Below are positions 1 through 64,000 of a stretch of 64,000 bases of DNA, piece after piece. Source of the stretch: Candidatus Cloacimonadales bacterium (GTDB lineage Bacteria; Cloacimonadota; Cloacimonadia; G963667145). Location of the stretch: assembly GCA_965140615.1 (NCBI GenBank), contig OZ223280.1, positions 1,268,077-1,332,076 on the forward strand, given 5' to 3'. The notes under the pieces are model-generated. The model ran no database searches. It saw nothing but the letters and a program-made list of their open reading frames with translations, and was not told the origin of the DNA. The position numbers and the translations under genes are program-made. Within the stretch, counting starts at the first letter, position 1, and the number at the start of each line of letters is the position of its first letter.

Positions 1-109
1 GGTTTATTTTGAGCATAATGAGTTTTGGGATAGGGTTTTTTTGGAGTGTGCCTTATTTTAACCAATCTATCACTCAACTATATTTGGAAGTATTGCAAAT
101 TAAGAGGTG

Positions 110-124
110 TGAAGTTGTAATTTA
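110..124. repeat. Left copy of the 15-bp target-site duplication (TGAAGTTGTAATTTA) for IS copy A
   Basis: Identical 15-mer lies immediately outside both IS ends; its right copy is at 1346-1360. Confidence 0.75.
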
Positions 125-1345
125 TGGAAACTCCACACTAAAAGTATCCACCCCAAGTTAGTGATTTGTAATTGGCTGGTTTATGATAAAATGGAAAAGT
201 TAATTAGAAAAATGGAGAAATAGTCTGTAAAAAAAATGGTCAAATCAGCCGTGAGAGCTGTAATTTGACCATTATGAATAAATATATAGACAATCTGAAA
301 ATTATGAGTAGAAAAGACAAGAAATTTTATCGGAAAAATTTGGTGAAATTTGCAAATGAAACATCTATTTCCGATGCAGCTAGAGAATTTGAAACCACTA
401 GAAAAACTGTGCGAAAGTGGGTCAAAGCCTATAAAGAAAAGGGCGAGGATGGTCTGGTTAATAAATCTCGAAAAGAGCAAAATTTCCCAAATCGCTTAAA
501 ATCTGAGATAATAGAGGAAATAGTAGTTTGTCGCAAAAAGGCAAAAAATCGCTGGGGAGCTAGGCGAATTATTGACCATTTACAGTTAAATTGTTCAGCT
601 TCAACTGTTCATAAAAAGCTCTGTGATGCTGGTTTGGTAAAGAAAAAGAAACGGAAATATCAGCAACGCAAAGATTTAAGTGAAATGCGAGCTAGGGCAA
701 AACCTTTTGAAAAAATCCAAGTGGATATTAAGTATTTGACCGATATGCCAGAATTGTTTGAGGGGATTAAGTACAAAAATTATCCTCGCTATCAAATCAC
801 TGCTAGAGACTACAAAACTGGCATGCAATTTATCGGTTATTGCTATGAGAAAACAGCCGTAAATGCAGGGATTTATATCGATTTTTTGTCTAAAAGATTA
901 AAGAGTTGTGGTGTTGATCTTTCCAAAGTTACTTTTCAGACCGACAATGGCTCAGAGTTTGTGAGTCCGAAGAAAAAGGGTATGAGCTTTTTTCAAAAAA
1001 GTGTGCAAATAAATGGTGCTAATCATTCGCTTATCCCTAAAGGTTCGCCTACTTTTAATTCGGATGTTGAGAGTGCTCATCGGCTGGTAGAGGATGAGTT
1101 TTATCTGATTGATGAATTTGATGATTGCAACGATTTTGTGCGTAAAGCACACAGTTATACGCTGTATTTTAACCATTTAAGAGGAAACAGAGGGCGAAAA
1201 GGTAAGACTCCGAAGCAAATTTTGCGGGAAAATTCTAGGAAGCCCAATTTTAATGTTTTGAACATTAGCCCAATAATCACAGATTATTATTTAAAAGATA
1301 TAGAAAAAATAAATAAGGGTGGATACTTTTACTGTGTACCGCCCA
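125..1345 (+). mobile_element. IS element copy A, about 1221 bp with a single DDE transposase ORF (IS481-like by organisation). Imperfect terminal inverted repeats: left TGGAAACTCCACACTAAAAGTATCCACCCC, right (reverse-complemented) GGGCGGTACACAGTAAAAGTATCCACCC. Flanked by a perfect 15-bp direct repeat.
   Basis: Three near-identical copies in the window share the same ends (…GGAGTTTCCA / GTGTACCGCCCA) and diverge immediately outside them. Copy A is flanked by TGAAGTTGTAATTTA at 110-124 and at 1346-1360. Confidence 0.8.
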
Positions 1346-1356
1346 TGAAGTTGTAA
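265..1356 (+). CDS. DDE transposase with an N-terminal HTH and an rve/integrase core (IS481-like). The ORF has no stop codon inside the IS and terminates in flanking DNA.
   Basis: 363-aa ORF with D (QVDIKY), D (QTDNGSEF) and E (ESAHRLVEDEF) catalytic spacing. The C-termini of the three copies diverge after ...YFYCVPP, exactly at the IS boundary. Confidence 0.8.
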   Translation: MTIMNKYIDNLKIMSRKDKKFYRKNLVKFANETSISDAAREFETTRKTVRKWVKAYKEKGEDGLVNKSRKEQNFPNRLKSEIIEEIVVCRKKAKNRWGARRIIDHLQLNCSASTVHKKLCDAGLVKKKKRKYQQRKDLSEMRARAKPFEKIQVDIKYLTDMPELFEGIKYKNYPRYQITARDYKTGMQFIGYCYEKTAVNAGIYIDFLSKRLKSCGVDLSKVTFQTDNGSEFVSPKKKGMSFFQKSVQINGANHSLIPKGSPTFNSDVESAHRLVEDEFYLIDEFDDCNDFVRKAHSYTLYFNHLRGNRGRKGKTPKQILRENSRKPNFNVLNISPIITDYYLKDIEKINKGGYFYCVPPMKL

Positions 1357-1360
1357 TTTA
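1346..1360. repeat. Right copy of the 15-bp target-site duplication for IS copy A
   Basis: TGAAGTTGTAATTTA, identical to 110-124. Confidence 0.75.
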
Positions 1361-1433
1361 AGGGTTGACAACAAACAGGCAATCAAAACATTAGCTCTAT
1401 TAAAATGAAATAGTAGAAACAGGAGACTAGCAG

Positions 1434-1751
1434 ATGTACGCAATAGTTGATTTTAAAGGGATGCAGTTTAAAGCTGAAAAAGATAAAGTGATTAAAGTAC
1501 CTTTTCTTAGTGGTGTTGAGATTGGTGCTAATATGAGTTTGGATAGCGTGATTTTTTATAAAGATGACCAAGATGTAGTTTTGGGTACTCCAGTGGTGGA
1601 TGGTACCAAAGTTTCCATTGAGGTGATAGCTCATAAAAAAGAAAAAAAAGTGATCGTTTTCAAAAAGAAGAGAAGAAAAGGTTACCGCAGAACTCAAGGG
1701 CACAGACAAGATTTCACTGAGATAAAAGTAAAAGATATAGTAAGGAGCTAA
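1434..1751 (+). CDS. rplU: 50S ribosomal protein bL21
   Basis: 105-aa [25 protein letters not shown]... with a typical bL21 sequence. GGAG Shine-Dalgarno 8 nt upstream. Followed immediately by rpmA. Confidence 0.9.
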
Positions 1752-1754
1752 CCA

Positions 1755-2003
1755 ATGGCACATAAGAAAGGGGTCGGATCATCCAAAAACGGCAGAGACA
1801 GTAATCCTAAGTATCTGGGTGTGAAGAAGTACGGTGGTGAGAGCGTAATTGCTGGAAATATCATCGTTCGTCAAAGAGGCACTAAACTCAAGCCGGGCAA
1901 AAATGTCGGTTTGGGCAAAGATCACACTATTTTCAGCTTGGTAGATGGTAATGTACAGTTTTCTACAGGCAGAAATGGACGGAAGTTCGTGAATGTAGTG
2001 TAA
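1755..2003 (+). CDS. rpmA: 50S ribosomal protein bL27
   Basis: 82-aa [31 protein letters not shown]... Confidence 0.92.
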
Positions 2004-2021
2004 GCGTATTTTTTTTAATAG

Positions 2022-2056
2022 GAGCAAACTTGTTTAGAGAGTTTGCTCTTTTTTAT
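2022..2056 (+). terminator. Rho-independent terminator after rpmA
   Basis: Stem GAGCAAACT paired with AGTTTGCTC around a 9-nt loop, followed by TTTTTTAT. Confidence 0.6.
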
Positions 2057-2075
2057 ATTATAAGGGAGAGTAAGT

Positions 2076-2405
2076 ATGACTCGAATGTTAGAGATTAAAC
2101 TTTTCAAGATTTTTAGTACGATTTTGCAGAAAAATATAGATGACCCTGTTTTGCAGTTTGTTAGCATTAATGATGTAAAGATTGCCAAAGATTTGTCGTT
2201 GGCGAATGTATATGTTTCTTGTTTCGATCCTAATAAGAAAAAAGCGGAAGTTTTGCAACATTTGACGAAGAGTTCAGGCGTTTTCAAAAGTGAGCTGGCG
2301 AAGCTGAAAACAATCCGCAGGATACCAGAGATGAAGTTTATTTATGATGATACCACGGAAAAAGCTGTCAATTTGAGTCAGAAGATAGAAAAGCTGACGC
2401 GATAA
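2076..2405 (+). CDS. rbfA: Ribosome-binding factor A
   Basis: 109-aa ORF with an RbfA-like profile (..ILQKNIDDPVLQFVSINDVKIAKDLSLANVYVS..). Confidence 0.7.
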   Translation: MTRMLEIKLFKIFSTILQKNIDDPVLQFVSINDVKIAKDLSLANVYVSCFDPNKKKAEVLQHLTKSSGVFKSELAKLKTIRRIPEMKFIYDDTTEKAVNLSQKIEKLTR

Positions 2406-2511
2406 TAGGAGAAATTTTCTAGGAGTTTTATTTATAAACTTGACAATAAATTTATAAGATAGTTTTCGGGTATGTTGGAAATTAATTTATAAAAAAAGAG
2501 GAAGGTATATT

Positions 2512-4140
2512 ATGAAAAAAAGAATGATGTTATTTTGGTTGATGGCTTTGAGTGCTCTTATGTTTTCTTGTTTTGACTCATCTACCAGTAGTTCAGACAG
2601 CAGTTCAGATTCTGACGATGGTTCTGGGAGTACAGAAAAGATTTCGGTAACTTTGTCGGCTCCAGCGAACGGTGCGAAAGACCAGATGTTGAGTGTGGGA
2701 TTATCTTGGAGTGGTGATGCTACTAGCTATGATTTGTATGTAGGGAGCTCATCTGAAAGTATGGATTTAAAGAAAGCAGATATTATTGGTACGAGCTATA
2801 CTTTGTCTGGGTTGGAGGTTAGCACTAATTACTGTTGGAAGTTGGTGGCTAAGAAAAGTGGATGTGAAGATGTGACTAGCGAAGTCTGGAGTTTCACTAC
2901 TGGGAATTATGGAGTGAGTTTGGCATCTCCAGAAGCAGGTGGAAAAGTATATCAAAAAGAGGTAGAGTTAACTTGGAGTGGTAATGCTGATAGTTATGAT
3001 CTTTATATAGGAACGACTGCTGAAAATATGGTTTCAAAGCAGGGTTGGTCAACCAACAAGAGTTACACATATACGCCAGATTATGGCACTTATTATTGGA
3101 AAATTGTCGGTAAATTTGGGACTAAGATTATAGAAACAGCTGTTAATAGCTTTACGACTGTTGAGCTAACTAGAGCGGAGCTTGATGTTTTAGTTGCTTC
3201 TGGTGTAGATCTTTCTAAAAATGTGGATGTTTCTGGTGTTACCGATATGAGCAATCTTTTTAAGGATAGAGCAACTTTTAATGATGATATTAGTGGTTGG
3301 GATGTGAGTAATGTTACTAATATGTCAGGTATGTTTAATGGAGCAACTGCTTTTAATCAAGAGATTGGTGGTTGGACTGTGAGTAATGTTACTAATATGT
3401 CAGGTATGTTTAATGGAGCAACTGCTTTTAATCAAGAGATTGGTGGTTGGACTGTGAGTAATGTTACTGATATGTCAAATATGTTTAAGCTAGCTTCTTC
3501 TTTTGATAAACCTATAGGAGGCTGGGATGTGAGTAAAGTTACTAATATGTTAGGAATGTTTATGAATGCTTCTTCTTTTGATAAGCCTATAGGAGGCTGG
3601 GATGTGAGTAAAGTTACTAATATGCTAGGTTTATTTAGTGGGGCGACAAACTTTAATCAAGATATTAGCGGATGGATTACTGAAAGTGCTACAACAATGG
3701 ACTGCATGTTTGCAAATACAGAAAATTTTAATGCGGATATTAGTGGTTGGAATGTGAGTAAAGTTGAGCAGTTTGGTTATATGTTCATTAATGCAAAATC
3801 TTTTAATAGAGATCTTAATAATTGGGATGTTTCTAGTGCTAAAGGAATGGGACGTATGTTTAGTAATGCAGTAAAATTTAATTGTGATTTGGATAAATGG
3901 AATGACAAAGTGGGTAATGTTACCTATATGCGTGAGATGTTTTCTGGTGCGACAATTTTTAATGGAAACATCTCTGGTTGGAAAACTGAAAATAATAAAA
4001 GCATGACAGGAATGTTTGAAAATGCTACTAGTTTTAATCAAGACCTTAGTGGCTGGGATGTAAGCAGCTTAGAAGAATATGATGACTATGATAAAGGTAT
4101 TGAAAGCACATGGACATTGGCTAGGCCGAATTTTAATTAA
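2512..4140 (+). CDS. BspA-family / DUF285 repeat surface lipoprotein. It has a signal peptide with a lipobox-like ..LMFSC, a Ser/Asp-rich linker, two ~85-aa duplicated domains and about 11 copies of the ~25-aa GWDVSxVTNMxxMF repeat.
   Basis: Repeats [24 protein letters not shown] and similar. The N-terminal [24 protein letters not shown] is followed by [15 protein letters not shown]. Confidence 0.75.
3304..3453 (+). repeat. Two perfect tandem 75-bp repeats inside the BspA-like gene; a further near-identical 75-bp pair lies at ~3494-3640
   Basis: 3304-3378 and 3379-3453 are identical 75-mers, each encoding 25 aa in frame. Confidence 0.85.
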
Positions 4141-4161
4141 AGAGTAGAACTATGATATCAA

Positions 4162-4197
4162 ATGCGGACACTTTAGAAGGTGTTCGCATTTTTTTTG
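4162..4197 (+). terminator. Rho-independent terminator after the BspA-like gene
   Basis: AATGCGGACAC ... GTGTTCGCATT hairpin (one G·U pair) followed by a T8 run. Confidence 0.6.
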
Positions 4198-4629
4198 TTT
4201 TTATTGCTCTCTTATTAGAGGGGTGTTCATTTTCTTTTGTAACCAGAAGAAATAACGAACCCAAAAGAAAAGTTTCTTTTATCGTTTTTTGGTAATATAG
4301 TTCTTCGCTTTTCAGCGTAGCTCAGTCGGTATAAGTAATACTAATCTATTTGCTTAAAGTTTTTTATTAACTTGCCTTGCCCTGACGGCATTCTAGGTCT
4401 TGTTGTTGTACTAGCTTGTCTGCTGAGTTAGTGGCTATATGCAGGGCTTGGGTTTCTTTTTTAGGATTACTATAAAAGAATTTAAGTCCGAATTACAGCC
4501 TATGTGAAGGAAGTTTTTAGTTTTGCAAGTTGCTTAGGTTTTTGATTTTTTTTTCAGTAAAAGAAGAGAGTTGACATACTACGATAGTAGCCAAAGAAGA
4601 GGTAGACTTACGCTAAAAGCGAAATTTAG

Positions 4630-5475
4630 TTACCACCTCTTATGCATCCAAAACCATTGCTCAGGATATTTTAAGATATATTTTTCTAAAGATTTGCTGA
4701 TTGCTTTGGTGAGCTCGGGAATTTGCTTTTTGGTGTATTTGCTTCCGTCTATTGGCTTTTCGGCGATAACCTTGAAGCCTTTGGCTGTACGAACACAGAT
4801 GATGGGTTGGAGCATTGCTCCAGATTTTATAGCGAATTTGGCGGGACCTTGGAAAACAGATGCTGGTATCCCTAGCCAAGTTTGCTTTAGTCCAACTTTA
4901 CGGGCGTTTTGGTCGACCATTATACCGATGCCTTCGTCGTTTTTTAGAGCGGTTAGCGTGCCTTTGAAGGCGTTTTCTAGAAAGATACTGGGCACGCCAT
5001 TGCTAAGGCGGATATTTTCGATGTATCTATCTAAGTGGGTGTTTCGCATCCTTTTTGCTAGTCCGTTCACTTTTAGGTGCATTATTTCTGTCATATATTT
5101 CATGCCGATTTCCCAGTTGCCTATGTGCAGATTTGGATAGATGACCCCTTTGTGTTGGGCTATGGAGTGTTGCAAGTGTTTAAGCCCTTCGAACTCAAAA
5201 TTTCGCAGGAGTTTTCTTTGGTTGCAAAAGAAAAATTCGTAGGCGAGTAGTCCCAAGTTGTGGTAGATTTTTTGGCAAAGAGTTTTAATCTCGGCAGGCG
5301 ATTTTTGAGGAAAGACCAGTTTGAGTTGCTTGATGACCAGCTTCTTTCTGATGGGAATTAGCCTAGTGAGGCGTGTGAGAAGTAGCTTTTGCAAAAAGCC
5401 GGGGAGCGGTGTGAGTAGAGCCTTGAATGTGAGAAAAGCGAAATACTCGCAGAAGTTTTTTTGAGCTTTACTCAT
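4630..5475 (-). CDS. Lipid A biosynthesis late acyltransferase (LpxL/HtrB family)
   Basis: 281-aa ORF ending ...YPEQWFWMHKRW, characteristic of Kdo2-lipid IVA acyltransferases; lysophospholipid acyltransferase-like core. Confidence 0.65.
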   Translation of the reverse strand: MSKAQKNFCEYFAFLTFKALLTPLPGFLQKLLLTRLTRLIPIRKKLVIKQLKLVFPQKSPAEIKTLCQKIYHNLGLLAYEFFFCNQRKLLRNFEFEGLKHLQHSIAQHKGVIYPNLHIGNWEIGMKYMTEIMHLKVNGLAKRMRNTHLDRYIENIRLSNGVPSIFLENAFKGTLTALKNDEGIGIMVDQNARKVGLKQTWLGIPASVFQGPAKFAIKSGAMLQPIICVRTAKGFKVIAEKPIDGSKYTKKQIPELTKAISKSLEKYILKYPEQWFWMHKRW

Positions 5476-6247
5476 AATAGGTGTCCAATCTTTTGTTCCA
5501 GCCAGCTAGCCAGCTTTTTTCGTGTGGTGCTAGCTTTATCCTACGGTTAAGGACATATTTGGCTGCGTTGGCAAAGTCGTGAGCGGGTGAGTTTGTGGTG
5601 GTCTGCATACTCTCTAGGACTTGCAATAGCCCCCAGTAGTTGCCGTCGTAGGACTCTTTGGGGTCTAGTCCTTCGCCTTTGAAGTTCACATAGTCGAGCA
5701 TGGCATACACTCCGTTCATCGATTTGGAAAGTTTTTTGATGTTGTTTTTCACTTTTTCTTTCTGTGAGCTTTTTTTTAGCATATTGGGGATAGATTGTTG
5801 CAGGCGAAGCACGAGGAAGTCCGTTTGCTCTTGGCGAGAGTTTTGCAGGAATTTGTAAAGTTGCTCTTTTTTGTCAGAGTCGGCACTGCTATAGAAATCT
5901 TCTTCGCTTTGCCAAGGGCAGCTCGTGGTGTCTGTGAGCCACTCGGGTAGTGGATAGTTGCTCTTTTGCAAGTAAGAAAGCAGTAAGGAGAAGCTCTCCA
6001 CAAAGTGTTTTTTTTGCCCTTGCGGATACCAGATGAAGTGGGCGATGCCTAGTGAGAGGAAGTTTTCTTGCTTGTTCCATTGCAAGAGCTTGGCGTGTCG
6101 CAGGTCTGTTTCGTTGATGAAAATCCGTTGAGAAAGAAGTGCTGCTTGAGTTTTGGAGATGTGAATGTCGATAGAGCTTAATTTATTACAAAACAAACTA
6201 AATATGGTAAAAAGAAAAAAGCATAATATTTTATATTTTGAGTTCAT
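5468..6247 (-). CDS. Hypothetical exported protein with an N-terminal signal peptide
   Basis: 259-aa ORF. The N-terminal hydrophobic stretch KILCFFLFTIFSLFC fits a signal peptide. No family recognised. Confidence 0.35.
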   Translation of the reverse strand: MNSKYKILCFFLFTIFSLFCNKLSSIDIHISKTQAALLSQRIFINETDLRHAKLLQWNKQENFLSLGIAHFIWYPQGQKKHFVESFSLLLSYLQKSNYPLPEWLTDTTSCPWQSEEDFYSSADSDKKEQLYKFLQNSRQEQTDFLVLRLQQSIPNMLKKSSQKEKVKNNIKKLSKSMNGVYAMLDYVNFKGEGLDPKESYDGNYWGLLQVLESMQTTTNSPAHDFANAAKYVLNRRIKLAPHEKSWLAGWNKRLDTYYE

Positions 6248-6337
6248 ACTTCCTTTGTTATTATGTAGTTAATGATTTTATGTATTTTATGCAAAAAAAA
6301 GTTGTTGCTAATTCGAGCAAGTAAATTTTGTTTTTTT

Positions 6338-6366
6338 TTGACACTTGGTCTAATAGGTAAATATTG
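6338..6366 (+). promoter_or_regulatory. Candidate sigma70-like promoter for engB: TTGACA, 17-bp spacer, ATATTG
   Basis: TTGACA at 6338-6343; an AT-rich -10-like hexamer 17 bp downstream. Confidence 0.3.
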
Positions 6367-6403
6367 GCGTTGTTAAATATATAATAAAGAAGTAGGTTTA
6401 ATT

Positions 6404-6991
6404 TTGATAAGAGTAGTAGAGTCCAGTTTTGTAACGAGTGCTGTAAAGCCAGATGGTTATCCGCCTGTAACTTGCAAGGAGGTGGCTTTCGTGGGTAGAT
6501 CCAATGTGGGGAAGTCTTCGATGATAAACACCATCTTGGGGCGTAAGTTGCTGGCAAAAATTTCGGGTCGCCCGGGCAAGACTCAGCTGATTAATTTCTT
6601 TCGTGTGGTGAGTAAAGACGATGAGCAAGATTTGAAAGGGGAGCTTAGTTTTGTGGATTTGCCGGGTTACGGCTACGCCAAGGTAAACCTGCGGGAGAAA
6701 GAGAATTGGCGAGCGATGATCCAGAAATATATTACAAGGCGACCGCAATTGTTGGGAGTAGTAATTTTGGTTGATATTAGGCACAAGCTGGATTTTAAGG
6801 ATCAGCTGATGCGAGAGATGTTGGAGGAGCAAAATATTGCTTATCTGATGGTGGCAACTAAGTGTGATAAGCTGGCTGCGAGCAAGATACACTCGATATG
6901 TAAGAAAAATTTCCCTTTTGAGGTTTTGCCTTTTTCGTCTAAGAGTAAAAAAGGTGTGGAGAAAGTGCTGAAATGGATAAACGAGCTTTAA
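6404..6991 (+). CDS. engB: Ribosome biogenesis GTP-binding protein EngB/YsxC (YihA); probable TTG start
   Basis: AFVGRSNVGKSSMIN (G1 motif), DLPGYGY (G3 motif), TKCDK (G4 motif). Confidence 0.85.
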   Translation: MIRVVESSFVTSAVKPDGYPPVTCKEVAFVGRSNVGKSSMINTILGRKLLAKISGRPGKTQLINFFRVVSKDDEQDLKGELSFVDLPGYGYAKVNLREKENWRAMIQKYITRRPQLLGVVILVDIRHKLDFKDQLMREMLEEQNIAYLMVATKCDKLAASKIHSICKKNFPFEVLPFSSKSKKGVEKVLKWINEL

Positions 6992-7998
6992 TCTTTTTTT
7001 TGATTTTTGGTCTTGGCTTTGGTTACGCTGGTCAGGAGCAAAAGTTGGACATCGTGCTGGAAGAGATAAAAGAGCAGAAGCAAGAGATAGGTAGGATTAA
7101 GAGCCAGCAAAGCCAATATTCGCAGAAGATGGATGTTTATAGTAAGAAGCTCAAAAATGCTCAGTCTCGGATGAAATATTTGCAGGGTAAATACTCTGGA
7201 AAGAGTGAAGAGAAACGAAAACTAAGCGAGCAGATACTGGATCTGAAAGAGAGGATAAAGGAGATTAAGACGCTTTATCTTTTGTCTTTCACGAGGCTCT
7301 ACGAGGCGGAATATATAGAGGAAGAGCCGATAAATTCTAGTGTGCTTAGTTTTTTGGTAAGAAAATCAGATCAGAAAGTTGCTCAGTACAGTCAGAAAAA
7401 TGTTAAGCTGGTGAACAGTGAGGTGAGTCTGAACAGACAGATAAAAGAGCTGGAGCAAAAAAGGGAGAAGGAGCAGGAGAACATCTCCTTTTCTCGCTAT
7501 GTAACCTCGGCAGTGAGCAAAAATCTGGCAGAGAGCAAGAAGAAAGAGAAAGAGGTCAGCAAGAAGCTGGCTTTTTTGCAAGAGGAGCGGGACAAACTGG
7601 AGAAGATTATCGCCGATCTGAAACTGGAAAAGCAGATTACGGGCTACTCGTACAAGTTCACCGCTCCGTACATATTGTGGCCAGTAAAGGGTAAAGTGGT
7701 GGATAACGAGCTGATACGCAGTGGGTTGGATATTTGTACGCAAGACAAGTATTGCAAAGCTGTGGACGATGGAGTGGTGGTGGATTACAAAAAAATTGGC
7801 AACAAGAAGTGCTTGGTGGTAGACCACCGCAACGGGTATATCAGCTTGTATGTGTACAAAGGCAATACGCTGGCAGAGTTGCGGGGCAAGGTGAAACGCG
7901 GTCAAAACTTGGTGGAGTTGAATTCGGACATTATTCACTTTGAGTTGCGAAAAGATTCGAAAGAGTCTGTAGACCCGCGGTTCTTCTTTGAGCAATAG
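6973..7998 (+). CDS. EnvC-like protein: long coiled-coil region plus a C-terminal degenerate LytM (M23) domain
   Basis: Lys/Glu-rich coiled coil. The C-terminal stretch ..VVDHRNGYISLYVY...IIHFELRKD is M23-like but lacks a full HxH motif. Confidence 0.55.
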   Translation: MDKRALIFFLIFGLGFGYAGQEQKLDIVLEEIKEQKQEIGRIKSQQSQYSQKMDVYSKKLKNAQSRMKYLQGKYSGKSEEKRKLSEQILDLKERIKEIKTLYLLSFTRLYEAEYIEEEPINSSVLSFLVRKSDQKVAQYSQKNVKLVNSEVSLNRQIKELEQKREKEQENISFSRYVTSAVSKNLAESKKKEKEVSKKLAFLQEERDKLEKIIADLKLEKQITGYSYKFTAPYILWPVKGKVVDNELIRSGLDICTQDKYCKAVDDGVVVDYKKIGNKKCLVVDHRNGYISLYVYKGNTLAELRGKVKRGQNLVELNSDIIHFELRKDSKESVDPRFFFEQ

Positions 7999-8008
7999 GT
8001 GACTGGCG

Positions 8009-8560
8009 ATGAGTAATATCAACCTTCACTTCACAGGGAAAATGTTTGGAATGGGAGCCTCGCTAGACGATTTGGCGTCTTTGCAAGCGATAAACCGACT
8101 CAAAAGAAGAGATGATGGGAAATCTTTTATTGTTCTTTTGGCGAATATAGAAGATTTGTGGAAGTATGTGGGATTTGATAGTAAATTAGAGAAATTTTTG
8201 AGTAAACTTTGGGCAGGAGAGCTTACGGTGATATTGCCTTGCTCTGCGTTGCCACACCTGTCTGTGGACGGGTTTGTTGCCTTCAGAGTGCCGAGCGATG
8301 AGCAGTTGCGACTAAAGTTACAAGAGGGAGCGATTGTCAGTACGAGCGTCAATGTTTCTGGGCAAGCACCACTGACAAGCTACGAGCAGATATTAAAGCA
8401 GCATACCGCTTGGTTTGATGAGGACTGGGTGCCTGCGGACATCACTAGGGCAGATGGGACCCCATCCACGCTGGTGAAGGTGGACAAGGGGCAGTTGACC
8501 TGCTTACGAGAGGGTTCGCTCCCATTTACCAAGGTGCAGGAGGTGTGGGCATGCTCTTAG
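8009..8560 (+). CDS. tsaC: L-threonylcarbamoyladenylate synthase (TsaC/YrdC family)
   Basis: YrdC-like fold with the signature ..IVSTSVNVSGQAPL.. Confidence 0.7.
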   Translation: MSNINLHFTGKMFGMGASLDDLASLQAINRLKRRDDGKSFIVLLANIEDLWKYVGFDSKLEKFLSKLWAGELTVILPCSALPHLSVDGFVAFRVPSDEQLRLKLQEGAIVSTSVNVSGQAPLTSYEQILKQHTAWFDEDWVPADITRADGTPSTLVKVDKGQLTCLREGSLPFTKVQEVWACS

Positions 8561-9498
8561 ATAAATTACTGCATTATCGAAAGATAGGAATATTTACGCA
8601 TAAGCAACCCGATGCGGACGCTCTGGGCTCGTGTTTCGCCTTGCAGATGGTGCTTGGGCACTCCAGAGCGGTTGTGGTGCTGGAGTCGCAGCTATCCGAC
8701 GCTCTTTTTGCAGAGTTTGGTGCTGTGAGTACTCAAGTTGCAGAAGAAGAGCTGGAAGCTGTGGTGGTGTTGGATGCTCACCAAAAGGGCAGGCTTGGCA
8801 AGTGGGAAGAGTTTGTGGGGAGCTTTAGCAAAGATGTCTTTGTGATAGACCATCATCAGCTGGGCGATGATAAACTGCCCAGTACCAGCCAGATAATAGA
8901 CACCAGTGCGGTGAGTACGGGGGTTTTGGTCTTTGCAATGTGCAGACACTTGGTCTCGGGCTGGAACGAACTCAAGAGGGCGAAATTTGCCAGAGCTATC
9001 TATTACACGATCCTTGGCGATACAGATGGCTTTCAGAATCGTAACTTGGATGCCAACTGCTTTGCGGTCTGCTCTACCTTGCTGGAGTGGGGAGTAGACC
9101 CTGCCAAAGCGTACGAAGAGTTTTTTTGCAAGATGAGCCTGCGAGAGCTGGAGTATTTGGCAAAAGTTTATAAAACTATAAAATCGCACGAGCAAGGTAA
9201 GATTGTGTTTGCTTTTAGCGATATGGAATTGCACGAAAGGCTTGGGTTTGTTTACGATGAGCTTCCCGATGTGGTCGGCAGGCTTAAGCGTCTCAAAGAT
9301 TATCAGATTATTGTCTTTTTCAAAGAGCGAGAAAAGGGGCTGTACAAGCTTAGTTTTCGCTCTAAGTCGGCAGATGTGCGAGCAATATGTAGCAATTATG
9401 GCGGAGGTGGACACCTGCTGGCGGCGGGCTGTGAGGTAGCAGACGATAGACAAAAGATAGAAAAGGCGATACTCGGGTTATGCAAGAAACAGCTTTGA
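8545..9498 (+). CDS. nrnA: DHH/DHHA1 phosphoesterase (NrnA-like oligoribonuclease / pAp phosphatase)
   Basis: HKQPDADALGS, DHHQ, and a C-terminal GGGGH motif. Confidence 0.75.
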   Translation: MGMLLDKLLHYRKIGIFTHKQPDADALGSCFALQMVLGHSRAVVVLESQLSDALFAEFGAVSTQVAEEELEAVVVLDAHQKGRLGKWEEFVGSFSKDVFVIDHHQLGDDKLPSTSQIIDTSAVSTGVLVFAMCRHLVSGWNELKRAKFARAIYYTILGDTDGFQNRNLDANCFAVCSTLLEWGVDPAKAYEEFFCKMSLRELEYLAKVYKTIKSHEQGKIVFAFSDMELHERLGFVYDELPDVVGRLKRLKDYQIIVFFKEREKGLYKLSFRSKSADVRAICSNYGGGGHLLAAGCEVADDRQKIEKAILGLCKKQL

Positions 9499-10340
9499 AC
9501 GGAGTACTTTTGGTGGACAAGCCCGCAGGCATTAGCTCTTTTGGGGTCATCTCTCAGATAAGACGGATTTTAGGCATCAAAAGGGTCGGACACTGTGGCA
9601 CTCTGGACAACTTTGCTACAGGTGTGCTGGTGGTGATGATAGGCAAAGCTACCCGCTTAGCTAGATTTGTGTCTGTTCAGGACAAAAGTTATCAGGCAAC
9701 AATCGTCTTCGGGCAGCAGACCGACACGGCTGACATCACAGGAGAGGTGATAGCCACAAGTGCTTTGCCTAGGGGACTCAGGGGCGATCTGGCAGAAAAG
9801 GTGCTGAGCATTACCTCACAAGTGCCACCGATATACTCGGCGATAAAGGTAGACGGCAAGCGAGCTTATGTCTTGGCACGCAGTGGCAGTGCAGTGCAGA
9901 TGAAGCCACGGGATGTGAAAATCTCGGAGTTCGCAGTGCAGGAGTTCGACGGCAAGCGGCTCACCTACACGGCGAGAGTGTCCAAGGGGACATATATCAG
10001 GACGCTCAGCGAGGACATCAGCGAGCTTCTGGGGGCAGTGGGGACTACGCAATCTCTTTGCAGGTTGGATTGTGCTGGATTTAGCCTTGATGAATGTGTG
10101 AGAGTAAAGCCGAATATGGACAAAGATTTTTTATTGGGCAAGGTGCTTTCACCAGATGTTTTGCTAAAAGATTTGCCTGCTATAGAGCTGGATGAGACGA
10201 ATTACGACAAGTTTTGTTGTGGTAATAGTTGGATGCAAGAAAGAGATAAAAATGACTTTACAAAAATTTACCACCGCGGAGTGTTGGTGGGTGTAGCGTG
10301 GGTCGAGCAGGGTGAGGTCAGACCCAAGATAGTGTTTTAG
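9480..10340 (+). CDS. truB: tRNA pseudouridine(55) synthase
   Basis: LLVDKPAGISSFGV...RVGHCGTLD with the catalytic Asp motif. Conserved truB-ribF gene order. Confidence 0.88.
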   Translation: MQETALNGVLLVDKPAGISSFGVISQIRRILGIKRVGHCGTLDNFATGVLVVMIGKATRLARFVSVQDKSYQATIVFGQQTDTADITGEVIATSALPRGLRGDLAEKVLSITSQVPPIYSAIKVDGKRAYVLARSGSAVQMKPRDVKISEFAVQEFDGKRLTYTARVSKGTYIRTLSEDISELLGAVGTTQSLCRLDCAGFSLDECVRVKPNMDKDFLLGKVLSPDVLLKDLPAIELDETNYDKFCCGNSWMQERDKNDFTKIYHRGVLVGVAWVEQGEVRPKIVF

Positions 10341-10353
10341 ATAGGGTGAATTT

Positions 10354-12708
10354 ATGAAAAGATTTATTAAGATTTTTATTATAATACTTTTTTCGCAAGG
10401 TATCTTGTGGTCGGCTGCTCAAAATGCACCTATCAACACCAAATTTGATAGCGAAGCGAAAAGGACAGCTTGGTGGAAAGGGCTGGAGTATCAGTGGAAG
10501 CTGACTTTCAATGAGCTACTGGGTAATGGGAAAACTGTCAAAAAGCCTAAAGATAGTTTTTTGCAAGGGCTACTAAAAAGAACTACGCTTTTTTTGTATG
10601 GGTATGGACTTACCAACATTAGTGGATTGTCTGAACTCGATCATCTGGAGAATATAAATTGTTCTTACAATAAAATCTCTAGCATAAAAGGTATAGAAAA
10701 TCTGGTAAACCTAAAGGAATTAAAGCTAAGCGACAATCGTATAACTTCTTTGCAACGCCTAAAAAACCTCAAAAAGCTGGAATATCTGCGAGCCGATTTT
10801 AACGACCTGCACGACCTTAAAGGGCTGGAGAATTTGCTTAATCTTAGGCGAGTGTATGTGAAGCGGAACTTTATCTCGTCGATCGAGCCTTTGGCGAATA
10901 AGCCTCTTTTGGAGGAGCTATCCATTAGCTACAACAAGATTGTCTCTTTGCAGCCGCTTCGCACTAGCACCAAGCTGAAGATTTTGCTGGTGCAACACAA
11001 TCTGCTGACGGACATCAAAGGGCTGGAAAGGCTGGTGAATTTGGAGCGAGTCTTCATCTTTAAGAACCGATTAACAAGCCTAGAGGGCGTGCAAAACCTC
11101 AAGAAGCTGAAAGTTTTTATGTTCTCGCAGGAGAGTGAAATTTTGCCTGAGGCAGAAAAGGAGAAAGTAAGGAAATTTTTTGCTCGAAAAAAGGCTTTTA
11201 GGTTTGGAATTGGTGGTGGATTGTTGGTGTTGTTTTGTTTAGCATTTTTTGGCTACATTTTGATAAACATTGCCAAGAGAGTAAAAAGACGCAAAGAACG
11301 AAGGAAAGAGTTTTTGCGGTTGCGGAAACTTTTTGAAAACCAAAAGGCGTCGTTTTTCGATAATAAAAAGCGACTTTACCAGTGGTGGAACAACTTGGAT
11401 GAGCAGTGGAAACGGATTTTTAATGTGCAACTGGACAACGGAAGCTCTTTGTTCTTTCCCCGAGAAGATGAGCTACGGATGCTGGTAAATAGTCGCTTTT
11501 TTAGGATGCGAGGCGACAATCTGACCAATCTTGGGGGACTGAGGAACTGCACAAAGTTGGAGCGACTTAGCTTTTACAACGAGGGTCCAAGATTTTTGAA
11601 GCTGTTTTCCGACTTAAACTTTTTAGCAAGATTTTCTGTCTTGAAGAAGATCGAGTTTTCCACAAGAGATGTGCAAAAAATCAAAAACTTTGCAAGGCTG
11701 GAAAAGATGTTCGAGATCGTAGTGCCAGCAAGCGAAATCCCTTATACTGCCAAGGGAAGTTTTATTGATGTATCTGATGATATACAAGTGCGTTATAAGT
11801 ATCCTATTGTGGCTATCGGCAACTTTGAGGGGTTGCACCTTGGGCATGCCAAGATACTCAATCGCCTCTACGCTAGAGCTGAGGACACAGGAGGAGAGGC
11901 TTTGGTGCTGACCTATAGAGTGCATACTCGGGAGCATTTCCTCAAGAAGGGGAACAAGCCAATAGCACCTTATATGATTTTGGAGAAAGATCACAAAGAG
12001 AACTTGCTATTTCATAAGTTTGGGGTGCACTCCATCTTGTATCTGGATTTTGAGAATCAGGTGGTAAACCTTACAGCCGAAGAGTTTTTTGAAGAGATTT
12101 TGATACGGAAGTTGCATATCAGGGAGATAGTTTGCGGACACGACACCAGATTTGGCAAAGATAGGAAGGGCGACTACAAGCTGTTGACAGAGCTGGCAAA
12201 GCCCTATGGGATACACATCCGCTTGGTAGATCCACTGATGATGGGTGATGAGATAGTATGTAGCAGATTGATCCGCCAGAAGATAGAAAATGGCGACATC
12301 AACGGGATTAAGCGGTATCTCTCGCGGAATTATTCGATAGTGGGTACTGTAGAGGCAGGGCGGAAGATTGGAGGGAAGCTGGGGTTTCCCACTCTGAACC
12401 TAGAGCCCAAGCAGGCATACAAGCTTTACCCAGCACAAGGGGTGTACATAACGCACACCAAGATAGGCAACAAGGGTTACTACGGTTTGACCAACATAGG
12501 GTTTGCCCCGACGGTGAGGCAAGATATTAAAAAGAAAACAATAGAAAATTACTTGCACAAATTTAGTGGTTCGCTTTATGGACAAGAGGTGAAAATCGTG
12601 TTTTTGCAGTATCTGCGGGGCGAGAAGAAGTTTGCCTCCAAAAGTGATTTGGTGCAACAGTTGAAAGAAGATTTGAAAATGCTAAAGCAATATATAAGGG
12701 TGCATTAG
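10354..12708 (+). CDS. ribF: Fusion protein: signal peptide, leucine-rich repeats, one TM helix, a second LRR-like module, and a C-terminal riboflavin kinase / FAD synthetase (RibF)
   Basis: N-terminal LRR units (LxxLxLxxNxIxxI). TM segment FGIGGGLLVLFCLAFFGYILINI followed by KRVKRRKERRKE. The C-terminal ~310 aa (YPIVAIGNFEGLHLGHAKIL ... GDINGIKRYL...PTLNLEP) is a canonical RibF. No stop codon occurs between the modules. Confidence 0.7.
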   Translation: MKRFIKIFIIILFSQGILWSAAQNAPINTKFDSEAKRTAWWKGLEYQWKLTFNELLGNGKTVKKPKDSFLQGLLKRTTLFLYGYGLTNISGLSELDHLENINCSYNKISSIKGIENLVNLKELKLSDNRITSLQRLKNLKKLEYLRADFNDLHDLKGLENLLNLRRVYVKRNFISSIEPLANKPLLEELSISYNKIVSLQPLRTSTKLKILLVQHNLLTDIKGLERLVNLERVFIFKNRLTSLEGVQNLKKLKVFMFSQESEILPEAEKEKVRKFFARKKAFRFGIGGGLLVLFCLAFFGYILINIAKRVKRRKERRKEFLRLRKLFENQKASFFDNKKRLYQWWNNLDEQWKRIFNVQLDNGSSLFFPREDELRMLVNSRFFRMRGDNLTNLGGLRNCTKLERLSFYNEGPRFLKLFSDLNFLARFSVLKKIEFSTRDVQKIKNFARLEKMFEIVVPASEIPYTAKGSFIDVSDDIQVRYKYPIVAIGNFEGLHLGHAKILNRLYARAEDTGGEALVLTYRVHTREHFLKKGNKPIAPYMILEKDHKENLLFHKFGVHSILYLDFENQVVNLTAEEFFEEILIRKLHIREIVCGHDTRFGKDRKGDYKLLTELAKPYGIHIRLVDPLMMGDEIVCSRLIRQKIENGDINGIKRYLSRNYSIVGTVEAGRKIGGKLGFPTLNLEPKQAYKLYPAQGVYITHTKIGNKGYYGLTNIGFAPTVRQDIKKKTIENYLHKFSGSLYGQEVKIVFLQYLRGEKKFASKSDLVQQLKEDLKMLKQYIRVH

Positions 12709-13074
12709 ATGAAAGTAAAAGAAATGTTGAAGTTGGTAGATGGCAAGCTATTGAGCGTGGATGCACATCTGGAGTACGATGTGTTTTTTGGTGTGGGTTC
12801 GGATCTTATTAGCGATATCTTGATGTGTGTGAAAGACTCCGCTGTGCTTTTCACGGGGCTTATTAACCATCAGATTATCCGAGTGGCAGAGATGGTGGAT
12901 ATGCAAGCCATTGTGTTTGTGCGGGGGAAAAAGCCGACGCAAGAGATGCTAGATTTGGCAAAGGAACACGATTTGCCTGTTTTATGTTCTAACTTGTCTT
13001 TGTATGAGGCTTGTGCTTTAGCGTATCAAGGTGGATTGAAACCTCTGCCGATAAAGGTTAGCATAGATGAATAG
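12709..13074 (+). CDS. DRTGG domain protein
   Basis: 121-aa ORF. Its sequence recurs as the C-terminal domain of the HydS-like protein at 13565-15172. Confidence 0.55.
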   Translation: MKVKEMLKLVDGKLLSVDAHLEYDVFFGVGSDLISDILMCVKDSAVLFTGLINHQIIRVAEMVDMQAIVFVRGKKPTQEMLDLAKEHDLPVLCSNLSLYEACALAYQGGLKPLPIKVSIDE

Positions 13075-13546
13075 GTTCGTCTATAGCAAAGATGCGGATG
13101 TAGATCCAGATGAGTTTTTGGCTGATTTGGGGCAACCTCCCATCAACTTTGAGTTCGATATAGAGCCCAAAGATTTCGTGGTGTCGGGCAAAGCTACAAC
13201 CAAGGTGAAGAAGTACCTAAAGGTGCTGGGCATAGACGCTGGCTCTTTGCGGAGGTTTGCCGTGGCTAGCTACGAGGCGGAGATAAATGTGGTGGCTCAC
13301 TCCAAGGGTGGCAAGATGATTAGTGGAATCTACCCGGAGTTTGTGCATCAGAAGTTCAGCGACGAAGGTCCGGGCATAGATGATATAGACAAGGCGATGC
13401 AGCCCGGCTACTCCACAGCGGACGAGCTGGCACGCTCTATGGGGTTTGGTGCTGGTATGGGCTTGCCAAATATTAAAGATAATGTGGACATTATGAGGCT
13501 TACATCACAGCAAAAAACGGTGATGGAGCTGGTGGTGTTTTTTTGA
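13067..13546 (+). CDS. Anti-sigma-factor-like serine kinase (RsbW/SpoIIAB-type HATPase)
   Basis: 159-aa ORF with an HATPase_c-like core (..EAEINVVAHSKGG...DEGPGID..GFGAGMGLP). Confidence 0.6.
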   Translation: MNRFVYSKDADVDPDEFLADLGQPPINFEFDIEPKDFVVSGKATTKVKKYLKVLGIDAGSLRRFAVASYEAEINVVAHSKGGKMISGIYPEFVHQKFSDEGPGIDDIDKAMQPGYSTADELARSMGFGAGMGLPNIKDNVDIMRLTSQQKTVMELVVFF

Positions 13547-13564
13547 TGAAGATGAAGAAGAAAG

Positions 13565-15172
13565 ATGATGAGTAAAGGTTCTGTCCAAGAGGATAAAACA
13601 AAGTGCATCGGTTGCACCAGATGTGTGCGTGTCTGCCCTGTATCTGCCATTCGACTGCGAGATGGCAAGGTGGAGCGATATACGCAAAGGTGCATTAGCT
13701 GTGGGCAGTGTATCAAGGTTTGCCCAGTGGGTGCTATTCAGAGTGTTTATGATGATTTTGATCAGCTGCTGCAAGACTCAAGGTTTAAGTACCGCGTAGC
13801 TTTGTTGTCTAATGTGTTTATCGGGCAACTGCCCCCAAAAGTGGACTATAAGATGGCGACGGATGCTCTTTTGCGTTTGGGCTTCGATAGGGTGATAGAT
13901 GAGAATATGATCACCGGGGTGATGGCACCGATTTTTGCCAAGAAGCTCAATCAGGCGAAGATACGGCCATTGATTTCGTCCAATTGCCCTGCGATAGTCA
14001 GGCTCATAAGATTTAAGTATCCATCGCTGTTGCCGCACATCTTGCCTCTAGAGACCTCTGTGGAGATACTCAGCACTTACTATCGGCACTATCTAGCTCA
14101 GCAGATGGGGTGTAAACTGAAGGAGATCGGCATCTTTTTTGTAGCTCCTTGTTCTGCTCAGATTACGGCACAAAAAAGCCCTGTAGGCAGGAAGGAGTCT
14201 TCCTTGGACGGTGCTTTGGCGATGAAAGATATTTATAATCGGGTGCTGAATATTTGTTATAAGCAAAAGCATGAAGAGAAGAAAGAGGAGCAAGATAGCA
14301 AAAGCACGAAGCGGCACGAGAATTGGGGCATCTATGTTTCCGAAGGAAACCAGATAAAGAAAAGCAACTTTAAGACTTTAGCCGTCAGCGGGTTCAAGGG
14401 CACAAAAGATATTTTGACCAAGATAGAAGGTGGACAGCTAGATTTTTACGACTATGTGGTACTCCGCAGTTGCACGAACGGTTGTGTGGGTGGCGATTTG
14501 AATGCGGAGAACCCATTTATTGCTTCCAATCGGATAGCGTCGTCCGATGTTGTGTTCGAGAAGATAGATAAGGAGCTTTTTTACAAACTGTTTGAGCAAG
14601 GGGAGTTCGGATTGCGAGAGGCTCTTACTCCTGTGGCGTGCGATAAAGATAGTTTGTCTATAAAGGAAAAGATTGTTAAGATGAAAAAGTACAAAGATAT
14701 CCAAAAACTTTTGCCCGGGAAAGATTGCGGAATATGTGGCTGTCCTACTTGTGCAGATTTGGCTAAAGAGATAGTGGATGGCAACGCTAAGTTCTCCGAT
14801 TGCGTTTTTAATATGCAAGAGCAAAAGAAGGTATCGTTGCCCAAGATAATAGAGGCTATCGGGGGCAAGCTCTTGAGTCAGGAGAGAGATTTGTCGCAGA
14901 TGGAGGTAAGCAGTGTCTATGCGGGCGATTTGCTTTCGGATGTGATGGCTTCGGCTGGGGATTGCCAAGTGTGGGTAACGATAATGCAACACCAGAACAC
15001 GATAGCCGTGGCATCGCTTTTGGAGATAGAGGCGGTGATTTTTGCCAAAGACAAGAAGCCCGAGCAAAAGTTGATAGAGAAAGCTAACGAAGAAGGGATT
15101 GTGCTTATTAGCAGCTCACTTTCTTCTTTTCAGATTTCGGGGATATTGTACAAAATGGTGGTGGTAAAGTAG
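13565..15172 (+). CDS. Sensory-type [FeFe]-hydrogenase-like protein (HydS-like): 2x[4Fe-4S] ferredoxin N-terminus, an H-cluster domain with non-canonical motifs, an extra Cys cluster and a C-terminal DRTGG-like domain
   Basis: CIGCTRCVRVCP and CISCGQCIKVCP. L1-like SSNCPA (canonical TSCCPxW), L2-like APCSAQ (canonical MPCxxKxxE), L3-like SCTNGCVGG (canonical MACxxGCxxGGGQP). CGICGCPTC cluster. The C-terminus is similar to ORF 12709-13074. Confidence 0.65.
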   Translation: MMSKGSVQEDKTKCIGCTRCVRVCPVSAIRLRDGKVERYTQRCISCGQCIKVCPVGAIQSVYDDFDQLLQDSRFKYRVALLSNVFIGQLPPKVDYKMATDALLRLGFDRVIDENMITGVMAPIFAKKLNQAKIRPLISSNCPAIVRLIRFKYPSLLPHILPLETSVEILSTYYRHYLAQQMGCKLKEIGIFFVAPCSAQITAQKSPVGRKESSLDGALAMKDIYNRVLNICYKQKHEEKKEEQDSKSTKRHENWGIYVSEGNQIKKSNFKTLAVSGFKGTKDILTKIEGGQLDFYDYVVLRSCTNGCVGGDLNAENPFIASNRIASSDVVFEKIDKELFYKLFEQGEFGLREALTPVACDKDSLSIKEKIVKMKKYKDIQKLLPGKDCGICGCPTCADLAKEIVDGNAKFSDCVFNMQEQKKVSLPKIIEAIGGKLLSQERDLSQMEVSSVYAGDLLSDVMASAGDCQVWVTIMQHQNTIAVASLLEIEAVIFAKDKKPEQKLIEKANEEGIVLISSSLSSFQISGILYKMVVVK

Positions 15173-15889
15173 ATGAGGTGCAAAGCCGATCTGCATATGC
15201 ACTCTGTTTTATCGCCGTGTGGGGATTACTCTATGTCGCCTTCGCTTTTGTTTGAGAAGGCTGTGCAGAGTGGATTTCAGATGGTTTCTATCACAGAACA
15301 TAACAGTCTGGCAAATGCCAGAGCTTACGATAGCATCGCCAAAAAGTTCGGTATCCACTTTATCTATGGGGTGGAGATACAGACCAACTTGGAGGTGCAC
15401 CTTTTGGCTTATTTGCCAGATAAAGATGCGGCGGAAGCTTTTGATAAAGAGCTTTACCAGAGTTTGCCCGATATTCAAAACAAGAAAAATTTCTTTGGCG
15501 ACCAAGTGTTGATAAACGAAGATGAGATGGTGCTTGGTTTCGAGAATAGACTTTTGCTCAACTCTGTGTCGTGGGATTTGCGGACGACGGCGATCAAGGT
15601 GAAAAACTATGGAGGCTTGCTGGTGGCATCGCACATAGATGCCGATAGCTTTAGTATTAGCTCGCAATTGGGGTTTTTGCCCGAGGATATCCAGTTCGAA
15701 GCTCTGGAGGTGGTGGGCGACACTACGCCGTGGGTAAAGTACGATTTGCCTTTGGTCAAAAACTCTGACGCTCACTATCTGAAAGATTTTGGTAAGCGGT
15801 ACACGGAGTACCAGATGGACGAGATAGGGTTTGAGGGATTGAAAAATGCATTGCAAAAAAAGCAAATTGCGATAAAAAGTAGCGAATAG
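15173..15889 (+). CDS. PHP-domain phosphoesterase
   Basis: N-terminal DLHMHSVLSPCGD...ITEHN, a PHP metal-binding motif. Confidence 0.65.
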   Translation: MRCKADLHMHSVLSPCGDYSMSPSLLFEKAVQSGFQMVSITEHNSLANARAYDSIAKKFGIHFIYGVEIQTNLEVHLLAYLPDKDAAEAFDKELYQSLPDIQNKKNFFGDQVLINEDEMVLGFENRLLLNSVSWDLRTTAIKVKNYGGLLVASHIDADSFSISSQLGFLPEDIQFEALEVVGDTTPWVKYDLPLVKNSDAHYLKDFGKRYTEYQMDEIGFEGLKNALQKKQIAIKSSE

Positions 15890-15897
15890 GGGGAAAA

Positions 15898-16368
15898 GTG
15901 GTGAAATGTGAAAACGCACTTTACGATGAGCTGAAAAAGATAATCCAGACGAAGGCTGAGCTGAAAGATCCTTTGATTGAGATTTTGCGAGAGGCTCAAG
16001 AGTTGTTTGGTTATTTGCCCAAAGAGGTACAGATATTTGTTGCAGAACAGATGAATTTGCCAGTGAATAAAGTTTATGAAGTGGTAACTTTTTACAACTT
16101 TTTTTCTATGAAGCCTCGGGGGAAGTTTGTGATAAATGTTTGCACTGGGACAGCTTGCTATGTGAAGGGTGCTGCGAAAGTGATAGAGATGATAGAACAA
16201 GATTTGGGTATTCAGCTAGGGCAGACTAGCCCAGATGGCAAGTTTACGCTTTCTTCTGTGCGTTGCGTGGGAGCTTGTTCGCTAGCACCAGTGGTGGTTA
16301 TCGGGCAAGATACTTATGGCAAGGTCGTTAGCAAAGCACAGGTCAAAGAGATTTTAAGCAAATATTAG
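15898..16368 (+). CDS. NuoE/HndA-like [2Fe-2S] subunit (hydrogenase gamma subunit, HydC-like), copy 1
   Basis: Thioredoxin-like [2Fe-2S] cysteine pattern: VCTGTACYVKG ... CVGACSLAPVV. Confidence 0.8.
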   Translation: MVKCENALYDELKKIIQTKAELKDPLIEILREAQELFGYLPKEVQIFVAEQMNLPVNKVYEVVTFYNFFSMKPRGKFVINVCTGTACYVKGAAKVIEMIEQDLGIQLGQTSPDGKFTLSSVRCVGACSLAPVVVIGQDTYGKVVSKAQVKEILSKY

Positions 16369-16409
16369 TGAAAAGTAGATAAAATGAAACTGACGGAAGA
16401 CCCAAGGTT

Positions 16410-16955
16410 ATGCAAGACATATCTTTACATTTATTAGACATTTTGCAAAATTCCGTGAGTGCGGGTGCGTCGCTGATTGTCTGCCGATTTGTGAAGTCTG
16501 CGGGAGTTTTGCGAGTGTCTGTGCAGGACGATGGCAAAGGGATGGATGAGCAGACCTTGCAAGCTGCTCTAGACCCTTTTTACACTAGCAAGGTGCATCG
16601 CAAGAAGAAGGTCGGCTTGGGCATTCCGCTCTTTGCACAGAGTGCTAAGCTCTCGGGTGGCTCTTTTCAGATGCAATCTAGCGTTGGTAAAGGCACGCAA
16701 TTGGAGGCAAGCTTTGTCCTTTCCAGTATAGATGCCTTGCCACTGGGGGATATAGCTTTTAGCGTGCTTACCTGTGTTGTGTCGCATCCAGAGGTAGATT
16801 TTGTGGTGGAGAGTGTGGTGGAGCAAGAGAAAGATTATTTTGATACTCGTCTGATCAAAAAGGAGTTAGAGGGCGTGCCCTTGGATCAGCCAGAGATAAG
16901 AGCTTTTATAGAAGAGCTTCTTAACCAGCAGATAGTAAAATTGGAGGAAAGATGA
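16410..16955 (+). CDS. Histidine-kinase-like ATPase domain protein (HATPase_c only)
   Basis: ..VQDDGKGMDEQTL...GLGIPL.. The position between NuoE-like and NuoF-like genes matches HydABCD-type operons. Confidence 0.6.
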   Translation: MQDISLHLLDILQNSVSAGASLIVCRFVKSAGVLRVSVQDDGKGMDEQTLQAALDPFYTSKVHRKKKVGLGIPLFAQSAKLSGGSFQMQSSVGKGTQLEASFVLSSIDALPLGDIAFSVLTCVVSHPEVDFVVESVVEQEKDYFDTRLIKKELEGVPLDQPEIRAFIEELLNQQIVKLEER

Positions 16956-17305
16956 AGTCGTTAGCAGAGTTGAAAAAGTTGAAAGAAGAAGTTCAGAAAA
17001 AGATGAACTTGAGAAATTCGGATTATAAATATAAAATCGTGGTAGGTATGGGCACTTCTGGTATCGCGATGGGAGCTAGAGAAGTTATGAGAGCTTTTTT
17101 GGATGAAATATCCAAAAGAGATATTTCGGGAGTAGTGGTAACCCAGAGTGGTGAGAAAGGTGCCTCTAGTATGGAGCCTGTAGTGGATGTGTTGGAAAGG
17201 GATGGTAAGGTTGTTACTTATTGCCAGATGAGTGCCGAGAAGGCGAAAAAAGTTATCAGTGAGCATATTGTTAATGGAAATATTATTAGTGAATATTTGA
17301 TTTAG
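16952..17305 (+). CDS. Thioredoxin-like ferredoxin-fold protein (HndB/HydD-like), apparently cysteine-depleted
   Basis: 117 aa with only one Cys. GMGTSGIAMGA sits where the CxGxxC motif would be. Confidence 0.5.
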   Translation: MKSLAELKKLKEEVQKKMNLRNSDYKYKIVVGMGTSGIAMGAREVMRAFLDEISKRDISGVVVTQSGEKGASSMEPVVDVLERDGKVVTYCQMSAEKAKKVISEHIVNGNIISEYLI

Positions 17306-17314
17306 AAGGTTAGT

Positions 17315-19138
17315 ATGTTAAAAAGGATTGATGTTTTACTGTGTTTTGGTTCTGGATGTGTATCTGCTGGAGCCAAAAAAATTAAGGAAGAGCTCCAAAA
17401 TCAGGTCAAAGCTTATGATATAGATAGCGAGGTAAACATCATAGAAACAGGCTGTATGGGACCTTGCGATTATGGACCTTTGATGCTTATTTATCCAGAA
17501 GGTGTTTTTTATAAACAGTTGAAACCTGAAGATATGAAAGAGGTGGTGGAAGAGCATTTTGTAAAGGGCAGAATCGTGGAGCGTCTTTTGATGAAAGATG
17601 AATCTGTGTCTGCAAGGGCTATTCGCAATGTGGAAGATGTGCCTTTTTACCAGAACCAAACCAAGATAGCACTCAAGCATTGCGGCTATGTAGATCCTGA
17701 GTCGCTGGAGGAGTATGTGGCTGTGGATGGCTACGCTGCTTTGGGGAAGGTATTAGAGGAGATGTCGCCCGATGAGGTGATAAAGCAGATAGCCATCTCG
17801 GGCTTGCGAGGTAGAGGAGGTGGGGGTTTTCCCACGCACCTCAAGTGGAAGTTTGCTAGAGCTGCCAGTAGCGACGATGGCGTAAAGTATATGATATGCA
17901 ACGGCGATGAGGGAGATCCGGGAGCTTTTATGGATAGGTCGCTTTTGGAAGGCGATCCGCATAAAGTACTGGAAGGAATGATGATAGCTGCTTATGCAGT
18001 GGGAGCTTGTGAGGGATTTTTTTATATTAGAGCGGAGTATCCTTTAGCTATTCAAAGAATAAAATTGGCTATCGAAAAAGCTAGAGAATTTGGGCTTTTG
18101 GGCGACAACATTTTAGGAAGTAATTTTTGTTTTGATATAGAGGTGCGTACTGGTGCAGGTGCTTTTGTGTGTGGAGAGGAAACAGCTTTGATTTCTTCTA
18201 TTGAGGGTAAGAGGGGTCATCCTAAACCAAAGCCCCCTTTCCCTGCTAACAAGGGACTCTGGGGCAAACCGACGAATATTAACAATGTGGAGACTTTTGC
18301 TAATGTTCCGTCCATCATTTTGAAAGGTGGCGATTGGTTTGCGTCGATGGGCACTAAAACCAGCAAAGGCACAAAGGTGTTTGCCCTGACTGGCGATGTG
18401 AAGAACACTGGGCTGGTGGAGGTGCCGATGGGCATCACTATCGGTGAGTTGATAGGTAAAGTGGGTGGTGGTATGAGTGATGGTCAGTTCAAGGCTGTAC
18501 AGCTGGGTGGACCCTCTGGCGGTTGCCTGACCAAAGAGCACTGGGATGTGCCGATAGATTACGACTCGTTGGTGGCTGAGGGTGCTATGATGGGTTCTGG
18601 TGGTGTGATAGTGATGAATGAAGGGAAATGTATGGTCAATGTTGCTAAATTTTTCTTGGAGTTCTCTTTGGAAGAGTCTTGTGGTAAGTGCTCCCCTTGT
18701 CGCATTGGTCTGAAGCATATGCACAATATCTTGGAGAAGATTACCGCTGGCAAGGGTACTATGGAAGATATTGTGGAGCTAGAAAAGGTTGGGGATGTGG
18801 TAAAGCGTACTTCGTTGTGCGGATTGGGGCAAACCGCTCCAAATCCTGTACTTTCTACTCTGAAATATTTCCGTAATGAATACAAAGAGCATATCGAAGA
18901 GAAAAAATGTTCGTCTCTTGTTTGCCAAGACCTTTTGCATTTTAGGATAGATAAAGCTAAATGTGTGGGGTGTTCGTTGTGTGCGAAAAAGTGTCCCACC
19001 GCTTGCATCGAAGGCTCTCGTGATGAGAAATTCACCATTTTACAAGCTGAGTGTATTAAGTGTGGGAGCTGCTTAGAGGTTTGCCCAGTGAATGCTGTGG
19101 CAAAGTTGCCGGGAAAATGGGAAGAAGAAACAATATAG
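17315..19138 (+). CDS. NuoF/HndC-like NADH-binding flavoprotein subunit (HydB-like). N-terminal Trx-like [2Fe-2S] domain and two C-terminal [4Fe-4S] ferredoxin motifs.
   Basis: GLRGRGGGGFPT, CNGDEGDPGAF, ESCGKCSPCRIG. C-terminal CVGCSLCAKKCP and CIKCGSCLEVCP. Confidence 0.88.
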   Translation: MLKRIDVLLCFGSGCVSAGAKKIKEELQNQVKAYDIDSEVNIIETGCMGPCDYGPLMLIYPEGVFYKQLKPEDMKEVVEEHFVKGRIVERLLMKDESVSARAIRNVEDVPFYQNQTKIALKHCGYVDPESLEEYVAVDGYAALGKVLEEMSPDEVIKQIAISGLRGRGGGGFPTHLKWKFARAASSDDGVKYMICNGDEGDPGAFMDRSLLEGDPHKVLEGMMIAAYAVGACEGFFYIRAEYPLAIQRIKLAIEKAREFGLLGDNILGSNFCFDIEVRTGAGAFVCGEETALISSIEGKRGHPKPKPPFPANKGLWGKPTNINNVETFANVPSIILKGGDWFASMGTKTSKGTKVFALTGDVKNTGLVEVPMGITIGELIGKVGGGMSDGQFKAVQLGGPSGGCLTKEHWDVPIDYDSLVAEGAMMGSGGVIVMNEGKCMVNVAKFFLEFSLEESCGKCSPCRIGLKHMHNILEKITAGKGTMEDIVELEKVGDVVKRTSLCGLGQTAPNPVLSTLKYFRNEYKEHIEEKKCSSLVCQDLLHFRIDKAKCVGCSLCAKKCPTACIEGSRDEKFTILQAECIKCGSCLEVCPVNAVAKLPGKWEEETI

Positions 19139-19167
19139 ATTTGAAGTTGTAAAACGAAAAGGAGGTT

Positions 19168-19608
19168 GTGTTGACTAATTTTGATAAATATCTACCAAAA
19201 CCAGAGAATATTTTACAGTTGTTGCATATGGCACAGGGTGCTAGTCCTTTGCAATACTTGAGCAAAGAAGCACTGATGGAGGTGGCGGAATATTTGAAAA
19301 TGCCTTATAATCAGGTTTATTCTGTGGCGAGTTTTTACTCTATGTTTTCTTTGAAACCCAGAAGTAAATTTGTAATTAAGGTTTGTCAGTCGCCACATTG
19401 TGTGGTGCAAGGGTCGGATAATCTTTTGGATTATTTGCAAAAAGAGACCAAGAAGATGAACGATGTGAGCCTAGAGGCTTGCCAGTGTTTGGGTGTGTGT
19501 GGCAACGCTCCTGTGGTGCTGGTCAACGACAAGGTTTACGGCAATATGACACTGGAGAAGCTGGAAGGATTGCTGCAAAACCTCAAGGAGGGTGAAAATG
19601 TTTTATAG
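19168..19608 (+). CDS. NuoE-like [2Fe-2S] subunit, copy 2
   Basis: KVCQSPHCVVQG ... CQCLGVCGNAPVV. Confidence 0.8.
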   Translation: MLTNFDKYLPKPENILQLLHMAQGASPLQYLSKEALMEVAEYLKMPYNQVYSVASFYSMFSLKPRSKFVIKVCQSPHCVVQGSDNLLDYLQKETKKMNDVSLEACQCLGVCGNAPVVLVNDKVYGNMTLEKLEGLLQNLKEGENVL

Positions 19609-21163
19609 ATCGCATATACTTTTTGTGGTGGACGATCACTCTCTGGGCAAAGGCGTGAAAGCGGTGATAAAAGCTATGAGGGACGAGCTGGCAAAAAACG
19701 GATTGGACAAAGAGGTGGGCGTGTTGGAGACGGGAACTTTGGGGTACATTTCCAAAGGAGTGCATTTCTTGGTATATCCTGATAACCTTTTGTATCACGA
19801 TGTTATGGCGGATGATGTCCCTTTTATAGTGCAAGAGCATTTCTTAAAAGGGCGACCTGTGAAACGCTTGTGCCAAGAGGCGAAGCAAGAGGTTGATTTG
19901 GCTTACTCTCAGCGGATTGTGCTGAAGAACTCTGGCAAGATAGACCCCGAGTCTATCGATGAGTATATTGCTGTGGATGGTTATCAGTCGCTGGGTAAAG
20001 CTTTGCAAATGGGTAAAGACGCTGTGTTGCAAGAGATAAAAATCTCTAAGTTGCGTGGTCGTGGAGGTGCAGGATTTCCAGCAGGAATTAAGCTGGAGAT
20101 GACAGCCAAGCAAAAAGAGAAGCAAAAGTATATTGTGGTGAACGCCGACGAGGGCGAGGCTGGGACTTTTAAAGATAGATTGATAATGGAAGGAGATCCG
20201 CATAAGTTGTTGGAAGGGATGATGATAGCGGGTTTTGTGGCAGGTGCGGATACGGGCTACATCTACATCAGAGGCGAGTATCAGCTGTGCATTAGCAGGC
20301 TAAAGAAAGCTATCAGGCAAGCCAAGGAGTATGGACTGGTGGGCAAAGATATTTTCGGTAGTGGTTTTAACTTTGATGTGGTGGTGAAAGTTGGGGCAGG
20401 GGCGTATGTCTGTGGTGAAGAGACGGCATTGTTGAACTCTTTGGAAGGTGGCAGAGGTAATCCTCGTTCTAAACCGCCTTACCCTGGTGTGAGTGGACTC
20501 TGGGGGAAACCGACGGTGGTGAATAATGTGGAGACTCTTTCTAATATGCCAGCTATTGTAGAAAAGGGTGGGGAATGGTTTGCAAGCATAGGGACTCCAG
20601 AATCTTGTGGTACGAAGGTTTATACGATTTTGGGAGATGTGAACAATCCTGGCTTGATTGAGGTACCTATGGGTACAACTTTGTCGGAGATTATTCTTAA
20701 ATATGGCGGTGGACTGAAAGAGGATGAGCGTTTTAAAGCGGCACTAGTAGGCGGGGCTGCTGGGATGTTTTTGCCTAGAGAGCTTTTACAGATTAAGCTA
20801 GATTATGAAAATTTGTCTAAAGAGTCGGCTGTGCTTGGTTCGGGAGCTATTTTGATTTTGAACGAGCGGACTAATATGCTCAATGTTTTGCGTTCGATTT
20901 TGAATTTTTTCTTGCACGAATCTTGCGGTAAATGTAGTCCTTGTCGAATTGGTTGTAAAGTACTGGTAAATATTATGGATAAGATAATTGCTGGTCAAGC
21001 AGATGCGGACGATGTGCAGAAGTTACTGAGTGTGTCTGAAGTGATGCAAAAAACATCTTTTTGTGCTTTGGGTCAATCTCCTGTGATGCCCATAGCGAGC
21101 ATGGTCAAGTACTTTGGAGATGAGTTTGAAAAGTTTATAGGAGAGGAGAAAAAATGCAAATAA
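19592..21163 (+). CDS. NuoF-like flavoprotein subunit, copy 2. Cys-less Trx-like N-terminus and no C-terminal ferredoxin domain.
   Basis: KLRGRGGAGFPAG, VNADEGEAGTF, ESCGKCSPCRIG. Ends shortly after the [4Fe-4S] N3-type motif. Confidence 0.85.
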   Translation: MKMFYRSHILFVVDDHSLGKGVKAVIKAMRDELAKNGLDKEVGVLETGTLGYISKGVHFLVYPDNLLYHDVMADDVPFIVQEHFLKGRPVKRLCQEAKQEVDLAYSQRIVLKNSGKIDPESIDEYIAVDGYQSLGKALQMGKDAVLQEIKISKLRGRGGAGFPAGIKLEMTAKQKEKQKYIVVNADEGEAGTFKDRLIMEGDPHKLLEGMMIAGFVAGADTGYIYIRGEYQLCISRLKKAIRQAKEYGLVGKDIFGSGFNFDVVVKVGAGAYVCGEETALLNSLEGGRGNPRSKPPYPGVSGLWGKPTVVNNVETLSNMPAIVEKGGEWFASIGTPESCGTKVYTILGDVNNPGLIEVPMGTTLSEIILKYGGGLKEDERFKAALVGGAAGMFLPRELLQIKLDYENLSKESAVLGSGAILILNERTNMLNVLRSILNFFLHESCGKCSPCRIGCKVLVNIMDKIIAGQADADDVQKLLSVSEVMQKTSFCALGQSPVMPIASMVKYFGDEFEKFIGEEKKCK

Positions 21164-22902
21164 CAGTTAATGGAAAAAAGATTGAAGCTAAGTCGGGTCA
21201 GACGATAATGGAAGCTGTCCGCGATGGCGGGTTCTATATCCCTAGCTTGTGCTATCACAAAGATTTGACTCCTACTGGTAATTGTGGAGTGTGTGTGGTG
21301 CAGATAGAGGGGATGGCAGCTCTGAAGAGGGCGTGTGTTACTCTTGTGGCAGATGGGATGTCCATCGTTACAGACTCTCCAGAGATAAGAAAGGTTCGCA
21401 AAGAGCTTTTGTCTTTGATATTGTTGGATCACGATGTGAAATGCCCGACTTGCGATCAAAACGGCAAGTGCGAATTGCAGGAGCTGATAAATTATATGGA
21501 CATACCAGAGTCGGACTACGAGCCGATATTTACCAAAGCTAAGGTGGACAATCTGGGTCCATCCATCGTCAAAGATACTACCAAGTGCATCCACTGTGGG
21601 CGGTGTATCACCGTGTGTAACGACATCCAAGCCGTACATGCCCTGTGTGTGGGTGGCAGAGGGTTTGATAGTGTGGTAACAGCCGCTTTTGGTTCTTCTT
21701 TGGTGGATAGTCCTTGTGTGAACTGCGGGCAGTGCACGGTGTATTGCCCAGTGGGAGCACTCAAAGAGAAAACGGAGATAGAGCAGGTGCAAGAGGCTTT
21801 GTTCGACCCAAGCAAGATTGTAGTGGTGCAAGAAGCTCCATCTGTACGGACAGCACTGGGAGAGGAGTTTGGGATGGATGCCACGGAAGTTACTGTGGGC
21901 AAGATGTATGCGGCTTTGCGTAAGTTGGGCTTCGATAGAGTGTTCGATACTAACTTCGCAGCAGATTTGACAATAATGGAAGAGGGCTCAGAGCTTATCC
22001 AGAGGATAAAAGAGGGCGGTACTTTGCCGCTTATTACTTCTTGTTCTCCCGGCTGGGTGAAGTTTGTGGAGACCTATTTCCCCGATTTTCTTCCTAATGT
22101 CTCTAGTTGCAAATCGCCACAACAGATGTTTGGAGCGATGGTCAAAACCTATTTTGCCAAGCAGGAAGGCATCGACCCCAAAGATATTGTGAGCGTGTCT
22201 ATTATGCCGTGCACAGCCAAGAAGTTTGAAGCCAAGCGACCAGAGATGAACTCCTCGGGCTATCAAGATGTCGATTGCGTGCTGACAGTTAGAGAGTTCA
22301 TTAAGATGATTAAAGGTGCTAAGCTAGATTTTAAAAATTTGCCAGAAGAGAAAGCCGACCAGCTAATGGGACAATATACAGGAGCAGGCACTATCTTCGG
22401 TGCTACAGGTGGAGTGATGGAGGCTGCTATCCGCACAGCGTACGCTATCCTTGCTGGCAAGGAGCTAGACAATCTGAATGTGGAAGCGGTGCGTGGGATG
22501 CAAGGTATCAAGGAAGCGAGCTTGGACATCCCCTTGAAGGATAGCTCGACGGTCTTGAAGGTCAATGTCGCCGTAGTACACGGGCTGGGCAATGCCAAGA
22601 GGCTATTGGAAGATGTAAGAGCGGGTAAGAGGTCTTACCACTTCATCGAGATAATGGCGTGCCCTGGAGGATGTGTGGGCGGTGGTGGACAGCCGTACGG
22701 CTCAGATATTGCCGATCGTGCCAGAAGGGGCGAGTCTCTTTACAAAGAGGACAGTAAGTGCGAATACAGGGCGTCTCACACCAATCCGATGATTAAGAAG
22801 ATTTACGCTGAGTTCTTGGGCGAACCGCTCTCGCACAAGTCGCACCAGTACCTGCACACTAGCTACAAGCCAAGAAATAAGGTAACAGGCAAGCAAGATT
22901 AG
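21154..22902 (+). CDS. hydA: [FeFe] hydrogenase catalytic subunit (HydA/HndD-like) with a [2Fe-2S] N-terminus, [4Fe-4S] F-clusters and the H-cluster
   Basis: N-terminal 2Fe-2S Cys motif. CIHCGRCITVC and CVNCGQCTVYCP. H-cluster L2 MPCTAKKFE and L3 EIMACPGGCVGGGGQP. L1 reads ITSCSPGWV (canonical TSCCPxW). Confidence 0.88.
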   Translation: MQITVNGKKIEAKSGQTIMEAVRDGGFYIPSLCYHKDLTPTGNCGVCVVQIEGMAALKRACVTLVADGMSIVTDSPEIRKVRKELLSLILLDHDVKCPTCDQNGKCELQELINYMDIPESDYEPIFTKAKVDNLGPSIVKDTTKCIHCGRCITVCNDIQAVHALCVGGRGFDSVVTAAFGSSLVDSPCVNCGQCTVYCPVGALKEKTEIEQVQEALFDPSKIVVVQEAPSVRTALGEEFGMDATEVTVGKMYAALRKLGFDRVFDTNFAADLTIMEEGSELIQRIKEGGTLPLITSCSPGWVKFVETYFPDFLPNVSSCKSPQQMFGAMVKTYFAKQEGIDPKDIVSVSIMPCTAKKFEAKRPEMNSSGYQDVDCVLTVREFIKMIKGAKLDFKNLPEEKADQLMGQYTGAGTIFGATGGVMEAAIRTAYAILAGKELDNLNVEAVRGMQGIKEASLDIPLKDSSTVLKVNVAVVHGLGNAKRLLEDVRAGKRSYHFIEIMACPGGCVGGGGQPYGSDIADRARRGESLYKEDSKCEYRASHTNPMIKKIYAEFLGEPLSHKSHQYLHTSYKPRNKVTGKQD

Positions 22903-22916
22903 AGTAAATTAAGAAT

Positions 22917-22950
22917 AAAAGCACCTTTGTTTATGATGGCAGAGGTGCTT
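22917..22950 (+). terminator. Rho-independent terminator after hydA
   Basis: GCACCTTTG ... CAGAGGTGC hairpin followed by a T8 run. Confidence 0.6.
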
Positions 22951-23001
22951 TTTTTTAAAGATAATTATTAAAAATTTCCCAAAATAAGTTATGGAGGTAG
23001 G

Positions 23002-23535
23002 ATGAAAATTTGTGTTTATTGTGCTTCGGCAGAGAATATCGCTCTGGAGTACAAGAAAGCGGCTCGCCAGCTGGGCGAGCAGATGGTGGAGCGTGGGAAT
23101 AGCCTTGTGTATGGTGGTGGTGCTGTGGGGCTGATGGGTGAGCTCGCTAGGAGTGTTGCGGCAAATGGAGGCTACACTCTGGGGGTGATACCGCACAAGC
23201 TGAAAAATTTGGAGTTGGCTTACAAAGGTGCTAGCCAGATGATTTTCACGGAAAATATGCGGATACGCAAATCTGTGATGCAAGACAACGCCGATGGCTT
23301 CATCGCCTTGGCTGGGGGCTTTGGCACTCTGGAGGAGGTCTTTGAGATGATAACCCTGCGGAAATTGGGTTACCATCACAAGCCGATTGTGCTCTTGAAC
23401 ACGGCTGGGTTTTACGACAAACTTTTGGAGTTTATCGACTCTATCATCCAGAAGAAATTTTCCACAGACGAGAAACTTTTTTCCGTGGTAACCACCCCTG
23501 AGCAAGCGTTAGTGGAGCTAGAGGCAAAAGCGTGA
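23002..23535 (+). CDS. LOG-family protein (cytokinin riboside 5'-monophosphate phosphoribohydrolase-like, TIGR00730)
   Basis: VYGGGAVGLMG and ALAGGFGTLEE motifs. Confidence 0.8.
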   Translation: MKICVYCASAENIALEYKKAARQLGEQMVERGNSLVYGGGAVGLMGELARSVAANGGYTLGVIPHKLKNLELAYKGASQMIFTENMRIRKSVMQDNADGFIALAGGFGTLEEVFEMITLRKLGYHHKPIVLLNTAGFYDKLLEFIDSIIQKKFSTDEKLFSVVTTPEQALVELEAKA

Positions 23536-23540
23536 TAGAG

Positions 23541-24941
23541 TTAGTCTAAGAGGCTTTTTTGTCGATAGTCGCTTAGCCACTTTTCTGCTGAGGCGACGCT
23601 TTCTCGGACGGCTGCAGGAGCAGGACCTCCATGCAAAATCCGTTTGTTTACGCAGGTTTGCAAATCTATAGAAGAGTAAATATCGTTACAAAAAATGGCA
23701 GAAAATTTTTGGAACTGCTCCAAGCTCATCTCTTCGATGGCGATTTTGTGTTCGAGGCAATGAAAGACAATTTGTCCTACGATATGGTGGGCCTCACGAA
23801 ATGGTAACCCTTTCTTTGCCAAATAATCGGCGACATCTGTGGCGTTGGTAAATCCGCCTTTGGCACCAGCGAGCATTTTATTTTTATTTACTTTCATCGT
23901 GGCGAGCATGGGCGAAATGGTCAAAAGACAACCTTTTAGCGTGTCGATGGTGTCGAAGAAGCTCTCTTTGTCTTCTTGCATGTCTTTGTTGTAGGCTAGG
24001 GGGAGCGATTTGAGTGTGGTGAGTATCCCCAGCAGGTTGCCGTAAACTCTGCCCGTTTTACCACGGATGAGCTCGGCGACATCGGGGTTTTTCTTTTGGG
24101 GCATAATGCTAGAGCCAGTGGAGTAGGCGTCGTCTAGGGTGATGAAGCCGAACTCGTCGCTCGACCAGAGGATAATCTCTTCGCACAGCCTTGAGAAGTG
24201 CATCATCAAGATGGCTGCTACGGACTGAAACTCCACGATGTGGTCGCGGTCGCTCACTCCGTCTAGCGAGTTTGCTGTTACATCGGCAAAGCCCAGCTCA
24301 CGAGCCACCATCTGTCTATCTAGTGGGAAAGTTGTAGTTGCCAAAGCTCCTGAGCCAAGCGGACAGGTGTTGGCTCTGTGCAGGCAGTCGGCAAATCTGT
24401 CCAAATCTCGCTGAAACATGGCGAAGTAAGCCATAATGTGGTGAGCCAAAGTGATGGGTTGAGCTTTTTGCAAGTGTGTGTAGCCGGGCATAATGGTGTC
24501 CAGATTTTCGCTGGCAATTTTTAGGATGTTTTCTTGCAAGTTCAGAAGCAGTTTTTGTAGACTGTTAATCTCTTTCTTGAGGTAAAGCTTGATATCCAGA
24601 GCCACTTGGTCGTTACGAGATCTGCCGGTGTGGAGCTTTTTACCGACCTGACCGACTTTGGCAGTGAGTAGAGTCTCGATGTTCATATGGATGTCCTCTG
24701 CTGATGGGTCGAACTCGATTTGCCCAGTTTCGATTTCTTTCTGTAACTCTTTCAATCCTTTTATTAGGCTTTTGGCTTCATCCAAAGAGATAATATCTTG
24801 CAATCCCAGCATTTTGGCGTGTGCTATAGAGCCTTGGATATCTTCCCGATACAGTCTTTGGTCGAACCCAATCGACGAATGAAAATCTTCCACTAACTTA
24901 TCGGTTTGTTTTTGAAATCTACCACCCCAAAGTTTACTCAT
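23541..24941 (-). CDS. argH: Argininosuccinate lyase
   Basis: MSKLWGGRFQ... and the fumarate-lyase signature GSSIMPQKKNPD. Confidence 0.92.
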   Translation of the reverse strand: MSKLWGGRFQKQTDKLVEDFHSSIGFDQRLYREDIQGSIAHAKMLGLQDIISLDEAKSLIKGLKELQKEIETGQIEFDPSAEDIHMNIETLLTAKVGQVGKKLHTGRSRNDQVALDIKLYLKKEINSLQKLLLNLQENILKIASENLDTIMPGYTHLQKAQPITLAHHIMAYFAMFQRDLDRFADCLHRANTCPLGSGALATTTFPLDRQMVARELGFADVTANSLDGVSDRDHIVEFQSVAAILMMHFSRLCEEIILWSSDEFGFITLDDAYSTGSSIMPQKKNPDVAELIRGKTGRVYGNLLGILTTLKSLPLAYNKDMQEDKESFFDTIDTLKGCLLTISPMLATMKVNKNKMLAGAKGGFTNATDVADYLAKKGLPFREAHHIVGQIVFHCLEHKIAIEEMSLEQFQKFSAIFCNDIYSSIDLQTCVNKRILHGGPAPAAVRESVASAEKWLSDYRQKSLLD

Positions 24942-25071
24942 CTTTATTTACCCCTTTTGCTTGGTATTTTGTTATACAATCTGAGAATAGCTTTTGATGT
25001 CAAGAGTAAAGAAAAGGTGAGACTATCTATTTTTTCTATTAGAACAAGAAAAAAGGATAAGAGAGATTACC

Positions 25072-25668
25072 TCAAATTTTTATAATTCCTACGCTTCCTT
25101 TGGTGGCGATGATTTTGCTTTTTAGCAGAGGGGACTCTAGCCTAGCTAGCGGATACAAGATGTAGCCCCGTCCAGCTGTTGCCAGACACCTGATGGTGGC
25201 TAAGACGACTTGCTCTTGATTGCATTTAAGTTCAAAGCGGGCAATTTGCTTGCCGACATCTTGGGGCATTTTTCCAGAGTTTTTTGGGAAAAAAGGTGGA
25301 TTGCAGATGACAAGGTCGTATTTTTGGTGGTGTTGGTTTAAGTCTTGGCAAACGAACTTCAGTTCTAAGTTGCAAAGTTGGGCGTTTTTTTGGGCAAGCT
25401 GGATGAGGTTTGCTTGGATATCTATCCCGCATATTTGCCAAGATGGTCTTTTAAGTTTGAGCATAAAGCCCAAAATTCCGCACCCGCAACCGATGTCCAA
25501 CACTCGCAAATTTTTTTGGGGATGATTTTTGAGGATAGTTTCTACTAAAAAGTTGCCATCGCTAGAGATAGCTTGTCCAGAGGAGCTTTGGTAGATGAAC
25601 CTTTTTTTATCGGGCAAGATAACTTTTTGCAAAGTTTTAGATTGGTCTGTGGTTATAGCTCTATCCAA
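25072..25668 (-). CDS. Class I SAM-dependent methyltransferase with an NPPF motif (N6-adenine / small-MTase family)
   Basis: VLDIGCGCGILG (motif I) and CNPPFFP (motif IV). Confidence 0.6.
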   Translation of the reverse strand: MDRAITTDQSKTLQKVILPDKKRFIYQSSSGQAISSDGNFLVETILKNHPQKNLRVLDIGCGCGILGFMLKLKRPSWQICGIDIQANLIQLAQKNAQLCNLELKFVCQDLNQHHQKYDLVICNPPFFPKNSGKMPQDVGKQIARFELKCNQEQVVLATIRCLATAGRGYILYPLARLESPLLKSKIIATKGSVGIIKI

Positions 25669-26249
25669 TTTTTTAGGAGTTGCAATCCAGATTTGCCGCT
25701 TTTTTCGGGGTGAAATTGCGTGCCGTAGATGTTGCCCTTTTGTAAGACAGCACCAAAAGAGATGTCGTATTGGCAGGAAGCTAAAATGTCGGCTTGATTG
25801 TCCGCTTGGGGATAGTAGCTGTGGACGAAGTAGAAGTTGCTACCACTGGGGATTTTTTGGAAGAGTGGGTCTTGGCGTTGGTAAGTGATTTGATTCCAGC
25901 CCATTTGAGGCACTTTTTGGCAGGTGAATTTTTTGCATTGTCCAGAAAAAATCCCAAACCCTTTGGCATTAGGAGCTTCGCTACTACCTTGCATTAGCAG
26001 TTGCAAACCTACGCAGATGCCCAAAAAAGGCTTATCTTGGGTCAGCCAGTCCAAGAGAGCTTGGTAGCATCCTGAATTTTCTAGCTTTTTGCTGGCTTGT
26101 CCGAAGTGCCCTACTCCGGGTAAGATGATTTTGTCGACATTCTTTAAATCTTGTGATGATGAGACTAAAAGATGATCGGCTTTTAGGTAATTTAGGGCGT
26201 TTTGTACGGAGTGCAGGTTGCCAGCTCCGTAATCTATTATGGCGATCAT
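25653..26249 (-). CDS. hisH: Imidazole glycerol phosphate synthase glutaminase subunit
   Basis: MIAIIDYGAGNLHSV, GICVGLQLL (catalytic Cys), HPEKS. Start set at the internal Met; the longer ORF is an upstream extension. Confidence 0.85.
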   Translation of the reverse strand: MIAIIDYGAGNLHSVQNALNYLKADHLLVSSSQDLKNVDKIILPGVGHFGQASKKLENSGCYQALLDWLTQDKPFLGICVGLQLLMQGSSEAPNAKGFGIFSGQCKKFTCQKVPQMGWNQITYQRQDPLFQKIPSGSNFYFVHSYYPQADNQADILASCQYDISFGAVLQKGNIYGTQFHPEKSGKSGLQLLKNWIEL

Positions 26250-27100
26250 TAGTTTTCCTTTGGGTTTTTTATCAGTAGGTACGATCCTATGGGTACGCCG
26301 ATGTGATTTGCTATCACTTGGCATTTAGCTTTTAGGAGAAAGTAAATCGGTAAATCTGTATCGGAGAGAGCTTCGTAGTTGCCTTGACCTTTGCTGATGA
26401 TGATATCTGCTTGTGTTAGCGTTTGTTTAAATTTTGGGGAGCAAAGCTTGGGCACAGTTCCCGGGGTCTTCGCACCAGAGCTAACGACTGAGCAAACGGA
26501 GTCTAAGCCAATTTTTTTTGCCCATTGCATAGTGATGTCGTTTATCACAGGGAGGGCACGAGTGGCGAAGACGAGCGGTTTGTTTATTTGCTTGATAAGG
26601 AGTTTGTCAAAGACACCTTCGGCTGTGTTATCGCCCAGATAGACGATATTCTTGGCTTTGGCGATATCTTGGGCGAAATCGGCAAAATGGTCGATAGCAA
26701 AGTTGGCAGAAAGCACTTTTTCTAACTCTTCTTCTAAATTGAAGCTTTGCTGAGCACCTAAGTCGATAACATTCCCAGCTATGGCTAAGCGAGTGGCGGT
26801 GTGTAGGGGGTTAGTAGAGGCAACAATTTTTGAGTTCAACATTGGTAACATTTTTAGAGCTTCTGTTACATTTTTTTGTTTTATCAAAGCGTAAGGGTCT
26901 TTTTTTTGCAAGAAATCTTTTAGGTTGTGGTGGATATGATAGGCTATCTCGGGTGAGGTGGCACTCACATCTATCTGAGCAAAAAGAGATCCAGTGTGGT
27001 CGATGACTTTTTTTTGTTCTTGTTCACTTAGACCGCAGATTTTGGCAAGGTGCAGAGCTTGTCGCAAAAAGCAAGGGAAGCATTCTAGGTAGGTTTTCAT
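26249..27100 (-). CDS. DUF89 / ARMT1-like damage-control phosphatase family protein
   Basis: Begins MKTYLECFPCFLRQAL (internal Met start chosen). Embedded between hisB and hisH with overlapping stop and start codons. Confidence 0.55.
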   Translation of the reverse strand: MKTYLECFPCFLRQALHLAKICGLSEQEQKKVIDHTGSLFAQIDVSATSPEIAYHIHHNLKDFLQKKDPYALIKQKNVTEALKMLPMLNSKIVASTNPLHTATRLAIAGNVIDLGAQQSFNLEEELEKVLSANFAIDHFADFAQDIAKAKNIVYLGDNTAEGVFDKLLIKQINKPLVFATRALPVINDITMQWAKKIGLDSVCSVVSSGAKTPGTVPKLCSPKFKQTLTQADIIISKGQGNYEALSDTDLPIYFLLKAKCQVIANHIGVPIGSYLLIKNPKEN

Positions 27101-27687
27101 AGAGAGCCTTTGGTTGAGGGTATCTTGTCCGTGGCTCTGGGCAGGTGGGCACAGGCGAAACGCAGTGCTTTGGCGAGTGCTTTGAAGCACGCTTCCAGCT
27201 TGTGATGGTCGCTACGACCGTAAGGCATCCGCACCACGAGGTTAGCGGGGATGTTTTCCGCTAGTCCAGCGAAGAAGTCGGGCATTAGGTCGAGGTCTAG
27301 CTCTCCGCAGAACCTGCGTGAGAACTGGCAATCGTATTGCAGATAAGCTCTACCGCCCAAATCGACAGCTACGACAGCTAGAGCCTCGTCCATGGGATAG
27401 ACGAAGTAGCCACTGCGTTCGATGCCCTTTTTGTCTGCCAATGCTTGCCTAAAGGCTTGTCCGAGGGCGATGCCGACATCTTCCACCAGATGGTGCTGGT
27501 CAACATGCAGGTCGCCTCTGGCTTTGAGTTGTAAATCAAACAGACCGTGCTTGCACAAGCCCTCTAGCATATGGTCGAAGAAACCGATGCCGGTGTCTAT
27601 CTGGTAATCGCCTTCTCCGTCGATAGTTAGCTCTATCTTGATTTGGGTCTCGTTCGTGTTTCTTTCTAGTGATGCAGTTCTTTTCAT
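27097..27687 (-). CDS. hisB: Imidazoleglycerol-phosphate dehydratase, monofunctional
   Basis: 196 aa. Two His-rich motifs: GIGFFDHML and HVDQHHLVED. Confidence 0.9.
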   Translation of the reverse strand: MKRTASLERNTNETQIKIELTIDGEGDYQIDTGIGFFDHMLEGLCKHGLFDLQLKARGDLHVDQHHLVEDVGIALGQAFRQALADKKGIERSGYFVYPMDEALAVVAVDLGGRAYLQYDCQFSRRFCGELDLDLMPDFFAGLAENIPANLVVRMPYGRSDHHKLEACFKALAKALRFACAHLPRATDKIPSTKGSL

Positions 27688-29345
27688 CTTAGTACCAGCT
27701 TTTTTATCTCGGTGATATGGTGGAGGCTGTAGTCGGCTCGGCAGTCGTCTATCAGGCTAATGGCAACGCACTGGGCGGATAGAGATGCACTGACATCGTC
27801 CACGGTGTCGCCTACATAGGCGATGAGCTTTGCGTTGGTCTTTTCTTTCAGGAGCTCTAGCCCGAAGCCGTTAGGCTTTGGTTTGTCTTGGGTGTCTTCC
27901 ATGCCGACTATCTGCTGGAAAAAGTTTCCGGTCTTAAACAAATCTAGTGCGTAGATAATATCTTTCTTGGGTCTTCCCGAGAAGATTGCCAAGGGGAATA
28001 GACTGCTTAGCTGTTGCAGATCTTCGCTGGGTATTAGCCACTTTTCCGTCTTCTTGTTTTTTAGGTAAAAGTTTTCAAAAGTTTGGATAATTTCGTCTTT
28101 GTCGATGTTGATGTCTTCTTGGAGTAAAAGGTGCTCGGTAAGGTCCCAGTCGTTGTTGTAACCTCCTTTTTGTCGCACGGAGTCGATTTGCTTGGTGGAG
28201 ACAGTTTTGCCAGAGAAGTGTAATACGGTATCTTTGATGGATTGGATGTAAGATTGTTGCACATCGATCAGAGTGCCGTCCATATCAAATGCCAAGAGGC
28301 GAGCTGACCATAGCTCTTGGAACGCTTGGCGGAACTTTTGGTTTTGCTCGGGCGTGCCCATTGATATGCGGATGTAGCTTTTAAGCAGTGGGTTACTGCC
28401 TTGATGTCTGACCATTATACCCAGCTTTGCCAACGAGGAATAGACAGCTTTACTCCATATGCCTGTTTTGACGAGCAAGAAGTTTGTTTGACTAGGTAGG
28501 TAGGCGATTTTTAGGGAGCGGAAGAACTCTTCCATTTTCTTCTTTTCTGCCAAGATTGTGGTGATGATGTAGTGGAAATGGTCTGTGTCTGCCAGAGCTA
28601 TCTGGGCTGCTTGCAGCGAGAAGTAGTTGACCCTAAAAGGCAGAGAGACCTTGTAGAGCAGAGCCATAGTAGCGGGTGCTGCCATGGCAAAGCCAATCCT
28701 GTGTCCAGCCAGAGCGTACGCCTTGGAGAATGTCCGTAGGACAATGAGGTTGTCGTATCGCAAGATTAGATCCCAAAGCTCTTCGTGGGCGAAGTGGATG
28801 TAAGCCTCGTCTAGTACTAGCAAAGAGTTTGGTGCTGCCTGCAAGATGTTCTCGACTTGATCTCGAGAGAGCATATCGCCTGTGGGGTTGTTTGGGTTGA
28901 CCAAGATGATTAGTTTGGGGTTTTTTCGGGCTGCGATAAGAAATTCGTCTATGGGGAATTGCAAATCTTGGTCGTAGGAGATTTTGGTGATTCGAGCGTT
29001 TTTGCTTTGCAATAGCAGGTAGTAAACGGAGAAAGTGGGAAATGGAATGAGCACTTCGTCCCCTTCTTGGATGAAGGCTTCTAGTATCAGGGTGATAGCC
29101 TCGTTTGAGCCGTTGCAAATCATAAAACTTTCACAGGGAAGTTGAAAACGAGAGGCGAGCTTGGCTATTAGAGCGTCTTCTTGCGGATAAACTCCCGAGA
29201 GGGCGGGGTCAAACCTTAGTTTACTAAGCTTGGGAGTTGGTGGCAGATTTACCTCATTGAAGTCCAAGCGGATTTTTGTGATGCGGTCTGCGGGTGGACC
29301 TTGATAGGGCAAGAGGTTTGCTACACTTGGCTTGGTGGTAATCAT
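27684..29345 (-). CDS. hisC: Histidinol-phosphate aminotransferase fused to a C-terminal HAD-superfamily hydrolase domain
   Basis: N-terminal ~350 aa is a class II aminotransferase (..NPNNPTG.., FSKAYALAG, PLP Lys). C-terminal ~200 aa carries HAD motif I (FDMDGTL), motif II (SGRP) and motif IV (GDTVDD). Confidence 0.8.
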   Translation of the reverse strand: MITTKPSVANLLPYQGPPADRITKIRLDFNEVNLPPTPKLSKLRFDPALSGVYPQEDALIAKLASRFQLPCESFMICNGSNEAITLILEAFIQEGDEVLIPFPTFSVYYLLLQSKNARITKISYDQDLQFPIDEFLIAARKNPKLIILVNPNNPTGDMLSRDQVENILQAAPNSLLVLDEAYIHFAHEELWDLILRYDNLIVLRTFSKAYALAGHRIGFAMAAPATMALLYKVSLPFRVNYFSLQAAQIALADTDHFHYIITTILAEKKKMEEFFRSLKIAYLPSQTNFLLVKTGIWSKAVYSSLAKLGIMVRHQGSNPLLKSYIRISMGTPEQNQKFRQAFQELWSARLLAFDMDGTLIDVQQSYIQSIKDTVLHFSGKTVSTKQIDSVRQKGGYNNDWDLTEHLLLQEDINIDKDEIIQTFENFYLKNKKTEKWLIPSEDLQQLSSLFPLAIFSGRPKKDIIYALDLFKTGNFFQQIVGMEDTQDKPKPNGFGLELLKEKTNAKLIAYVGDTVDDVSASLSAQCVAISLIDDCRADYSLHHITEIKKLVLR

Positions 29346-30199
29346 AGGATTACCTTGCTAAGGTTGTACTCCAAAATGTCGCTAGCTCCCCACTTTTTCA
29401 GCTTGGGCAGTAGTGCAGGTACATCTTGTGTGTCGATGGTAATCTTGACGGCAAAGCCAGCTTCGTTTGCCAGAGGCATCACCGTGGGCGATTTTAGAGC
29501 GGGGAGTTTGCCGATTATCTCTTTTTTGTCAGTTGGGATGTTCATCTCTATCATCGACTTGTTTCTGCCCAAGAGGATTGCCTCGAAAAGCATTTTCAGC
29601 TCTAAGATTTTTTCGCTTTTCCAAGGGTCAGTCATCGCACTTTTGGTGGCTACGAAGTTGGTGGCGGATTGCATTAGCGTAGCGACGATTTTCAGGTTGT
29701 TGTCTCGCAAGGTGTTGCCTGTGGAAGTGTTATCTATTATCATATCAGCATCTTCTGGTGGGTAAACTTCGGTGGCTCCGTGTACGGTTAGTAGTTTATA
29801 GTCAAATCCTTGTTCGCTTAGCCAGCTTTTGGCAATTTTTTCGTACTCCGAGACAACGATGATTTTCCGCTTCTTGAGGCTCTCCAGCGTTAGGTTATCG
29901 GGGATAGCTGCCACTATGTTCACGGGGTTAAATCCCAAAGGCAAGATAGTGGTAAGGTGCTGATTAGCCTCAGATTCTAGTATCCAGTCGTCTCCACTGA
30001 AGCCGATATCGTGTCTGCCCAGAGCCAAGAGGTTGGGGATGTTGCGAGGCTTCATTATTTTTACGATCAAATCTTCTTTGTTCGTGGCTGGTCGCAGCCC
30101 TCTACCGCTTAGGGTCAAGCGGATGCCAGCTTGTGCCATTAGCTCTTTTACTTGGTCAAAGATTCTTCCTTTGGGTAAAACTAAGTTCAATTTTTTCAT
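29342..30199 (-). CDS. hisG: ATP phosphoribosyltransferase, long form
   Basis: MKKLNLVLPKGRIFDQV... 285 aa, including the C-terminal regulatory domain. Confidence 0.85.
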   Translation of the reverse strand: MKKLNLVLPKGRIFDQVKELMAQAGIRLTLSGRGLRPATNKEDLIVKIMKPRNIPNLLALGRHDIGFSGDDWILESEANQHLTTILPLGFNPVNIVAAIPDNLTLESLKKRKIIVVSEYEKIAKSWLSEQGFDYKLLTVHGATEVYPPEDADMIIDNTSTGNTLRDNNLKIVATLMQSATNFVATKSAMTDPWKSEKILELKMLFEAILLGRNKSMIEMNIPTDKKEIIGKLPALKSPTVMPLANEAGFAVKITIDTQDVPALLPKLKKWGASDILEYNLSKVIL

Positions 30200-30209
30200 T
30201 TTTTATCCT

Positions 30210-30557
30210 TTATTCGGCTAAAATATTTTCAATCTCTTGGACTGCTTTTAATATCTGTTTTTTCAAGGTTTCCCTGTCAAATTCCTCTACGAAGTCGTTT
30301 TTCTTAGTGCGATTGTTCAGGATCTTCTTCACGCCTTTGATGGCGTAGCCTTGCGTGTGGAGCATATACTTTATCTCTTCCAAAAGTTTTATATCTTTTT
30401 TGGAGTATTGCCTTTTTCTGCCCGAGAGTTTGTTGGGTGATAGTTGCTTGAACTCGGTTTCCCAATAGCGGACGGTGTGATCTGGCAATTGCAAGAGGTT
30501 ACAAACCTCTCCGATGGAGTAGTATCTTTTTTTCATTATTATCGGAAACAAAACCAA
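30210..30557 (-). CDS. MerR-family HTH transcriptional regulator upstream of the his operon
   Basis: YSIGEVCNLLQLPDHTVRYWETEF, a MerR-type HTH. Confidence 0.7.
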   Translation of the reverse strand: MVLFPIIMKKRYYSIGEVCNLLQLPDHTVRYWETEFKQLSPNKLSGRKRQYSKKDIKLLEEIKYMLHTQGYAIKGVKKILNNRTKKNDFVEEFDRETLKKQILKAVQEIENILAE

Positions 30558-30696
30558 TACGCTCCAGATTGTAAAGTGGAAATTCTAAAATTTTTGGTTG
30601 ACAGCCCACAACTCTGCTTGAGTTTATATTTTCAATTTGGTTTGCAAGGTTTTTTGCTAGGCTTGGTTTAAGTTTAATATTTTTAAGGTTGGTTTT

Positions 30697-31467
30697 ATGA
30701 GGATAAATAAACTGGTTTTTTTGGTTCTGCTTTTGAGTTTTTCCCTATTGTGGAGTATGCAGATGACAAAGGTGCGAGGGGCTACCTTTACTAGAGGTAA
30801 CGCCTTGGAAAAGGGAGATTTGTTCCCTGAGCATCAGGTAAAGGTGAAGAGCTTTTACATTGGAAAATATGAGGTTACACAAAAGCAGTGGAACCAGATA
30901 ATGGATAGTGTAGATTGCCCTATTAAGGGCGACGATTACCCTGTGTCTAATGTGAGCTGGTGGGACGCTGTTAAGTTTTGCAATAAGCTCTCTCGCAAAG
31001 AAAGGCTGACCCCTTGTTATAATGTGTTAAAAGGGCAGATGGTAAAGTGCGATTATGAAGCCTCGGGTTATCGCTTGCCTTCTGATGCGGAGTGGGAGCT
31101 TGCAGCTATAGGTGGGGGAGATAAATATCGCAGAAAATATGCGGGCGATGATGAGCTGGGAATGGTAGGCTGGACAGGAATTAAAGAACCACACCCAGTG
31201 GGGCAAAAGAAGCCCAATAGGCTGGGGATATACGATATGACAGGCAATGTATTTGAATGGTGCAACGACTGGTATGATGCTTATTATTACAAGCTGGCTA
31301 AGGTGCAGCCCAAGAACCCCAAAGGTGCTAATTTTGGAAGTTTCAAGTCGATAAGAGGCGGAAGCTATCTAAGTGGGAGCAAAGATGCAATGGTGCCTTA
31401 TCGTAGCTTCGCCAGACCAGTCAGACGCAAGGAAAATATCGGCTTTAGAGTGGCGAAGTCTTTTTAG
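30697..31467 (+). CDS. Formylglycine-generating-enzyme (SUMF1/FGE-sulfatase) domain protein, secreted
   Basis: Signal peptide. WWDAVKFCN, GYRLPSDAEWELAA, GNVFEWCNDWY and RGGSY are FGE-domain hallmarks. Confidence 0.7.
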   Translation: MRINKLVFLVLLLSFSLLWSMQMTKVRGATFTRGNALEKGDLFPEHQVKVKSFYIGKYEVTQKQWNQIMDSVDCPIKGDDYPVSNVSWWDAVKFCNKLSRKERLTPCYNVLKGQMVKCDYEASGYRLPSDAEWELAAIGGGDKYRRKYAGDDELGMVGWTGIKEPHPVGQKKPNRLGIYDMTGNVFEWCNDWYDAYYYKLAKVQPKNPKGANFGSFKSIRGGSYLSGSKDAMVPYRSFARPVRRKENIGFRVAKSF

Positions 31468-31474
31468 CACTACA

Positions 31475-32779
31475 ATGAAAATACTGGAAAAATACTTACT
31501 CAAGGAGTCTTTCAAGCCTTTCATCGGAGCTTTGGGGGTCTTCACTTCGCTGTTTTTGATCGATATGATTATCAGCAAACTCAGCCTTATTATCCAAAAG
31601 AAGCTTTCCTTTATGACTGTGTTGAGTTTGTTCGGCTACAATCTGCCGGCGATGGTGGCTCTGACTATCCCGATGGCTATCTTGTTTGCTTCGATTATGA
31701 CTTTCGGCAAACTTTCTATAGACAACGAGCTGACGGCTATCAAGTCTTGCGGAGTGAGCATCTACAAACTTCTGCGACCTTTGTATGTCTTGGTGATAGT
31801 TTTCTCTTGCTTTATGTTGTATTTCAACCATATTGTCTTGCCAGACAGTAACTTCTACTCTCGGGACTTGCTAATTCATATCGCTTATCGCAATCCCATT
31901 AGCAACATCAAAACAGGTGTCTTCAATAAAAACCAAAACATTTCTGATTTGGTGATTTACGCTGGCGACAAGGACAAAAAGTACCTGCGGGATGTTTTGA
32001 TTTACAACAAAGGACAAAGGGAAACTTTCCAGATTGTGAGTGCCAAGTACGGTGCTATAGAGTTGGCTAACAATGGGAACGATTTGATAGCGAAACTCTA
32101 CGAAGGCGAGATACACGAGAAGAGTCTGAAGAACCCCAACAACTACAGGGTAGTCAAGTTCCGTCAGTTCAACTTCAACATCTTTGGTGGCACTGGCGAT
32201 AGCAATTTGCGACACACGCTTAGCGATAGGGAGATGAACACGAAGCTGATGATGGAGAAGATTGGGCAGAACAATATGGTAATCTTGGGTGCAGACTCCC
32301 TGCGAGAGGTTTATCATCGACAATTGGAGAAGATGGAGCATGGCAAACAGTACGATGCCATCACCACCAAGATGCTACAAGAAGAGAACAAAGCCAAGCG
32401 TTACCAAGGGTACAACTACGCTTACTGGGTGGAGATACACAAGAAGAACGCCTTGGCGTTTGCGTGCATTATCTTCTTGTTCTTGGGAGTACCCGTGGGG
32501 CTTATGGCCAAGAGCAGCGGAGTGGGAGCAGCTTTCGGCTTTAGCATGGTGGTGTTTGTGCTGTACCACTCAATGCTCCTAGGGGGCGAAGAGCTGGCTG
32601 ACCGCGGGATAGTGGCTCCATGGCTATCGATGTGGCTAGCGAATATCGTCTTGGTCGTTTTGGCTACTATCCTTACTTGGAAGTCCAAACGAGACACCAA
32701 CGCTTTCGACTCGGTGAGGTTTAAGTTGCGTAAATTTTTCAAAAAATTTTTAAAAACTAAAGGAACTCAGATTGATTAA
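31475..32779 (+). CDS. lptF: LptF/LptG-family (YjgP/YjgQ) lipopolysaccharide export permease
   Basis: MKILEKYLLKESFKPF... start chosen at the internal Met with an upstream SD. Six-TM permease fold with a large periplasmic loop. Confidence 0.7.
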   Translation: MKILEKYLLKESFKPFIGALGVFTSLFLIDMIISKLSLIIQKKLSFMTVLSLFGYNLPAMVALTIPMAILFASIMTFGKLSIDNELTAIKSCGVSIYKLLRPLYVLVIVFSCFMLYFNHIVLPDSNFYSRDLLIHIAYRNPISNIKTGVFNKNQNISDLVIYAGDKDKKYLRDVLIYNKGQRETFQIVSAKYGAIELANNGNDLIAKLYEGEIHEKSLKNPNNYRVVKFRQFNFNIFGGTGDSNLRHTLSDREMNTKLMMEKIGQNNMVILGADSLREVYHRQLEKMEHGKQYDAITTKMLQEENKAKRYQGYNYAYWVEIHKKNALAFACIIFLFLGVPVGLMAKSSGVGAAFGFSMVVFVLYHSMLLGGEELADRGIVAPWLSMWLANIVLVVLATILTWKSKRDTNAFDSVRFKLRKFFKKFLKTKGTQID

Positions 32780-33866
32780 AATATTAGATCGCTACATATT
32801 GGGCTCTTATATCAAAAACTTTGTGCTGATAAGTTTGTCTTTTTCCGTGCTTTTTATCGTGATTAGCATCTTCGATAGGCTCACAAGGTTTATGAAGTAC
32901 GGAGCTTCTTTGTACGACGCATTGTCTTATTTCTTGTACAATATGCCTTACCTTTTCATCCTTACATCGCCCGTGGCAGTGCTTTTGTCTAGCCTATTTC
33001 TGATGAACAAACTTTCCAAATTTAATGAGTCTATCGCCGTGAGAGCTTCTGGCAGGAGCATTACAAGGATGGTGATGCCCGTTTTTATCTTCGGCTTTTT
33101 TTATAGCTTTTTTGTGATGTGGGTCGGCGAGACGATATTGCCCAAAGCTATCCAACTGCGGGAGCACACCTATGTGGTCAAGATTAGAGGCGAGAAGATG
33201 GAAGACATCAAACGACGGGCGAACATCAATTACAAGGGGCAAAACGACTTGTTTTTTAATATCGGATTTTTTGACGGTTATAGCAAGAAGTTGTACAACA
33301 TAGATATCGTGCAGTACGATCCCATCACGGGTGGACTGGTGCAGACTATCGCTGCTCAATCGGCTGTCTGGCAAGAGGATAAGTGGATTTTCAAAGGGTG
33401 CTATGTTCGCAAGTTTGAAGATGGGATGCCCACAGAGGTGGACTTTTTCAAAGATGGCAAGGTAATTCCCATCGTGGATGTCAAGCCGATAGATTTTGTT
33501 AAATCTTCCAAAGACCCTTTGGCGATGAGCTACACAGAGCTCAAAGAGTACATCCAGCGGCAGGAGAAGGTGGGCGAAAAGTCTTTGTCCGAGAGGGTAG
33601 ATTTGGCAACGAAGCTGGCTTTCCCCTTTGCTAACTTGATTATCTTGTTCTTTAGCGTGCCCATGGCGTCTGCCTCTGTGCGGAGCAAGACCAGAAGCGT
33701 GGTCTTTTTGGTGGGACTGGTGGTTTGCTTTGTCTATCTGGCAGCACTACGAGTAAGCCAAAACCTTGGCTACACGGGGGTTTTGCCACCTTTGTGGGCA
33801 GCTTGGGGACCGAATGTCCTTTTCAGCGTTTTGGGTCTATGGTTTGCTAGTAGAGCAGAGGTGTAG
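32772..33866 (+). CDS. lptG: LptF/LptG-family permease, second paralog
   Basis: MIKILDRYILGSYIKNF...; overlaps the preceding gene by 8 bp. Confidence 0.7.
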   Translation: MIKILDRYILGSYIKNFVLISLSFSVLFIVISIFDRLTRFMKYGASLYDALSYFLYNMPYLFILTSPVAVLLSSLFLMNKLSKFNESIAVRASGRSITRMVMPVFIFGFFYSFFVMWVGETILPKAIQLREHTYVVKIRGEKMEDIKRRANINYKGQNDLFFNIGFFDGYSKKLYNIDIVQYDPITGGLVQTIAAQSAVWQEDKWIFKGCYVRKFEDGMPTEVDFFKDGKVIPIVDVKPIDFVKSSKDPLAMSYTELKEYIQRQEKVGEKSLSERVDLATKLAFPFANLIILFFSVPMASASVRSKTRSVVFLVGLVVCFVYLAALRVSQNLGYTGVLPPLWAAWGPNVLFSVLGLWFASRAEV

Positions 33867-33883
33867 CTTTTTGACCTTATTGC

Positions 33884-34801
33884 TTAGATAAGGAACAACC
33901 TCTCTAGCGTTGCAAATATCTTTTCCAAGCTGGTGATCGTATTTATTTCTTGGCGGGCTTTGCTACCACCTATGATGTTTTTGGTGTACTTGGCGATGTG
34001 TGCTCGCATCAGTTGCACGCCTTTTGTCTTACCGTAATGCTGGATGGCTAGGTGATAGTGCTCTTTGATGGTGTCGAGCTTTTCTTGGTTAGTGGGCGAT
34101 TTTTGGGCGAAGACCCACGGATTGCCGATAGCTCCACGCCCTATCATCACACTATCGCACCCTGTCTCTTGCTTCATCTTGCGGATGTCATCTCTGCTAA
34201 AAACATCGCCGTTGCCCACCACGGGCAGGTCGCAAGCCTGTTTTAGCTTGGTTATCTGTGACCAAGTGCTGTGCCCTGTGAACATCTGTGCTCTGTTGCG
34301 TGGGTGCAAGATCAAGATGTCAGCACCTGCCTCTTGCATTTTTAGCCCGAACTCTAGGTAGTTGACGCTGGTGTAGCCAGAGCGGAACTTGACTACCAGT
34401 GGCGTGTCATCTGGCAGGCATTCTCGGCAACTTGCCACGATGCGGGCTGCTAGCTGGGGGTTGTCCATCAGAGCCGAGCCTGCTCCAGTTTTCACCACCT
34501 TCTTCACTGGGCAACCCATATTGATGCAAAGAAAGTCCATTGCTGGTAATATGGCGATAGCTTTGCGAAAATGAGCAGGGTCGCTACCGAAGAGCTGGAT
34601 GCCGATGGGAGAGGGGTCTTTGCTAGTGCAAGCGTAGGGTAAGCTCCCGCTGGGGGAGTATGTGAGTCCTGCGGCACTGACCATCTCGGTGGTGAGGATG
34701 TCTACGCCGTATTTCTTGGCTATGAGTCTGTAGGGTAGGTCGGTGAAGCCAGCTAGTGGTGCTAGCCAAGTGGTGTCGTTGCCAAGGTTAAAGGATTGCA
34801 T
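33884..34801 (-). CDS. dus: tRNA-dihydrouridine synthase
   Basis: LAPLAGFTDLPYR, INMGCPVKKV (catalytic Cys) and the TIM-barrel Dus signature. Confidence 0.85.
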   Translation of the reverse strand: MQSFNLGNDTTWLAPLAGFTDLPYRLIAKKYGVDILTTEMVSAAGLTYSPSGSLPYACTSKDPSPIGIQLFGSDPAHFRKAIAILPAMDFLCINMGCPVKKVVKTGAGSALMDNPQLAARIVASCRECLPDDTPLVVKFRSGYTSVNYLEFGLKMQEAGADILILHPRNRAQMFTGHSTWSQITKLKQACDLPVVGNGDVFSRDDIRKMKQETGCDSVMIGRGAIGNPWVFAQKSPTNQEKLDTIKEHYHLAIQHYGKTKGVQLMRAHIAKYTKNIIGGSKARQEINTITSLEKIFATLERLFLI

Positions 34802-34837
34802 AATCTTAAAGTGGTGCTAAGCGGGGTAAGAGAGGTG

Positions 34838-35209
34838 TTAGCTCTTTTTTTGGTTGCAGTGAAGCCAAAAGAGGTAGCCTTCGTAGAGGTAGAGGCTGAT
34901 GAGTGGTAAAAGTAGCCCAAGACCGTAAGGTATTACCTGTAGCTGCAGATGAGTGAAGAGCAGATAGCTGTAGAGGGTGATGACCAAGAACCTGCTACCA
35001 AAGCCGACGATGATGGCTTTGCTGGTGGCGTAGCGAGAGCTAAGGGCGATGAGCGTGCTGATGCCTGTGCAGAGCAAAAAAAATAACCCTCCAAGAAGTC
35101 CCAAGAGAAGACTGAGTCCAGAGGGTAAAAGTGTTGCGGGGCACGCCAATATTATGCTCAGCAGGCTGACTTTGCCCAAATAGATCAAATGCTTTTTATT
35201 TGATACCAT
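34838..35209 (-). CDS. Small hypothetical integral membrane protein
   Basis: 123 aa with 3-4 predicted TM helices. No family recognised. Confidence 0.3.
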   Translation of the reverse strand: MVSNKKHLIYLGKVSLLSIILACPATLLPSGLSLLLGLLGGLFFLLCTGISTLIALSSRYATSKAIIVGFGSRFLVITLYSYLLFTHLQLQVIPYGLGLLLPLISLYLYEGYLFWLHCNQKKS

Positions 35210-35549
35210 TTTGTCCCATGGTGCAGTTTCCGTTGAGGGCTGCTCCGGGTTCTACTATGAGGGTTATGGCTTTGATATCGCCGTTTATTTTGGCACTTTT
35301 TTTTATCTCGATAGTGCCTTTGGAGTTGATGCCACCGTTTACTATGCCAGCGATGATGCAGTTGTTGCAGTCGATATTGCCTTCGACCTTGCCAGTGGTG
35401 GTGATGGAAATCAGAGATTTACCATTGATGTTGCCCACGATGTCGCCGTCGATTTTTATGCCGTTCTCTCCGCTGATATCGCCTTTGATTTTCAGGTCTT
35501 TACCGATGATGGAAGAAACTTCTATCTCTCTATTTTTTTCTTTTATCAT
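35196..35549 (-). CDS. Bactofilin (DUF583) cytoskeletal protein
   Basis: Repetitive beta-helix-type ..GDI.G.I.G.. units (IKGDISGENGIKIDGDIVGNINGK...). Confidence 0.7.
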   Translation of the reverse strand: MIKEKNREIEVSSIIGKDLKIKGDISGENGIKIDGDIVGNINGKSLISITTTGKVEGNIDCNNCIIAGIVNGGINSKGTIEIKKSAKINGDIKAITLIVEPGAALNGNCTMGQNGIK

Positions 35550-35569
35550 AATAGTTCTCTCCTTAAATG

Positions 35570-36223
35570 TTAAATATCTTTTATAAAATTTTGCGGGTTT
35601 AGTTTGTTTTCATTTTGGATAATCTCGTAATGCAGATGCGGGTTGGTGCTGTAGCCAGAGTCTCCGAGTTTGCCGATGGCTTGTCCTTTTTTCACGAAAG
35701 AGTTTTTGGTGACCAAGATGGAATCTAGGTGAGCGTAAACGGTTTTGAAGCCGTTGAGGTGATTTAGGGTAATGGTTTTGCCGAAATAGTTGTCTTGGCT
35801 GGTTTGTTCCACCACTCCCGAGGCTGTTGCCAAGATAGGCGATGTTTTCTTGCCAGCGAAGTCTGTGGCAGGGTGTTTTTGGCTGTAGATTTTGCTTACT
35901 TTGTAAGGTTTTGCCACGGGCAATAAATCTGGGTAGAAGTTCTGAGGGTCGCTGAGGTTTTCGCCTTTGTTTTCTTCTATTTTTGGCTTTTGAGCCAAAT
36001 AATCTTCTAAGGCTAAGCGAAGTTTTTCTAGTTTGAGGTTGTTGTTTAGGTCTTTGTCTTGGAGTAGGTCTTGCCTGTAAGAGTCCAACTTTTTGGTCAG
36101 GGAGTTTACTTTTTGCTCGTTTTGCTTTAGTTTGTTTATCAGGTGGTAGTTGATGTAAAAGCTAGCTAGCAAAAAAGTGAGAAGCAGGATGAGAAGTATG
36201 ATGCCAAAATGCTTATTTTTCAT
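35570..36223 (-). CDS. M23-family metallopeptidase with an N-terminal TM anchor and coiled coil
   Basis: HxxxD and NPHLHYEI motifs. Confidence 0.8.
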   Translation of the reverse strand: MKNKHFGIILLILLLTFLLASFYINYHLINKLKQNEQKVNSLTKKLDSYRQDLLQDKDLNNNLKLEKLRLALEDYLAQKPKIEENKGENLSDPQNFYPDLLPVAKPYKVSKIYSQKHPATDFAGKKTSPILATASGVVEQTSQDNYFGKTITLNHLNGFKTVYAHLDSILVTKNSFVKKGQAIGKLGDSGYSTNPHLHYEIIQNENKLNPQNFIKDI

Positions 36224-37073
36224 CTGTGAGAAGTTTCAGGAGTTCTTCTTTTTGAGATTTTGATTGATACGAAAAGACGACCTTGCCCTTGCTATTGCTT
36301 CCTTGGACTTTCACGGAGACATTGTACTTATCTTTTAAGAGGTGCTCCAGCTGGGAGAAGTCTAGCTGAGCTTTTTTATTTTTAACGATTGTGGCAGAAG
36401 ATTTGACCAAAGACTCGCTGGCTCGCACAGATAGCCCTTTTTGGGCGATAGTGGCAGCGATAGCCTCTCGTTGCTCTGGCTCGGCTTGCATTATCACCTT
36501 GGCGTGTCCCATGCTTATCTTTTTTTGTAAGAGGAGCTCTCTTATGGAGTTCTCTAGGCTCAAAAGGCGAAGAAAGTTGGAGATAGTAGTACGGTCTTTG
36601 CCCATAGCGGTGGCTATCTCGCTGTGAGTGTAGTTGAACTCTTCTCGTAGCCTTTGGTAACTGGCAGCCTCTTCGATGGGGTTCAAGTTCTCTCGCTGAA
36701 CATTTTCGATGATAGCTAGCTGGAGCATCTGTTGTCTGGTAGCCTCACGGATGACTACGGGTACTTTTTCCAGATTTGCCAGTTTTGCCGCTTGTAGTCG
36801 TCGCTCGCCGGCTATCAGCTCGTAGCGACCTTCCTCTTGTTGAGTAACTATCAGTGGCTGGATGATGCCGTTCTCGATGATGGAGTCTCTGAGTTCTTCC
36901 AGTTTCTCTTGGTCGAAGTGCCGTCTGGGCTGATAGCGGTTGGGGAAGATAGATTTGGGGCTTAGCTCGTTTATGGGGCTAGCTTCTTGGTTGTCAGTCT
37001 CTTGGGATGTCGGTTTGAAGTCAACAGGCTTAATAAGGGCTTCCAAGCCACGACCCAGTTTTTTTTTGGTCAT
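36213..37073 (-). CDS. parB: Chromosome partitioning protein ParB
   Basis: GERRLQAAKLANLEKVPVVIRE, a ParB box / HTH. Confidence 0.9.
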   Translation of the reverse strand: MTKKKLGRGLEALIKPVDFKPTSQETDNQEASPINELSPKSIFPNRYQPRRHFDQEKLEELRDSIIENGIIQPLIVTQQEEGRYELIAGERRLQAAKLANLEKVPVVIREATRQQMLQLAIIENVQRENLNPIEEAASYQRLREEFNYTHSEIATAMGKDRTTISNFLRLLSLENSIRELLLQKKISMGHAKVIMQAEPEQREAIAATIAQKGLSVRASESLVKSSATIVKNKKAQLDFSQLEHLLKDKYNVSVKVQGSNSKGKVVFSYQSKSQKEELLKLLTDEK

Positions 37074-37825
37074 CGTGCTACCACCTCTTTGACTAGGTTT
37101 AGGTAATCTTGAGCTCCGCGAGAGGTGATGGCGTAATCAAAGATGGTTTGACCAAAGCTAGGAGACTCGCTGAGTTTGACATTTCTGGCGATGTAAGTTT
37201 TGAAAAGCTTATCGCCAAAGTAGTTTTTGACATCCTCTTCCACTTGCTGACTGAGGTTGAGCCTCTTGTCGTACATAGTCAGGAGCACGCCTAGTATCTC
37301 TAAGGTAGGGTTAAGGCTGTTTTGGATCAGCTTGATGGTGTTCAGTAGCTGGCTGACACCTTCCAAGGCGTAGTACTCGCATTGGATAGGCAATAGCACA
37401 TGGGTGCTGGCAGTCAGGGCGTTGATGGTCAGTAGTCCCAGCGATGGTGGGCAGTCGATGATGATGTACTCGTAATCTTCCAAGATGGGTTGTAAGGCGT
37501 TTTTTAGCTTTTGTTCACGGGCGTACTCTTTTACTAGCTCTATTTCCGCTCCAGTTAGGTTGATGTCCGCAGGCACTACATCCAGTTTTTTGTAGTTGGA
37601 TTTGACGATGCAAGACTTGATGCTTTTTTCCCCGATGAGCATTTTGTAAACTTGGCTATTGACTTTGCTTTTGTTTATGCCGATGCCCGATGTGGAGTTG
37701 CCTTGCGGGTCTAAATCTATGAGCAGGGTTTTCTTTTCGTAAACTCCCAAAGCTGCTGACAAGTTCACAGAGGTGGTGGTTTTGCCCACTCCACCTTTTT
37801 GATTGACGACTGATACTACTTTCAT
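37070..37825 (-). CDS. parA: Chromosome partitioning ATPase ParA/Soj
   Basis: KGGVGKTTTSVNLSAALG, a deviant Walker A motif. Confidence 0.9.
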   Translation of the reverse strand: MKVVSVVNQKGGVGKTTTSVNLSAALGVYEKKTLLIDLDPQGNSTSGIGINKSKVNSQVYKMLIGEKSIKSCIVKSNYKKLDVVPADINLTGAEIELVKEYAREQKLKNALQPILEDYEYIIIDCPPSLGLLTINALTASTHVLLPIQCEYYALEGVSQLLNTIKLIQNSLNPTLEILGVLLTMYDKRLNLSQQVEEDVKNYFGDKLFKTYIARNVKLSESPSFGQTIFDYAITSRGAQDYLNLVKEVVAR

Positions 37826-37875
37826 AACCGTCCTTTCTATTTTTTTGGTTAATATTTTCTTGGTTCAGTTACAAG

Positions 37876-38969
37876 TCAAGATGTTTTTGTCGTCTTTCTG
37901 GGCGGTACACAGTAAAAGTATCCACCCTTATTTATTTTTTCTATATCTTTTAAATAATAATCTGTGATTATTGGGCTAATGTTCAAAACATTAAAATTGG
38001 GCTTCCTAGAATTTTCCCGCAAAATTTGCTTCGGAGTCTTACCTTTTCGCCCTCTGTTTCCTCTAAAATGATTAAAATACAGCGTATAACTGTGTGCTTT
38101 ACGCACAAAATCGTTGCAATCATCAAATTCATCAATCAGATAAAACTCGTCCTCTACCAGCCGATGAGCACTTTCAACATCAGAATTAAAAGTGGGCGAA
38201 CCTTTGGGGATAAGCGAATGATTAGCACCATTTATTTGCACACTTTTTTGAAAAAAGCTCAAACCCTTTTTCTTGGGACTCACAAACTCTGAGCCATTGT
38301 CGGTTTGAAAAGTAACTTTGGAAAGATCAACACCACAACTCTTTAATCTTTTAGACAAAAAATCGATATAAATCCCTGCATTTACGGCTGTTTTCTCATA
38401 GCAATAACCGATGAATTGCATACCAGTTTTGTAGTCTCTAGCAGTGATTTGATAGCGAGGATAATTTTTGTACTTAATCCCCTCAAACAATTCTGGCATA
38501 TCGGTCAAATACTTAATATCCACTTGGATTTTTTCAAAAGGTTTTGCCCTAGCTCGCATTTCACTTAAATCTTTGCGTTGCTGATATTTCCGTTTCTTTT
38601 TCTTTACCAAACCAGCATCACAGAGCTTTTTATGAACAGTCGAAGCTGAACAATTTAACTGCAAATGGTCAATAATTCGCCTAGCTCCCCAGCGATTTTT
38701 TGCCTTTTTGCGACAAACTACTATTTCCTCTATTATCTCAGATTTTAAGCGATTTGGGAAATTTTGCTTTTTTCGAGATTTATTAACCAGACCATCCTCG
38801 CCCTTTTCTTTATAGGCTTTGACCCACTTTCGCACAGTTTTTCTAGTGGTCTCAAATTCTCTAGCTGCAGCGGAAATAGATGTTTCATTTGCAAATTTCA
38901 CCAAATTTTTCCGATAAAATTTCTTGTCTTTTCTACTCATAATTTTCAAATTGTCTATATATTTTTTCA
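37876..38969 (-). CDS. DDE transposase (copy B); ORF terminates in flanking DNA ~50 bp upstream of parA
   Basis: MKKYIDNLKIMS... nearly identical to copies A and C. The C-terminal tail ...VPPRKTTKTS is flank-encoded. Confidence 0.75.
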
Positions 38970-38975
38970 TAATGG
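37899..38975 (-). mobile_element. IS copy B (older copy), body from the right end to its own start codon. Its left end, 40198-40355, has been displaced by insertion of copy C.
   Basis: Right end GTGTACCGCCCA (reverse complement at 37899-37910). The body is co-linear with copies A and C and is interrupted immediately upstream of its ATG. Confidence 0.7.
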
Positions 38976-40057
38976 TTGGGCGGTACACAGTAAAAGTATC
39001 CACCCTTATTTATTTTTTCTATATCTTTTAAATAATAATCTGTGATTATTGGGCTAATGTTCAAAACATTAAAATTGGGCTTCCTAGAATTTTCCCGCAA
39101 AATTTGCTTCGGAGTCTTACCTTTTCGCCCTCTGTTTCCTCTAAAATGATTAAAATACAGCGTATAACTGTGTGCTTTACGCACAAAATCGTTGCAATCA
39201 TCAAATTCATCAATCAGATAAAACTCGTCCTCTACCAGCCGATGAGCACTTTCAACATCAGAATTAAAAGTGGGCGAACCTTTGGGGATAAGCGAATGAT
39301 TAGCACCATTTATTTGCACACTTTTTTGAAAAAAGCTCAAACCCTTTTTCTTGGGACTCACAAACTCTGAGCCATTGTCGGTCTGAAAAGTAACTTTGGA
39401 AAGATCAACACCACAACTCTTTAATCTTTTAGACAAAAAATCGATATAAATCCCTGCATTTACGGATGTTTTCTCATAGCAATAACCGATAAATTGCATG
39501 CCAGTTTTGTAGTCTCTAGCAGTGATTTGATAGCGAGGATAATTTTTGTACTTAATCCCCTCAAACAACTCTGGCATATCGGTCAAATACTTAATATCCA
39601 CTTGGATTTTTTCAAAAGGTTTTGCCCTAGCTCGCATTTCACTTAAATCTTTGCGTTGCTGATATTTCCGTTTCTTTTTCTTTACCAAACCAGCATCACA
39701 GAGCTTTTTATGAACAGTCGAAGCTGAACAATTTAACTGCAAATGGTCAATAATTCGCCTAGCTCCCCAGCGGTTTTTTGCCTTTTTGCGACAAACTACT
39801 ATTTCCTCTATTATCTCAGATTTCAAGCGATTTGGGAAATTTTGCTCTTTTCGAGATTTATTAACCAGACCATCCTCGCCCTTTTCTTTATAGGCTTTGA
39901 CCCACTTTCGCACAGTTTTTCTAGTGGTCTCAAATTCTCTAGCTGCAGCGGAAATAGATGTTTCATTTGCAAATTTCACCAAATTTTTCCGATAAAATTT
40001 CTTGTCTTTTCTACTCATAATTTTCAAATTGTCTATATATTTGTTCATAATGGTCAA
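38933..40057 (-). CDS. DDE transposase (copy C); ORF reads through the IS end into copy B sequence
   Basis: MTIMNKYIDNL... 374 aa. The C-terminal tail ...VPPNHYEKIYRQFENYE is encoded by copy B DNA. Confidence 0.8.
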   Translation of the reverse strand: MTIMNKYIDNLKIMSRKDKKFYRKNLVKFANETSISAAAREFETTRKTVRKWVKAYKEKGEDGLVNKSRKEQNFPNRLKSEIIEEIVVCRKKAKNRWGARRIIDHLQLNCSASTVHKKLCDAGLVKKKKRKYQQRKDLSEMRARAKPFEKIQVDIKYLTDMPELFEGIKYKNYPRYQITARDYKTGMQFIGYCYEKTSVNAGIYIDFLSKRLKSCGVDLSKVTFQTDNGSEFVSPKKKGLSFFQKSVQINGANHSLIPKGSPTFNSDVESAHRLVEDEFYLIDEFDDCNDFVRKAHSYTLYFNHFRGNRGRKGKTPKQILRENSRKPNFNVLNISPIITDYYLKDIEKINKGGYFYCVPPNHYEKIYRQFENYE

Positions 40058-40197
40058 ATTACAGCTCTCACGGCTGATTTGACCATTTTTTTTACAGACT
40101 ATTTCTCCATTTTTCTAATTAACTTTTCCATTTTATCATAAACCAGCCAATTACAAATCACTAACTTGGGGTGGATACTTTTAGTGTGGAGTTTCCA
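38976..40197 (-). mobile_element. IS copy C (complete, 1222 bp) nested in copy B, flanked by a 15-bp near-perfect direct repeat
   Basis: Same ends as copy A. The flanks are ACCATTATGAAAAAA (38961-38975, reverse complement) and ACCATTATGAATAAA (40198-40212, reverse complement), with one mismatch. Confidence 0.75.
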
Positions 40198-40355
40198 TTT
40201 ATTCATAATGGTCAAATTACAGCTCTCACGGCTGATTTGACCATTTTTTTTACAGACTATTTCTCCATTTTTCTAATTAACTTTTCCATTTTATCATAAA
40301 CCAGCCAATTACAAATCACTAACTTTGGGTGGATACTTTTAGTGTGGAGTTTCCA
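40198..40355 (-). repeat. Displaced left end of IS copy B: left IR, leader and the first 3 codons
   Basis: 158 bp matching the left-end leader of copies A and C (…TGGAAACTCCACAC…GACCATTATGAATAAA). Confidence 0.7.
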
Positions 40356-40478
40356 GAGTTGACAAATTTTTCGATTGACAGACAAACCAGAGGCAAGAGG
40401 AATAGTCAAATGTAGATAAATTGTGGTAGGGTGTGAATATTTTTTTTAAAAACAAGAGGTAAGTAATAAATTTAAAAG

Positions 40479-42905
40479 ATGAACAAACAAAAGAAAATAG
40501 GAATTTTACTGAGTGTTTTTGGTAGTCTGGAGGTGGTGATAAACTCCTTGCTGGCTACCTCTTCTTTTGGGTTTAGGCAAGATTTGGTTTCTGGTCTGGG
40601 GTTGTCTTTTCCCACTTTTTGGGTTGTCTGCTCTTTGTTGCCTGTGGCTGGTCTTTTGGTTGCTTCTGGAAAAGTCTGGACGAAGGAGAAGAGCGAGTTG
40701 TGCTCGCTAGCTGTAGCTCAAGAGCCTGTGATGCCGGAGCATCTTATTAGTAGGGGTAAGGAACTCAAGGTTTTGCAAAAGAGGCTGAAGCGAAAAAATA
40801 TCGTGCTGATAGGTGGAGAAAAAAGTAGCGGAAAAAGTTTGCTTGCGGCAGAGTATTACGACAAGATGAAAGGCTACTACAAAGAGCGTTACTGGATTGG
40901 AGCTCAAAAAAGTATCGAAGAGTCGTTTTTGCGGTTTGGTGAGGAGCAGATTTTAGTGGGTAATGAGCAAAAACTTCCTGAAAAAAAAAGATTAGAGCGG
41001 ATTTTTGATAAGTTTGCAAAGCTTGAAAATTCTTTGCTGGTGGTGGACAATCTGAACGATGCTAGGCAAATGAAGATTTGCCTTTCTTGGTTAGAGAGGT
41101 GCAATAATTTGCAGGTGCTGATAACTACTCGCCTTCCTGAATTTCCAAATGTGGAGTATTTTCAGCTAGAGAGCCCTAAGTTGCGAGCTTGTCTTAAGCT
41201 TTTCAAAAAGCATTGTTCCAAGTGTAAGCCGAAAAAGATGCTGAAAGAGGTCGTTGAAAACTTAGGTAACAATGTTTTTTTAGTGCAGTTACTTGCCAAA
41301 AATTTGCAACACAATAGGAAACGAGACTCTGAATATACCTTATCCAATATGGTGGAAGATTTGCACAACGGTTTGCTGACTCTGGGCAAAAGTAAGAAAG
41401 TTGCGACAAAGAACAACGCTGGAAGTGATAAGCTCCAAGTTCGGCAGTTAGAGGAGCTGGTGATGGCTGTTTATGATGGCATGGATTTGGCAGAGCAAGA
41501 AAAGACATTACTTTCAGTTTTTGTTGTCTTGCCTAGCGAAAATATCGCGTGGCAATTTTTGGAAAGAAGTTACGGTGATGAGGGAGTGGAGAAGCATCTT
41601 ATGAGTTTGACAAAAAAAGGGCTTCTCAATTGGGACGAAAAAAGAAAGATTGTGTCAGTCTGCTCGCTAGTGGCAGAGGCAGTCGCTCATTTGCATAGAG
41701 ATAGGACTTTCGACGATTGCAAACCGATGTTGGAGCAGATTAGCCAGCAACTTTTTGGTAAAGAGATACTATCGGCTAAAAAGGCGAGATATAGCCAGCT
41801 TTTGCTTAGGTACACTTCGAGCGTAATGAAAGAGTTAGATGGACAAGGCAAAGAGATTGCTGTTTTGCATGGAGCTTTGGGGAACTATTACAAAAATGTG
41901 GGCGATTTGTCGTCTTCTTTACCTTCATACGGTAAAGCTTGTTTGATTTTTGAAGATTTGTGCAAGGGAAGTACCTCTAACCAAGACCTCAAGTACAATC
42001 TGGCAGTCTCTTATTATAAATTGGGAGCGATACACAAAGAATTGGAAAATGCGGTTAAAGCTCTGAAGTGTTTTGAGCTTAACACCAAACTCAACAAAGA
42101 GTTGTACGACGCTTATCCGCAAAATAGTTCTGTGCAAAGCAATTTGGCTTACTCTTTTGATTTACTGGGATTGATGCACAAGGAGTTGGATAATATGCAA
42201 AAGGCTCAAGTTTGCTACGGGAATTGTTTGAAATTGGTCGAGGAACTTTGTAGAACATTACCGCAGGAAAGTTCTTTCAAGAAGAGGTTGATAAAATCGT
42301 ATGAAAATCTGGGTGATATTCACAAAACAAGAAAAAATTTTAATCAAGCTTTGGAATGTTTTGAAAAGGGGACGAGGCAGGCTTTAAAGGTTTGTGAAGA
42401 GTTTGCAAAAGATGTCTCTGCCAAAAAAGATTTGGTGCAGTTATTTTCCAAGTTGGGTTTGTTGCAGATGAGCTTAAATCGGGTTGATCTGGCAGTTAGG
42501 TGCTTTAGCAGAGAGAACGCGTTGTATCGGCAGATGCATAAAAAAAACCCCAAAGAGCTTTTTTGGAAGCAAGGCTTAGCTGTTTCTTATGAGAAGTTGG
42601 GCACCATGCAGTCCAAATTGGGCGAACTGGACAAGGCACAAAAGAGCTTCGAGCAAGAAGTGTCTTTGTTTACCCAGCTTTGTAAATCTTTCCCACAAGA
42701 TGCGAACCTCGAAAACGGACTTGCTGTTTCTTATGCCAAATTTGCGACATTTTATCGAGCAAAACGCAAAGACACTCGACAAGCGCGGCACTATTTCGGC
42801 AAAGCTAAGTCGTTGTGGGGCAATCTGGTGGGACAATTTCCACAGAATCAGTTGTTTAGCAAGTTCTTGAGCAATGTGGAGAGGGATTTGCACAGGCTTA
42901 GGTAG
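40479..42905 (+). CDS. Membrane-anchored STAND NTPase: two N-terminal TM helices, an NB-ARC-type P-loop NTPase domain and C-terminal TPR repeats
   Basis: TM helices IGILLSVFGSLEVVINSLLATS and LSFPTFWVVCSLLPVAGLLVASG. Walker A VLIGGEKSSGKS. Walker B SLLVVDNLND. RNBS-B-like LQVLITTR. About 10 TPR-like units (..LAVSYEKLGTMQSKLGELDKAQKSFEQ..). Confidence 0.65.
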   Translation: MNKQKKIGILLSVFGSLEVVINSLLATSSFGFRQDLVSGLGLSFPTFWVVCSLLPVAGLLVASGKVWTKEKSELCSLAVAQEPVMPEHLISRGKELKVLQKRLKRKNIVLIGGEKSSGKSLLAAEYYDKMKGYYKERYWIGAQKSIEESFLRFGEEQILVGNEQKLPEKKRLERIFDKFAKLENSLLVVDNLNDARQMKICLSWLERCNNLQVLITTRLPEFPNVEYFQLESPKLRACLKLFKKHCSKCKPKKMLKEVVENLGNNVFLVQLLAKNLQHNRKRDSEYTLSNMVEDLHNGLLTLGKSKKVATKNNAGSDKLQVRQLEELVMAVYDGMDLAEQEKTLLSVFVVLPSENIAWQFLERSYGDEGVEKHLMSLTKKGLLNWDEKRKIVSVCSLVAEAVAHLHRDRTFDDCKPMLEQISQQLFGKEILSAKKARYSQLLLRYTSSVMKELDGQGKEIAVLHGALGNYYKNVGDLSSSLPSYGKACLIFEDLCKGSTSNQDLKYNLAVSYYKLGAIHKELENAVKALKCFELNTKLNKELYDAYPQNSSVQSNLAYSFDLLGLMHKELDNMQKAQVCYGNCLKLVEELCRTLPQESSFKKRLIKSYENLGDIHKTRKNFNQALECFEKGTRQALKVCEEFAKDVSAKKDLVQLFSKLGLLQMSLNRVDLAVRCFSRENALYRQMHKKNPKELFWKQGLAVSYEKLGTMQSKLGELDKAQKSFEQEVSLFTQLCKSFPQDANLENGLAVSYAKFATFYRAKRKDTRQARHYFGKAKSLWGNLVGQFPQNQLFSKFLSNVERDLHRLR

Positions 42906-42949
42906 CGGAGCTTACGGTTAATAGTTGATGAGGAGAAAATCCCACTGTC

Positions 42950-43175
42950 TCTTAATCTTGAACACCACCAGAGTTTTGTCATCAACCGTTTTCACTTTGG
43001 CATACCACTTGTTTTGTGTTCTCACTTGCTCTGATTGTTGCACACCACCTGCCTTGTGCTACCACCTGCCCTCATTTCTACTCACCACCAGTCTTGTGCC
43101 ACCACTTCATACTATTCTTGCTCACTATCAGTTTTGCCTTCTCCACCTAGCTTCATTCTTTTGAAAGCAGGAATT
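42950..43175 (+). repeat. Pyrimidine-rich tract (about 12% G on the plus strand) made of roughly 9 degenerate ~20-22-bp periodic units
   Basis: Recurrent CACCACCWG..YTTGTGYY-like units. No convincing ORF. Complement strand carries repeated AGGTGG/GGTGGTG. Confidence 0.5.
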
Positions 43176-43439
43176 TATCGTCCCAGACGATGCTTTCAAG
43201 GGTCAGGAAAGGGCGGCGTCTTACTTTTCCCCTCAACCATTATTCCTCAGTAACTTTTAACTGGGGGCGTTAGCCCACCTGTAGGCGACTCACCCCAAAA
43301 AGCAAAGCTCACAACACCAATATTTGCAAGATGATGAGTTTCTGCTTACCTTGCAAATAATTTCCTTGACCGATAAACCCCAGCAGTTCCTTTGGTCTGT
43401 AGTAAGAAAAATACAGCAAAAAGTGGGGTGATGTTACTT

Positions 43440-43649
43440 ATGCCGATGGTCGTTACTAAAAATAAAGAGCCTTTTGAGGTGTTGCTTCGTAAGTTTAAGA
43501 AGAAGTGCGAGATGGCGGGTGTGCTTTCTGATATTAAGAAAAACCAACGCTACGAAAAGCCTTCTGTTAAAAAACGCCGAGAAGTAAACGCGGTAAAAAG
43601 AAAGCTTTTTAACAAGCAACGCAAGTTGACTCGATTGAGAGGGTATTAG
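43440..43649 (+). CDS. rpsU: 30S ribosomal protein bS21
   Basis: MPMVVTKNKEPFEVLLRKFKKKCEMAGVLSDIKKNQRYEKPS... The longer ORF from 43392 is likely an extension; the true start may be a few codons upstream. Confidence 0.8.
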   Translation: MPMVVTKNKEPFEVLLRKFKKKCEMAGVLSDIKKNQRYEKPSVKKRREVNAVKRKLFNKQRKLTRLRGY

Positions 43650-43732
43650 TTTTTATTAAGCTAAAAAAATGAGGCAGTGTCGTATTCTGGTCGTGAAGTG
43701 ATAAGAATTAGGCATTGCCTTTTGTTTGTGGT

Positions 43733-44206
43733 ATGAATATTTTAGATATTATTTTATTGGTTTTCATTTTCGCATTGCTGGTCTACGGCTTCGTGAAAGG
43801 GTTCGTCTGCTTCTTGACCAAGGTGCTGGCAATAATCGGGACTGCCGTGTTGGGTGTGCTTTTTGGCGATCTGCTGGGCATCGTGCTTGCTCGGGAACTA
43901 GGTGTTTCTGCAGTAGTGGGCAAGCTCATCTCGTATCTGCTCATCTTCTTGGCAGTGGTCATCTTGCTCAAGGTGTTTAGTGTTTACATCCATAAAGGAC
44001 TTAATTTCTTGGACTTAGGGCTGTACGATAGAGCTTTAGGAGCGATGTTTATCGTCTTTCTTTTCTTGGGCTTACTAGCCTTAATCTTCTTAGGAATTAG
44101 AATATTTTTTGATTATAACTTGTTAGAGAGTCAAGCAGTAGTCTCGTCTCGGATATTGGGGGCACTCTTTGGTGCAGTGCAACGGTTTTACCCCGAAGTG
44201 CTGTAA
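43733..44206 (+). CDS. cvpA: CvpA-family membrane protein
   Basis: MNILDIILLVFIFALLVYGFVKG... 4 TM helices, CvpA-like. Confidence 0.65.
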   Translation: MNILDIILLVFIFALLVYGFVKGFVCFLTKVLAIIGTAVLGVLFGDLLGIVLARELGVSAVVGKLISYLLIFLAVVILLKVFSVYIHKGLNFLDLGLYDRALGAMFIVFLFLGLLALIFLGIRIFFDYNLLESQAVVSSRILGALFGAVQRFYPEVL

Positions 44207-44211
44207 GAAGG

Positions 44212-44928
44212 ATGCAGAAGCAGATGTTGAACGCAAGCAAGAAAGTTTATGTGTTAGATGACGAGCTGGACATCTTGGAGCTGGTGAAGGCGAGCCTTAC
44301 AGACCCAAACCTCGAGGTGGAGTTGTTTTCTGACTATCGCTTGTTTGAGGACGCAGTGATAGCTTCGCTCCCCGACTTGGTGCTTTTAGACCTGATGTTG
44401 CCGGGCAAAGATGGACTGGAGATTTGCAAAGACCTCAAAAGAGCTTATCCTCAGCTGATGGTCTTGATGCTCACTGCTAGGGGCGACATCATAGACAAGG
44501 TGTTAGGGTTGGAGCTGGGTGCGGACGACTACATCACCAAGCCTTTTCATCCTAAAGAGCTCTTGGCTCGGGTGCGAGCCTTTTTGCGACGAGAGAGCCT
44601 TTGCGGTGCGGACGCACAGGGCAGACAGCCGAGTGATGTCAAACGAAAGCTAGGGCAATCTTTGCTTATCGACTTTGCCTCCCATCTGGTATGGGAAGAC
44701 GGCAAGCAGGTCAAGCTCACCTTTGCGGAGTTTTCTATCCTCGATTTGCTCTCGAGCAGGCTGGGAGTAGTGCAGACTCGACAAAAGATATTGGATTTCG
44801 TCTGGGGGCAAGAGAAGATAGTAACCGACCGCAGTGTGGATGTTCACATCGCTAAACTGCGGAGCAAGCTGAAGAGCGTTGAAATCGCAGGAGTTCGCTC
44901 TGTGGGGTACAAGTTGGAGTTGAGATGA
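44212..44928 (+). CDS. OmpR-family response regulator: receiver domain plus winged-helix DNA-binding domain
   Basis: VLDDELDI...LLDLMLPGKDG (receiver Asp) and a C-terminal Trans_reg_C. Confidence 0.85.
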   Translation: MQKQMLNASKKVYVLDDELDILELVKASLTDPNLEVELFSDYRLFEDAVIASLPDLVLLDLMLPGKDGLEICKDLKRAYPQLMVLMLTARGDIIDKVLGLELGADDYITKPFHPKELLARVRAFLRRESLCGADAQGRQPSDVKRKLGQSLLIDFASHLVWEDGKQVKLTFAEFSILDLLSSRLGVVQTRQKILDFVWGQEKIVTDRSVDVHIAKLRSKLKSVEIAGVRSVGYKLELR

Positions 44929-46079
44929 GCTGGGTGCTAGCGGTGGCGTGTGTGGTGCTGGCAGTGGCTTGCTGGCTGGCTGATAGACGGTATCAGGGGT
45001 TGCTACGAGCCGTCAGGCGGCTAGCACAGGATGGCAAGGTGGACACCCTGCAAACTGGCAAAGCGTGGTCTGTGTACTTGCAGGAGCTCAAAGGGCAACG
45101 GAGAAAGGAGAAGCAACGAACACTGCGGGAGAAGAACGATCTGAAAGGCGTGCTACAGTTTTTGCCATCGCCCGTGTGGATACAAGATAAGCAGGGGATG
45201 GTACTGCGTGGTAACGGTGCGTTTTGCGAGCTTTTGGGCAAAGATTTTGAGCCCGACTTTTACTGGAATTTGATAGAAACACCTGAGCTTTTTAGGTTCG
45301 TAGACTCTTTTGATGAAGGTAAGAAGAACACTCAAAACATCAAACTTGGCGATGCTCATTTCGTGGCTGGAGGCTCGCCTTTGCCCTCTGGTGGCAAGCT
45401 TTTTGTTTTGCAAGATATAAGCCAGCTGTATGAACTGCAATTGCTGAAGAAAGATTTGCTGATAAACATCTCCCACGAGTTGAAGACTCCCTTGACCACC
45501 ATTAGTGGCTTTTTGGAGTTATTGCCTGCCGAGGATAACAAGGTGCTAACCATCTTGAAGAGGAACGCCGAGCGGCTGAAATCTTTGGTGGACGATATCT
45601 TGCAGTTGGCGAGCATGGAGTCAGCAGTGGATTTGGAGCTAGAGCAGGTGGATTTGGTGGAGGTCGTGCAGGAGAGCAAGCTCTTGTTTCCTGAGAGTAA
45701 GATACCTATCCAGACCAGATTTTCTGCCCCTGTGATAAAGATAGAGGCGGATTTCTTCCGATTGCAACAGGTGGTGGTAAACCTGCTGAGTAACGCTGTG
45801 AAGTACACACAGCACGGTAAGATAGTGGTGGAGGTCGGTAGCTCGGACACTCAAACTTATCTGCTTGTGGAGGACACAGGGGTGGGCATCTCTGCCGAGA
45901 ACTTGCCCAAAATTTTCCAAAGATTTTTCGTGGGAGACAGATCGCGAGCTAAGACGGTGGATAACACGGGGTTGGGGCTGGCGATAGTCAAGAGCATTGT
46001 GGAAAAGCATGGATGGAGCATTGCTGTGGAGAGTCAGCTGGCAGTGGGCACAAAGGTGCGAGTGAACATCCCGCACTAG
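44925..46079 (+). CDS. Sensor histidine kinase: TM region, a PAS-like domain, HisKA and HATPase_c
   Basis: ISHELKTPLTTISGFLELL (H-box), N-box ..LLSNAVKYT.., G-boxes DTGVGI and GLGLAIVK. Confidence 0.85.
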   Translation: MSWVLAVACVVLAVACWLADRRYQGLLRAVRRLAQDGKVDTLQTGKAWSVYLQELKGQRRKEKQRTLREKNDLKGVLQFLPSPVWIQDKQGMVLRGNGAFCELLGKDFEPDFYWNLIETPELFRFVDSFDEGKKNTQNIKLGDAHFVAGGSPLPSGGKLFVLQDISQLYELQLLKKDLLINISHELKTPLTTISGFLELLPAEDNKVLTILKRNAERLKSLVDDILQLASMESAVDLELEQVDLVEVVQESKLLFPESKIPIQTRFSAPVIKIEADFFRLQQVVVNLLSNAVKYTQHGKIVVEVGSSDTQTYLLVEDTGVGISAENLPKIFQRFFVGDRSRAKTVDNTGLGLAIVKSIVEKHGWSIAVESQLAVGTKVRVNIPH

Positions 46080-46082
46080 AAG

Positions 46083-46598
46083 ATGAAAAGCGTGCAGATA
46101 GAAGATTACTTGCCCTTGATAAGAGGAGTGATAAAGCGTTACGGTTTGAGTAATAAGCAGTTGCAAGAAGATTTGGAGCAAGAAGGGTTTTTGGGAATTT
46201 TGGAAGCTCAAAAAAGGTTCGACCCCAGCAAAGGCGTGATGTTTTCTACTTACGCTTACTTTTGGGTAAAAAAAAAGGTTTTGGCTTATCTTGGTCAGGA
46301 GCTAGACCAAAAAAGCCAAGCTCTCTCACAGAAGTTCATGGACGAGGTAGCTATAGATGATGTGCCTTTTGAGGAAACTTATCAAAGTGCAAAAAGTTGC
46401 CTTGCACACCTGCCAGAAGATATGCCAGATAGCGAGCAAGAGGTGTTAGAGCTGTTTTTTGATAAGAGGCTACCTTTGTCTGAGATCGCTAAGCGATTGG
46501 GCTTTAGCAGGGAAAAGGTACGAGCCCTGAAGGTAAAAGCTCTGCGACGGTTGAAAGCAAATCTTGCTGATAAAAAGGGCAATAATTTCTTAAAATAA
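46083..46598 (+). CDS. Small sigma-70-family sigma factor with regions 2 and 4 only
   Basis: FDPSKGVMFSTYAYFWVKKKV (region 2.x). Region 4 HTH LSEIAKRLGFSREKVRALKVKALRRLK. Translationally coupled to the HK gene. Confidence 0.7.
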   Translation: MKSVQIEDYLPLIRGVIKRYGLSNKQLQEDLEQEGFLGILEAQKRFDPSKGVMFSTYAYFWVKKKVLAYLGQELDQKSQALSQKFMDEVAIDDVPFEETYQSAKSCLAHLPEDMPDSEQEVLELFFDKRLPLSEIAKRLGFSREKVRALKVKALRRLKANLADKKGNNFLK

Positions 46599-46665
46599 AT
46601 TGACACGAAAACTGCAAAAAATTTTCTAAATAAACTTAGCAACTTCTTGGTTAGTATTTGCTAAA

Positions 46666-46741
46666 GGGGCATTAGCTCAGTTGGTAGAGCACTACACTGG
46701 CAGTGTAGGGGTCAGCGGTTCAAGTCCGCTATGCTCCACCA
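46666..46741 (+). tRNA. tRNA-Ala, anticodon GGC, with encoded CCA
   Basis: Cloverleaf: acceptor stem GGGGCAT/ATGCTCC with the G3·U70 alanine identity pair; D-arm AGCTCAGTTGGTAGAGC; anticodon loop CTGGCAG; T-arm GGTTCAAGTCC; 3' ACCA. Confidence 0.9.
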
Positions 46742-46753
46742 TTTTCTCTTTAA

Positions 46754-46796
46754 AAACGCTTGTTTACTCTTGTAGTGAATAAGCGTTTTTTTTTCT
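46754..46796 (+). terminator. Rho-independent terminator after tRNA-Ala
   Basis: AACGCTTGTTTAC ... TGAATAAGCGTT imperfect hairpin followed by a T9 run. Confidence 0.5.
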
Positions 46797-46878
46797 TGAC
46801 TTTATATTTCGCTTGGCTTTCTTGTCAATTAAGTCATTTTACTAATTTGAATCAAATTTTAGTTAGGAGCTGATTAAG

Positions 46879-48141
46879 ATGATAAAGATTTTAGATAATC
46901 AAAGTTTACCCGAAAATTTTTATACCCCTTTGGATTACACAGAAGGGGATGTAGTGCAAGGGATATTGGACGATGTAAAACGCCGTGGAGATGAGGCTTT
47001 GCGACGATATACGCAGAAATTCGACGGTGTAGATTTGGCAAAGTTTCGGGTGGAGGCTCAGCAGATAAAAAAAGCTTACGAGGCTCTTACCGAAGAGCAA
47101 GTGGAGACTATCAGGTACGCCAAGGGCAATTTGGAGAAGTTTGCTGAGGCACAGCTGGCTCAGGCGAAAGATTTTGAGATAGAGACGCAAGAGGGTGTGT
47201 GGTGCGGGCAACGGGTGGTGCCAATACAGAAGGTGTGTGTTTACGCACCGGGTGGTAACTTCCCATTGCCCTCGTCTGTGCTGATGGGGGCTGTGCCCGC
47301 CAAAGTGGCTGGGTGTGGCTCTGTTGTGCTGAGTTCGCCCCCTAGTTACCATGGTGGTGTGCATCCAGCTGTGCTGGTGGCAGCGGACATTGCTGGCGTG
47401 GATGAGGTCTACGCTCTGGGTGGAGTGCAGGCTATCGGTGGTTTTGCCTTTGGTACGGAGTCTATTGCTCGCGTGGATTTGATAGTGGGTCCTGGGAATA
47501 AGTATGTAACCTTGGCGAAGAAGAGCGTGTATGGCGTAGTGGGTATCGACTTTGTGGCAGGACCATCGGAGGTGATGATTATCGCCGACAATCAGGCTCG
47601 TGCGGACTATATCGCTGCGGATATGCTGGCTCAGGCAGAACACGACCTGCATGCGAGTGCATTCTTGCTGACGGACAGCAAAGAGCTTGCTCAGAAGGTG
47701 CAGCTAGAGTTGGAGGAGCAGCTTAAAGTGCTGGGAACAAGGCAGATAGCCAGAGAGTCTATAGACAAGAATAGCTGTATTGTGCTTTGTGATGATTTGG
47801 CTCAAGCTGTACAAATATCTAATGCCAAAGCTCCTGAGCATTTGGAGTTGCAGACGGTGGATAACAACAAGTTGATACCGAGATTGAGCAACTACGGTTC
47901 GTTGTTTATCGGGGAGAAGTCCGTGGAGGCTCTGGGCGATTACTCTGCGGGAGTGAACCACACATTGCCCACAGGCTTGGCTGCTCGCTACACAGCGGGG
48001 CTTTCGGTGAACAATTTTATCAAGAAGCAGACGACACTGCGGGTGGAAAAGAGCGGAGAGGCGACTAGAGTTGCCAAGATCTTTGCTCAGATGGAAGGGC
48101 TGGAGGCTCACGGCAAGTCAGCTGGGAAAAGGCTGAGCTAG
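46879..48141 (+). CDS. hisD: Histidinol dehydrogenase
   Basis: ..[26 protein letters not shown].., QAEHD, and conserved Zn-binding residues. Confidence 0.9.
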
Positions 48142-48200
48142 CAGATTTTTGAGTATATACTTTTTTTACGAAGGAAATAAGGTAAAATAAGGAGGTAGAT

Positions 48201-49904
48201 ATGACTGCTGTAATAGTAATAGTAGGTCTAGTACTGTATGTTCTGCTGTACAAAGTGTACGGTAGCAAATTGGCGAAGATGGTGAAAGCCAGTGATGCGA
48301 ATGAGGCTCCGTCTTCGAGGCTCAGAGACGATGTGGATTATGTTCCTGCAAAGGCTTCTGTGCTGTTTGGGCATCATTTTGCATCAATCGCTGGGGCAGC
48401 TCCAATAATTGGTCCCGTGTTGGCTCTTGCTTGGGGTTGGATGCCAGCTTTGCTCTGGATTTGGTTTGGTAACATCTTCATCGGGGCAGTGCACGATTAT
48501 TTGGCGATAATCTCGTCCGTGCGTTACGATGGTAAATCTTGCCAGTTCGTGGCTGCCGATGTGATAGGAGCTCGTACTAGTAGGATTTTTTATTGGCTGG
48601 TGTTTTTTATGATTATCTTGGTGATATCCGCTTTTGGTGCTGTGGTCGGAGGGATGTATGTCTCTCAGCCAGCGGTGGCGTCTTCTTATGTGCTCAAGCT
48701 GGTGGCTGCTCTTATCTTGGGGCAATTGATGTATAAGGTAAAGATGAATTTCCACTTGGCGACTGCCATCGGAATTGTTCTCTTGATTTTTGCCATTATT
48801 GGCGGAACTTGGATGCCCATCAAGCTTGGTTGGGGAGCGTGGATGCTGATTATCGGGGTGTATATCGTAGTGGCGTCTTCTGTGCCGGTGAACATCTTGC
48901 TGCAACCCCGGGACTACCTGAACTCTTGGCTGTTGTACTTTGGGCTTGTGATAGGGCTTATCGCTGCTGTATTTAGCTTTTCTAGTTTCACAGCTCCTGC
49001 TTTCACCTCTTTTGCTCCGATCATCTCGGGTGGCAAACCTACGCCGTTTTGGCCTGCTATCGTCTTGATCATCGCTTGTGGCTCTTTGTCGGGCTTTCAC
49101 GCCTTGGTAGGCTCTGGCACGACATCCAAACAAGTGGCTAAAGAGAGCGATGTGATGACCATCGGCTACGGCTCGATGCTTACAGAGGGATTTTTATCCA
49201 CAATCGTGTTGGTTTCGTTGGCTGGTTTTTCTTTTGGAATCTTGCAAGAGGCTGGCACGGGCATCACTCTGGAGAATTGGGGGATGAAATACACCTCAGC
49301 TATGATGGGTAATTTCCCGAAAGCTTCCATGTTTGTGGAGTCTTATGCCAAGATGGTGGGGGCTACTTTCCTGAATGTAATTCCAGTGCGATTTGTGAAA
49401 GTGATAGCCGGTATGTGGGTTGCATCTTTTGCTATGACCACCTTGGACACTACTAATCGCTTGGGCAGATACGCCATTTGTGAGGTTTGTGCTCCTCTTA
49501 AAGATAGCTCATCAACTTTGTACAACTTCTTGACTAACAAATGGATAGCTTCATCTATCCCAGCTTTGATAGGACTGCTTTTGGCTTACACCAAAAGCTT
49601 TACCGTGCTTTGGCCTTCGTTTAGCACTGCTAACCAGCTGATAGCCTCTATTACGCTTTTCACCAGTGTGGCTTGGCTACAAAAGAGGTTGAAGGTGAAA
49701 AAGCTGAATATTGTGCTGGTACCTGCTTACCTTTTGTGGATTACCGTTACAGCCGCTATCTTGTGGTTTAGCGTTGTGGTGCTTCCGGGTACTATCGCTG
49801 CTAAGCCTTTCACCGGTTACACCGTGATGGGTATTGAGGTGATTATGATTGTTCTCAACTTTATCTTCTTCTACGATTTTTTGAAAACGAGAAAGAAGGT
49901 GTAA
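48201..49904 (+). CDS. cstA: Carbon starvation protein A family transporter
   Basis: HHFASIAGAAPIIGPVLA, a CstA signature; 567 aa polytopic. Confidence 0.85.
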   Translation: MTAVIVIVGLVLYVLLYKVYGSKLAKMVKASDANEAPSSRLRDDVDYVPAKASVLFGHHFASIAGAAPIIGPVLALAWGWMPALLWIWFGNIFIGAVHDYLAIISSVRYDGKSCQFVAADVIGARTSRIFYWLVFFMIILVISAFGAVVGGMYVSQPAVASSYVLKLVAALILGQLMYKVKMNFHLATAIGIVLLIFAIIGGTWMPIKLGWGAWMLIIGVYIVVASSVPVNILLQPRDYLNSWLLYFGLVIGLIAAVFSFSSFTAPAFTSFAPIISGGKPTPFWPAIVLIIACGSLSGFHALVGSGTTSKQVAKESDVMTIGYGSMLTEGFLSTIVLVSLAGFSFGILQEAGTGITLENWGMKYTSAMMGNFPKASMFVESYAKMVGATFLNVIPVRFVKVIAGMWVASFAMTTLDTTNRLGRYAICEVCAPLKDSSSTLYNFLTNKWIASSIPALIGLLLAYTKSFTVLWPSFSTANQLIASITLFTSVAWLQKRLKVKKLNIVLVPAYLLWITVTAAILWFSVVVLPGTIAAKPFTGYTVMGIEVIMIVLNFIFFYDFLKTRKKV

Positions 49905-49937
49905 TTATTACAACAAATCGAACTAAAAGGAATTTGC

Positions 49938-50207
49938 TTGAAGTTTGACTTTTTGAAAAGGGCATGGGAAACCATGGAAACTGTGCATCGTGGCAAGGCT
50001 GTAGAGGCTTTGCAAAACGAGCTGACGGAGATGGAAAATATGTTTTGTCTTTTGTCGATGAGCGGTCTGCTAGGTTTTCCCATGCCTATTTTTTATCATA
50101 GCTTGGAGTATTTGCCCGATATGCAAGCGGAGTGGCAAAAATTTTTTCACAAAGCTGAACGGGCAGACGATATGCTGGCGAGCATAGCGGGGATGAGCGA
50201 GCTGTGA
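49938..50207 (+). CDS. Small hypothetical protein with a central hydrophobic segment. Its TGA stop overlaps the GTG start of the next gene.
   Basis: Start is TTG (49938) or an in-frame ATG (49974). Hydrophobic stretch FCLLSMSGLLGFPMPIFY. Confidence 0.4.
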   Translation: MKFDFLKRAWETMETVHRGKAVEALQNELTEMENMFCLLSMSGLLGFPMPIFYHSLEYLPDMQAEWQKFFHKAERADDMLASIAGMSEL

Positions 50208-51112
50208 GGCTGGTAATTTTGCTAGGTAAAGGGGGAGTGGGCAAGTCCACTTGCTCTTCGGCATTGGCTTGGCAGCTAGCGAATAGGGGGCAGAAGACGC
50301 TTTTGGCTTCTTTCGACCCCGCACACAACTTGGGAGACATCTTCTCCCGCAAATTTGGCAGAAAGATTAAAAAATTTTCTGCAAACCTCGATGTATTGGA
50401 AGTCGATACGCAAAAAGCTGCCGACGAATATATCTCCAAAACTAAAGATTTGCTTAAGCAGGTTTACTCTTACAACACTGCCTACAATGTGGACGACTAC
50501 TTCAAGCTGTTTCGCTATTTGCCGGGAATACAAGAGTATGCGTCCCTCACTGCGTTGCTGGGACTGTTGCAAAAAAACAGCGAGAAATATCAGAATATTG
50601 TGCTAGACACACCACCCACAGGGCTTGCTTTGCAGATTTTGGCGTTGTCGTCTGTGTCGCTTAAGTGGTTGCGAGAGCTAAAAAGGTTGCGAGCAAAGAT
50701 ACTAAACGCAAGGCATGCCATCGCTTCTATCAGCGATAGGGATAACGAGCTCCGTTGCAGACAGGCGATGAAAACCGACCCAGTGTTACTAAAAATCGAG
50801 AAGATGCTTGCCGACTATAGTTGGCTAGAGAGTTTGCTCAAGGGAAGTCAGACGCACTGTGGTATCGTTACCAATCTGGATTTGCTTTCCCAAAAAGAGT
50901 CGCAGAGGATAAAAAAGAGTCTCAAAGATATTGGCATTCCACTGCGGTTTGTCCTTGTAAATAAAGTGGTAGCGGGTAGCCAAGAGAAAATATCCCAGAT
51001 TAAAAAAAGTTTGGCAGAGAAAGAAACTCTCTGTCTAGAGGTAGCCAGCAATCCTAAATATTGCGATTTTGCCGAAGATTTGAGCAAAATTTTATCAAAA
51101 GAGAGAGACTAA
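50204..51112 (+). CDS. ArsA/Get3-family ATPase, single-domain, ~300 aa
   Basis: LLGKGGVGKSTCSSALAWQLA (deviant Walker A), DPAHNLGD, DTPPTG (A-loop / switch). GTG start. Confidence 0.75.
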   Translation: MRLVILLGKGGVGKSTCSSALAWQLANRGQKTLLASFDPAHNLGDIFSRKFGRKIKKFSANLDVLEVDTQKAADEYISKTKDLLKQVYSYNTAYNVDDYFKLFRYLPGIQEYASLTALLGLLQKNSEKYQNIVLDTPPTGLALQILALSSVSLKWLRELKRLRAKILNARHAIASISDRDNELRCRQAMKTDPVLLKIEKMLADYSWLESLLKGSQTHCGIVTNLDLLSQKESQRIKKSLKDIGIPLRFVLVNKVVAGSQEKISQIKKSLAEKETLCLEVASNPKYCDFAEDLSKILSKERD

Positions 51113-51113
51113 A

Positions 51114-51737
51114 ATGGAACAAGATCCGCTTTTTTATCTATTCGTAGTGCTGACCATAGCGTTGGCTTTCGCTTACTTTGTGGGTGCCAGAGGCAATAAG
51201 AGAAGGTCCAGAGCGACTTTTGGCGTATTGGAGCAGGTGCTGCAACCCAGCAAGAAGAACTACACCAACATCGGTGGGCTGATAGGTTACAACTTCAACT
51301 ACGCCAAGCTGAAAGCCAAAAGAGTGTCGCACATCAACGGCGTGCTGACGATGCTCCCCAGACAGTCGCCTTTGTATCTGCCCATAGCCAAGCTTTTGGG
51401 GCGGAGAGATAAGCTGTATATGACAATTTTTGTTACCAATGTGCAACCCGGTGGTGCTTGGCACATCGTACACAGCAAATGCAAAGAGAGCATAGATATG
51501 GGAGATTTGACGCTAAAAAAGTTGTCTGTAGCTGGGGAAAGTTTCGAGCTTTTTTACCAAAACGAAGAAGATTTTACGATGTTGGAGCGGTTTATTACCA
51601 AGGTAAGCCCCAAACACCTTCGTCATATGGGGTATCATCCGCAAGACAAATCTTTTGCGATGTATTGGCTTCCTAGTAATTTTTGGCAAGAGCTGAAAGA
51701 AAGTTACGCTTTTATTTGCGGTATTGTAAATAGATAG
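51114..51737 (+). CDS. Hypothetical protein with a single N-terminal TM anchor, translationally coupled to the ArsA-like gene
   Basis: The ATG lies 1 nt after the upstream TAA. LFYLFVVLTIALAFAYFVGA is a TM segment. No family recognised. Confidence 0.4.
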   Translation: MEQDPLFYLFVVLTIALAFAYFVGARGNKRRSRATFGVLEQVLQPSKKNYTNIGGLIGYNFNYAKLKAKRVSHINGVLTMLPRQSPLYLPIAKLLGRRDKLYMTIFVTNVQPGGAWHIVHSKCKESIDMGDLTLKKLSVAGESFELFYQNEEDFTMLERFITKVSPKHLRHMGYHPQDKSFAMYWLPSNFWQELKESYAFICGIVNR

Positions 51738-51863
51738 TTTTTTTTGTTCTCTTTAAGGTGTGCAAGATAAGCTCTTCTAGAGTCTCTTTTTGATATTTTG
51801 CAAAAAAATTTTGACAATCTGCAACAATCAAAAAAATATCGCAAAAATTCTAAAGGACTGAAA

Positions 51864-53234
51864 ATGAGTAAATTGATGGTGAGTGTATCGGGAATGAGGG
51901 GAGTCTATGGCAAAGATCTTTTGCCGGAAAATGTCGTGAGAGTGGCTGCCAAGTTCGGTTGCCTGCAAGGTAGAGGGAAGATAGTGGTGGGCAGAGATAG
52001 CAGGACTACAGGGGAAGCGATGCTTCACAGTGTGAAGGCTGGGCTCTTGAGCGTAGGGTGTACTGTGGTGGATATCGGTGTGGTGTCTACGCCGACGGTG
52101 CTCTTGCAGGTGCAGGAGTCCGATGCAGATGGTGGGATAGCCATTACCGCTAGCCATAACCCTGGGCAGTGGAACGCGATGAAGTTTGTGGATAGCAATG
52201 GGTTATTTTTATATCCAGACAAAGCAAAGAATTTTATCGGTTCTTTGGAAGAAGATATTTCTTATGCAACTTGGGATAAGATGGGTACAGAAGAGAAAAA
52301 CGAGACTGCTATCGAATTACACTTGAAGAAGATTTTAGATTTGTCTTTTATGGATATAGAGTCCATTAGGCATAAGCGGTTTAGAGTGGCTTTGGATACG
52401 GTTAATGGTGCTGGAGGGAAGATATGCCTAGAGCTTCTTAATCGCTTAGGTTGTGTGGTAGAGCAGATAAACACCGAGCCTACGGGGGTGTTTGCTCACA
52501 ATCCTGAGCCTCAGGCTAAGAACTTGACCCAGCTTTGCCAATTGGTAAAAGACAGCGGTGTGGATGTTGGCTTTGCTACAGACCCCGATGTAGACCGTTT
52601 GGCTATTGTGGACGAGACAGGGGAGTGCATTGGCGAGGAGAAGAGCTTGCTTTTGTGCGAAGATTACATTTTGGCTAAAACCCCGACCGATATAGTTACG
52701 AACCTTTCCTCTTCGATGGGTAGTGATGATTTGGCTAAAAAATATGGGGTAAAAGTTTATCGTGAGAAGGTGGGCGAGATAAATGTCGGCTCCAAGATGA
52801 AAGAGGTGCAAGCCAAGATCGGAGGCGAGGGAAATGGCGGTGTGATTTGCTCGGAGTTGCACTATACCAGAGACGCAATGGTGGGGATAGCTATTGTGCT
52901 AAATTATATGGCGACATCTGGTAAAAGGTTGTCGGAGTTAAACCAAAAGTTGCCGACTTACTTCTTTGCCAAGCGAAAGGTGGAAACCAGCTTTGAAAAG
53001 CTGGACAAGGTGATGAGTTTAGCGGAAGGTATCTACGAAGATGCAGAATTTTGGGCTGGGCAAGAGAAGAGCCTGAACACAAAAGACGGGATAAAAATGG
53101 TGGGCGACAAGAAGTGGGTACACATTCGCAAAAGTGGCACAGAGCCAATAGTGCGGGTGTATGTGGAGGCGATAAGCCAAAAAGAAGCGGAGCAGATTTG
53201 CGAAGATGTTTGCCAAAGAATAACCAAATTTTGA
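51864..53234 (+). CDS. Alpha-D-phosphohexomutase family enzyme (phosphoglucosamine mutase / phosphomannomutase-like)
   Basis: GIAITASHNPGQWN (active-site Ser) and GGEGNGG-like sugar-binding loop. Start at the internal ATG with an AAGGA SD. Confidence 0.8.
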   Translation: MSKLMVSVSGMRGVYGKDLLPENVVRVAAKFGCLQGRGKIVVGRDSRTTGEAMLHSVKAGLLSVGCTVVDIGVVSTPTVLLQVQESDADGGIAITASHNPGQWNAMKFVDSNGLFLYPDKAKNFIGSLEEDISYATWDKMGTEEKNETAIELHLKKILDLSFMDIESIRHKRFRVALDTVNGAGGKICLELLNRLGCVVEQINTEPTGVFAHNPEPQAKNLTQLCQLVKDSGVDVGFATDPDVDRLAIVDETGECIGEEKSLLLCEDYILAKTPTDIVTNLSSSMGSDDLAKKYGVKVYREKVGEINVGSKMKEVQAKIGGEGNGGVICSELHYTRDAMVGIAIVLNYMATSGKRLSELNQKLPTYFFAKRKVETSFEKLDKVMSLAEGIYEDAEFWAGQEKSLNTKDGIKMVGDKKWVHIRKSGTEPIVRVYVEAISQKEAEQICEDVCQRITKF

Positions 53235-53255
53235 AATAAAAGTGAAGAAGATAAG

Positions 53256-55301
53256 ATGAATTTTTTATTGGAAGTAGGCACAGAAGAGATACCTGCTGGA
53301 TATATAGCTGGAGCTGCAAAGCAGTTGTGGGAGTTTCTGCAAAAAGGCTTGCAAGAGTGTGAGCTTGGTTTTGGGCAGGTCAAGGTTTTTGACACTCCCA
53401 GGAGGTTGGCTGTGAGCATAGCTGGCTTGGCTAAAGCCCAAGAGGACAAGCTGGTGGAAAAGGTTGGACCTAGCTTAGAGGTAGCTTATCTGCCCGATGG
53501 TAAGAGCTTGTCCAAGGCGGGAGAAGGGTTTTTGCGTAGTAGCGGGTGTGATGCTAGCCAGATTTGTGTGGTGGACGGCAAGAAAGGCAAAAGCATCTGC
53601 GTGAAGTACGAAAGGAAAGGCAAAAGTTCGAAGGAGATTTTGACCAGTTTGGCGACAGAGGCTATTGAGAAAGTCAGTTTCCCCAAGTCGATGAAGTGGG
53701 GTAGTGGCTCTTTCTTCTTCGCTCGACCTATTCGCTGGTTGGTGGCTCTGCTGGATGATGAGGTGCTGGATGTGCAGGTGGCAGGGGTGAAAGCTGGGCG
53801 GGTAACTTACTCCCATCGTGAGTTCGGTGGTGAGCACATCTTGCCCGATGTTGGTAGCTATGAGCAAGCTTTGTTAGATGGCAGGGTGATAGTCGACCGT
53901 AAGAGGCGGATGGAGAGCATCCTCGAGCAGTTTGCTCAGTTGGATGTAGATGTGGTGGATGACGATAAGTTGATGAGCCTCGTGTGCGATATCGTGGAGT
54001 ACCCCGTGGTGATGGTAGGTGAGTTCGAGCAAAGGTTCTTGCTCTTGCCCGAGAAGATTATCGTTACTACGCTCTGTGAGCACCAAAAATGCTTTGCCAC
54101 TCGGCAAGATGGCAAGCTGGTGAATAAGTTCGTGTTCGTCTCCAACGGCAAGAAGGAGAACGAGCAGACAATTATCCTCGGCAATCAAAAGGTTGCTAAA
54201 GCACGGTTGTCTGATGCGGAGTTTTTTTATAAAGAGGATACCAAGCAAAGTTTGTTAGATTATTATCCTGATTTGGGAGATGTTACTTTTCAGCGAGATT
54301 TGGGTTCACTCTTGTCCAAAGTGCAGCGAGTGGAGAGTGTTTGCAACTATCTGGCAAAGAAGTTAGATTTGACGATGTCAGACGAGTTGTGTCTAGCTGC
54401 CAAGCTGTGTAAATGCGATTTGGTTACGACGATGCTTGGAGAGAAGGAGTTCACCAAATTGCAAGGGTATATCGGCAAAGAGTACGCCGTGAGCTCTGGA
54501 GTGAGCCAGCAGGTGGCAGAGGCTATAGAGGAACACTACTTGCCCAAAGGATTAGGTGGTGAGTTGCCCAAGGGCACTCTGGGGGCTGTTTTGGCGATAG
54601 CCGACAAGCTGGACACGCTCTGCGGGATAGTGGGCATAGGTATGCTACCTACGGGCTCAGCCGACCCTTTTGCTCTGCGACGGGCAGCCACTGGCATTTG
54701 CAGGATAGTGCTGGACAGAGGTTACGATTTGGAGCTGGTGGATGCTGTGCGAGAGTGCTTTGCCCTGCAACCAGATAGTGTGGACAAAAAGCACGCTGAG
54801 TTCGTGATCGACTACTTGTTACAAAGAGCTAAGTATGTGTTTGGGCAAAAGAAGGTGGAAGCGGACTTGTTGCACGCTCTGCTGGATGGTAGCAAGAGTC
54901 TTAACTTGCTGGAAACTAAAGAGAAGCTGGCTGTGCTACAGCCGATGAAATGCAGTGCAGAGTTTTTGCAGTTGGTGCTAGCGTGCAAGCGAATAGACAA
55001 CATCTTGGCAGGTACACAGCCGCGTGGCAAGGTGCTACCAGAGCTTTTGCAGGAAAAGCAGGAGAAAGAGCTCTATGATGCTTATAGCAAGCTCGAACTG
55101 GAAAGCGAAAAAGATTTTGCCCAAGTGATAGAAGATTTGGTTGGCTTTTGCGGATTTATTGAGCGGTTTTTTGACAAGATAATGGTCAACGCCGAGGATG
55201 AGAAGTTGAAGATGAACAGATGTAACCTTCTGGCAGAGATTAGTGCCAGCATAAAAAAAATAGTCGATCTGAGCAAGATCGAAGCAGGAGAGTTGAAGTA
55301 G
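53256..55301 (+). CDS. glyS: Glycine--tRNA ligase beta subunit
   Basis: MNFLLEVGTEEIPAGYI... a canonical GlyS N-terminus; 681 aa. Confidence 0.9.
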   Translation: MNFLLEVGTEEIPAGYIAGAAKQLWEFLQKGLQECELGFGQVKVFDTPRRLAVSIAGLAKAQEDKLVEKVGPSLEVAYLPDGKSLSKAGEGFLRSSGCDASQICVVDGKKGKSICVKYERKGKSSKEILTSLATEAIEKVSFPKSMKWGSGSFFFARPIRWLVALLDDEVLDVQVAGVKAGRVTYSHREFGGEHILPDVGSYEQALLDGRVIVDRKRRMESILEQFAQLDVDVVDDDKLMSLVCDIVEYPVVMVGEFEQRFLLLPEKIIVTTLCEHQKCFATRQDGKLVNKFVFVSNGKKENEQTIILGNQKVAKARLSDAEFFYKEDTKQSLLDYYPDLGDVTFQRDLGSLLSKVQRVESVCNYLAKKLDLTMSDELCLAAKLCKCDLVTTMLGEKEFTKLQGYIGKEYAVSSGVSQQVAEAIEEHYLPKGLGGELPKGTLGAVLAIADKLDTLCGIVGIGMLPTGSADPFALRRAATGICRIVLDRGYDLELVDAVRECFALQPDSVDKKHAEFVIDYLLQRAKYVFGQKKVEADLLHALLDGSKSLNLLETKEKLAVLQPMKCSAEFLQLVLACKRIDNILAGTQPRGKVLPELLQEKQEKELYDAYSKLELESEKDFAQVIEDLVGFCGFIERFFDKIMVNAEDEKLKMNRCNLLAEISASIKKIVDLSKIEAGELK

Positions 55302-55304
55302 CTT

Positions 55305-55658
55305 ATGGATAAAATGTCTAAAAACTTACAGATGAAGTTGTTTGAGCTTTTTGGAAATCCCAATGGTAAGTCAAGCGACAGTTACCGTGTGATGAGCACT
55401 AGCGAGAAAGAGCTTTTCACAGGTTCGGCACAATCTTATTTGCTCGGGTTACTTTACAGCTCGTCTATCGACCATAGGTCTTTCGAGACGATTATGGAGG
55501 TTTCTAGCGGATTTTATCGCTTTTATAAAGAGAAGATAGAGGTGGAGAACATAAAGAAAATCGTGGAGTCTGTGGTGTTTGCCGTGGGCGAGAGCGATTC
55601 TGGGGCTAATATTAGCATTTTGGACAAGATTTATCCCGAAGAGGAAGAGGCAAACTAG
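55305..55658 (+). CDS. Hypothetical protein
   Basis: 117-aa ORF tightly packed between glyS and topA. No family recognised. Confidence 0.3.
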   Translation: MDKMSKNLQMKLFELFGNPNGKSSDSYRVMSTSEKELFTGSAQSYLLGLLYSSSIDHRSFETIMEVSSGFYRFYKEKIEVENIKKIVESVVFAVGESDSGANISILDKIYPEEEEAN

Positions 55659-57869
55659 ATGGCAAAAAGTTTACTAATCGTGGAGTCGCCAGCCAAGAGC
55701 AAGACGATTTCAAAGTTCTTGGGCAATCAATTTATGGTGGAGTCGTCTATGGGGCATATTCGTGATTTGCCCAAAAGTAAGCTAGGCGTGGATGTGGAGA
55801 AAGATTTTGCGGTGAAGTATGTGAACGATAGGTCGAAAGCCAAGATTACCAAAAAGCTCAAGGAGGCTGCCAAGAGTGCCAAAGACATCTATTTGGCAGC
55901 AGACCCCGACCGTGAGGGAGAGGCGATAGCTTGGCATTTGACACAGCTTTTGAGCAAAGAGATTAAAGATAAAGCGGTGTACCGCGTGGTGTTCAACGAG
56001 ATTACTCAAAAAGCGGTGCAAAAAGCTGTCAACCAGCCAGTGGACATCGATATGAATATGGTCAACTCGCAACAGGCACGGCGAGTGCTAGACAGGCTGG
56101 TGGGCTATGAGATTTCGCCCTTGATATGGCGGGTGATATACTACGGTTTGTCCGCCGGTAGAGTGCAATCTGTGGCTCTGCGGATGGTTTGTGAGAAAGA
56201 GGACTTGATAAAAGCTTTTGTGCCGGAAGAGTACTGGGAAGTTTCTGGTTTTTTTGGTAAGGGCGAGGTTTCGTCTTTTATGGCAAAACTGGTGGAGATA
56301 GATGGCAAGAAAGCCGACCCGAAGAACAAAGAGCAGGTGGATGAGCTACTGGACAAGCTAGCTGGAAAAAAGGCGAAAATAGTGGACATCCAGCAAAGTC
56401 AGCGAAAGAACCACCCTCTGCCTCCATTTATCACCTCCACCTTGCAACGAGCTGCCTCTACATATTTGGGCTTCTCGGCGAAGCGGACGATGGGTGTAGC
56501 CCAAAAGCTCTACGAGGGCATCGCCTTGGGCAAAGAGAGCGTCGGGCTGATAACCTATATGCGTACAGACTCGGTGAGGATGTCCGATGAGGCTGTACAA
56601 GCCACCAGAGCGTTGATACCATCGTTGTATGGTAAACAAGCACTAGAGCCTAAGGTAAGGCACTTTAGAGGCAAGAAGGGGGCTCAAGACGCTCATGAGG
56701 CTATCCGACCCACAGATGTAAGCAAAACGCCAGAGAGCATCAAGAAGTTCTTGAGTGCTGAGCAGTTTAAGCTGTACAACTTGATTTGGCAGCGGTTCGT
56801 GGCAACTCAGATGATACCTGCCGTGGTGGCATCGCAGAAGGTAAAGATAGCCAAGGGCGGGGCACTTTTCGAGGCACAAGGCGGTAGTGTGCAAGAGGTT
56901 GGGTTTACGGCGTGCTATACCTTTACCAAGCTGGCACTGGGCGAGAGCATCGACCCTTGCTACCAAACAGGCGACACCATGGACAAAGAGGAGATAGTGC
57001 CCGAGCAGAAGTTCACCAAGCCTCCAGCTAGGTATTCGGAGAGTTCGTTGATAAAGGAGCTGGAAGCCAAGGGAATAGGCAGACCTTCCACTTATGCTAG
57101 CATCTTGTCCACCATCCAAGACCGTGGCTATGTGCAACTATCGGAAAAAAGATTTTACGCCTTGGAGCTGGGTATGGCTGTGAACAAGTTTTTGGTGGGC
57201 AGTTTCGACTCGTTTTTTAATACAGATTTCACTTCGGGGATGGAGAGTGATTTGGATGATATTAGCGAGGGTAAGCTGGACTGGAAAAAGTTTTTGGATG
57301 TTTATTACAAACAGATGCACAAGCTAATGGACAAGGTGGATACTGCTAAATCCAAAGCTGCTTTGGTGAGACCAACTAGGAAGAAATGCCCTGAGTGCGG
57401 AAAATATTTGGTGATAAAGTGGGGACGCAACGGACAATTTTTGACTTGTAGCAATTACCCGAAATGTAAGTTTTCTGCTAACTTTAGGAAAAATGCTAAA
57501 GGTACAATAGAGATAGAAAAGCCGAAGGTGTTGGATGAAAAGTGTCCCAAGTGTGGGAAAGATTTGACAATTAAAAAGGGAAGATTTGGAGAGTTCGTAG
57601 CGTGTAGTGGTTACCCCGATTGCAAGTTCTCCAAGCCTTTGACTCTGGGGATAAAATGCCCCCAATGTGGCAAAGGTGAGATTGCCCAGAAGATGAGCAA
57701 GAGAGGGGTGTTTTACGGATGCACCCAGTATCCAGAGTGCAAGTTTGCTACGAACAACAAGCCTATACCTATAGCTTGCCCCGAGTGTGGGAACTCCTAT
57801 ATGGAGATAAGAAATATAAAAGGAAAGCAGGTCAAAGTTTGTCCCAAGTGTGGACAAGAGGCACTGTAA
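55659..57869 (+). CDS. topA: DNA topoisomerase I with four C-terminal zinc-ribbon repeats
   Basis: LLIVESPAKSKTI (TOPRIM), a catalytic Tyr region, and 4x CPxCG...C..C. Confidence 0.92.
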   Translation: MAKSLLIVESPAKSKTISKFLGNQFMVESSMGHIRDLPKSKLGVDVEKDFAVKYVNDRSKAKITKKLKEAAKSAKDIYLAADPDREGEAIAWHLTQLLSKEIKDKAVYRVVFNEITQKAVQKAVNQPVDIDMNMVNSQQARRVLDRLVGYEISPLIWRVIYYGLSAGRVQSVALRMVCEKEDLIKAFVPEEYWEVSGFFGKGEVSSFMAKLVEIDGKKADPKNKEQVDELLDKLAGKKAKIVDIQQSQRKNHPLPPFITSTLQRAASTYLGFSAKRTMGVAQKLYEGIALGKESVGLITYMRTDSVRMSDEAVQATRALIPSLYGKQALEPKVRHFRGKKGAQDAHEAIRPTDVSKTPESIKKFLSAEQFKLYNLIWQRFVATQMIPAVVASQKVKIAKGGALFEAQGGSVQEVGFTACYTFTKLALGESIDPCYQTGDTMDKEEIVPEQKFTKPPARYSESSLIKELEAKGIGRPSTYASILSTIQDRGYVQLSEKRFYALELGMAVNKFLVGSFDSFFNTDFTSGMESDLDDISEGKLDWKKFLDVYYKQMHKLMDKVDTAKSKAALVRPTRKKCPECGKYLVIKWGRNGQFLTCSNYPKCKFSANFRKNAKGTIEIEKPKVLDEKCPKCGKDLTIKKGRFGEFVACSGYPDCKFSKPLTLGIKCPQCGKGEIAQKMSKRGVFYGCTQYPECKFATNNKPIPIACPECGNSYMEIRNIKGKQVKVCPKCGQEAL

Positions 57870-57897
57870 AAATTACTTAAGACAAGGAGAGTTAAGT

Positions 57898-59625
57898 ATG
57901 TCTAGTAAACCGAGTTTAGAGTTTTATGACTCTATCGACCAGATCTCGCCAGTAAGAGCGGTGGCTGAAACCTTATTGCACTCGAAAAAAGTGCGTAAAG
58001 TAACTGCTGCAGAGGCTTATGAATTGGCTAGAAAGCAATCAGGAGTGGAAGAGACCGACCTGGAGATTTATGCAGGGACAGCCAAAAGATTGGGCTTGGC
58101 TAAAGGCTCTAAGGTGTTAGTGGATAACCACGGGAAAATCATCGGCCGTACCGCCAAGGCTAGAAGATTTTACTCTAAAAGTTCTGCTGCAGAAAAAAGA
58201 AGGTTGGACGGAGACCTGAGAGAAGCCGTTTATCAGATGCAAAAAGAGCCATTGATTAAAGCCGATGCGATTATTGGTCTGGACAACGATTTGATGCTTA
58301 AAGCTACTTACATCACCACGGAGTCTGATGCCAACAATGTGTTCAACTGGCTTTGCAACTTCACACCTTACGAATCGATGGTTAAGGAGTACGCTGCGAG
58401 CAAGAAGTTGCCCATCCAAGATATCATCATTTTGGCTTTCAACGGTTGGTCTAATAACGATCCATTCTATGAAAACACAGGTGCTCCACAGTTGGCTCTG
58501 GTAGATCAAAATCACAATGTGATTGTCAATTTGGGAATGCGTTATTTTGGAGAGAGGAAAAAAGGAACGCTAACTTTGGCTTGGACAAGCGGAATGCGTT
58601 TGGGTATGGCAGCTAGCCATGGTGGCATCAAAGAGATAGATTTTTCTGAATGTAGTGATGAATACAAATCTTTGGGCAAGAGAGCGATAGCTTTTTATGG
58701 CTTATCTGGTACTGGTAAATCGTCGCACACTAACTCTGCTGATAATGCTGGTACGATGCCTAAGGGCTTTAAGAAAGTTGTGTTGCACGACGATGCTTTC
58801 CAGATCGATGTGAAAGACAAGGTGTGCCGTGTGTGGGAGCCTAGCTTGTTTGATAAGACCGACTCTCGCGACTTGGACAACCCTGAGTGGGATTATCTGA
58901 CAGCTGTGATGAACCATGCTGTCATCACCTACAAAGACAAGGTAGTGCCATTAGGGCTTGATGCTCGCCAACAAAACGGGCGTGCGTTGTTCGATCGCGA
59001 CTTGTTGGGTGCTTGGGTAAACAAGTGCGAATTTCCTAACTCGCTTGTTTGGTTGATGAAAGATACCATCTTGCCTCCAGTGGTAAAGATAACGGACAAG
59101 TACTTGAGTGTGGCTATGGGTGCTGCTTTGATGACCGAGAGGAACGCTGCGGAGAATGTGAAGGCAGAAGATTTGGGCAAGTTGGTTTTCGTGCCTTATG
59201 CCAATCCTTTCCGTGTGTATGAGCTGTACAAAGATGTTGAGTCTTTCAAGACAGTGGTAGATAACGGTGCTGACTGCTTCGTGTTTAACTCTGCTGGTTA
59301 TTGGAGATCTTCCACAGAAGATTTGGAAGACATCAAGCTCAAGACCTCGTTGTCTTTGCAAACGGCTATCCTCACAGACGCTTTGCAGTGGGAAGAGTGG
59401 GACTTATTGCCCGGAGCGATGATACCTACCAAAGAGTCTATCGAGAAGTTAGTGCCAGATTACTATGCAAAGTACGATCCAGCTAAGCGTCAAAACTTGA
59501 AAGAGTACAAAAAATTGGTTAAAGGCAGATTTCAGCAAAGGATAGAGTTCTTGCAGAACTCTGATGTAGCTGAAAAACCTGAGCTTTTGGCGAAACTTGT
59601 TGCCTCGCTAAAGGTTAAGTGCTAG
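57898..59625 (+). CDS. pckA: Phosphoenolpyruvate carboxykinase (ATP)
   Basis: FYGLSGTGKSS (kinase-1a P-loop). Start at the ATG with an AAGGAGA SD; the longer ORF overlaps topA. Confidence 0.75.
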   Translation: MSSKPSLEFYDSIDQISPVRAVAETLLHSKKVRKVTAAEAYELARKQSGVEETDLEIYAGTAKRLGLAKGSKVLVDNHGKIIGRTAKARRFYSKSSAAEKRRLDGDLREAVYQMQKEPLIKADAIIGLDNDLMLKATYITTESDANNVFNWLCNFTPYESMVKEYAASKKLPIQDIIILAFNGWSNNDPFYENTGAPQLALVDQNHNVIVNLGMRYFGERKKGTLTLAWTSGMRLGMAASHGGIKEIDFSECSDEYKSLGKRAIAFYGLSGTGKSSHTNSADNAGTMPKGFKKVVLHDDAFQIDVKDKVCRVWEPSLFDKTDSRDLDNPEWDYLTAVMNHAVITYKDKVVPLGLDARQQNGRALFDRDLLGAWVNKCEFPNSLVWLMKDTILPPVVKITDKYLSVAMGAALMTERNAAENVKAEDLGKLVFVPYANPFRVYELYKDVESFKTVVDNGADCFVFNSAGYWRSSTEDLEDIKLKTSLSLQTAILTDALQWEEWDLLPGAMIPTKESIEKLVPDYYAKYDPAKRQNLKEYKKLVKGRFQQRIEFLQNSDVAEKPELLAKLVASLKVKC

Positions 59626-59645
59626 AAGAGAGATTACTAAACGGG

Positions 59646-59677
59646 AAAGGCGATTTTTTTTAAAGTCGCCTTTTTTT
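59646..59677 (+). terminator. Rho-independent terminator after pckA
   Basis: AAAGGCGA ... TCGCCTTT hairpin followed by a T7 run. Confidence 0.6.
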
Positions 59678-59799
59678 GTGATTGCCAAGGCAAAGAAGAT
59701 GATTTCCACACTCAAAAATTCTTGCCAAAAAAAGAAAGAAAAAGAGAGTGTCTACCTAGGGTTGATGAAAAATTTTTGGATATTTAGTAGGAGTTTACA

Positions 59800-61710
59800 A
59801 TGGGTTTGAGTTTAGCACAAAAAATTATCAAAGAGCATATTTCACAGGGGGAAGCTGTAGTGGGTCAAGAGGTTGGTTTGCGGATAGACCAGACTCTTAC
59901 GCAGGACGCCACTGGTACGGCTGCTTATTTGCAGTTCGAGGCGATGGGGGTGCAGAGGGTACAGACGGAGCTTTCGGTGAGTTATGTAGATCACAACACG
60001 ATTCAGTCCGATTTTCGGAACGCAGATGATCATCGTTATTTGCAGTCGATAGCCGCCAAGTATGGCTTGTACTTCTCTCGTCCAGGCAATGGCATTTGTC
60101 ATCAGGTACATCTAGAACGGTTTGCTGTACCGGGAAAGACACTCATTGGTTCAGACTCGCACACACCTACTGCAGGAGGTGTGGGTTCTTTGGCTATGGG
60201 TGCAGGAGGATTGGATGTTGCCATGGCGATGGCTGGAGAGAGTTTCAACATTAAATATCCTCAAATAATGGGAGTGGAACTTATAGGGAAATTGCCTGAT
60301 TGGGTTAGTGCTAAAGATGTGATACTGGAGGTGCTTCGGCTAATAGATGTGAAAGGCGGAGTGGGATACATCATCGAGTACTTCGGTGAGGGTGTGCAAA
60401 ACCTCAGCGTGCCAGATAGAGCCACTATCACCAATATGGGTACGGAAACGGGCTGTACGACCTCGATTTTCCCTTCTGATGAGTTGACTAGAGATTTCTT
60501 GGTGGCTCAAGGAAGAGGTGAGCAATGGCGTGAGCTTTTGCCTGATGAGGATGTGAAATATGATAAGGTTCTTACTATTGAAATGTCGAAGCTAGAGCCT
60601 TTAGCTGCTTGTCCGCATAGCCCAGGGATGGTAAAACCTGTGCGTGAGTTAGCTGGAATGAGTGTGCAACAAGTGGGTATTGGCTCGTGCACCAACTCCT
60701 CTTTGCGAGATTTGTCTATAGTGGCTGATGTGTTGGCTGAAAAGACGATAAGTCCCGATTTGCATTTGGTAGTGAACCCCGGTAGCCGTCAGGTGTTAGA
60801 TCATTTGATAGATGAGGGTAAATTTTCGCATATTGTTCGTAGTGGTGCTAGGATAATGGAGAACGCTTGTGGTGCTTGCATCGGCATGGGTGCTGCTCCT
60901 TCTAGCGGAGCGGTGAGTGTGCGGACATACAACCGTAACTTCTTTGGTAGAAGTGGGACTAAAGATGCCGATGTGTACCTAGTATCGCCCGAGACGGCTG
61001 TGGCTACGGCTCTCACTGGAGTATTCACCGATCCGAGAAGTTTGGTTATGGATTACCCGAGCTTTAGCTTGCCAGAGCGGTTCAAGGTTAATGATAATAT
61101 GATTATTAAGCCTGAGTCGGGTGAAGGTGTCCAAATTTTGCGAGGACCCAATATTGTAGCTTTGCCTGAGTTTACGGCGTTACCAGAGATTTTGCAAGGT
61201 AAGATATTGCTTAAGTTGGACGATAATATTACCACCGACCATATAATGCCTGCAGGAGCTAAGATTTTGCCACTTCGCTCTAATATCCCTGAGATTTCTA
61301 AGCATGTCTTTGAGGTGGTGGACACCGAGTTTGCGACAAGAGCGTTGCAAGAAAACGGCGGGTTTTTGCTTGCTGGTGAGAATTATGGACAAGGTTCTAG
61401 TCGCGAGCATGCGGCTTTGGCTCCTAAATATCTAGGGGTAAAAGCTGTGATAGCGAAAAGTTTTGCCCGCATCCATCTAGCCAACTTGATAAACTTTGGC
61501 ATCGTTCCGTTAACTTTCGTTAATCCAGACGATTACGACAAGTTGGCACAAGGGGACGAAATTTCTATTCAGATAAAAAATTTGCAAGAGCAGAAGATTT
61601 ATCTGGAAGCTGGCAAAGAGCAAATTGAGCTTTGTCATGCTTTGTCGAAACTGGATGCTAAAATATTGAAAGCTGGAGGAAAGCTGGCTTGGGTAAAGTC
61701 GAAAAAATGA
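59800..61710 (+). CDS. acn: Aconitate hydratase (aconitase-family protein with fused catalytic and swivel domains)
   Basis: ..IDQTLTQDATGT.., GSDSHT, CTNSS and SSREHAA motifs with Fe-S cluster-ligand Cys; 636 aa. Confidence 0.75.
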   Translation: MGLSLAQKIIKEHISQGEAVVGQEVGLRIDQTLTQDATGTAAYLQFEAMGVQRVQTELSVSYVDHNTIQSDFRNADDHRYLQSIAAKYGLYFSRPGNGICHQVHLERFAVPGKTLIGSDSHTPTAGGVGSLAMGAGGLDVAMAMAGESFNIKYPQIMGVELIGKLPDWVSAKDVILEVLRLIDVKGGVGYIIEYFGEGVQNLSVPDRATITNMGTETGCTTSIFPSDELTRDFLVAQGRGEQWRELLPDEDVKYDKVLTIEMSKLEPLAACPHSPGMVKPVRELAGMSVQQVGIGSCTNSSLRDLSIVADVLAEKTISPDLHLVVNPGSRQVLDHLIDEGKFSHIVRSGARIMENACGACIGMGAAPSSGAVSVRTYNRNFFGRSGTKDADVYLVSPETAVATALTGVFTDPRSLVMDYPSFSLPERFKVNDNMIIKPESGEGVQILRGPNIVALPEFTALPEILQGKILLKLDDNITTDHIMPAGAKILPLRSNIPEISKHVFEVVDTEFATRALQENGGFLLAGENYGQGSSREHAALAPKYLGVKAVIAKSFARIHLANLINFGIVPLTFVNPDDYDKLAQGDEISIQIKNLQEQKIYLEAGKEQIELCHALSKLDAKILKAGGKLAWVKSKK

Positions 61711-62165
61711 TGAAAAATAAAAATAAAGAAATATCGCCAAGAAGTGAGATGAATTTTTTGCGGGAAGTGTTAAAAGATTCGTTTTACAGTCAGGTTTATA
61801 CAATGCTAAAAGCTGATTTCCAAGCGATATATACTCATTCTCAGGGCATTATGGGGCTTGCTACGATTTGTTTGACGATTACGGGATTTTCTGGTCCTAG
61901 GATAGCTGCTTCTAGTGTATTTTCACGATTCAGCATCGCCATTGGTTTGGCTCTGGTGATACTGTCCGTTTTCTTCTTATTGCTGGGTCCTATCTATCCC
62001 AAATGGATGAGCAACCGAAAAGGTTTGGAGTTGCAACGAGCTTTTTCTATTTACTTTCTACGGCGTGACTCTCGCACTTTTAAATACAGGTTGTCTTTGG
62101 TTACTTTGGTGGTGGGGCTTAGTTTTTATGTGGCGAGTGTGATAGGTTATTTGTTGTCGTTATAA
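61689..62165 (+). CDS. Hypothetical membrane protein
   Basis: 158 aa with 3-4 TM helices. No family recognised. Confidence 0.3.
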   Translation: MGKVEKMMKNKNKEISPRSEMNFLREVLKDSFYSQVYTMLKADFQAIYTHSQGIMGLATICLTITGFSGPRIAASSVFSRFSIAIGLALVILSVFFLLLGPIYPKWMSNRKGLELQRAFSIYFLRRDSRTFKYRLSLVTLVVGLSFYVASVIGYLLSL

Positions 62166-62206
62166 GAGATATTTCAAAAATCAGGAAAAGGAAAAATAAG
62201 AGAAAG

Positions 62207-63493
62207 GTGAAGATTATGAAAAAACTGATTTTGGAACTTTTGAGACAAGAAGTGAAACCTGCCATGGGTTGCACAGAGCCAATAGCAGTGGCTTTGGCAG
62301 CGGCTAAGGTGCGGGAATTTTGTGATGGCGATGATTTTGATAAGATGCAAATTACTCTTAGTGCGGGCATTTTTAAGAACGGCTTTGCCGTGGGAATACC
62401 GCACACAAGCTTGACTGGGCTAGATGTAGCTGGGTTAGTGGGCTTTTGGCAAGGAAACGCTGCCGCTGGGCTGGAGGTGCTGGCAGAGGTGGACGAGAGC
62501 AAGTTCCCTGAGTTTAGCAAATATTTGCCCAAAGTGGAAGTGGGTATCGCCGACACAGAGCAAAAAGTGTTTGTACAGGTGGTCGTAGAGCATGGCGACA
62601 AGAGTTGCCAAGCCACTATCCAAGGCATGCACGACAACTTCACCGACTATGGTGTTGTGGGCGATTTGACAGTGCTGACAAGTGCTGACACGAGTGATGA
62701 TAGTGGTGCGGATAAGTTCGCCAAAATTTTTGCGATGGATGTTTACCAGACCATCCAAGAGGTGGAGGGTATCCCTGCAGATGACATCTTGTTTATGCTC
62801 GATGGTGTGAAGATGAACGAAGCCGTGGCGAACATGGGGCTGAAAGAGAAAATGGGTTTGGTAGTGGGATATACTATCAAGGAGTTGGCAAGCGAGGGTA
62901 AGATGTGTACTCACCTGCCGACTATCGCCTCGCAGATGGTGGCTGCGGCTGTGGATGTGCGGATGTCTGGTGCCAGCGTACCGGTTATGAGCTCCAACGG
63001 CAGTGGCAACAATGGGCTTATGGCTATTTTGCCACTGGTGGCTTATGCTAATGTTCATCGTCCGTCCCAAGAGAGACTCGCCAAAGCGATAGCTATCTCG
63101 CATCTGGTAAACGGCTATATAAAAAGAAGCATAGGCAGGCTCTCGCCGATTTGCTCGGGCGGTGTGTCCGCTGGAGCGTCCAGCTCTGCGGCATTGGTGT
63201 GGCTGATGGGCGGAGATAGGAGGCAGATAGAGGGTGCTGTGAAGAATATGCTTGGTAATATAGCGGGGATGCTTTGCGACGGAGCGAAGAACGGCTGTGC
63301 CCTCAAACTTTCTACTGCGGGTTACTTTTCTGTGGTCAGTGCTTTTTTTGCGTGCAAGGGAACGATTATCAAAGCTGGAGACGGCATAATTGCAGAAACT
63401 TTAGAGCAAACTATCCGCAATCTGGGGAAAGTCAGTAACCAAGGGCTTTTCGCAGCTGACAAGGCGATGATCGAAGTGATGAGAAACAGTTAA
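62207..63493 (+). CDS. UPF0597 / L-cysteine desulfidase (CyuA/YhaM) family protein
   Basis: N-terminal ..EVKPAMGCTEPIAVALAAA.. is typical of the serine-dehydratase-like / CyuA family; 428 aa. Confidence 0.65.
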   Translation: MKIMKKLILELLRQEVKPAMGCTEPIAVALAAAKVREFCDGDDFDKMQITLSAGIFKNGFAVGIPHTSLTGLDVAGLVGFWQGNAAAGLEVLAEVDESKFPEFSKYLPKVEVGIADTEQKVFVQVVVEHGDKSCQATIQGMHDNFTDYGVVGDLTVLTSADTSDDSGADKFAKIFAMDVYQTIQEVEGIPADDILFMLDGVKMNEAVANMGLKEKMGLVVGYTIKELASEGKMCTHLPTIASQMVAAAVDVRMSGASVPVMSSNGSGNNGLMAILPLVAYANVHRPSQERLAKAIAISHLVNGYIKRSIGRLSPICSGGVSAGASSSAALVWLMGGDRRQIEGAVKNMLGNIAGMLCDGAKNGCALKLSTAGYFSVVSAFFACKGTIIKAGDGIIAETLEQTIRNLGKVSNQGLFAADKAMIEVMRNS

Positions 63494-63566
63494 AAAAGCT
63501 GGAAATATGTTATCGAAGAATTAAGAGAAGAAACTCAAAAAGCATTAAAGTGATAAAAGGAAAAAG

Positions 63567-64000
63567 ATGACAAAAATAAAGATGTTAAACCCCATTGTGG
63601 AGATGGATGGCGATGAGATGACCCGTGTGGTCTGGCCGATGATTAAAGATATTTTGCTCGAGCCGTTCGTGGAGCTGAAGACGGAGTACTACGACCTTCA
63701 TATTAAAAATAGAGATAACACAGACGACCAAGTAACCCTAGATGCAGCCGCAGCGATGAAGAAGCATAAGGTGGGGGTGAAGAACGCCACTATCACGCCA
63801 AATGCAGCGAGAGTGAAAGAGTACGACCTGAAAAAGATGTGGAAGAGCCCCAACGGAACGATACGGGCGATTTTGGACGGCACGGTGTTCCGCAAGCCTA
63901 TTATCGTGAAGAATGTGCAACCATTTGTGCGTGGTTGGCAGAAGCCGATTATCATCGGGCGACACGCCTATGGTGATGTATACAAGAACGCCGAGATATT
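63567..64000 (+). CDS. idh: Isocitrate dehydrogenase (NADP), eukaryotic-like subfamily; 5' portion, truncated by the window end
   Basis: [23 protein letters not shown]...GTVFRKPII.. with an AAAGGAAAAAG SD upstream. Confidence 0.8.

Follow-up and report, generated by a model that had tools for sequence, protein, structure and literature searches.

An [FeFe]-hydrogenase operon in a Candidatus Cloacimonadales bacterium encodes two NuoE/NuoF pairs and a single HydA. What would one catalytic subunit do with two flavoprotein modules? We examined the locus in a 64,000-nucleotide stretch of contig OZ223280.1 (the window). An earlier note, made from the letters alone, had described an operon of the HydABCD type in which an additional NuoE/NuoF pair precedes hydA. 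ORFs, Pfam domains and gene order all agree with this description, and its gene positions and domains were confirmed by the ORF list and by Pfam, respectively.

The operon and its upstream block

Seven tightly packed genes, with one hydA among them, run in the order NuoE1, histidine-kinase-like ATPase, Cys-poor HydD-like protein, NuoF1, NuoE2, NuoF2 and HydA (Table 1). The end of NuoE2 overlaps the start of NuoF2 by 17 nt, and the NuoF2 stop overlaps the HydA start by 10 nt. In the database copy, NuoF2 begins at 19598, two codons after 19592. Both NuoE1 and NuoE2, members of a Trx-like fold family, carry the Cx4C...Cx3C [2Fe-2S] motif.

Table 1. Genes of the hydrogenase locus, in window coordinates
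Feature	Coordinates	Strand	Evidence
DRTGG-domain protein, first gene of conserved sensor/regulator block	12709..13074	+	Weak Pfam DRTGG match
159-aa protein, conserved regulator-block member	13067..13546	+	No Pfam match; synteny
HydS-like putative sensory [FeFe]-hydrogenase homologue	13565..15172	+	Pfam Fer4, Fe_hyd_lg_C (4e-26), FeS, DRTGG
PHP-family phosphoesterase, regulator block	15173..15889	+	Pfam PHP and PHP_C; synteny
NuoE1/HydC, [2Fe-2S] subunit of bifurcating-type module	15898..16368	+	Pfam 2Fe-2S_thioredx (PF01257), E=3e-50; four Cys present
Histidine-kinase-like ATPase, HydE/HisK-like accessory gene of tetrameric-type operons	16410..16955	+	Pfam HATPase_c
HydD-like small protein, cofactor-free, 117 aa	16952..17305	+	No Pfam match; one Cys
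NuoF1/HydB, bifurcating type, 607 aa	17315..19138	+	Pfam: Trx-like N-terminal part, Complex1_51K, SLBB, NADH_4Fe-4S, C-terminal Fer4 dicluster
NuoE2, [2Fe-2S] subunit of non-bifurcating-type module	19168..19608	+	Pfam PF01257, E=5e-39; four Cys present
NuoF2/HydB, non-bifurcating type, 523 aa	19592..21163	+	Pfam: only Complex1_51K, SLBB, NADH_4Fe-4S
HydA, group A3 (M3-type) [FeFe]-hydrogenase catalytic subunit, 582 aa	21154..22902	+	Pfam; best PDB match 7q4v_A

The A. woodii operon order, which we take to be hydC-hydE-hydD-hydB-hydA, matches NuoE, HK-like ATPase, HydD, NuoF and HydA in the window. The window differs in having NuoE2/NuoF2 between hydB and hydA and in the upstream HydS/kinase/PHP block. 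The ATPase gene is found in many bifurcating operons among the related loci, and its HydE/HisK-like counterpart in A. mobile has been reported to lie outside the holoenzyme. The lone cysteine of the HydD-like protein occupies a non-conserved position in a family that is otherwise Cys-less in the orthologue alignment. The earlier note had remarked on its single Cys, and this protein indeed cannot bind a cluster. The note was mistaken in taking this as a sign of a non-standard enzyme, since A. woodii HydD is likewise predicted to lack a cofactor.

Upstream, the DRTGG gene is syntenic in loci L001-L007 and in many bifurcating-only operons. Orthologues of its neighbor, which may be a small kinase-like protein, hold the same position in Cloacimonadota and other loci. 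The HydS-like protein combines 2x[4Fe-4S], an H-domain in which SSNCP replaces TSCCP, an "FeS" domain and a C-terminal DRTGG domain. In Ca. Cloacimonas, its counterpart is split into genes for 433-aa and 113-aa products.

HydA and its L1 serine

Pfam identified Fer2_4, NADH-G_4Fe-4S_3, Fer4_Nqo3, Fer4, Fe_hyd_lg_C (E=3e-102) and Fe_hyd_SSU domains in HydA. Its NuoG-like N-terminal F-domain has sites for a [2Fe-2S] cluster, a His-ligated [4Fe-4S] cluster (HxxxCxxCxxxxxC at residue 93) and 2x[4Fe-4S]. The L2 (MPCTAKKFE) and L3 (EIMACPGGCVGG) motifs are intact. Together, the F-domain and the L1-L3 motifs place HydA by sequence among the group A3 catalytic subunits (HydA/BfuA, M3).

L1 reads ITSCSPGWV (act tct tgt tct ccc ggc tgg at 22035-22055). 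Does the serine signify an unusual enzyme? The earlier note had placed it at the [4Fe-4S]H ligand position, and the cryo-EM paper on A. woodii HydABC bears this out: Ser301 is a ligand on the [4Fe-4S]H subcluster there. The note's further suggestion, that the serine marks a non-standard enzyme, does not hold, because A. woodii HydA1 has the same TSCSPGW and the paper reports a typical H-cluster FTIR signature and full activity. That protein (7q4v_A) is also the best PDB match to the window HydA, aligning over its full length (E=2e-187, 627 bits; 582 aa vs 583 aa, with no extra domain) with an identical L1. By analogy with A. woodii HydA1, to which it is ~55-60% similar, we infer that the window HydA turns over H2 at a typical H-cluster; one Cys ligand of the [4Fe-4S] subcluster would be replaced by Ser.

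According to the Bfu surveys of Schut 2022 and Zheng & Huang 2024, group A3 enzymes commonly have Ser at L1 position 5. Among 122 diverse cluster representatives whose L1 could be read, 18 had Ser, including all six of the closest (6/6). A TGT-to-TCT sequencing error, which the earlier note had raised as a check, is excluded, since 52 related genes between them use all six Ser codons here. On the A. woodii precedent, the L1 serine is a known, harmless natural variant.

Two types of NuoE/NuoF module

Losey 2020 distinguished two kinds of beta subunit. Bifurcating ones have A/E and M in the NADH site and F in the FMN site, together with GGPSG; in non-bifurcating ones the NADH-site residues are T/S and K/S/A and the FMN-site residue is Y, GGPSG is missing and there are fewer Fe-S clusters. 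These criteria are correlative, and their non-bifurcating side is based on two characterized enzymes. NuoF1 has every feature of the bifurcating type as defined by this correlation (A and M, F, GGPSG), in the signatures GAFMDR, GAFVCGEE and GGPSGGC plus CxxxxC. Besides an FMN/NADH site and an N3-type [4Fe-4S] site, it carries the full set of extra Fe-S sites: an N-terminal [2Fe-2S], a C-terminal 2x[4Fe-4S] and a Cys-rich site after the N3 domain (CFGSGC...GCMGPC, CVGCSLCAKKCP, CIKCGSCLEVCP and KKCSSLVC; Pfam 2Fe-2S_thioredx and Fer4_21). In the PDB it is closest to two bifurcating HydB chains, 7t2r_B (854 bits) and 7q4v_B (811 bits), and it groups with GGPSG-type sequences in the tree. The likeness to A. 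woodii HydABCD (7q4v/7q4w/8a5e) thus extends over the full-length HydA match, the Ser-containing ITSCSPGW, the NuoF1 cluster motifs and a cofactor-free HydD. NuoE1, NuoF1 and HydA also fit the BfuCBA definition of Schut 2022 and Zheng & Huang 2024. From these motifs, NuoE1, NuoF1 and the HydD-like protein are predicted to form a complete bifurcating/confurcating BfuBC-type core with ferredoxin/NAD-coupled activity.

NuoF2 is of the other type, with T, K, Y and GGAAG (signatures GTFKDR, GAYVCGEE, GGAAG), and shows all the features that Losey 2020 correlated with non-bifurcating enzymes. As the earlier note had seen, it lacks both the C-terminal 2x[4Fe-4S] domain and the N-terminal [2Fe-2S] cysteines, a point confirmed by Pfam and the ORF sequence: residues 1-90 are Cys-free and the protein ends in EEKKCK, with no C-terminal Fer4. 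We also considered NuoF2 as a bifurcating HydB and rejected this assignment, as it has neither the Losey signature of that type nor the extra Fe-S sites. The Ca. Cloacimonas orthologue, YP_001741249, has been tabulated as non-bifurcating with the same T, K, Y and GGAAG, and the non-bifurcating-type residues of NuoF2 do not vary among 118 homologues. We conclude that NuoF2 is, as judged from its residues, a HydB of the non-bifurcating, NADH-only type, with a predicted ferredoxin-free NADH-to-H2 activity.

Which known proteins does NuoF2 resemble? It shares T/K/Y, the absence of GGPSG and of extra Fe-S clusters, and the NuoE-NuoF-HydA order with the Syntrophomonas-type non-bifurcating system, and the Syntrophomonas zehnderi homologue (L014) has TSCSPGW as in the window HydA. 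However, core identity to the Syntrophomonas-type beta subunit is only ~51%, and the window module shares its operon with a full bifurcating module. That beta subunit is ~407 aa long without an N-terminal domain, whereas NuoF2 has a Cys-less Trx-like one of ~95 residues, which is absent from both characterized non-bifurcating enzymes. In the tree, NuoF2 fell outside the GGPSG-type group and with S. zehnderi-type sequences at 35% bootstrap, a grouping absent in a larger tree.

FdsB of the NAD-dependent formate dehydrogenase FdsABG (Cupriavidus necator 6vw7, Rhodobacter capsulatus 6tg9) has an N-terminal domain that is presumably Trx-like and cluster-free as well. Its length is nearly identical (6vw7_B, 520 aa vs 523 aa), and the phmmer alignment runs through the N-terminal region (NuoF2 14-512 to 6vw7_B 12-510). 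Foldseek aligned an AF2 model of NuoF2 with FdsB over 511 columns (TM 0.73-0.75). NuoF2 nevertheless scores 375 bits to FdsB vs 511-541 bits to HydB-type chains, and the partner of FdsB is a molybdenum formate dehydrogenase, not HydA. Yet NuoF2-like proteins adjoin FdhA in L059 and L123. NuoF2 also resembles the cluster-depleted sub-type II BfuB (without B3-B5) described in the Bfu surveys.

Is the second pair simply a copy of the first? The earlier note called the pair duplicated. A second pair is present, but the label misleads: the pairs are anciently diverged bifurcating and non-bifurcating types and not recent duplicates, to judge from their sequences. NuoF1 and NuoF2 are 47% identical, NuoE1 and NuoE2 35%; each of the two NuoF clades is fully supported (100% bootstrap), and they were sisters in 0/200 replicates. 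NuoF2 has lost the N-terminal cluster cysteines and the whole C-terminal ferredoxin domain, as might be expected of a decaying, functionless tandem duplicate. Such decay is refuted by this divergence and by the 118 NuoF2 family members, which share invariant FMN, NADH and N3 motifs and a conserved N-terminal domain that has no conserved Cys cluster. An artefact of sequencing or assembly, in the duplication or in the Ser codon, has next to no probability either. The gene order and L1 motif recur, with intact ORFs, in independent assemblies: Ca. Cloacimonas contigs (L001-L003), complete Cloacimonadota chromosomes of ~1.56-1.59 Mb (L004-L007) and metagenome contigs (L063-L065, L071, L077). Hence, the locus is neither chance nor an assembly artefact; the Ser codon usage and the solved, active enzyme with the same motif speak against an error there. 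NuoE2 is conserved in all related loci, and nuoE and nuoF orthologue groups occur in 91-100% of Cloacimonadota genomes across four habitat groups.

One HydA and two candidate modules

We lean towards a reading in which the operon provides a single HydA with alternative bifurcating and NADH-only modules, individual protomers carrying either one. HydA would be cytoplasmic, and both modules would dock on its NuoG-like N-terminal domain, as in solved HydABC structures. Protomers with module 1 would make H2 from ferredoxin and NADH. Module 2 (NuoE2 and NuoF2) would be a stripped-down complex-I-like NuoEF with FMN, an N3-type [4Fe-4S] and the NuoE [2Fe-2S] only. Like its counterparts in Syntrophomonas wolfei Hyd1ABC and Syntrophus aciditrophicus HydAB, it would supply HydA directly with electrons from NADH, with no need for ferredoxin. 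The two kinds of protomer might form separate enzymes or mix in one oligomer, with a presumed physiological switch between them. The module 2 reaction would be feasible only at a very low H2 pressure kept by a syntrophic partner: purified non-bifurcating HydAB is reported to have formed H2 from NADH only until the partial pressure reached 2.2-40.2 Pa, and the authors argued that non-bifurcating enzymes depend on a partner that continually removes H2.

Related loci bear on whether the modules are separable. A short operon, HydD-NuoE2-NuoF2-HydA, without a bifurcating NuoF, is found in L060 (Zophobacter), L061 and L062, which argues that module 2 and HydA work without module 1. In dozens of other loci, HydA comes right after a NuoE-HATPase-HydD-NuoF(bifurcating) block and a second module is absent, which makes HydA the usual partner of that block.

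Could both modules instead be permanent parts of one larger enzyme, either a mixed (A-B1C1)(A-B2C2) oligomer or a bifurcating core with module 2 as an extra NAD(P)H port? Such a hydrogenase would have a non-canonical or variable NADH:ferredoxin stoichiometry. The single, tightly spaced seven-gene cluster suggests equimolar synthesis, and both modules are intact and co-diverge across the dual loci, their NuoF trees mirroring each other. The pair is also retained while the catalytic partner varies, being found with a NuoG-like subunit and [NiFe] small and large subunits in L070 and with FdhA (formate dehydrogenase) in L059 and L123; in L082 and L096 the two modules stand without an adjoining catalytic subunit, a hint that they may work with each other. 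These last loci also weigh against alternative modules, as does the tight cluster, which has no obvious transcriptional switch between them. Moreover, one hydA implies about two flavoprotein modules for every docking site on HydA, an odd ratio if they simply competed. An obligate supercomplex is nonetheless unlikely. HydA has the canonical NuoG-like docking domain only, the closely related Cloacimonadota-level lineages with short operons lack module 1 and are interleaved with dual operons inside a single NuoF2 clade with 97% support, and relatives with adjacent bifurcating and non-bifurcating sets (L028, L081, L099, L127) keep these separate, each with its own HydA.

Still less probable is that HydA serves only NuoE2/NuoF2 and is purely NADH-dependent. 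NuoE1/NuoF1/HydD would then act as a regulatory redox sensor or have another partner, such as the HydS-like protein or an enzyme from a different locus. The translational overlaps do join just NuoE2, NuoF2 and HydA, and the Cloacimonas enzyme has been read as NADH-only in the literature. However, the NuoG-like N-terminal domain, the part that couples HydA to NuoEF, is absent by Pfam from the HydS-like protein; no reaction is known for a bifurcating BfuBC core that has no third redox partner; and the many loci with the bifurcating block directly before HydA point the other way.

We did not find both module types with a single hydA in one operon described in the literature examined. Schut 2022 and Zheng & Huang 2024 have one BfuB/BfuC per gene cluster, vs two module types here, and the sections searched in these two papers include no cluster with a complete and a cluster-depleted BfuB on one BfuA. 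If the alternative-module reading is true, a syntroph with a small genome would dispose of NADH alone, or of NADH and reduced ferredoxin, via a single operon.

Gene content of the operon

The seven plus-strand open reading frames that the earlier note had assigned to the hydrogenase operon are all present where it placed them, and Pfam confirmed their domains. Spacing between the operon genes is tight, with overlaps of 17 nt between NuoE2 and NuoF2 and of 10 nt between NuoF2 and HydA. Scanning the 12-24 kb region for promoters and terminators gave counts only about 2 to 2.6 standard deviations above shuffled sequences, using a sigma-70 consensus that may not fit this phylum, and none of the sites pointed to a boundary inside the operon. 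In operons of the bifurcating-hydrogenase type, an HK-like ATPase and a cofactor-free HydD are usual accessories. The paucity of cysteine in HydD had been taken to indicate an unusual enzyme; since a cofactor-poor HydD is ordinary, it carries no such implication.

Genes of the hydrogenase operon and its neighbors in the window
Feature	Position	Strand	Domains and other features
RibF fusion, 784 aa	10354-12708	+	N-terminal leucine-rich repeats; bifunctional FAD synthetase/riboflavin kinase
DRTGG protein, 159-aa protein, HydS-like sensory hydrogenase homologue, PHP phosphoesterase	12709-15889		Upstream members of the same conserved block
HydS-like homologue	13565-15172	+	C-terminal DRTGG domain
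NuoE1	15898-16368	+	2Fe-2S_thioredx
HK-like ATPase	16410-16955	+	HATPase_c
HydD-like, 117 aa	16952-17305	+	No Pfam match; one Cys
NuoF1, 607 aa	17315-19138	+	N-terminal Trx-like part, FMN domain, SLBB, N3 region, C-terminal Fer4 dicluster
NuoE2	19168-19608	+	2Fe-2S_thioredx; four Cys
NuoF2, 523 aa	19592-21163	+	FMN domain, SLBB, N3 region only; residues 1-90 without Cys
HydA, 582 aa	21154-22902	+	M3 architecture
LOG-family gene	23002-23535	+	Lysine_decarbox/SLOG

Immediately 5' of this operon, with its two FMN flavoprotein genes, lies a gene for an FMN-making enzyme, the RibF fusion, whose stop codon directly adjoins the DRTGG gene (start, 12709). The DRTGG domain of the HydS-like homologue is a fusion in the lineage of the window; in Ca. 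Cloacimonas (locus L001, 1800-3443), HydS-like is split into genes of 433 and 113 aa. The L1 motif of HydS-like reads SSNCP, in which the cluster-ligand cysteine is kept and the proton-relay cysteine is replaced. The LOG-family gene lies immediately 3' of hydA, a position kept in three complete Cloacimonadota chromosomes (L004, L006, and L007). GC skew across the window (1-64000) is positive in 31 of 32 2-kb bins regardless of gene strand, the exception being 38001-40000 (-0.188).

Two types of NuoE/NuoF pair

The earlier note had described the NuoE/NuoF pair as duplicated. NuoF1 and NuoF2 share 47% identity and NuoE1 and NuoE2 share 35%. Neighbor-joining trees built on the NuoF core gave 100% support each to the NuoF1 and NuoF2 clades of Cloacimonadota, which were sisters in 0 of 200 replicates. 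Hence, a recent tandem duplication is ruled out by identity and tree together, and the term "duplicated" is misleading. NuoF1 fell among GGPSG-type sequences and NuoF2 outside them. Backbone support was poor (7-58% in a 67-sequence tree; 35-60% for the corresponding groupings in a smaller one), and we make no claim about the deep origin of NuoF2.

We sorted the two proteins by the features that tell NADH-dependent beta subunits of the bifurcating and non-bifurcating kinds apart (Losey et al. 2020; PMC7311640). NuoF1 carries, in addition, an N-terminal four-Cys motif, a pair of cysteines beyond the N3 domain, and two copies of CxxCxxCxxxCP. The NuoF2 chain stops directly behind its N3 domain; the earlier observation that it lacks both the C-terminal 2x[4Fe-4S] domain and N-terminal cysteines was correct.

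Diagnostic features of beta subunits (PMC7311640) and their state in NuoF1 and NuoF2
Feature	Bifurcating	Non-bifurcating	NuoF1	NuoF2
NADH site	A/E and M	T/S and K/S/A	GAFMDR	GTFKDR
FMN site	F	Y	GAFVCGEE	GAYVCGEE
SLBB motif	GGPSG	Absent	GGPSGGC	GGAAG
Extra Fe-S clusters	Present	Fewer	All present	None

Across 118 sequences of the NuoF2 family, the FMN, NADH, and N3 motifs are invariant; the N-terminal domain is conserved, but without a conserved N-terminal Cys cluster. In the AlphaFold model of NuoF2 (mean pLDDT, 75.6), residues 7 to 90 form a beta-alpha-beta-beta-beta-alpha arrangement, a predicted topology that we read as thioredoxin-like. The model aligns over its full length with HydB chains and with FdsB of C. 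necator, a protein of similar size. Losey et al. (PMC7311640) tabulate YP_001741249, the NuoF2 orthologue of Ca. Cloacimonas (520 aa; T/K/Y/GGAAG), as non-bifurcating. We conclude that NuoE2/NuoF2 is a genuine and conserved module, of the non-bifurcating type by its motifs.

The L1 serine of HydA

L1 of HydA is encoded by ACT TCT TGT TCT CCC GGC TGG (TSCSPGW), while L2 and L3 are canonical. Perhaps the serine marks a non-standard enzyme, as the earlier note had proposed, or the TCT codon is a sequencing error? The best solved match to HydA is HydA1 from the bifurcating hydrogenase of A. woodii (7q4v/8a5e; E=2e-187), and ITSCSPGW is identical in both. The [4Fe-4S] ligand of the H-cluster that is Cys299 in T. 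kivui is Ser301 in A. woodii (PMC10021017), so the serine had been aligned to the right position. Ser301 has no apparent effect on the FTIR signature, and the A. woodii and T. kivui enzymes are both active (PMC10021017). A TSCSP-type L1 had already been noted in Melainabacteria in 2013 (PMC3787301). According to a survey of Hydrogenedentota BfuA, the HydA of the electron-bifurcating Bfu family, four of the five sub-types commonly have serine at the L1 ligand position (PMC11406978).

Among the best 150 cluster representatives at 50% identity, 104 carry TSCCP and 18 carry TSCSP, with no readable motif in 22; the six closest representatives all have TSCSP. In the loci covered, HydA following a bifurcating-type NuoF has TSCSP in 24 cases versus TSCCP in 13, and HydA following a non-bifurcating NuoF has TSCSP in 18 of 18. 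Serine is kept in all orthologues, and all six serine codons are in use at this site across 52 genes; a sequencing error is therefore excluded. We conclude that the L1 serine is a known and benign feature rather than the mark of a non-standard enzyme. A Ser-for-Cys replacement in L1 alone gives no ground for flagging an [FeFe] hydrogenase as defective.

Locus variants and the sharing of HydA

The closest genomes are complete Cloacimonadota MAG chromosomes of about 1.56-1.59 Mb, with NuoF2 identities of 75-91%. The arrangement of 11-12 genes is kept whole in them, in Ca. Cloacimonas (about 58% identity), and on five metagenome contigs (L063-L065, L071, and L077). In the otherwise syntenic chromosome L006 (OY781092.1), NuoF1 is split into ORFs of 149 and 474 aa, either by a frameshift (a possible pseudogene) or by a long-read sequencing error. 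A published pangenome table places nuoE/nuoF orthologue groups in 91-100% of Cloacimonadota genomes. A search of the Calusinska 2026 supplements for proteomic signs of which subunits are expressed gave KO presence tables and no subunit-level data. A contig scan for NuoF2 relied on lineage-specific peptides and for that reason matched only four close Cloacimonadota genomes plus dispersed loci of NuoF, FdsB, and complex I; it does not gauge how widely the dual arrangement is spread among taxa.

How might one HydA serve two modules? The simplest reading is that both share it, because each module type normally docks on its own HydA and the HydA of the window has no extra domain. Ca. Zophobacter (L060) and two further loci (L061 and L062) have a short operon, HydD-NuoE2-NuoF2-HydA, without a bifurcating NuoF. 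Hence, the NuoE2/NuoF2 module and HydA can stand alone. Dual loci (those with both NuoF types in one cluster) and short operons are interleaved in one NuoF2 clade with 97% support. The main rival is an obligate supercomplex of both modules. In its favor are an equimolar operon design and the co-inheritance of the two NuoF types; in dual loci, their trees mirror each other. Partner-less clusters also speak for it: L082 (5679-10605) and L096 (5718-10599) read NuoE-HydD-NuoF(bifurcating)-NuoE-NuoF(non-bifurcating) with no adjoining catalytic gene, and are followed 3' by genes for an SLT-domain protein, an alpha-amylase, and an EamA transporter.

With a shared HydA, one part of the protomers would bear the confurcating module and oxidize NADH and reduced ferredoxin, and the remainder would bear the NADH-only module, usable solely when syntrophy keeps the H2 pressure low. 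The two kinds of protomer could be separate enzymes or mixed in one oligomer.

The catalytic partner also varies. In Ca. Tenebribacter burtonii (L059; contig JAVCCF010000136.1, 2935-5625), bifurcating NuoF, NuoE2, and NuoF2 are followed, in HydA's place, by a selenocysteine-containing FdhA (in-frame TGA; motif CARL-U-HSS), with FocA, MobA, and FdhD genes adjoining. FdhA is likewise the last gene of the dual set L123. At L070 (1726-10739), the dual flavoprotein set precedes a NuoG-like subunit of 611 aa and [NiFe] small and large subunits, and the bifurcating-type NuoF is a 1023-aa protein with a GltD-like Fer4_20/Pyr_redox_2 fusion. We regard it as unlikely that bifurcating and non-bifurcating NuoEF make up one obligate "dual-flavoprotein" scaffold on a single catalytic subunit, portable among [FeFe] hydrogenase, [NiFe] hydrogenase, and formate dehydrogenase. 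Such a scaffold would imply an enzyme with an H2-pressure-dependent ferredoxin:NADH ratio or an extra nucleotide port, and a Bfu-type enzyme class without prior biochemical description.

At four loci (L028, from Melioribacteraceae, L081, L099, and L127), bifurcating and non-bifurcating sets are adjacent, each with a separate HydA. At L028 and L099, TSCCPGW belongs to the HydA by the bifurcating NuoF and TSCSPGW to the HydA by its non-bifurcating counterpart; at L081 and L127, TSCSPGW is the motif of both HydA genes. These side-by-side sets may represent a precursor of the single-HydA arrangement.

Papers on the Cloacimonadota enzyme disagree: reviews have called it a tetrameric bifurcating A3/Hnd hydrogenase (PMC8542988, PMC12590816), and in other papers the phylum depends solely on an enzyme that takes electrons from NADH and is independent of ferredoxin. 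NADH modules of both kinds occur in one operon, and therefore each reading is half right. We found no description of a dual bifurcating/non-bifurcating operon in the open-access papers covered, which is not proof that none exists; no mention of the dual arrangement in the sections covered of the Bfu survey; and none of both beta types adjacent with one hydA in the Cloacimonadota and Bfu papers covered. The co-residence of the two modules is under-described; we take it as a variant within a known enzyme family rather than as a system of a new kind.

The operon type, a complete bifurcating core with a stripped NuoEF and one catalytic subunit, is recurrent, with variants that carry [NiFe] hydrogenase or formate dehydrogenase. 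Such operons offer a natural system for asking what makes NuoEF modules bifurcate, and the dual-module operon merits a biochemical test. Cloacimonadota are key syntrophic degraders of propionate and amino acids in anaerobic digesters. The dual operon alters the balance of reduced ferredoxin and NADH presumed for them; metabolic models, for example, would need no further sink for reduced ferredoxin.

Follow-up and report, generated by a model that had tools for sequence, protein, structure and literature searches.

The main finding of this study is that the insertion sequence (IS) copies in the 64,000-nucleotide stretch of Candidatus Cloacimonadales DNA that we analysed—hereafter the window—follow a fixed target rule, in which the right end of the element is separated from a TTGAC(A/T) hexamer by 15 duplicated and four further base pairs. 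This rule, overlooked in the original prediction, accounts for the positions of all three local copies (A, B and C). It is the rule, and not the nested array formed by B and C upstream of parAB, that makes the locus novel: in itself, such an array is an ordinary, routine by-product of IS expansion in a small genome with at least 44 copies in 1.556 Mb. We consider the whole explanation developed below, which combines a nested insertion, the 15 + 4 + TTGAC register and recombined flanks of B, to be very probable.

Table 1. Features of the IS array, its surroundings and copy A, in positions of the window
Feature	Position	Strand	Remarks
Copy A	125-1345	+	Complete, 1,221 bp; orientation opposite to B and C
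Bactofilin gene	35549-35196	-	After the M23 peptidase gene
M23 peptidase gene	36223-35570	-	After parB
parB	37073-36213	-	Downstream of parA
parA	37070-37825	-	AAA_31/CbiA ATPase
parA promoter (predicted)	37851-37879	-	-35 TTGACT 37879-37874, 17-nt spacer, -10-like AATATT 37856-37851
15 nt next to the right end of B	37884-37898	-	GAAAGACGACAAAAA; position of a target duplication, unmatched on the left side of B
Copy B, right piece	37899-38961	-	Body and right inverted repeat, last letters ...CCGCCCA at 37899
Transposase ORF of B	37876-38970	-	364 aa from ATG; stop TGA 37878-37876 is the TGA within the parA -35 TTGACT
TAGACA	38952-38957	-	One mismatch to TTGACA; 4 nt (TATA, 38961-38958) past the duplicated 15-mer, canonical register
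Right copy of the 15-bp target duplication of C	38962-38976	-	ACCATTATGAAAAAA; holds the start codon of B at 38970-38968
Copy C	38977-40197	-	Complete, 1,221 bp, both inverted repeats, within B
Transposase ORF of C	38933-40057	-	TTG start 40057 (374 aa) or ATG 40048 (371 aa); stop at 38935-38933, in B
Left copy of the target duplication of C	40212-40198	-	ACCATTATGAATAAA, the last 15 nt of the left piece of B
Copy B, left piece	40198-40355	-	158 nt; left inverted repeat TGGAAACTCC... and leader through ATGAATAAA
Spacer	40356-40478	.	Between the left end of B and a divergent TPR/STAND-like gene (40479-42905)

A fixed target register at -35 hexamers

The related loci from which the rule was read came from an alignment-based metagenome scan; a first metagenome scan with a single transposase had given no matches, and genome contigs scanned with a single transposase only two distant partial ones. 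From the genome studied here, the analysis took in three copies (A, B and C) of the at least 44, all near-identical, that its 1.556-Mb chromosome carries. A strict search for a duplication together with inverted repeats recovered only L007, L018 and L051. As the left and right flanks of most short metagenome contigs do not match, probably through chimeric assembly across copies, the insertions were then analysed by their right flanks.

In 17 of the 32 insertions with defined ends, the right-end flank consists of 15 bp (the duplicated bases), 4 bp and then TTGAC(A/T), a regularity read from insertions that have survived selection and not from fresh transposition events. TTGAC starts at position 20 of the flank in these 17 insertions, at position 19 or 21 in two, and at only one other position, against a background of 0.001 per position (P ~2e-42). 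The conforming set, which comes from many samples and spans 38-100% identity, includes A (at the rplU promoter) and B (at the parA -35 hexamer TTGACT), and the rule still holds for metagenome elements that are only 38-54% identical. Around the core motif, position 25 is A in 14 sites and T in three, and position 19 is C in 12/17. Further downstream, positions 43-46 are A-rich and position 47 is T in 15/17, which resembles a -10 element (P ~2e-6), and at 11/17 sites a co-directional ORF with a Shine-Dalgarno-like motif starts 62-131 nt into the flank. The 13 of the 32 loci that lack the motif are mostly more distant elements or doubtful end calls. Within the window, 51 other TTGAC[AT] sites carry no IS; the hexamer by itself is thus not enough to specify an insertion.

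Copy A illustrates the canonical arrangement. Its duplication is perfect (15/15; TGAAGTTGTAATTTA at 110-124 and 1346-1360) and is followed by AGGG and then by TTGACA (1365-1370), upstream of rplU. Independent evidence for the register comes from the transposases of the lineage: at least 16 of 74 metagenome loci use the TGA of TTGAC as their stop codon and, among the 27 transposase variants in clusters P0001 and P0002, 13 terminate precisely seven residues past ...CVPP, compared with 3% at random (P ~2e-13).

Copy C is nested within copy B

A complete IS481-like copy of 1,221 bp, C, interrupts copy B (Table 1), much as predicted from the letters alone, although C ends one nucleotide short of the predicted 38976. 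The 15-mers that flank it, ACCATTATGAATAAA and ACCATTATGAAAAAA, agree at 14/15 positions, in keeping with the predicted duplication with one mismatch. This mismatch corresponds to IS position 155, where the base is T in copy A and in the left 15-mer, A in the right 15-mer and C in copy C; since T is shared by A and the left copy, it is the original base, and the right copy of the duplication mutated later. Excising C together with one target copy rebuilds B as a 1,221-bp element, colinear with A and C, in which the 364-codon ORF is intact. The claim that the element had inserted into itself was thus correct, but the insertion point is not in the start codon of B: it lies after codon 3 (ATG AAT AAA, then C), and the start codon is inside the duplicated 15-mer.

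Along the array, two left ends are followed by a body, the 15-mer and a second body, with the leader of B abutting the left end of C and the right end of C abutting the codons of B. Exactly six inverted-repeat cores, three left and three right, are present in the window, and shuffled sequences give none. B and C, which lie on the same strand as predicted, differ from each other at 10 positions and, with 14 differences private to A, share the substitutions that had been noticed as lacking in A (SAAA versus SDAA, GLSFF versus GMSFF and NHFRG versus NHLRG). B and C are accordingly closer relatives of each other than of A. A complete guest with both ends, a 14/15 duplication of host-IS sequence and a host that can be restored make this region a true nested insertion, of an element into a co-oriented copy of itself.

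The site that C occupies is a near match to the rule. The hexamer in canonical register, TAGACA, corresponds to IS positions 163-168 of B and is common to every copy, so the same nesting could recur. The site has neither the preferred C before the hexamer nor the -10-like T.

The parA promoter and the mismatched flanks of B

On the parA side, the predicted -35 hexamer begins 19 nt after the right end of B and belongs to a sigma-70-type promoter predicted at a 9/12 match. The promoter block is kept in three relatives (L003, L004 and L005); the sequence further upstream is not conserved. The comparison with empty sites that had been proposed for this locus is therefore available in these relatives, which have the parA -35 block and no IS, and a motif that is present in empty sites, as well as at one distance and orientation in independent insertions, fits, on sequence, a motif-directed element. 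Neither transposase ORF has a stop codon within its own IS: that of C crosses the right end of C into B, and that of B ends, as anticipated, 50 nt before the parA ATG at 37825. No terminator is predicted between the IS and parA on the minus strand, and Rfam reports one tRNA only in the whole window and no known RNA in the array. Read-through from the IS into parAB, suggested in the original prediction, is possible, but parA should not require it: its own predicted promoter, conserved in relatives, lies intact 19 bp beyond B.

The flanks of B, AAAATTTGTCAACTC (40370-40356) and GAAAGACGACAAAAA (37898-37884), do not match, and the later rearrangement suspected from this is borne out by synteny. 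In five relatives that have no IS here (L003, L004, L005, L008 and L009), a tRNA-Val(GAC) gene and a purine permease gene (Xan_ur_permease) lie between the TPR/rpsU side and parA. This segment is absent from the window, and the spacer next to the left end of B is homologous to the TPR-tRNA-Val spacer of the relatives only up to the IS boundary, which is the synteny break point. An orthologue of the permease (P0264, 87% identical) is found on the same 1,555,846-bp chromosome, outside the window; the window ParB and the transposases of A and C are exact protein entries of that same contig. The segment was therefore relocated, not lost, which rules out a simple deletion of ~1.8 kb as the cause of the missing duplication. 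The missing duplication of B is best explained by flanks that derive from two different insertion sites. We also considered whether the left junction of B could be a canonical insertion at the tRNA-Val promoter, but could not place it in that register: in the alignment with L003 and L004, the TTGACA of that promoter lies 18-20 nt past the junction and not at the 15 + 4 distance.

Identity of the element

A, B and C each encode a single-ORF transposase of 360-371 aa with HTH_32, HTH_28, HTH_23 and rve_3 domains, in which D151, D224 and E266 are invariant in an alignment of 26 homologues. One long ORF with an N-terminal helix-turn-helix and an rve/DDE core, and no programmed frameshift, is the architecture of the IS481 family. 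The best NCBIfam match is NF033577 (transpos_IS481; E 5.5e-46), which aligns transposase residues 22-315 with profile positions 4-282 of 284 at 157 bits, short of the 224 bits set as curated cut-off; IS3 comes second with a much weaker match (77 bits). In tblastn, the nearest annotated plasmid genes are labelled 'IS481 family transposase' at 26-29% identity. No domain resembling sigma region 4 is present in the transposase, Sigma70_r4 giving no match even at E up to 10, and known domains include no recognisable extra DNA-binding domain that would explain how TTGAC is read. From these sequence features, the element appears to be a single-ORF DDE insertion sequence that branches deeply within the IS481 family or beside it.

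Over their first 30 positions, its two inverted repeats agree at ~23 and contain a perfect 15-nt core (AAAAGTATCCACCC); the inverted-repeat core that marks a copy of the element is CACWSTAAAAGTATCCACCC. IS481-family terminal inverted repeats are usually TGT...ACA. The tips here are TGG...CCA, and some clade members (L051, L019 and L032) begin with TGT. An IS30-style targeting, in which the target resembles the IS ends, was considered, and the likeness was unconvincing by eye. The true duplication length of the element is 15 bp, as seen in A (15/15), C (14/15) and L007, L018 and L051 (15/15 each); L021 has 14 bp. This length lies within the 2-15 bp range of IS481-family target duplications (ISfinder, cited in PMC10045372), where 15 bp is given for ISMac4, ISA0963-1 and the eukaryotic IS481EU.

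Discussion

We propose that elements of this lineage integrate in one orientation, such that the right end would be followed by 15 duplicated bases, four bases and a TTGAC(A/T) that serves as a sigma-70-type -35 element. B would have placed its right end in this register on the conserved parA promoter and A on the TTGACA upstream of rplU, while C, using the near-cognate TAGACA, would have made a 15-bp staggered cut in the older copy B and thereby duplicated the 15-mer with its start codon. Because insertion takes place ~19 bp upstream of the -35 hexamer and the 15-bp duplication leaves native upstream sequence in place, promoter and downstream gene would stay intact. The transposase gene, which has no stop of its own, would at a canonical site end at the TGA in TTGAC and so acquire its seven-residue tail. 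Recombination among the at least 44 copies would then have joined the two present flanks of B, moving tRNA-Val(GAC) and the purine permease gene away from parA. We infer that the transposase itself reads the hexamer. More broadly, we would give even chances to the idea that this entire IS481-like clade, whose hosts are Cloacimonadota-related and other uncultured bacteria, specializes in integrating upstream of promoters. Such elements would read TTGAC(A/T) or the polymerase bound there, would insert in a single orientation, precisely 19 bp before the hexamer, with a 15-bp stagger that keeps the upstream region joined to its promoter, and would borrow the TGA of the -35 as the stop of their transposase. 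This would parallel, for a bacterial DDE transposon, the promoter-proximal safe sites of Ty3 and Tf1 in yeast.

Two of the alternatives concern the array itself. Assemblers fail at repeats such as this one, with its at least 44 near-identical copies in the genome, and the array might be an expansion or mis-join of a multi-copy repeat. We find this exceedingly improbable in view of an insertion that is exact, has both inverted repeats and a 15-bp duplication like those of A, L007, L018 and L051, obeys the lineage register and, once excised, restores an intact B; with 10 differences between them, B and C are not one copy written twice. Moreover, the source is a single 1.556-Mb contig, and the names of circular sister contigs ('ctg6955c', 'ctg24561_899x_c') suggest, as names only, long-read metagenome assemblies. 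It is also scarcely credible that the array arose as a tandem dimer or by unequal crossing-over between copies, with no transposition of C into B. Dimers with abutted ends do occur as intermediates in several IS families, and the missing duplication of B shows that recombination among copies did occur at this locus, but both routes would give a head-to-tail junction of a right end and a left end, which the array does not contain, and a target duplication emerges only if the array is parsed as nested.

The other two alternatives accept the register and explain it differently. Under selection alone, insertion would be near-random and only harmless copies upstream of promoters would persist, an account that agrees with the 51 unoccupied TTGAC[AT] sites of the window and with sites that look like complete promoters, since survivorship would enrich for the -10-like T and the downstream gene. 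We nevertheless regard it as very unlikely. Selection has no means of holding insertions to one orientation and to a register exact to the base, with TTGAC at position 20 and essentially nowhere else; harmless sites would also permit the opposite orientation, other distances and positions downstream of genes. Copy C keeps the register at a hexamer with one mismatch within another IS, a place free of such host selection, and the site of L007 has no co-directional downstream gene. Guidance by a protein, in which the transpososome docks at a fixed distance on RNA polymerase holoenzyme or sigma at the -35, as Ty3 does with TFIIIB, is unlikely in our view, although it would account for integration in one orientation and at a constant distance from a promoter element, for the co-conserved -10-like element and for a transposase in which no extra DNA-binding domain is recognisable. 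Against it, the sites of C (TAGACA, no -10-like element, inside an ORF) and L007 (no downstream gene) are poor promoters. In addition, TTGAC does not vary among the 17 canonical sites, which were chosen for TTGAC at positions 20-24, and no more degenerate -35 was seen in that register, a motif stricter than is usual for promoters.

The implications depend on what is read. If, as we favor, the transposase reads TTGACA directly, this would be a compact, orientation-specific and gene-sparing integration system and a clean model of an rve-type transposase that measures 19 bp along with a 15-bp stagger. If promoter-bound polymerase is read instead, transposition would be linked to transcription initiation in bacteria. 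The rule itself predicts where copies lie—in front of genes and co-oriented with them—and explains the variable C-terminal tails of their annotated transposases. It also carries a warning, as such copies may feed read-through into essential operons, for example parAB and rplU. To our knowledge, long, asymmetric targets in fixed register are rare among bacterial DDE insertion sequences, and none of those found in the literature is tied to a -35 promoter element. In the searchable literature there is no report of -35/TTGACA targeting, of a target-supplied stop codon or of this IS, beyond the paper on 15-bp duplications.

Comparison with known systems highlights both similarities and differences. 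Like the IS481 members ISMac4, ISA0963-1 and IS481EU, this element makes a 15-bp duplication (PMC10045372). It further shares with IS481 members a single DDE/rve ORF, an N-terminal helix-turn-helix, a length of ~1.2 kb and terminal inverted repeats, but it departs from them in profile score (157 bits against a curated cut-off of 224), in identity to annotated IS481 transposases (26-29%) and in having tips TGG...CCA rather than TGT...ACA; neither fixed-distance -35 targeting nor a target-supplied stop codon is described for ISMac4, ISA0963-1 or IS481EU in the searchable literature. IS481 and IS1002 of Bordetella pertussis, from the same broad family, also combine high copy number in a reduced genome with a sequence-specific target and with rearrangements through copy-copy recombination, and reportedly have frequent effects on neighbouring transcription (PMC6161684). 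They duplicate 6 bp at NCTAGN, whereas here the duplication is 15 bp and the motif is outside it, 4 bp further and on one side only. Nesting of one IS in another is common in IS-rich, high-copy genomes, and as in other such cases a complete element interrupts another and the duplication consists of host-IS sequence; what differs is that one element here serves as both guest and host, the two copies being co-oriented, and that a near-cognate motif at positions 163-168 explains the site.

The closest parallels in working principle, and in that only, are Ty3 at Pol III start sites, Ty1, Tf1 at Pol II promoters and Tn7 at attTn7, all of which insert at a fixed or narrow distance and spare genes. 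These are unrelated or distant systems, LTR retrotransposons acting via host transcription factors and Tn7 acting via TnsD binding to glmS, in contrast to a small bacterial IS placed 19 bp upstream of a sigma-70 -35 hexamer. Finally, IS5 and IS1 at bgl, flhDC and fucAO of E. coli also provide copies upstream of promoters with altered or preserved expression. Those cases are selected activating events; they fall in regions favoured by structure, make short duplications and keep no constant register to the -35. In the present elements, the register is exact and is maintained throughout a diverse IS clade.

Results

The nested array is real and ordinary in itself; what deserves pursuit is that insertions of this IS clade are associated with -35 hexamers in a fixed register and a single orientation. 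In the window there are precisely three inverted-repeat cores of each kind, left and right (none in shuffles). When C and one 15-mer are excised, the pieces of B join into a 1,221-bp element whose ORF is intact. The first interpretation, in which C transposed into the translation start of an older copy of itself, is supported and now more specific. The coordinates first proposed hold overall, except that C ends at 38977 and not at 38976, and the start codon of B does sit within the duplicated 15-mer, but C was inserted after codon 3. The ORF of B keeps its start codon but is severed from its own leader, and that of C runs 43 nt into B before a stop. Over the whole window (1-64000), every 4-kb bin shows a strong positive GC skew (0.12-0.32) regardless of gene strand, save the one with the B/C array (-0.01); GC content is 35% in the IS copies vs ~45% in their surroundings.

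Features of the IS copies and the parA promoter (window positions)
Feature	Position	Strand	Size or detail
B left piece, inverted repeat and leader ending ACCATTATGAATAAA	40355-40198	minus	158 nt
C, complete element	40197-38977	minus	1,221 bp
Right 15-mer beside C, ACCATTATGAAAAAA	38976-38962	minus	
B remainder (interrupted element)	38961-37899	minus	1,063 nt
A, third copy	125-1345	plus	
Predicted parA promoter, -35 TTGACT	37879-37874		17-nt spacer, AATATT

The target duplication with one mismatch originally proposed around C also stands. The 15-mers flanking C agree at 14/15 positions, and perfect 15-bp repeats surround A (TGAAGTTGTAATTTA, 110-124 and 1346-1360), the L007 element, which comes from a sister genome and is 72.6% identical, and two still more distant elements (L018 and L051). 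The real stagger of the element is therefore 15 bp, and the repeat around C a genuine target duplication. At the mismatched position A and the left 15-mer carry T, so the right 15-mer mutated from T to A after insertion; copy C has its own change to base C. Ten positions distinguish B from C, and the substitutions said to separate them from A were recovered, the changes behind the SDAA, GMSFF and NHLRG variants being among the 14 differences private to A. L007 (1-2317, from a 1,539,614-bp genome) is an IS-rich patch, where the related IS has fragments of other transposase genes (Transposase_mut and DUF772) immediately upstream.

The right flanks of A, B and the L007 element are alike, with 15 nt, 4 nt and then TTGAC(A/T); in the same register, C has TAGACA. 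We tested this rule on 80 loci that a 26-homologue alignment had retrieved; 29 of the loci, together with A, B and C, provided 32 insertions with defined ends, all of them surviving insertions rather than fresh events. TTGAC starts at flank position 20, counted outward from the IS right end, in 17/32 insertions (background 0.001 per position, P ~2e-42), at position 19 or 21 in 2/32 and elsewhere in one; the motif is missing in 13/32 loci. Among the 17 canonical-register sites, TTGAC is followed by A in 14 and by T in three, and preceded by C in 12. Flank position 47 is T in 15/17, after A-rich positions, a pattern that matches a predicted -10 element spaced 16-17 nt downstream of the -35, and a co-directional gene starts 62-131 nt into the flank at 11/17. 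Elements following the rule are 38-100% identical to the present IS and come from many different samples. No IS occupies the window's other 51 TTGAC[AT] sites.

The hexamer used by the IS is under-represented in the window, where CTTGACA occurs three times (9.35 expected from shuffles) and TTGAC[AT] 53 times (~75 expected from composition). In most short IS-bearing metagenome contigs (L010-L089) the left and right flanks mismatch, which suggests chimeric assembly across multi-copy elements, and the right flank still fits the TTGAC rule. The right flank of L079 has the targeted promoter followed by GCCCCGTTAGCTCAGTTGGT, which resembles a tRNA gene truncated to its 5' part by the contig end; ARAGORN called no tRNA in this flank.

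The transposase ORF has no stop codon within the IS, and when TTGAC is in canonical register the frame ends at its TGA, exactly 7 residues on. Such tails occur in 13/27 transposase variants of the two closest clusters (3% expected, P ~2e-13) and in many homologues of 40-55% identity, and in at least 16/74 loci the TGA of TTGAC serves as the stop codon; these protein tails provide independent support for the rule. The 90%-identity transposase cluster contains 44 different sequences, which diverge mainly downstream of ...GGYFYCVPP, and 18/18 members listed lie on the same 1,555,846-bp contig as a 100%-identical ParB. The A and C transposases, read from a TTG start, are exact public entries on that contig; the copies read from the present genome are A, B and C. 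The parA hexamer is also found in relatives without the IS and is therefore target, not element, sequence.

With its right end, B marks the parA promoter as a canonical insertion site, and A does the same for the TTGACA before rplU. C entered B at a one-mismatch site (IS positions 163-168) present in every copy. The predicted parA promoter remains whole and keeps its upstream 15 bases, so parAB need not depend on the IS; between the B ORF and parA there are no terminator-like sites, which makes IS read-through into parA possible. A TTGACA at 2440 has no IS and lies upstream of an ORF (2512-4140, 542 aa) with a match to PARCEL-repeat surface lipoproteins (NCBIfam NF045896, TIGR02167) and, at 3200-4057, a tandem array of eight 75-nt units in register. 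In another ORF (10354-12708, 784 aa), a RibF (riboflavin kinase/FAD synthetase) match is limited to residues 473-782, and the unmatched N-terminal 470 residues may mean that the ORF is a fusion or was called too long.

Five relatives (L003, L004, L005, L008 and L009; ParB 79-89% identical) were compared with the window, and this IS is present in none of them. In all five, a Xan_ur_permease gene adjoins parA, which is followed by parB, M23 peptidase, bactofilin and Dus; tRNA-Val(GAC) lies just past the permease in the three scanned for tRNAs (L003, L004 and L005). Homology to the relatives reaches within a few bases of the B right end on the parA side and ends at the B left end on the TPR side. 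The tRNA-Val and permease were not found in the window, and a permease orthologue (P0264) is on the same chromosome, 87% identical vs 89% for ParB, so the segment was relocated, not lost. Among named organisms, ParB and the permease have their closest relatives in Cloacimonadota (identity ~50-70%). The relocation probably occurred by recombination among IS copies, and B is a hybrid whose left and right flanks come from different original sites, which bears out the later rearrangement invoked for its missing duplication.

Weak NB-ARC/nSTAND3/AAA_16 matches make the TPR protein beside the array (40479-42905, 808 aa) a putative STAND-type ATPase. Its gene is present in L003 (2779-5211) and L004 (2681-5119) and missing at that position in L005 and L008, and is therefore variable. 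Two plus-strand TTGACA, 16 nt apart (40359-40364 and 40375-40380), face this gene; the former begins 3 nt from the B left tip, not in the canonical register, and the pair may just be the TPR promoter region. The 7-kb linear contig L006 (1-7048, ERZ25074360 ctg20136_40x_l) consists of the parA(partial)-parB-M23-bactofilin-Dus block duplicated in inverted orientation, which probably reflects either a palindromic molecule or an artefact of long-read assembly.

Discussion

The nested array is very unlikely to be an assembly artefact: its duplication is exact, B differs from C at 10 positions, and C was inserted in canonical register. We give equally little credence to nested copies arising from a dimer or unequal crossover, which the order of the pieces contradicts.

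We think that the transpososome would recognise the hexamer, which flanks the target on one side, and cut 4 and 19 bp from it. An association with promoters produced by selection alone is improbable, since selection cannot yield a one-base register and a single orientation, and the C site is free of host selection. Guidance by promoter-bound polymerase, which the -10 signal fits, is conceivable but doubtful, because the sites of C and the L007 element are poor promoters. No sigma region 4-like domain was found in the transposase. We found no literature report of fixed-register -35 targeting by an IS, which is not proof of novelty.

The 371-aa transposase, with HTH_32/HTH_28/HTH_23 and rve_3 domains, has IS481 as its top family match (E 5.5e-46), yet under the NCBIfam cut-off, and the closest annotated plasmid genes, named 'IS481 family transposase', are 26-29% identical. 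Together with the 15-bp duplications known in the IS481 family (PMC10045372), these matches argue for a divergent IS481-like element.

Follow-up and report, generated by a model that had tools for sequence, protein, structure and literature searches.

The gene at 40479..42905 (+) of the window, the stretch of 64,000 nucleotides that was analyzed, encodes an 808-aa protein that very probably has the architecture of a two-helix transmembrane (2-TM) module, a STAND NTPase of the NB-ARC clade, and a TPR sensor. From N- to C-terminus, the 2-TM module is followed by a divergent NTPase with NBD, HD1, and winged-helix (WHD) domains, and then by seven 48-residue TPR-like repeats and a cap. This tripartite layout had been proposed in a preliminary description of the sequence, and HMM searches, profile comparison with the PDB, structure prediction, and fold searches all uphold it. 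By analogy with related systems, the protein may be a single-chain NLR-like receptor that functions in defense or cell death, for which we see about an even chance; our best guess is a membrane-disrupting defense role. The host belongs to Cloacimonadota and has a genome of about 1.55 Mb, and an identical protein (P0001) is encoded on a contig of 1,555,846 bp.

NLR-like STAND proteins of bacteria have an established role as antiviral sensors, and enzymatic effectors do the killing in most of those that have been characterized. The window protein is compact and single-chain, and a membrane hairpin is its only candidate output.

The ORF is a real gene, complete and starting with ATG. The feature was previously drawn from 40356, and the first part of that span is non-coding and holds two upstream boxes, whereas the 808-aa ORF itself stands. 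Both tandem TTGACA boxes reported there are present on the + strand, but the first (40360-40365, read directly) is not conserved in orthologous upstream regions. Only the second (40376..40381), a -35-like box about 100 nt 5' of the start codon, is conserved, as ATTGACA is invariant across the upstream regions of the window and two relatives (L001 and L002). A consensus scan of the upstream region found no matching -10 element, so the box is a putative promoter element. GC3 of the gene is 0.47, and most neighbors are higher (0.52-0.64).

The 2-TM module (residues 1-70, 40479..40688, +) was delimited by hydropathy, AF2 models, alignments, and an HMM of stand-alone 2-TM proteins. It has a basic N-terminus (MNKQKK), and its helices TM1 (residues 7-27, 40497-40559, +) and TM2 (residues 44-65, 40608-40673, +) are joined by a short helix (30-40) carrying a GLS[FY]xxFW motif. 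Kyte-Doolittle hydropathy (19-residue window) has maxima of 1.98 at residues 7-25 and 44-62, and all other windows of the protein are at or below 1.29. AF2 predicts helices at 3-27 and 44-63/80 with the short connecting helix at 30-40. The N-terminal structure prediction that had been suggested as a check gave a mixed result: with the 2-TM family alignment as input, the helices are modeled at pLDDT 74-78 (residues 11-60), but confidence is below 50 for residues 1-81 in the full-length model. The two N-terminal TM helices described earlier are thus borne out as a prediction, which holds on the two hydropathy maxima and moderate-confidence AF2 helices rather than on a dedicated topology predictor; the failure of this prediction, named beforehand as grounds for rejection, did not occur. 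Against an HMM trained exclusively on stand-alone 2-TM proteins, the N-terminus of the window protein scores 22.0 bits, a value reached by 0 of 3000 block-preserving shuffles (maximum 12.2). No Pfam family was above cut-off for the window, L001, or stand-alone 2-TM sequences, and the matches were weak and hydrophobic in character. Likewise, no Pfam family HMM for SLATT or other catalogued 2-TM pore effectors matched, and a PDB search with the module by sequence and fold returned nothing meaningful. The linker between the module and the NTPase is about 25 residues long and has no paired terminal motif.

The NTPase region, or NOD, is preceded by a family motif, P-x-x-P-x-x-[FL]-x-x-R (PVMPEHLISRG, 40725..40757, +), identified from the alignment of fused members, across which P83, P86, and R92 are invariant; the consensus in the wider family is LTxPPFxPEVFxGR. 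The NBD (residues 89-232, 40743..41174, +) was placed by motif positions and by profile and NCBIfam matches. It contains Walker A GGEKSSGKS (residues 112-120, 40812-40838, +), Walker B LLVVDNLND (residues 186-194, 41034-41060, +), and sensor-1/RNBS-B LITTR (residues 214-218, 41118-41132, +). HD1 (residues 233-305) and WHD (residues 323-405) follow at 41175..41693 (+), with a GLPL-like segment LGNNVFLVQLLA (residues 262-273, 41262-41297, +) within HD1 and a WHD beta-hairpin at 383-394 in the AF2 secondary structure. The Walker A GxxxxGK[ST] and Walker B hhhhD[DN] patterns of STAND NTPases are both present. The family alignment shows no variation at D190, N191, T216, and R218, and G113, K119, S120, D190, and N191 are invariant in orthologues, as are GxxxxGKS, hhhhDN, and TTR. 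The P-loop of the window protein and P0002 deviates from the family GxGGxGKT, and Walker B DN occurs in most of the aligned family, beyond the Cloacimonadota clade. The MHD histidine is replaced by Cys395 (V-C-S) in the window protein. Every Cloacimonadota orthologue compared likewise has Cys there, most relatives have Ser, and P0009 alone has His.

Structural comparison places this region among NB-ARC-type NTPases. The full AF2 model (pLDDT 79.4) shows NBD-HD1-WHD-TPR, and Foldseek matched it best to 6mfv_A (1.5e-13), with CED-4 at 1.7e-7. A family profile searched against the PDB matched the STAND-TPR protein 6mfv (2.5e-14), NRG1-like 8yl6 (3.4e-10), Roq1 (1.1e-9), NRC4 (1.3e-9), CED-4 (3.1e-5), and, via the NOD only, AfsR (5.5e-5). 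AF2, Foldseek, the profile matches, and R218 agree on an NBD-HD1-WHD fold with a sensor-1 arginine. The earlier identification of an NB-ARC NTPase is thus supported by motifs, fold, and profiles, but PF00931 (NB-ARC; gathering threshold 23.5 bits) has no match to the window protein or P0002 even at E<=10. Eight relatives (P0004-7, P0013, P0014, P0016, and P0021) pass this threshold at 25.7-56.3 bits, and for four of them (P0013, P0014, P0016, and P0021) the match to the window protein is at 4.4e-47 to 1.8e-64. NB-ARC membership is therefore transitive, running entirely through relatives that pass the cut-off and through profile and fold matches. Failure of the NB-ARC HMM is restricted to the Cloacimonadota clade. 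Because this HMM fails and the P-loop departs from GxGGxGKT, NTPase competence is not assured. The NCBIfam model for FxSxx-COOH TPR proteins (NF040586) matched residues 89-372 only (56.8 bits, E 1.5e-15, against a cut-off of 300 bits), which shows a common NOD type and not family membership. Pfam and NCBIfam scans of the protein found no DNA-binding domain (LuxR-type HTH, BTAD/OmpR).

The TPR sensor (41847..42902, +) was initially thought to have about 10 repeats, but the AF2 model has seven 48-residue helix pairs and a capping helix (791-807). The repeats start at residues 457, 502, 550, 598, 646, 694, and 742, have a mean identity of 18% among themselves, and are modeled with pLDDT mostly 87-97. 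Pfam matches are TPR_1 (1.5e-16) and TPR_12 (4.3e-12), and profile and fold searches indicate an LGN/Pins-like fold. The TPR region is the best-conserved part of the protein among orthologues (72% and 61% vs 34-56% for TM, NBD, HD1, and WHD). A sensor engaged in an arms race is normally expected to be less conserved, the opposite of what is seen here.

The wider family has about 1000 representatives, found mainly in Saprospiraceae, Chitinophagales, Chlorobi, and methanotrophs. Their N-terminal modules are TIR, CHAT, EAD11, NNH5, or LmuA-like, and the position of Walker A varies from residue 19 to 365. Relatives of about 30% identity have EAD11 (5e-24), NNH5 (7e-28), TIR_2 (6e-13), CHAT (9e-12), LmuA-like (8.6e-11), and PDC-S60 (5e-15) modules. 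The window protein and nine relatives did not match Avs or bNACHT models in PADLOC-DB v2.0 (families up to 2023), and the sole PADLOC match of the window protein was PDC-S01 (E 0.0017, residues 84-202). HMM classification, recommended at the outset, therefore reaches NB-ARC through relatives, but the protein itself matches no PF00931, Avs, or bNACHT model. Among 131 genes flanking 33 family members there was no recurrent partner, and defense genes were few. Phage collections yielded no family match and plasmid collections yielded one.

In the closest outgroups, the 2-TM module is either fused or a separate protein of about 109 aa encoded directly upstream. The 2-TM profile retrieves stand-alone proteins of 83-128 aa (E 5e-22 to 3e-17), one of which (P0164) JGI annotates as an 'uncharacterized membrane protein', and the fused forms are the window protein, L007, P0016, and P0021. 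Four independent contig families (L081-L085, L086, L087-L089, and L090-L092) have the end of the stand-alone 2-TM gene 1-12 nt upstream of a larger gene. The larger gene has NB-ARC and TPR matches in L081/L082, L086, and L087; in L090-L092 it runs off the contig end and is linked only through the common N-terminal motif. In each of the four pairs (L081, L086, L087, and L090), a motif in the C-tail of the 2-TM protein recurs at the N-terminus of the protein encoded downstream (2-TM tail / receptor N-terminus: GDKTIYIEKNNGNITV / GNKSIYIEENTGNIQIV; GKGSVYVEKSEGPINM / GDNSVYVEEQHGDINT; GKKSVYVEKHEGPINM / GHNSLYVEKQFGDINP; HSGTGDNVGRDKI / HSGQGDNVGRDKI). The matching stretch is the C-terminal 13-17 residues of the effector, and there are two motif types, with effector and receptor of any one pair carrying the same type. 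The best non-Cloacimonadota matches to residues 76-440 are split L087 (240 bits), fused L007 (239), P0013 (233), split L086 (231), and split L081 (214), all five of which are 2-TM-associated or motif-bearing. L007 is a Bacteroidales MAG, and a Por_Secre_tail gene neighbors one pair; the split pairs are probably from Bacteroidota, which a 2020 survey of amyloid-signaling pairs does not mention. In these outgroups the 2-TM module is thus a separable unit, encoded upstream as its own protein with a common terminal motif. Its layout there resembles that of NLR/effector amyloid signaling, a parallel that covers the relatives only. The earlier suggestion that the TM module serves as output or effector, beyond anchoring the protein, gains independent support: relatives have TIR, CHAT, EAD11, NNH5, or LmuA-like modules at the corresponding position, and a separate 2-TM gene directly precedes the NB-ARC/TPR genes of the closest outgroups.

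The gene is single-copy and syntenic in four related genomes, including the window genome. Orthologues in three close relatives (L001, L002, and L093) are 53-60% identical and lie in the same slot between parA/tRNA-Val and rpsU. In the more distant relative L094, this slot holds an unrelated FGE-sulfatase lipoprotein gene. A genome scan with a 5-sequence alignment found the gene absent from the other sampled Cloacimonadota, and two scans of JGI metagenome contigs found no further orthologues. No protein among 1.84 billion representatives fell in the 35-50% identity range, and the next-best match was 35%. Because of the four-genome synteny, the replacement in L094, and this gap in identity, we consider it an accessory gene restricted to this clade, in a slot that is variable and prone to IS insertion. 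The proposed presence/absence survey thus located orthologues in four close genomes only, and they are not the universal housekeeping genes that would have argued against the original interpretation. The neighbors are housekeeping genes and include parAB and genes for a bactofilin, an M23 peptidase, and CvpA; no defense genes or defense island surround the gene in the window genome. It is among the most diverged of its block (60% / 53% identity vs 66-99% / 53-96% for neighbors), and only the sigma-factor gene equals that divergence, in the L002 comparison.

Insertion sequences adjoin the gene, as first noted, but they are not an array carrying it. Repeats and Pfam matches define a nested pair with HTH and rve_3 transposase (37899..40354, -), in which copy B (38977-40196) interrupts copy A (37899-38976 plus 40197-40354); reconstructed copy A and copy B are identical at 1210/1236 positions. 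Where the window has this pair, relatives have a permease gene and tRNA-Val, and the L002 slot contains a different IS3-type element. IS elements were ruled out as carriers because orthologues occupy the same place without this IS; they are incidental context, and the gene is positionally stable. The downstream C/T-rich tract was also ruled out as a partner, being common only to L001 and absent from L002 and L093. It matched no Rfam RNA family and no tandem array by TRF. Rfam searches of the window, L001, and L002 flanks (gathering thresholds) and of 42850-43450 (E<=1) returned tRNAs only.

If the protein is an NLR-like receptor, the 2-TM hairpin would sit in the inner membrane, N-in/C-in by the positive-inside rule, and be linked to a cytoplasmic NTPase and TPR superhelix. 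At rest, the TPR arm would keep the ADP-bound NOD closed. A cytoplasmic protein ligand, either a component of a phage or other invader or a host protein that such a component perturbs, could bind in the TPR groove and allow nucleotide exchange and NOD oligomerization. This would cluster the 2-TM hairpins and permeabilize or depolarize the membrane, leading to cell arrest or death by abortive-infection logic. We infer the ligand, oligomerization, membrane damage, and defense role by analogy with Apaf-1/CED-4, plant resistosomes, Avs, and bNACHT proteins. Several findings speak against defense: PADLOC gave no Avs or bNACHT match, the TPR region is best conserved, position is stable and single-copy in four species, and there are no defense neighbors, recurrent partner, or phage matches and one plasmid match. 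Tentatively, the hairpin may represent an undescribed family of membrane 'executioner' modules run by NB-ARC/TPR receptors, in two interchangeable ways, by direct fusion or, in the split gene pairs of probable Bacteroidota, by prion-like templating through matched terminal motifs.

The same conserved TPR arm, with its LGN/Pins-like fold, could instead belong to a membrane-tethered signaling or scaffolding ATPase with a lineage-specific role, in which the 2-TM module is an anchor and the TPRs recruit a conserved host protein in a nucleotide-dependent manner. Its logic would be akin to MalT/AfsR-type STAND regulators or LGN/Pins-type TPR scaffolds. Stable position in four species beside parAB, bactofilin, M23 peptidase, and CvpA agrees with this, as does a window genome without defense-island context, and the gene is presumably under selection because it is intact in a reduced genome. 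We consider this role rather unlikely, since the protein has no DNA-binding, enzymatic, or other output domain besides the 2-TM module, homologous NODs bear TIR, CHAT, EAD11, or LmuA-like modules, and a separate 2-TM protein with a common terminal motif is hard to reconcile with a passive anchor. The gene is also missing from the next relative's slot and all other sampled Cloacimonadota, and is among the fastest-evolving of its block.

Sequence divergence also bears on whether the gene is a degenerating or shifted remnant of an acquired NLR-like gene, persisting for a reduced role or by chance. Its NTPase might no longer cycle normally because of the divergent P-loop, Walker B DN, and Cys for the MHD histidine. 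The clade-limited NB-ARC HMM failure, the low conservation of the NOD and TM parts, the GC3 of 0.47 below most neighbors, and the IS-prone slot are in line with decay. This is improbable, however, as the 2.4-kb ORF is open in four genomes differing by 40-47% at the protein level, GxxxxGKS, hhhhDN, and TTR are invariant in orthologues, and Walker B DN and a non-His MHD position typify most of the aligned family and are not clade-specific. There is a similarly small chance that the N-terminal module is a Bell/HeLo-like helical domain that is soluble until activation and then enters the membrane. AF2 confidence below 50 for residues 1-81 of the full-length model would allow it, a small helical domain with an N-terminal hydrophobic helix is found in the Bab and Bell effectors (10.1101/2024.11.07.622273), and stand-alone relatives of about 109 aa are comparable to Bab. 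Two segments of about 20 residues at hydropathy 1.98, a basic N-terminus, and a W-K motif typical of interfacial anchoring favor membrane residence instead; no solved structure matched by sequence or fold, and the JGI annotation of P0164 as a membrane protein also points away from a soluble domain.

If the hairpin does define such a family of executioner modules, NLR-type regulated death, amyloid signaling included, would reach small-genome, presumably unicellular anaerobes, and the unusually conserved TPR arm would indicate a conserved trigger. The fused and split relatives are a natural 'Rosetta stone' that ties the hairpin to the receptor and, in the split form, to the amyloid-signaling motif layout. 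They raise the questions of whether minimal 2-TM clustering is enough to permeabilize a bacterial membrane, whether amyloid-type receptor-to-effector signaling occurs in Bacteroidota, and what the slowly evolving TPR sensor recognizes. A housekeeping role would be a rare case of an NLR-type switch recruited to normal physiology in a reduced genome.

Work on the conflict systems that multicellular bacteria possess (Kaur et al. 2020, PMC7159879; 2021, PMC8195603) and Dyrka et al. 2020 have catalogued bacterial NLR-like proteins with NB-ARC and TPR that belong to the AP-ATPase clade. The window protein shares with them NBD-HD1-WHD followed by TPR and a family N-terminal slot that is variable (TIR, CHAT, EAD, NNH). 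It differs in its small-genome Cloacimonadota host, a NOD diverged past the Pfam NB-ARC cut-off, a 2-TM hairpin without a Pfam family in the N-terminal slot, and single-copy, vertically stable inheritance in its clade. Bell/BASS and NB-ARC/TPR gene pairs have been described (10.1101/2020.01.06.895854), and Bab/Agp BASS11 is an amyloid-signaling abortive-infection system with membrane alterations (10.1101/2024.11.07.622273). Like Bell-BASS, Bab/Agp, and fungal HET-S/NWD2, the outgroup pairs have a small membrane-targeting protein upstream whose C-tail matches the receptor N-terminus, but their effector is a 2-TM hairpin and not a Bell or HeLo domain, and the amyloid nature of their motifs is putative. 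The window protein, unlike these pairs, is a fused form without a shared terminal motif and is not one of two adjacent partner genes.

TM modules occur among bNACHT and Avs-related architectures (10.1101/2022.07.19.500537; PMC13581612). Like Avs and bNACHT proteins, the window protein is a single-polypeptide STAND with a TPR-like sensor and TM segments, and by analogy ligand-induced oligomerization would activate its N-terminal effector. Unlike them, it has a NOD of the NB-ARC clade and not NACHT, matches none of their PADLOC HMMs, and has a putative defense role. Unlike the MalT, AfsR/SARP, and GutR regulators, its NOD has no attached DNA-binding domain (Pfam, NCBIfam). Profile and fold liken it to plant CC-NLR resistosomes (ZAR1, NRC4) and to the PH0952 STAND-TPR protein 6mfv, which lacks a membrane module. 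In common with plant resistosomes, NOD oligomerization could build a membrane-perturbing structure from N-terminal helices; unlike plant CC-NLRs, it has a TPR sensor instead of LRR, N-terminal helices predicted to be already membrane-resident, and Cys for the MHD histidine.

The NB-ARC/TPR gene (40479..42905, + strand) is a single long ORF with an ATG start. Its 808-aa product consists of a two-helix transmembrane (2-TM) segment, a STAND NTPase core (NOD, comprising NBD, HD1 and WHD) and a TPR arm, and an identical protein (P0001) is recorded from a 1,555,846-bp contig. All NTPase motifs named in the preliminary description are found in it: Walker A GGEKSSGKS (residues 112-120), Walker B LLVVDNLND (residues 186-194), LITTR (residues 214-218), and the GLPL-like segment LGNNVFLVQLLA (residues 262-273). 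Tandem TTGACA boxes had also been described upstream. Both are present (40360 and 40376), but the second alone is conserved upstream of orthologues, and a consensus scan found no consensus -10 element after it.

The NB-ARC assignment stands by transitive homology and fold, but not by direct domain search. Pfam NB-ARC is silent on the protein even at E ≤ 10, the Pfam matches to its NTPase are weak ones to AAA_16, ATPase_2, and nSTAND3 only, and NCBIfam FxSxx_TPR matches residues 89-372 (1.5e-15), far under the model cut-off. When the protein and eight homologues were combined into a profile (A1) and compared with PDB sequences, the hits ran through the NOD region. They include the Pyrococcus STAND-TPR protein 6mfv (2.5e-14), the plant NLRs 8yl6 (3.4e-10), Roq1 (1.1e-9), NRC4 (1.3e-9), NRC1, MLA13, and ZAR1, and also CED-4 (3.1e-5) and AfsR (5.5e-5). 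The full AlphaFold2 model (mean pLDDT 79.4) has a beta-alpha NBD, a helical domain, and a winged helix with a beta-hairpin; in Foldseek its whole chain best matches 6mfv_A in the PDB (1.5e-13), then LGN/Pins TPR domains, with CED-4 at 1.7e-7. Eight relatives exceed the Pfam NB-ARC gathering threshold (25.7-56.3 bits), and those of the eight that also appear in a search of representative sequences match window residues 1-440 at 4.4e-47 to 1.8e-64. These matches, with the predicted fold, argue that the protein belongs to the NB-ARC (AP-ATPase) clade and that its own NOD is unusually diverged. Walker B reads DN, not DD, in 9/9 aligned family members. In place of the MHD histidine, the Cloacimonadota clade has Cys and most relatives have Ser, and the P-loop context is unlike the family GxGGxGKT in the Cloacimonadota clade alone.

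The TPR arm forms a superhelix of high confidence in the AlphaFold2 model. About ten repeats had been proposed; instead there are seven 48-residue helix pairs from residue 457 plus a capping helix. Rapidly diversifying NLRs carry hyper-similar repeats, unlike those of the window protein, which have a mean pairwise identity of 18%. Among orthologues the arm is the most conserved region (72% and 61% identity), and TM, NBD, and HD1 are the least conserved (34-56%).

The two N-terminal TM helices of the preliminary description are borne out by two hydrophobic segments and by AlphaFold2 helices. The Kyte-Doolittle 19-residue mean is 1.98 at both residues 7-25 and 44-62, and at most 1.29 in the rest of the protein. 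AlphaFold2 places helices at residues 3-27 and 44-63 and a short helix at 30-40; confidence in this region is low within the full-length model, and pLDDT reaches 74-78 at residues 11-60 when the module is predicted from an alignment of its own family. By the positive-inside rule, the basic start of the protein (MNKQKK) and the K/E-rich residues that follow TM2 would suit an N-in/C-in hairpin that leaves the NTPase cytoplasmic. The module matches nothing above any family cut-off in Pfam and has no match among solved structures.

The 2-TM module is also fused to a NOD in P0016, in P0021, and at a Bacteroidales MAG locus (L007). In the module, a basic N-terminus leads into TM1, a G[LI]S[YF]xxxW motif separates TM1 from TM2, and W-K comes last. 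With a profile of the module alone, a database of 5.8 billion sequences yielded eight stand-alone proteins, 83-128 aa long (E 5e-22 to 3e-17). Four independent contig families (L081-L085; L086; L087-L089; L090-L092) have the 2-TM gene stopping 1-12 nt ahead of a larger gene. NB-ARC and TPR hits fall in this downstream gene in L081/L082, L086, and L087; in L090-L092 the contig ends within it. The pairs lie at 8001-10482 in L081, 154-2371 in L086, 6001-8214 in L087, and 6001-7118 in L090, with 2-TM proteins of ~109-128 aa, and probably come from Bacteroidota. In every pair, a stretch of 13-17 residues at the very C-terminus of the 2-TM protein matches the start of the downstream protein: GDKTIYIEKNNGNITV and GNKSIYIEENTGNIQIV in L081, GKGSVYVEKSEGPINM and GDNSVYVEEQHGDINT in L086, GKKSVYVEKHEGPINM and GHNSLYVEKQFGDINP in L087, and HSGTGDNVGRDKI and HSGQGDNVGRDKI in L090. 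There are two motif types, ...S[IV]Y[IV]E..xGxI.. and HSGxGDNVGRDKI, each shared within its own pair; the L090 motif differs from that of the other pairs, yet is matched between partners.

The best BLASTP matches of window-protein residues 76-440 outside Cloacimonadota are the L087 split receptor (240 bits), the L007 fused protein (239), P0013 (233), and the L086 (231) and L081 (214) split receptors, and P0013 carries the paired terminal motif at its own N-terminus. An HMM built from stand-alone proteins only scores the N-termini of the window protein and of its orthologues at the Cloacimonadota loci L001 and L002 at 22.0, 16.7, and 14.1 bits. Shuffles that kept the hydrophobic block layout (3000 per sequence) reached at most 12.2, 10.2, and 13.1 bits, respectively, and 0/3000 attained the real score in each case. 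Given the split pairs, the BLASTP ranking, and these HMM scores, the window protein represents the fused version of a receptor/effector system for which a split version exists too. This link is the strongest available argument that the hairpin acts as the functional output of the receptor rather than as a passive anchor.

The family to which the NOD belongs is large and modular. Residues 1-440 matched 997 proteins at E ≤ 1e-3 and 135 at E ≤ 1e-30 among ~1.84 billion representatives, and besides the self-match no alignment starts ahead of query residue 62. The position of the NOD varies from residue 2 to about 550 in these targets, and Walker A lies at residues 19 to 365 across genome loci. Immune-type N-terminal modules are found in ~30%-identical relatives, namely EAD11 (5e-24), NNH5 (7.1e-28), TIR_2 (6.4e-13), and CHAT (8.8e-12), as well as an LmuA-like nuclease module (8.6e-11) and a PDC-S60-like one (5.3e-15). 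Such a repertoire is characteristic of NTP-dependent conflict systems (Kaur et al., PMC7159879, PMC8195603) and typical of bacterial NLR-like proteins (10.1101/2020.01.06.895854). In P0007 and P0008 (Methylovulum psychrotolerans), a domain of ~240 residues (residues 1-240, beginning MPYPGGGADKMGNYYEALW) has no Pfam match at E ≤ 0.01 and may be another uncatalogued effector module. A simple defence label is weakened because no family member tested matched the PADLOC v2 Avs or bNACHT HMMs, a census of 131 genes flanking 33 family members revealed no partner that recurs and few genes of defence type, and the NOD was found nowhere in a phage collection and on one plasmid only in a plasmid collection.

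The distribution of the gene is that of an accessory gene. A genome-collection scan found full-length orthologues on two Cloacimonadota MAG chromosomes (1.56 and 1.58 Mb; 53% and 60% identity) and ~230 further relatives of roughly 30% identity, mostly from Saprospiraceae, Chitinophagales, other Bacteroidota, Chlorobi, methanotrophs, and Nitrosomonas. The ~30%-identity matches start at query residue ~78-83, so the TM part is missing. In the exhaustive search of residues 1-440 against 1.84 billion cluster representatives, the best match lying outside the 50% cluster of the protein itself has 35% identity, and two scans of JGI metagenome contigs gave no further orthologues. The order in L001 and L002 is ParB, ParA, xanthine/uracil permease, tRNA-Val(GAC), NB-ARC/TPR, rpsU, CvpA, response regulator, histidine kinase, sigma factor, hisD, and CstA. 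A third Cloacimonadota locus, L093, keeps the order around the gene without the regulator, kinase, and sigma genes, and its orthologue is 54% identical, 2-TM part included. A more distant relative (L094; CvpA 55% identical) retains the frame of permease, tRNA-Val, rpsU, and CvpA, and the NB-ARC/TPR gene is not in its tRNA-Val-to-rpsU slot. The slot instead holds a gene (L094 3406-4461) for a 351-aa FGE-sulfatase-domain lipoprotein (lipobox LLGVFGC), and therefore slot cargo differs between lineages. The preliminary description had set a universally conserved housekeeping regulator against its proposal; the gene is not universal but clade-restricted. It is 60% and 53% identical to its orthologues versus 66-99% and 53-96% for syntenic neighbours, which places it among the most diverged of the block, with the sigma-factor gene alone equally diverged in the L002 comparison. 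At 0.47, its GC3 lies a little under that of most neighbours. It is thus a clade-restricted accessory gene whose slot, adjoining a tRNA gene, gathers IS elements too, and it is inherited vertically within a small species group.

The permease and tRNA-Val(GAC) genes, found in all four relatives, are absent from the window site (regions compared: window 37826-40478; L001 8259-9771; L093 4285-5826; L094 1107-2620), where an IS pair (HTH plus rve_3 transposase; 37899-40354, - strand) is found instead. The IS array reported beside the gene does comprise two copies, but they are not tandem and are best read as one inside the other: copy B (38977-40196, 1220 bp) lies in copy A near the transposase start, displacing a 158-bp end of copy A to 40197-40354. 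Rebuilt copy A and copy B are identical at 1210/1236 positions; therefore the nested insertion is recent. In L002 the same intergenic region holds a different, IS3-like element. The gene as cargo of the adjacent IS was rejected, since orthologues hold their place without it and L002 has this other element.

Downstream, a C/T-rich tract (42950-43130, +) carries YACCACYWGYYTTGTG at 43003, 43043, and 43083, 40 nt apart (3 matches versus 0.42 expected). It is ~85% identical to L001 12500-12700, is absent from L002 and L093, and gave no Rfam match and no tandem array by TRF. The gap from the NB-ARC/TPR gene to rpsU is ~1.2-1.5 kb in L001 (12434-13947) and L002 (12431-13640) versus 0.5 kb in the window, and in L001 a REP-like palindrome, ttcccgcgaaagcgggaatc, is found there in several copies. 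The final ~80 nt before rpsU, TTGACC box included, are nearly invariant across the window, L001, and L002. Elsewhere, ORFs at 265-1356 and 2512-4140 (+) have GC3 of 0.33 and 0.28 versus mostly 0.44-0.64 for the remainder of the window and may be foreign DNA, because these values resemble that of the IS transposase (0.34). GC skew is above 0 in every 1-kb bin of the window (1-64000; up to 0.39) irrespective of gene orientation, except at the IS pair (38001-40000; -0.18 and -0.19). This pattern, in a window that also holds parAB, fits a single replichore arm with strong strand bias, the IS copies being recent arrivals or oppositely oriented.

The evidence best supports reading the window protein as an NLR-like receptor on a single chain, in which the TPR arm would sense a cytoplasmic protein, the NOD would swap nucleotide and then oligomerise, and the hairpins, once clustered, would damage the membrane. 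The domain architecture, the homology of the NOD with NB-ARC proteins, the modular family with its immune-type N-termini, the fusion/fission tie of hairpin to receptor, and the accessory distribution are shown; ligand, oligomerisation, membrane damage, and defence role are all inferred here, and a role in defence or cell death has roughly an even chance. The most conserved TPR arm, the old and dissimilar repeats, and a single-copy gene of stable position in a streamlined genome count against this reading. They fit recognition of a conserved target, much as Avs sensors recognise conserved phage folds (PMC13581612). They fit equally well a membrane-tethered regulator or scaffold with a lineage-specific cellular role, which we consider possible but rather unlikely. 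Improbable, in our judgement, is a remnant of an NLR-like gene, and we give similarly little weight to an N-terminal module that stays soluble until activation, in place of the predicted hairpin.

Bacteria are well known to encode STAND/NLR-like proteins with TPR sensors. Published lists of their architectures include TM segments (10.1101/2022.07.19.500537; PMC13581612), and the coupling of membrane-targeting effectors through amyloid motifs is established. An effector/receptor layout of this kind has been described for Bell/BASS and NB-ARC/TPR pairs (10.1101/2020.01.06.895854), and experiments on the Bab/Agp abortive-infection system showed that the small effector moves to the cell periphery and that membranes are altered (10.1101/2024.11.07.622273). 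New here are the uncatalogued 2-TM module, its existence both fused and split, with terminal motifs that match, in apparent Bacteroidota, and the diverged, vertically retained copy in small-genome Cloacimonadota. The split pairs share the defining gene-pair layout of NLR-associated amyloid signalling, but with a 2-TM effector.
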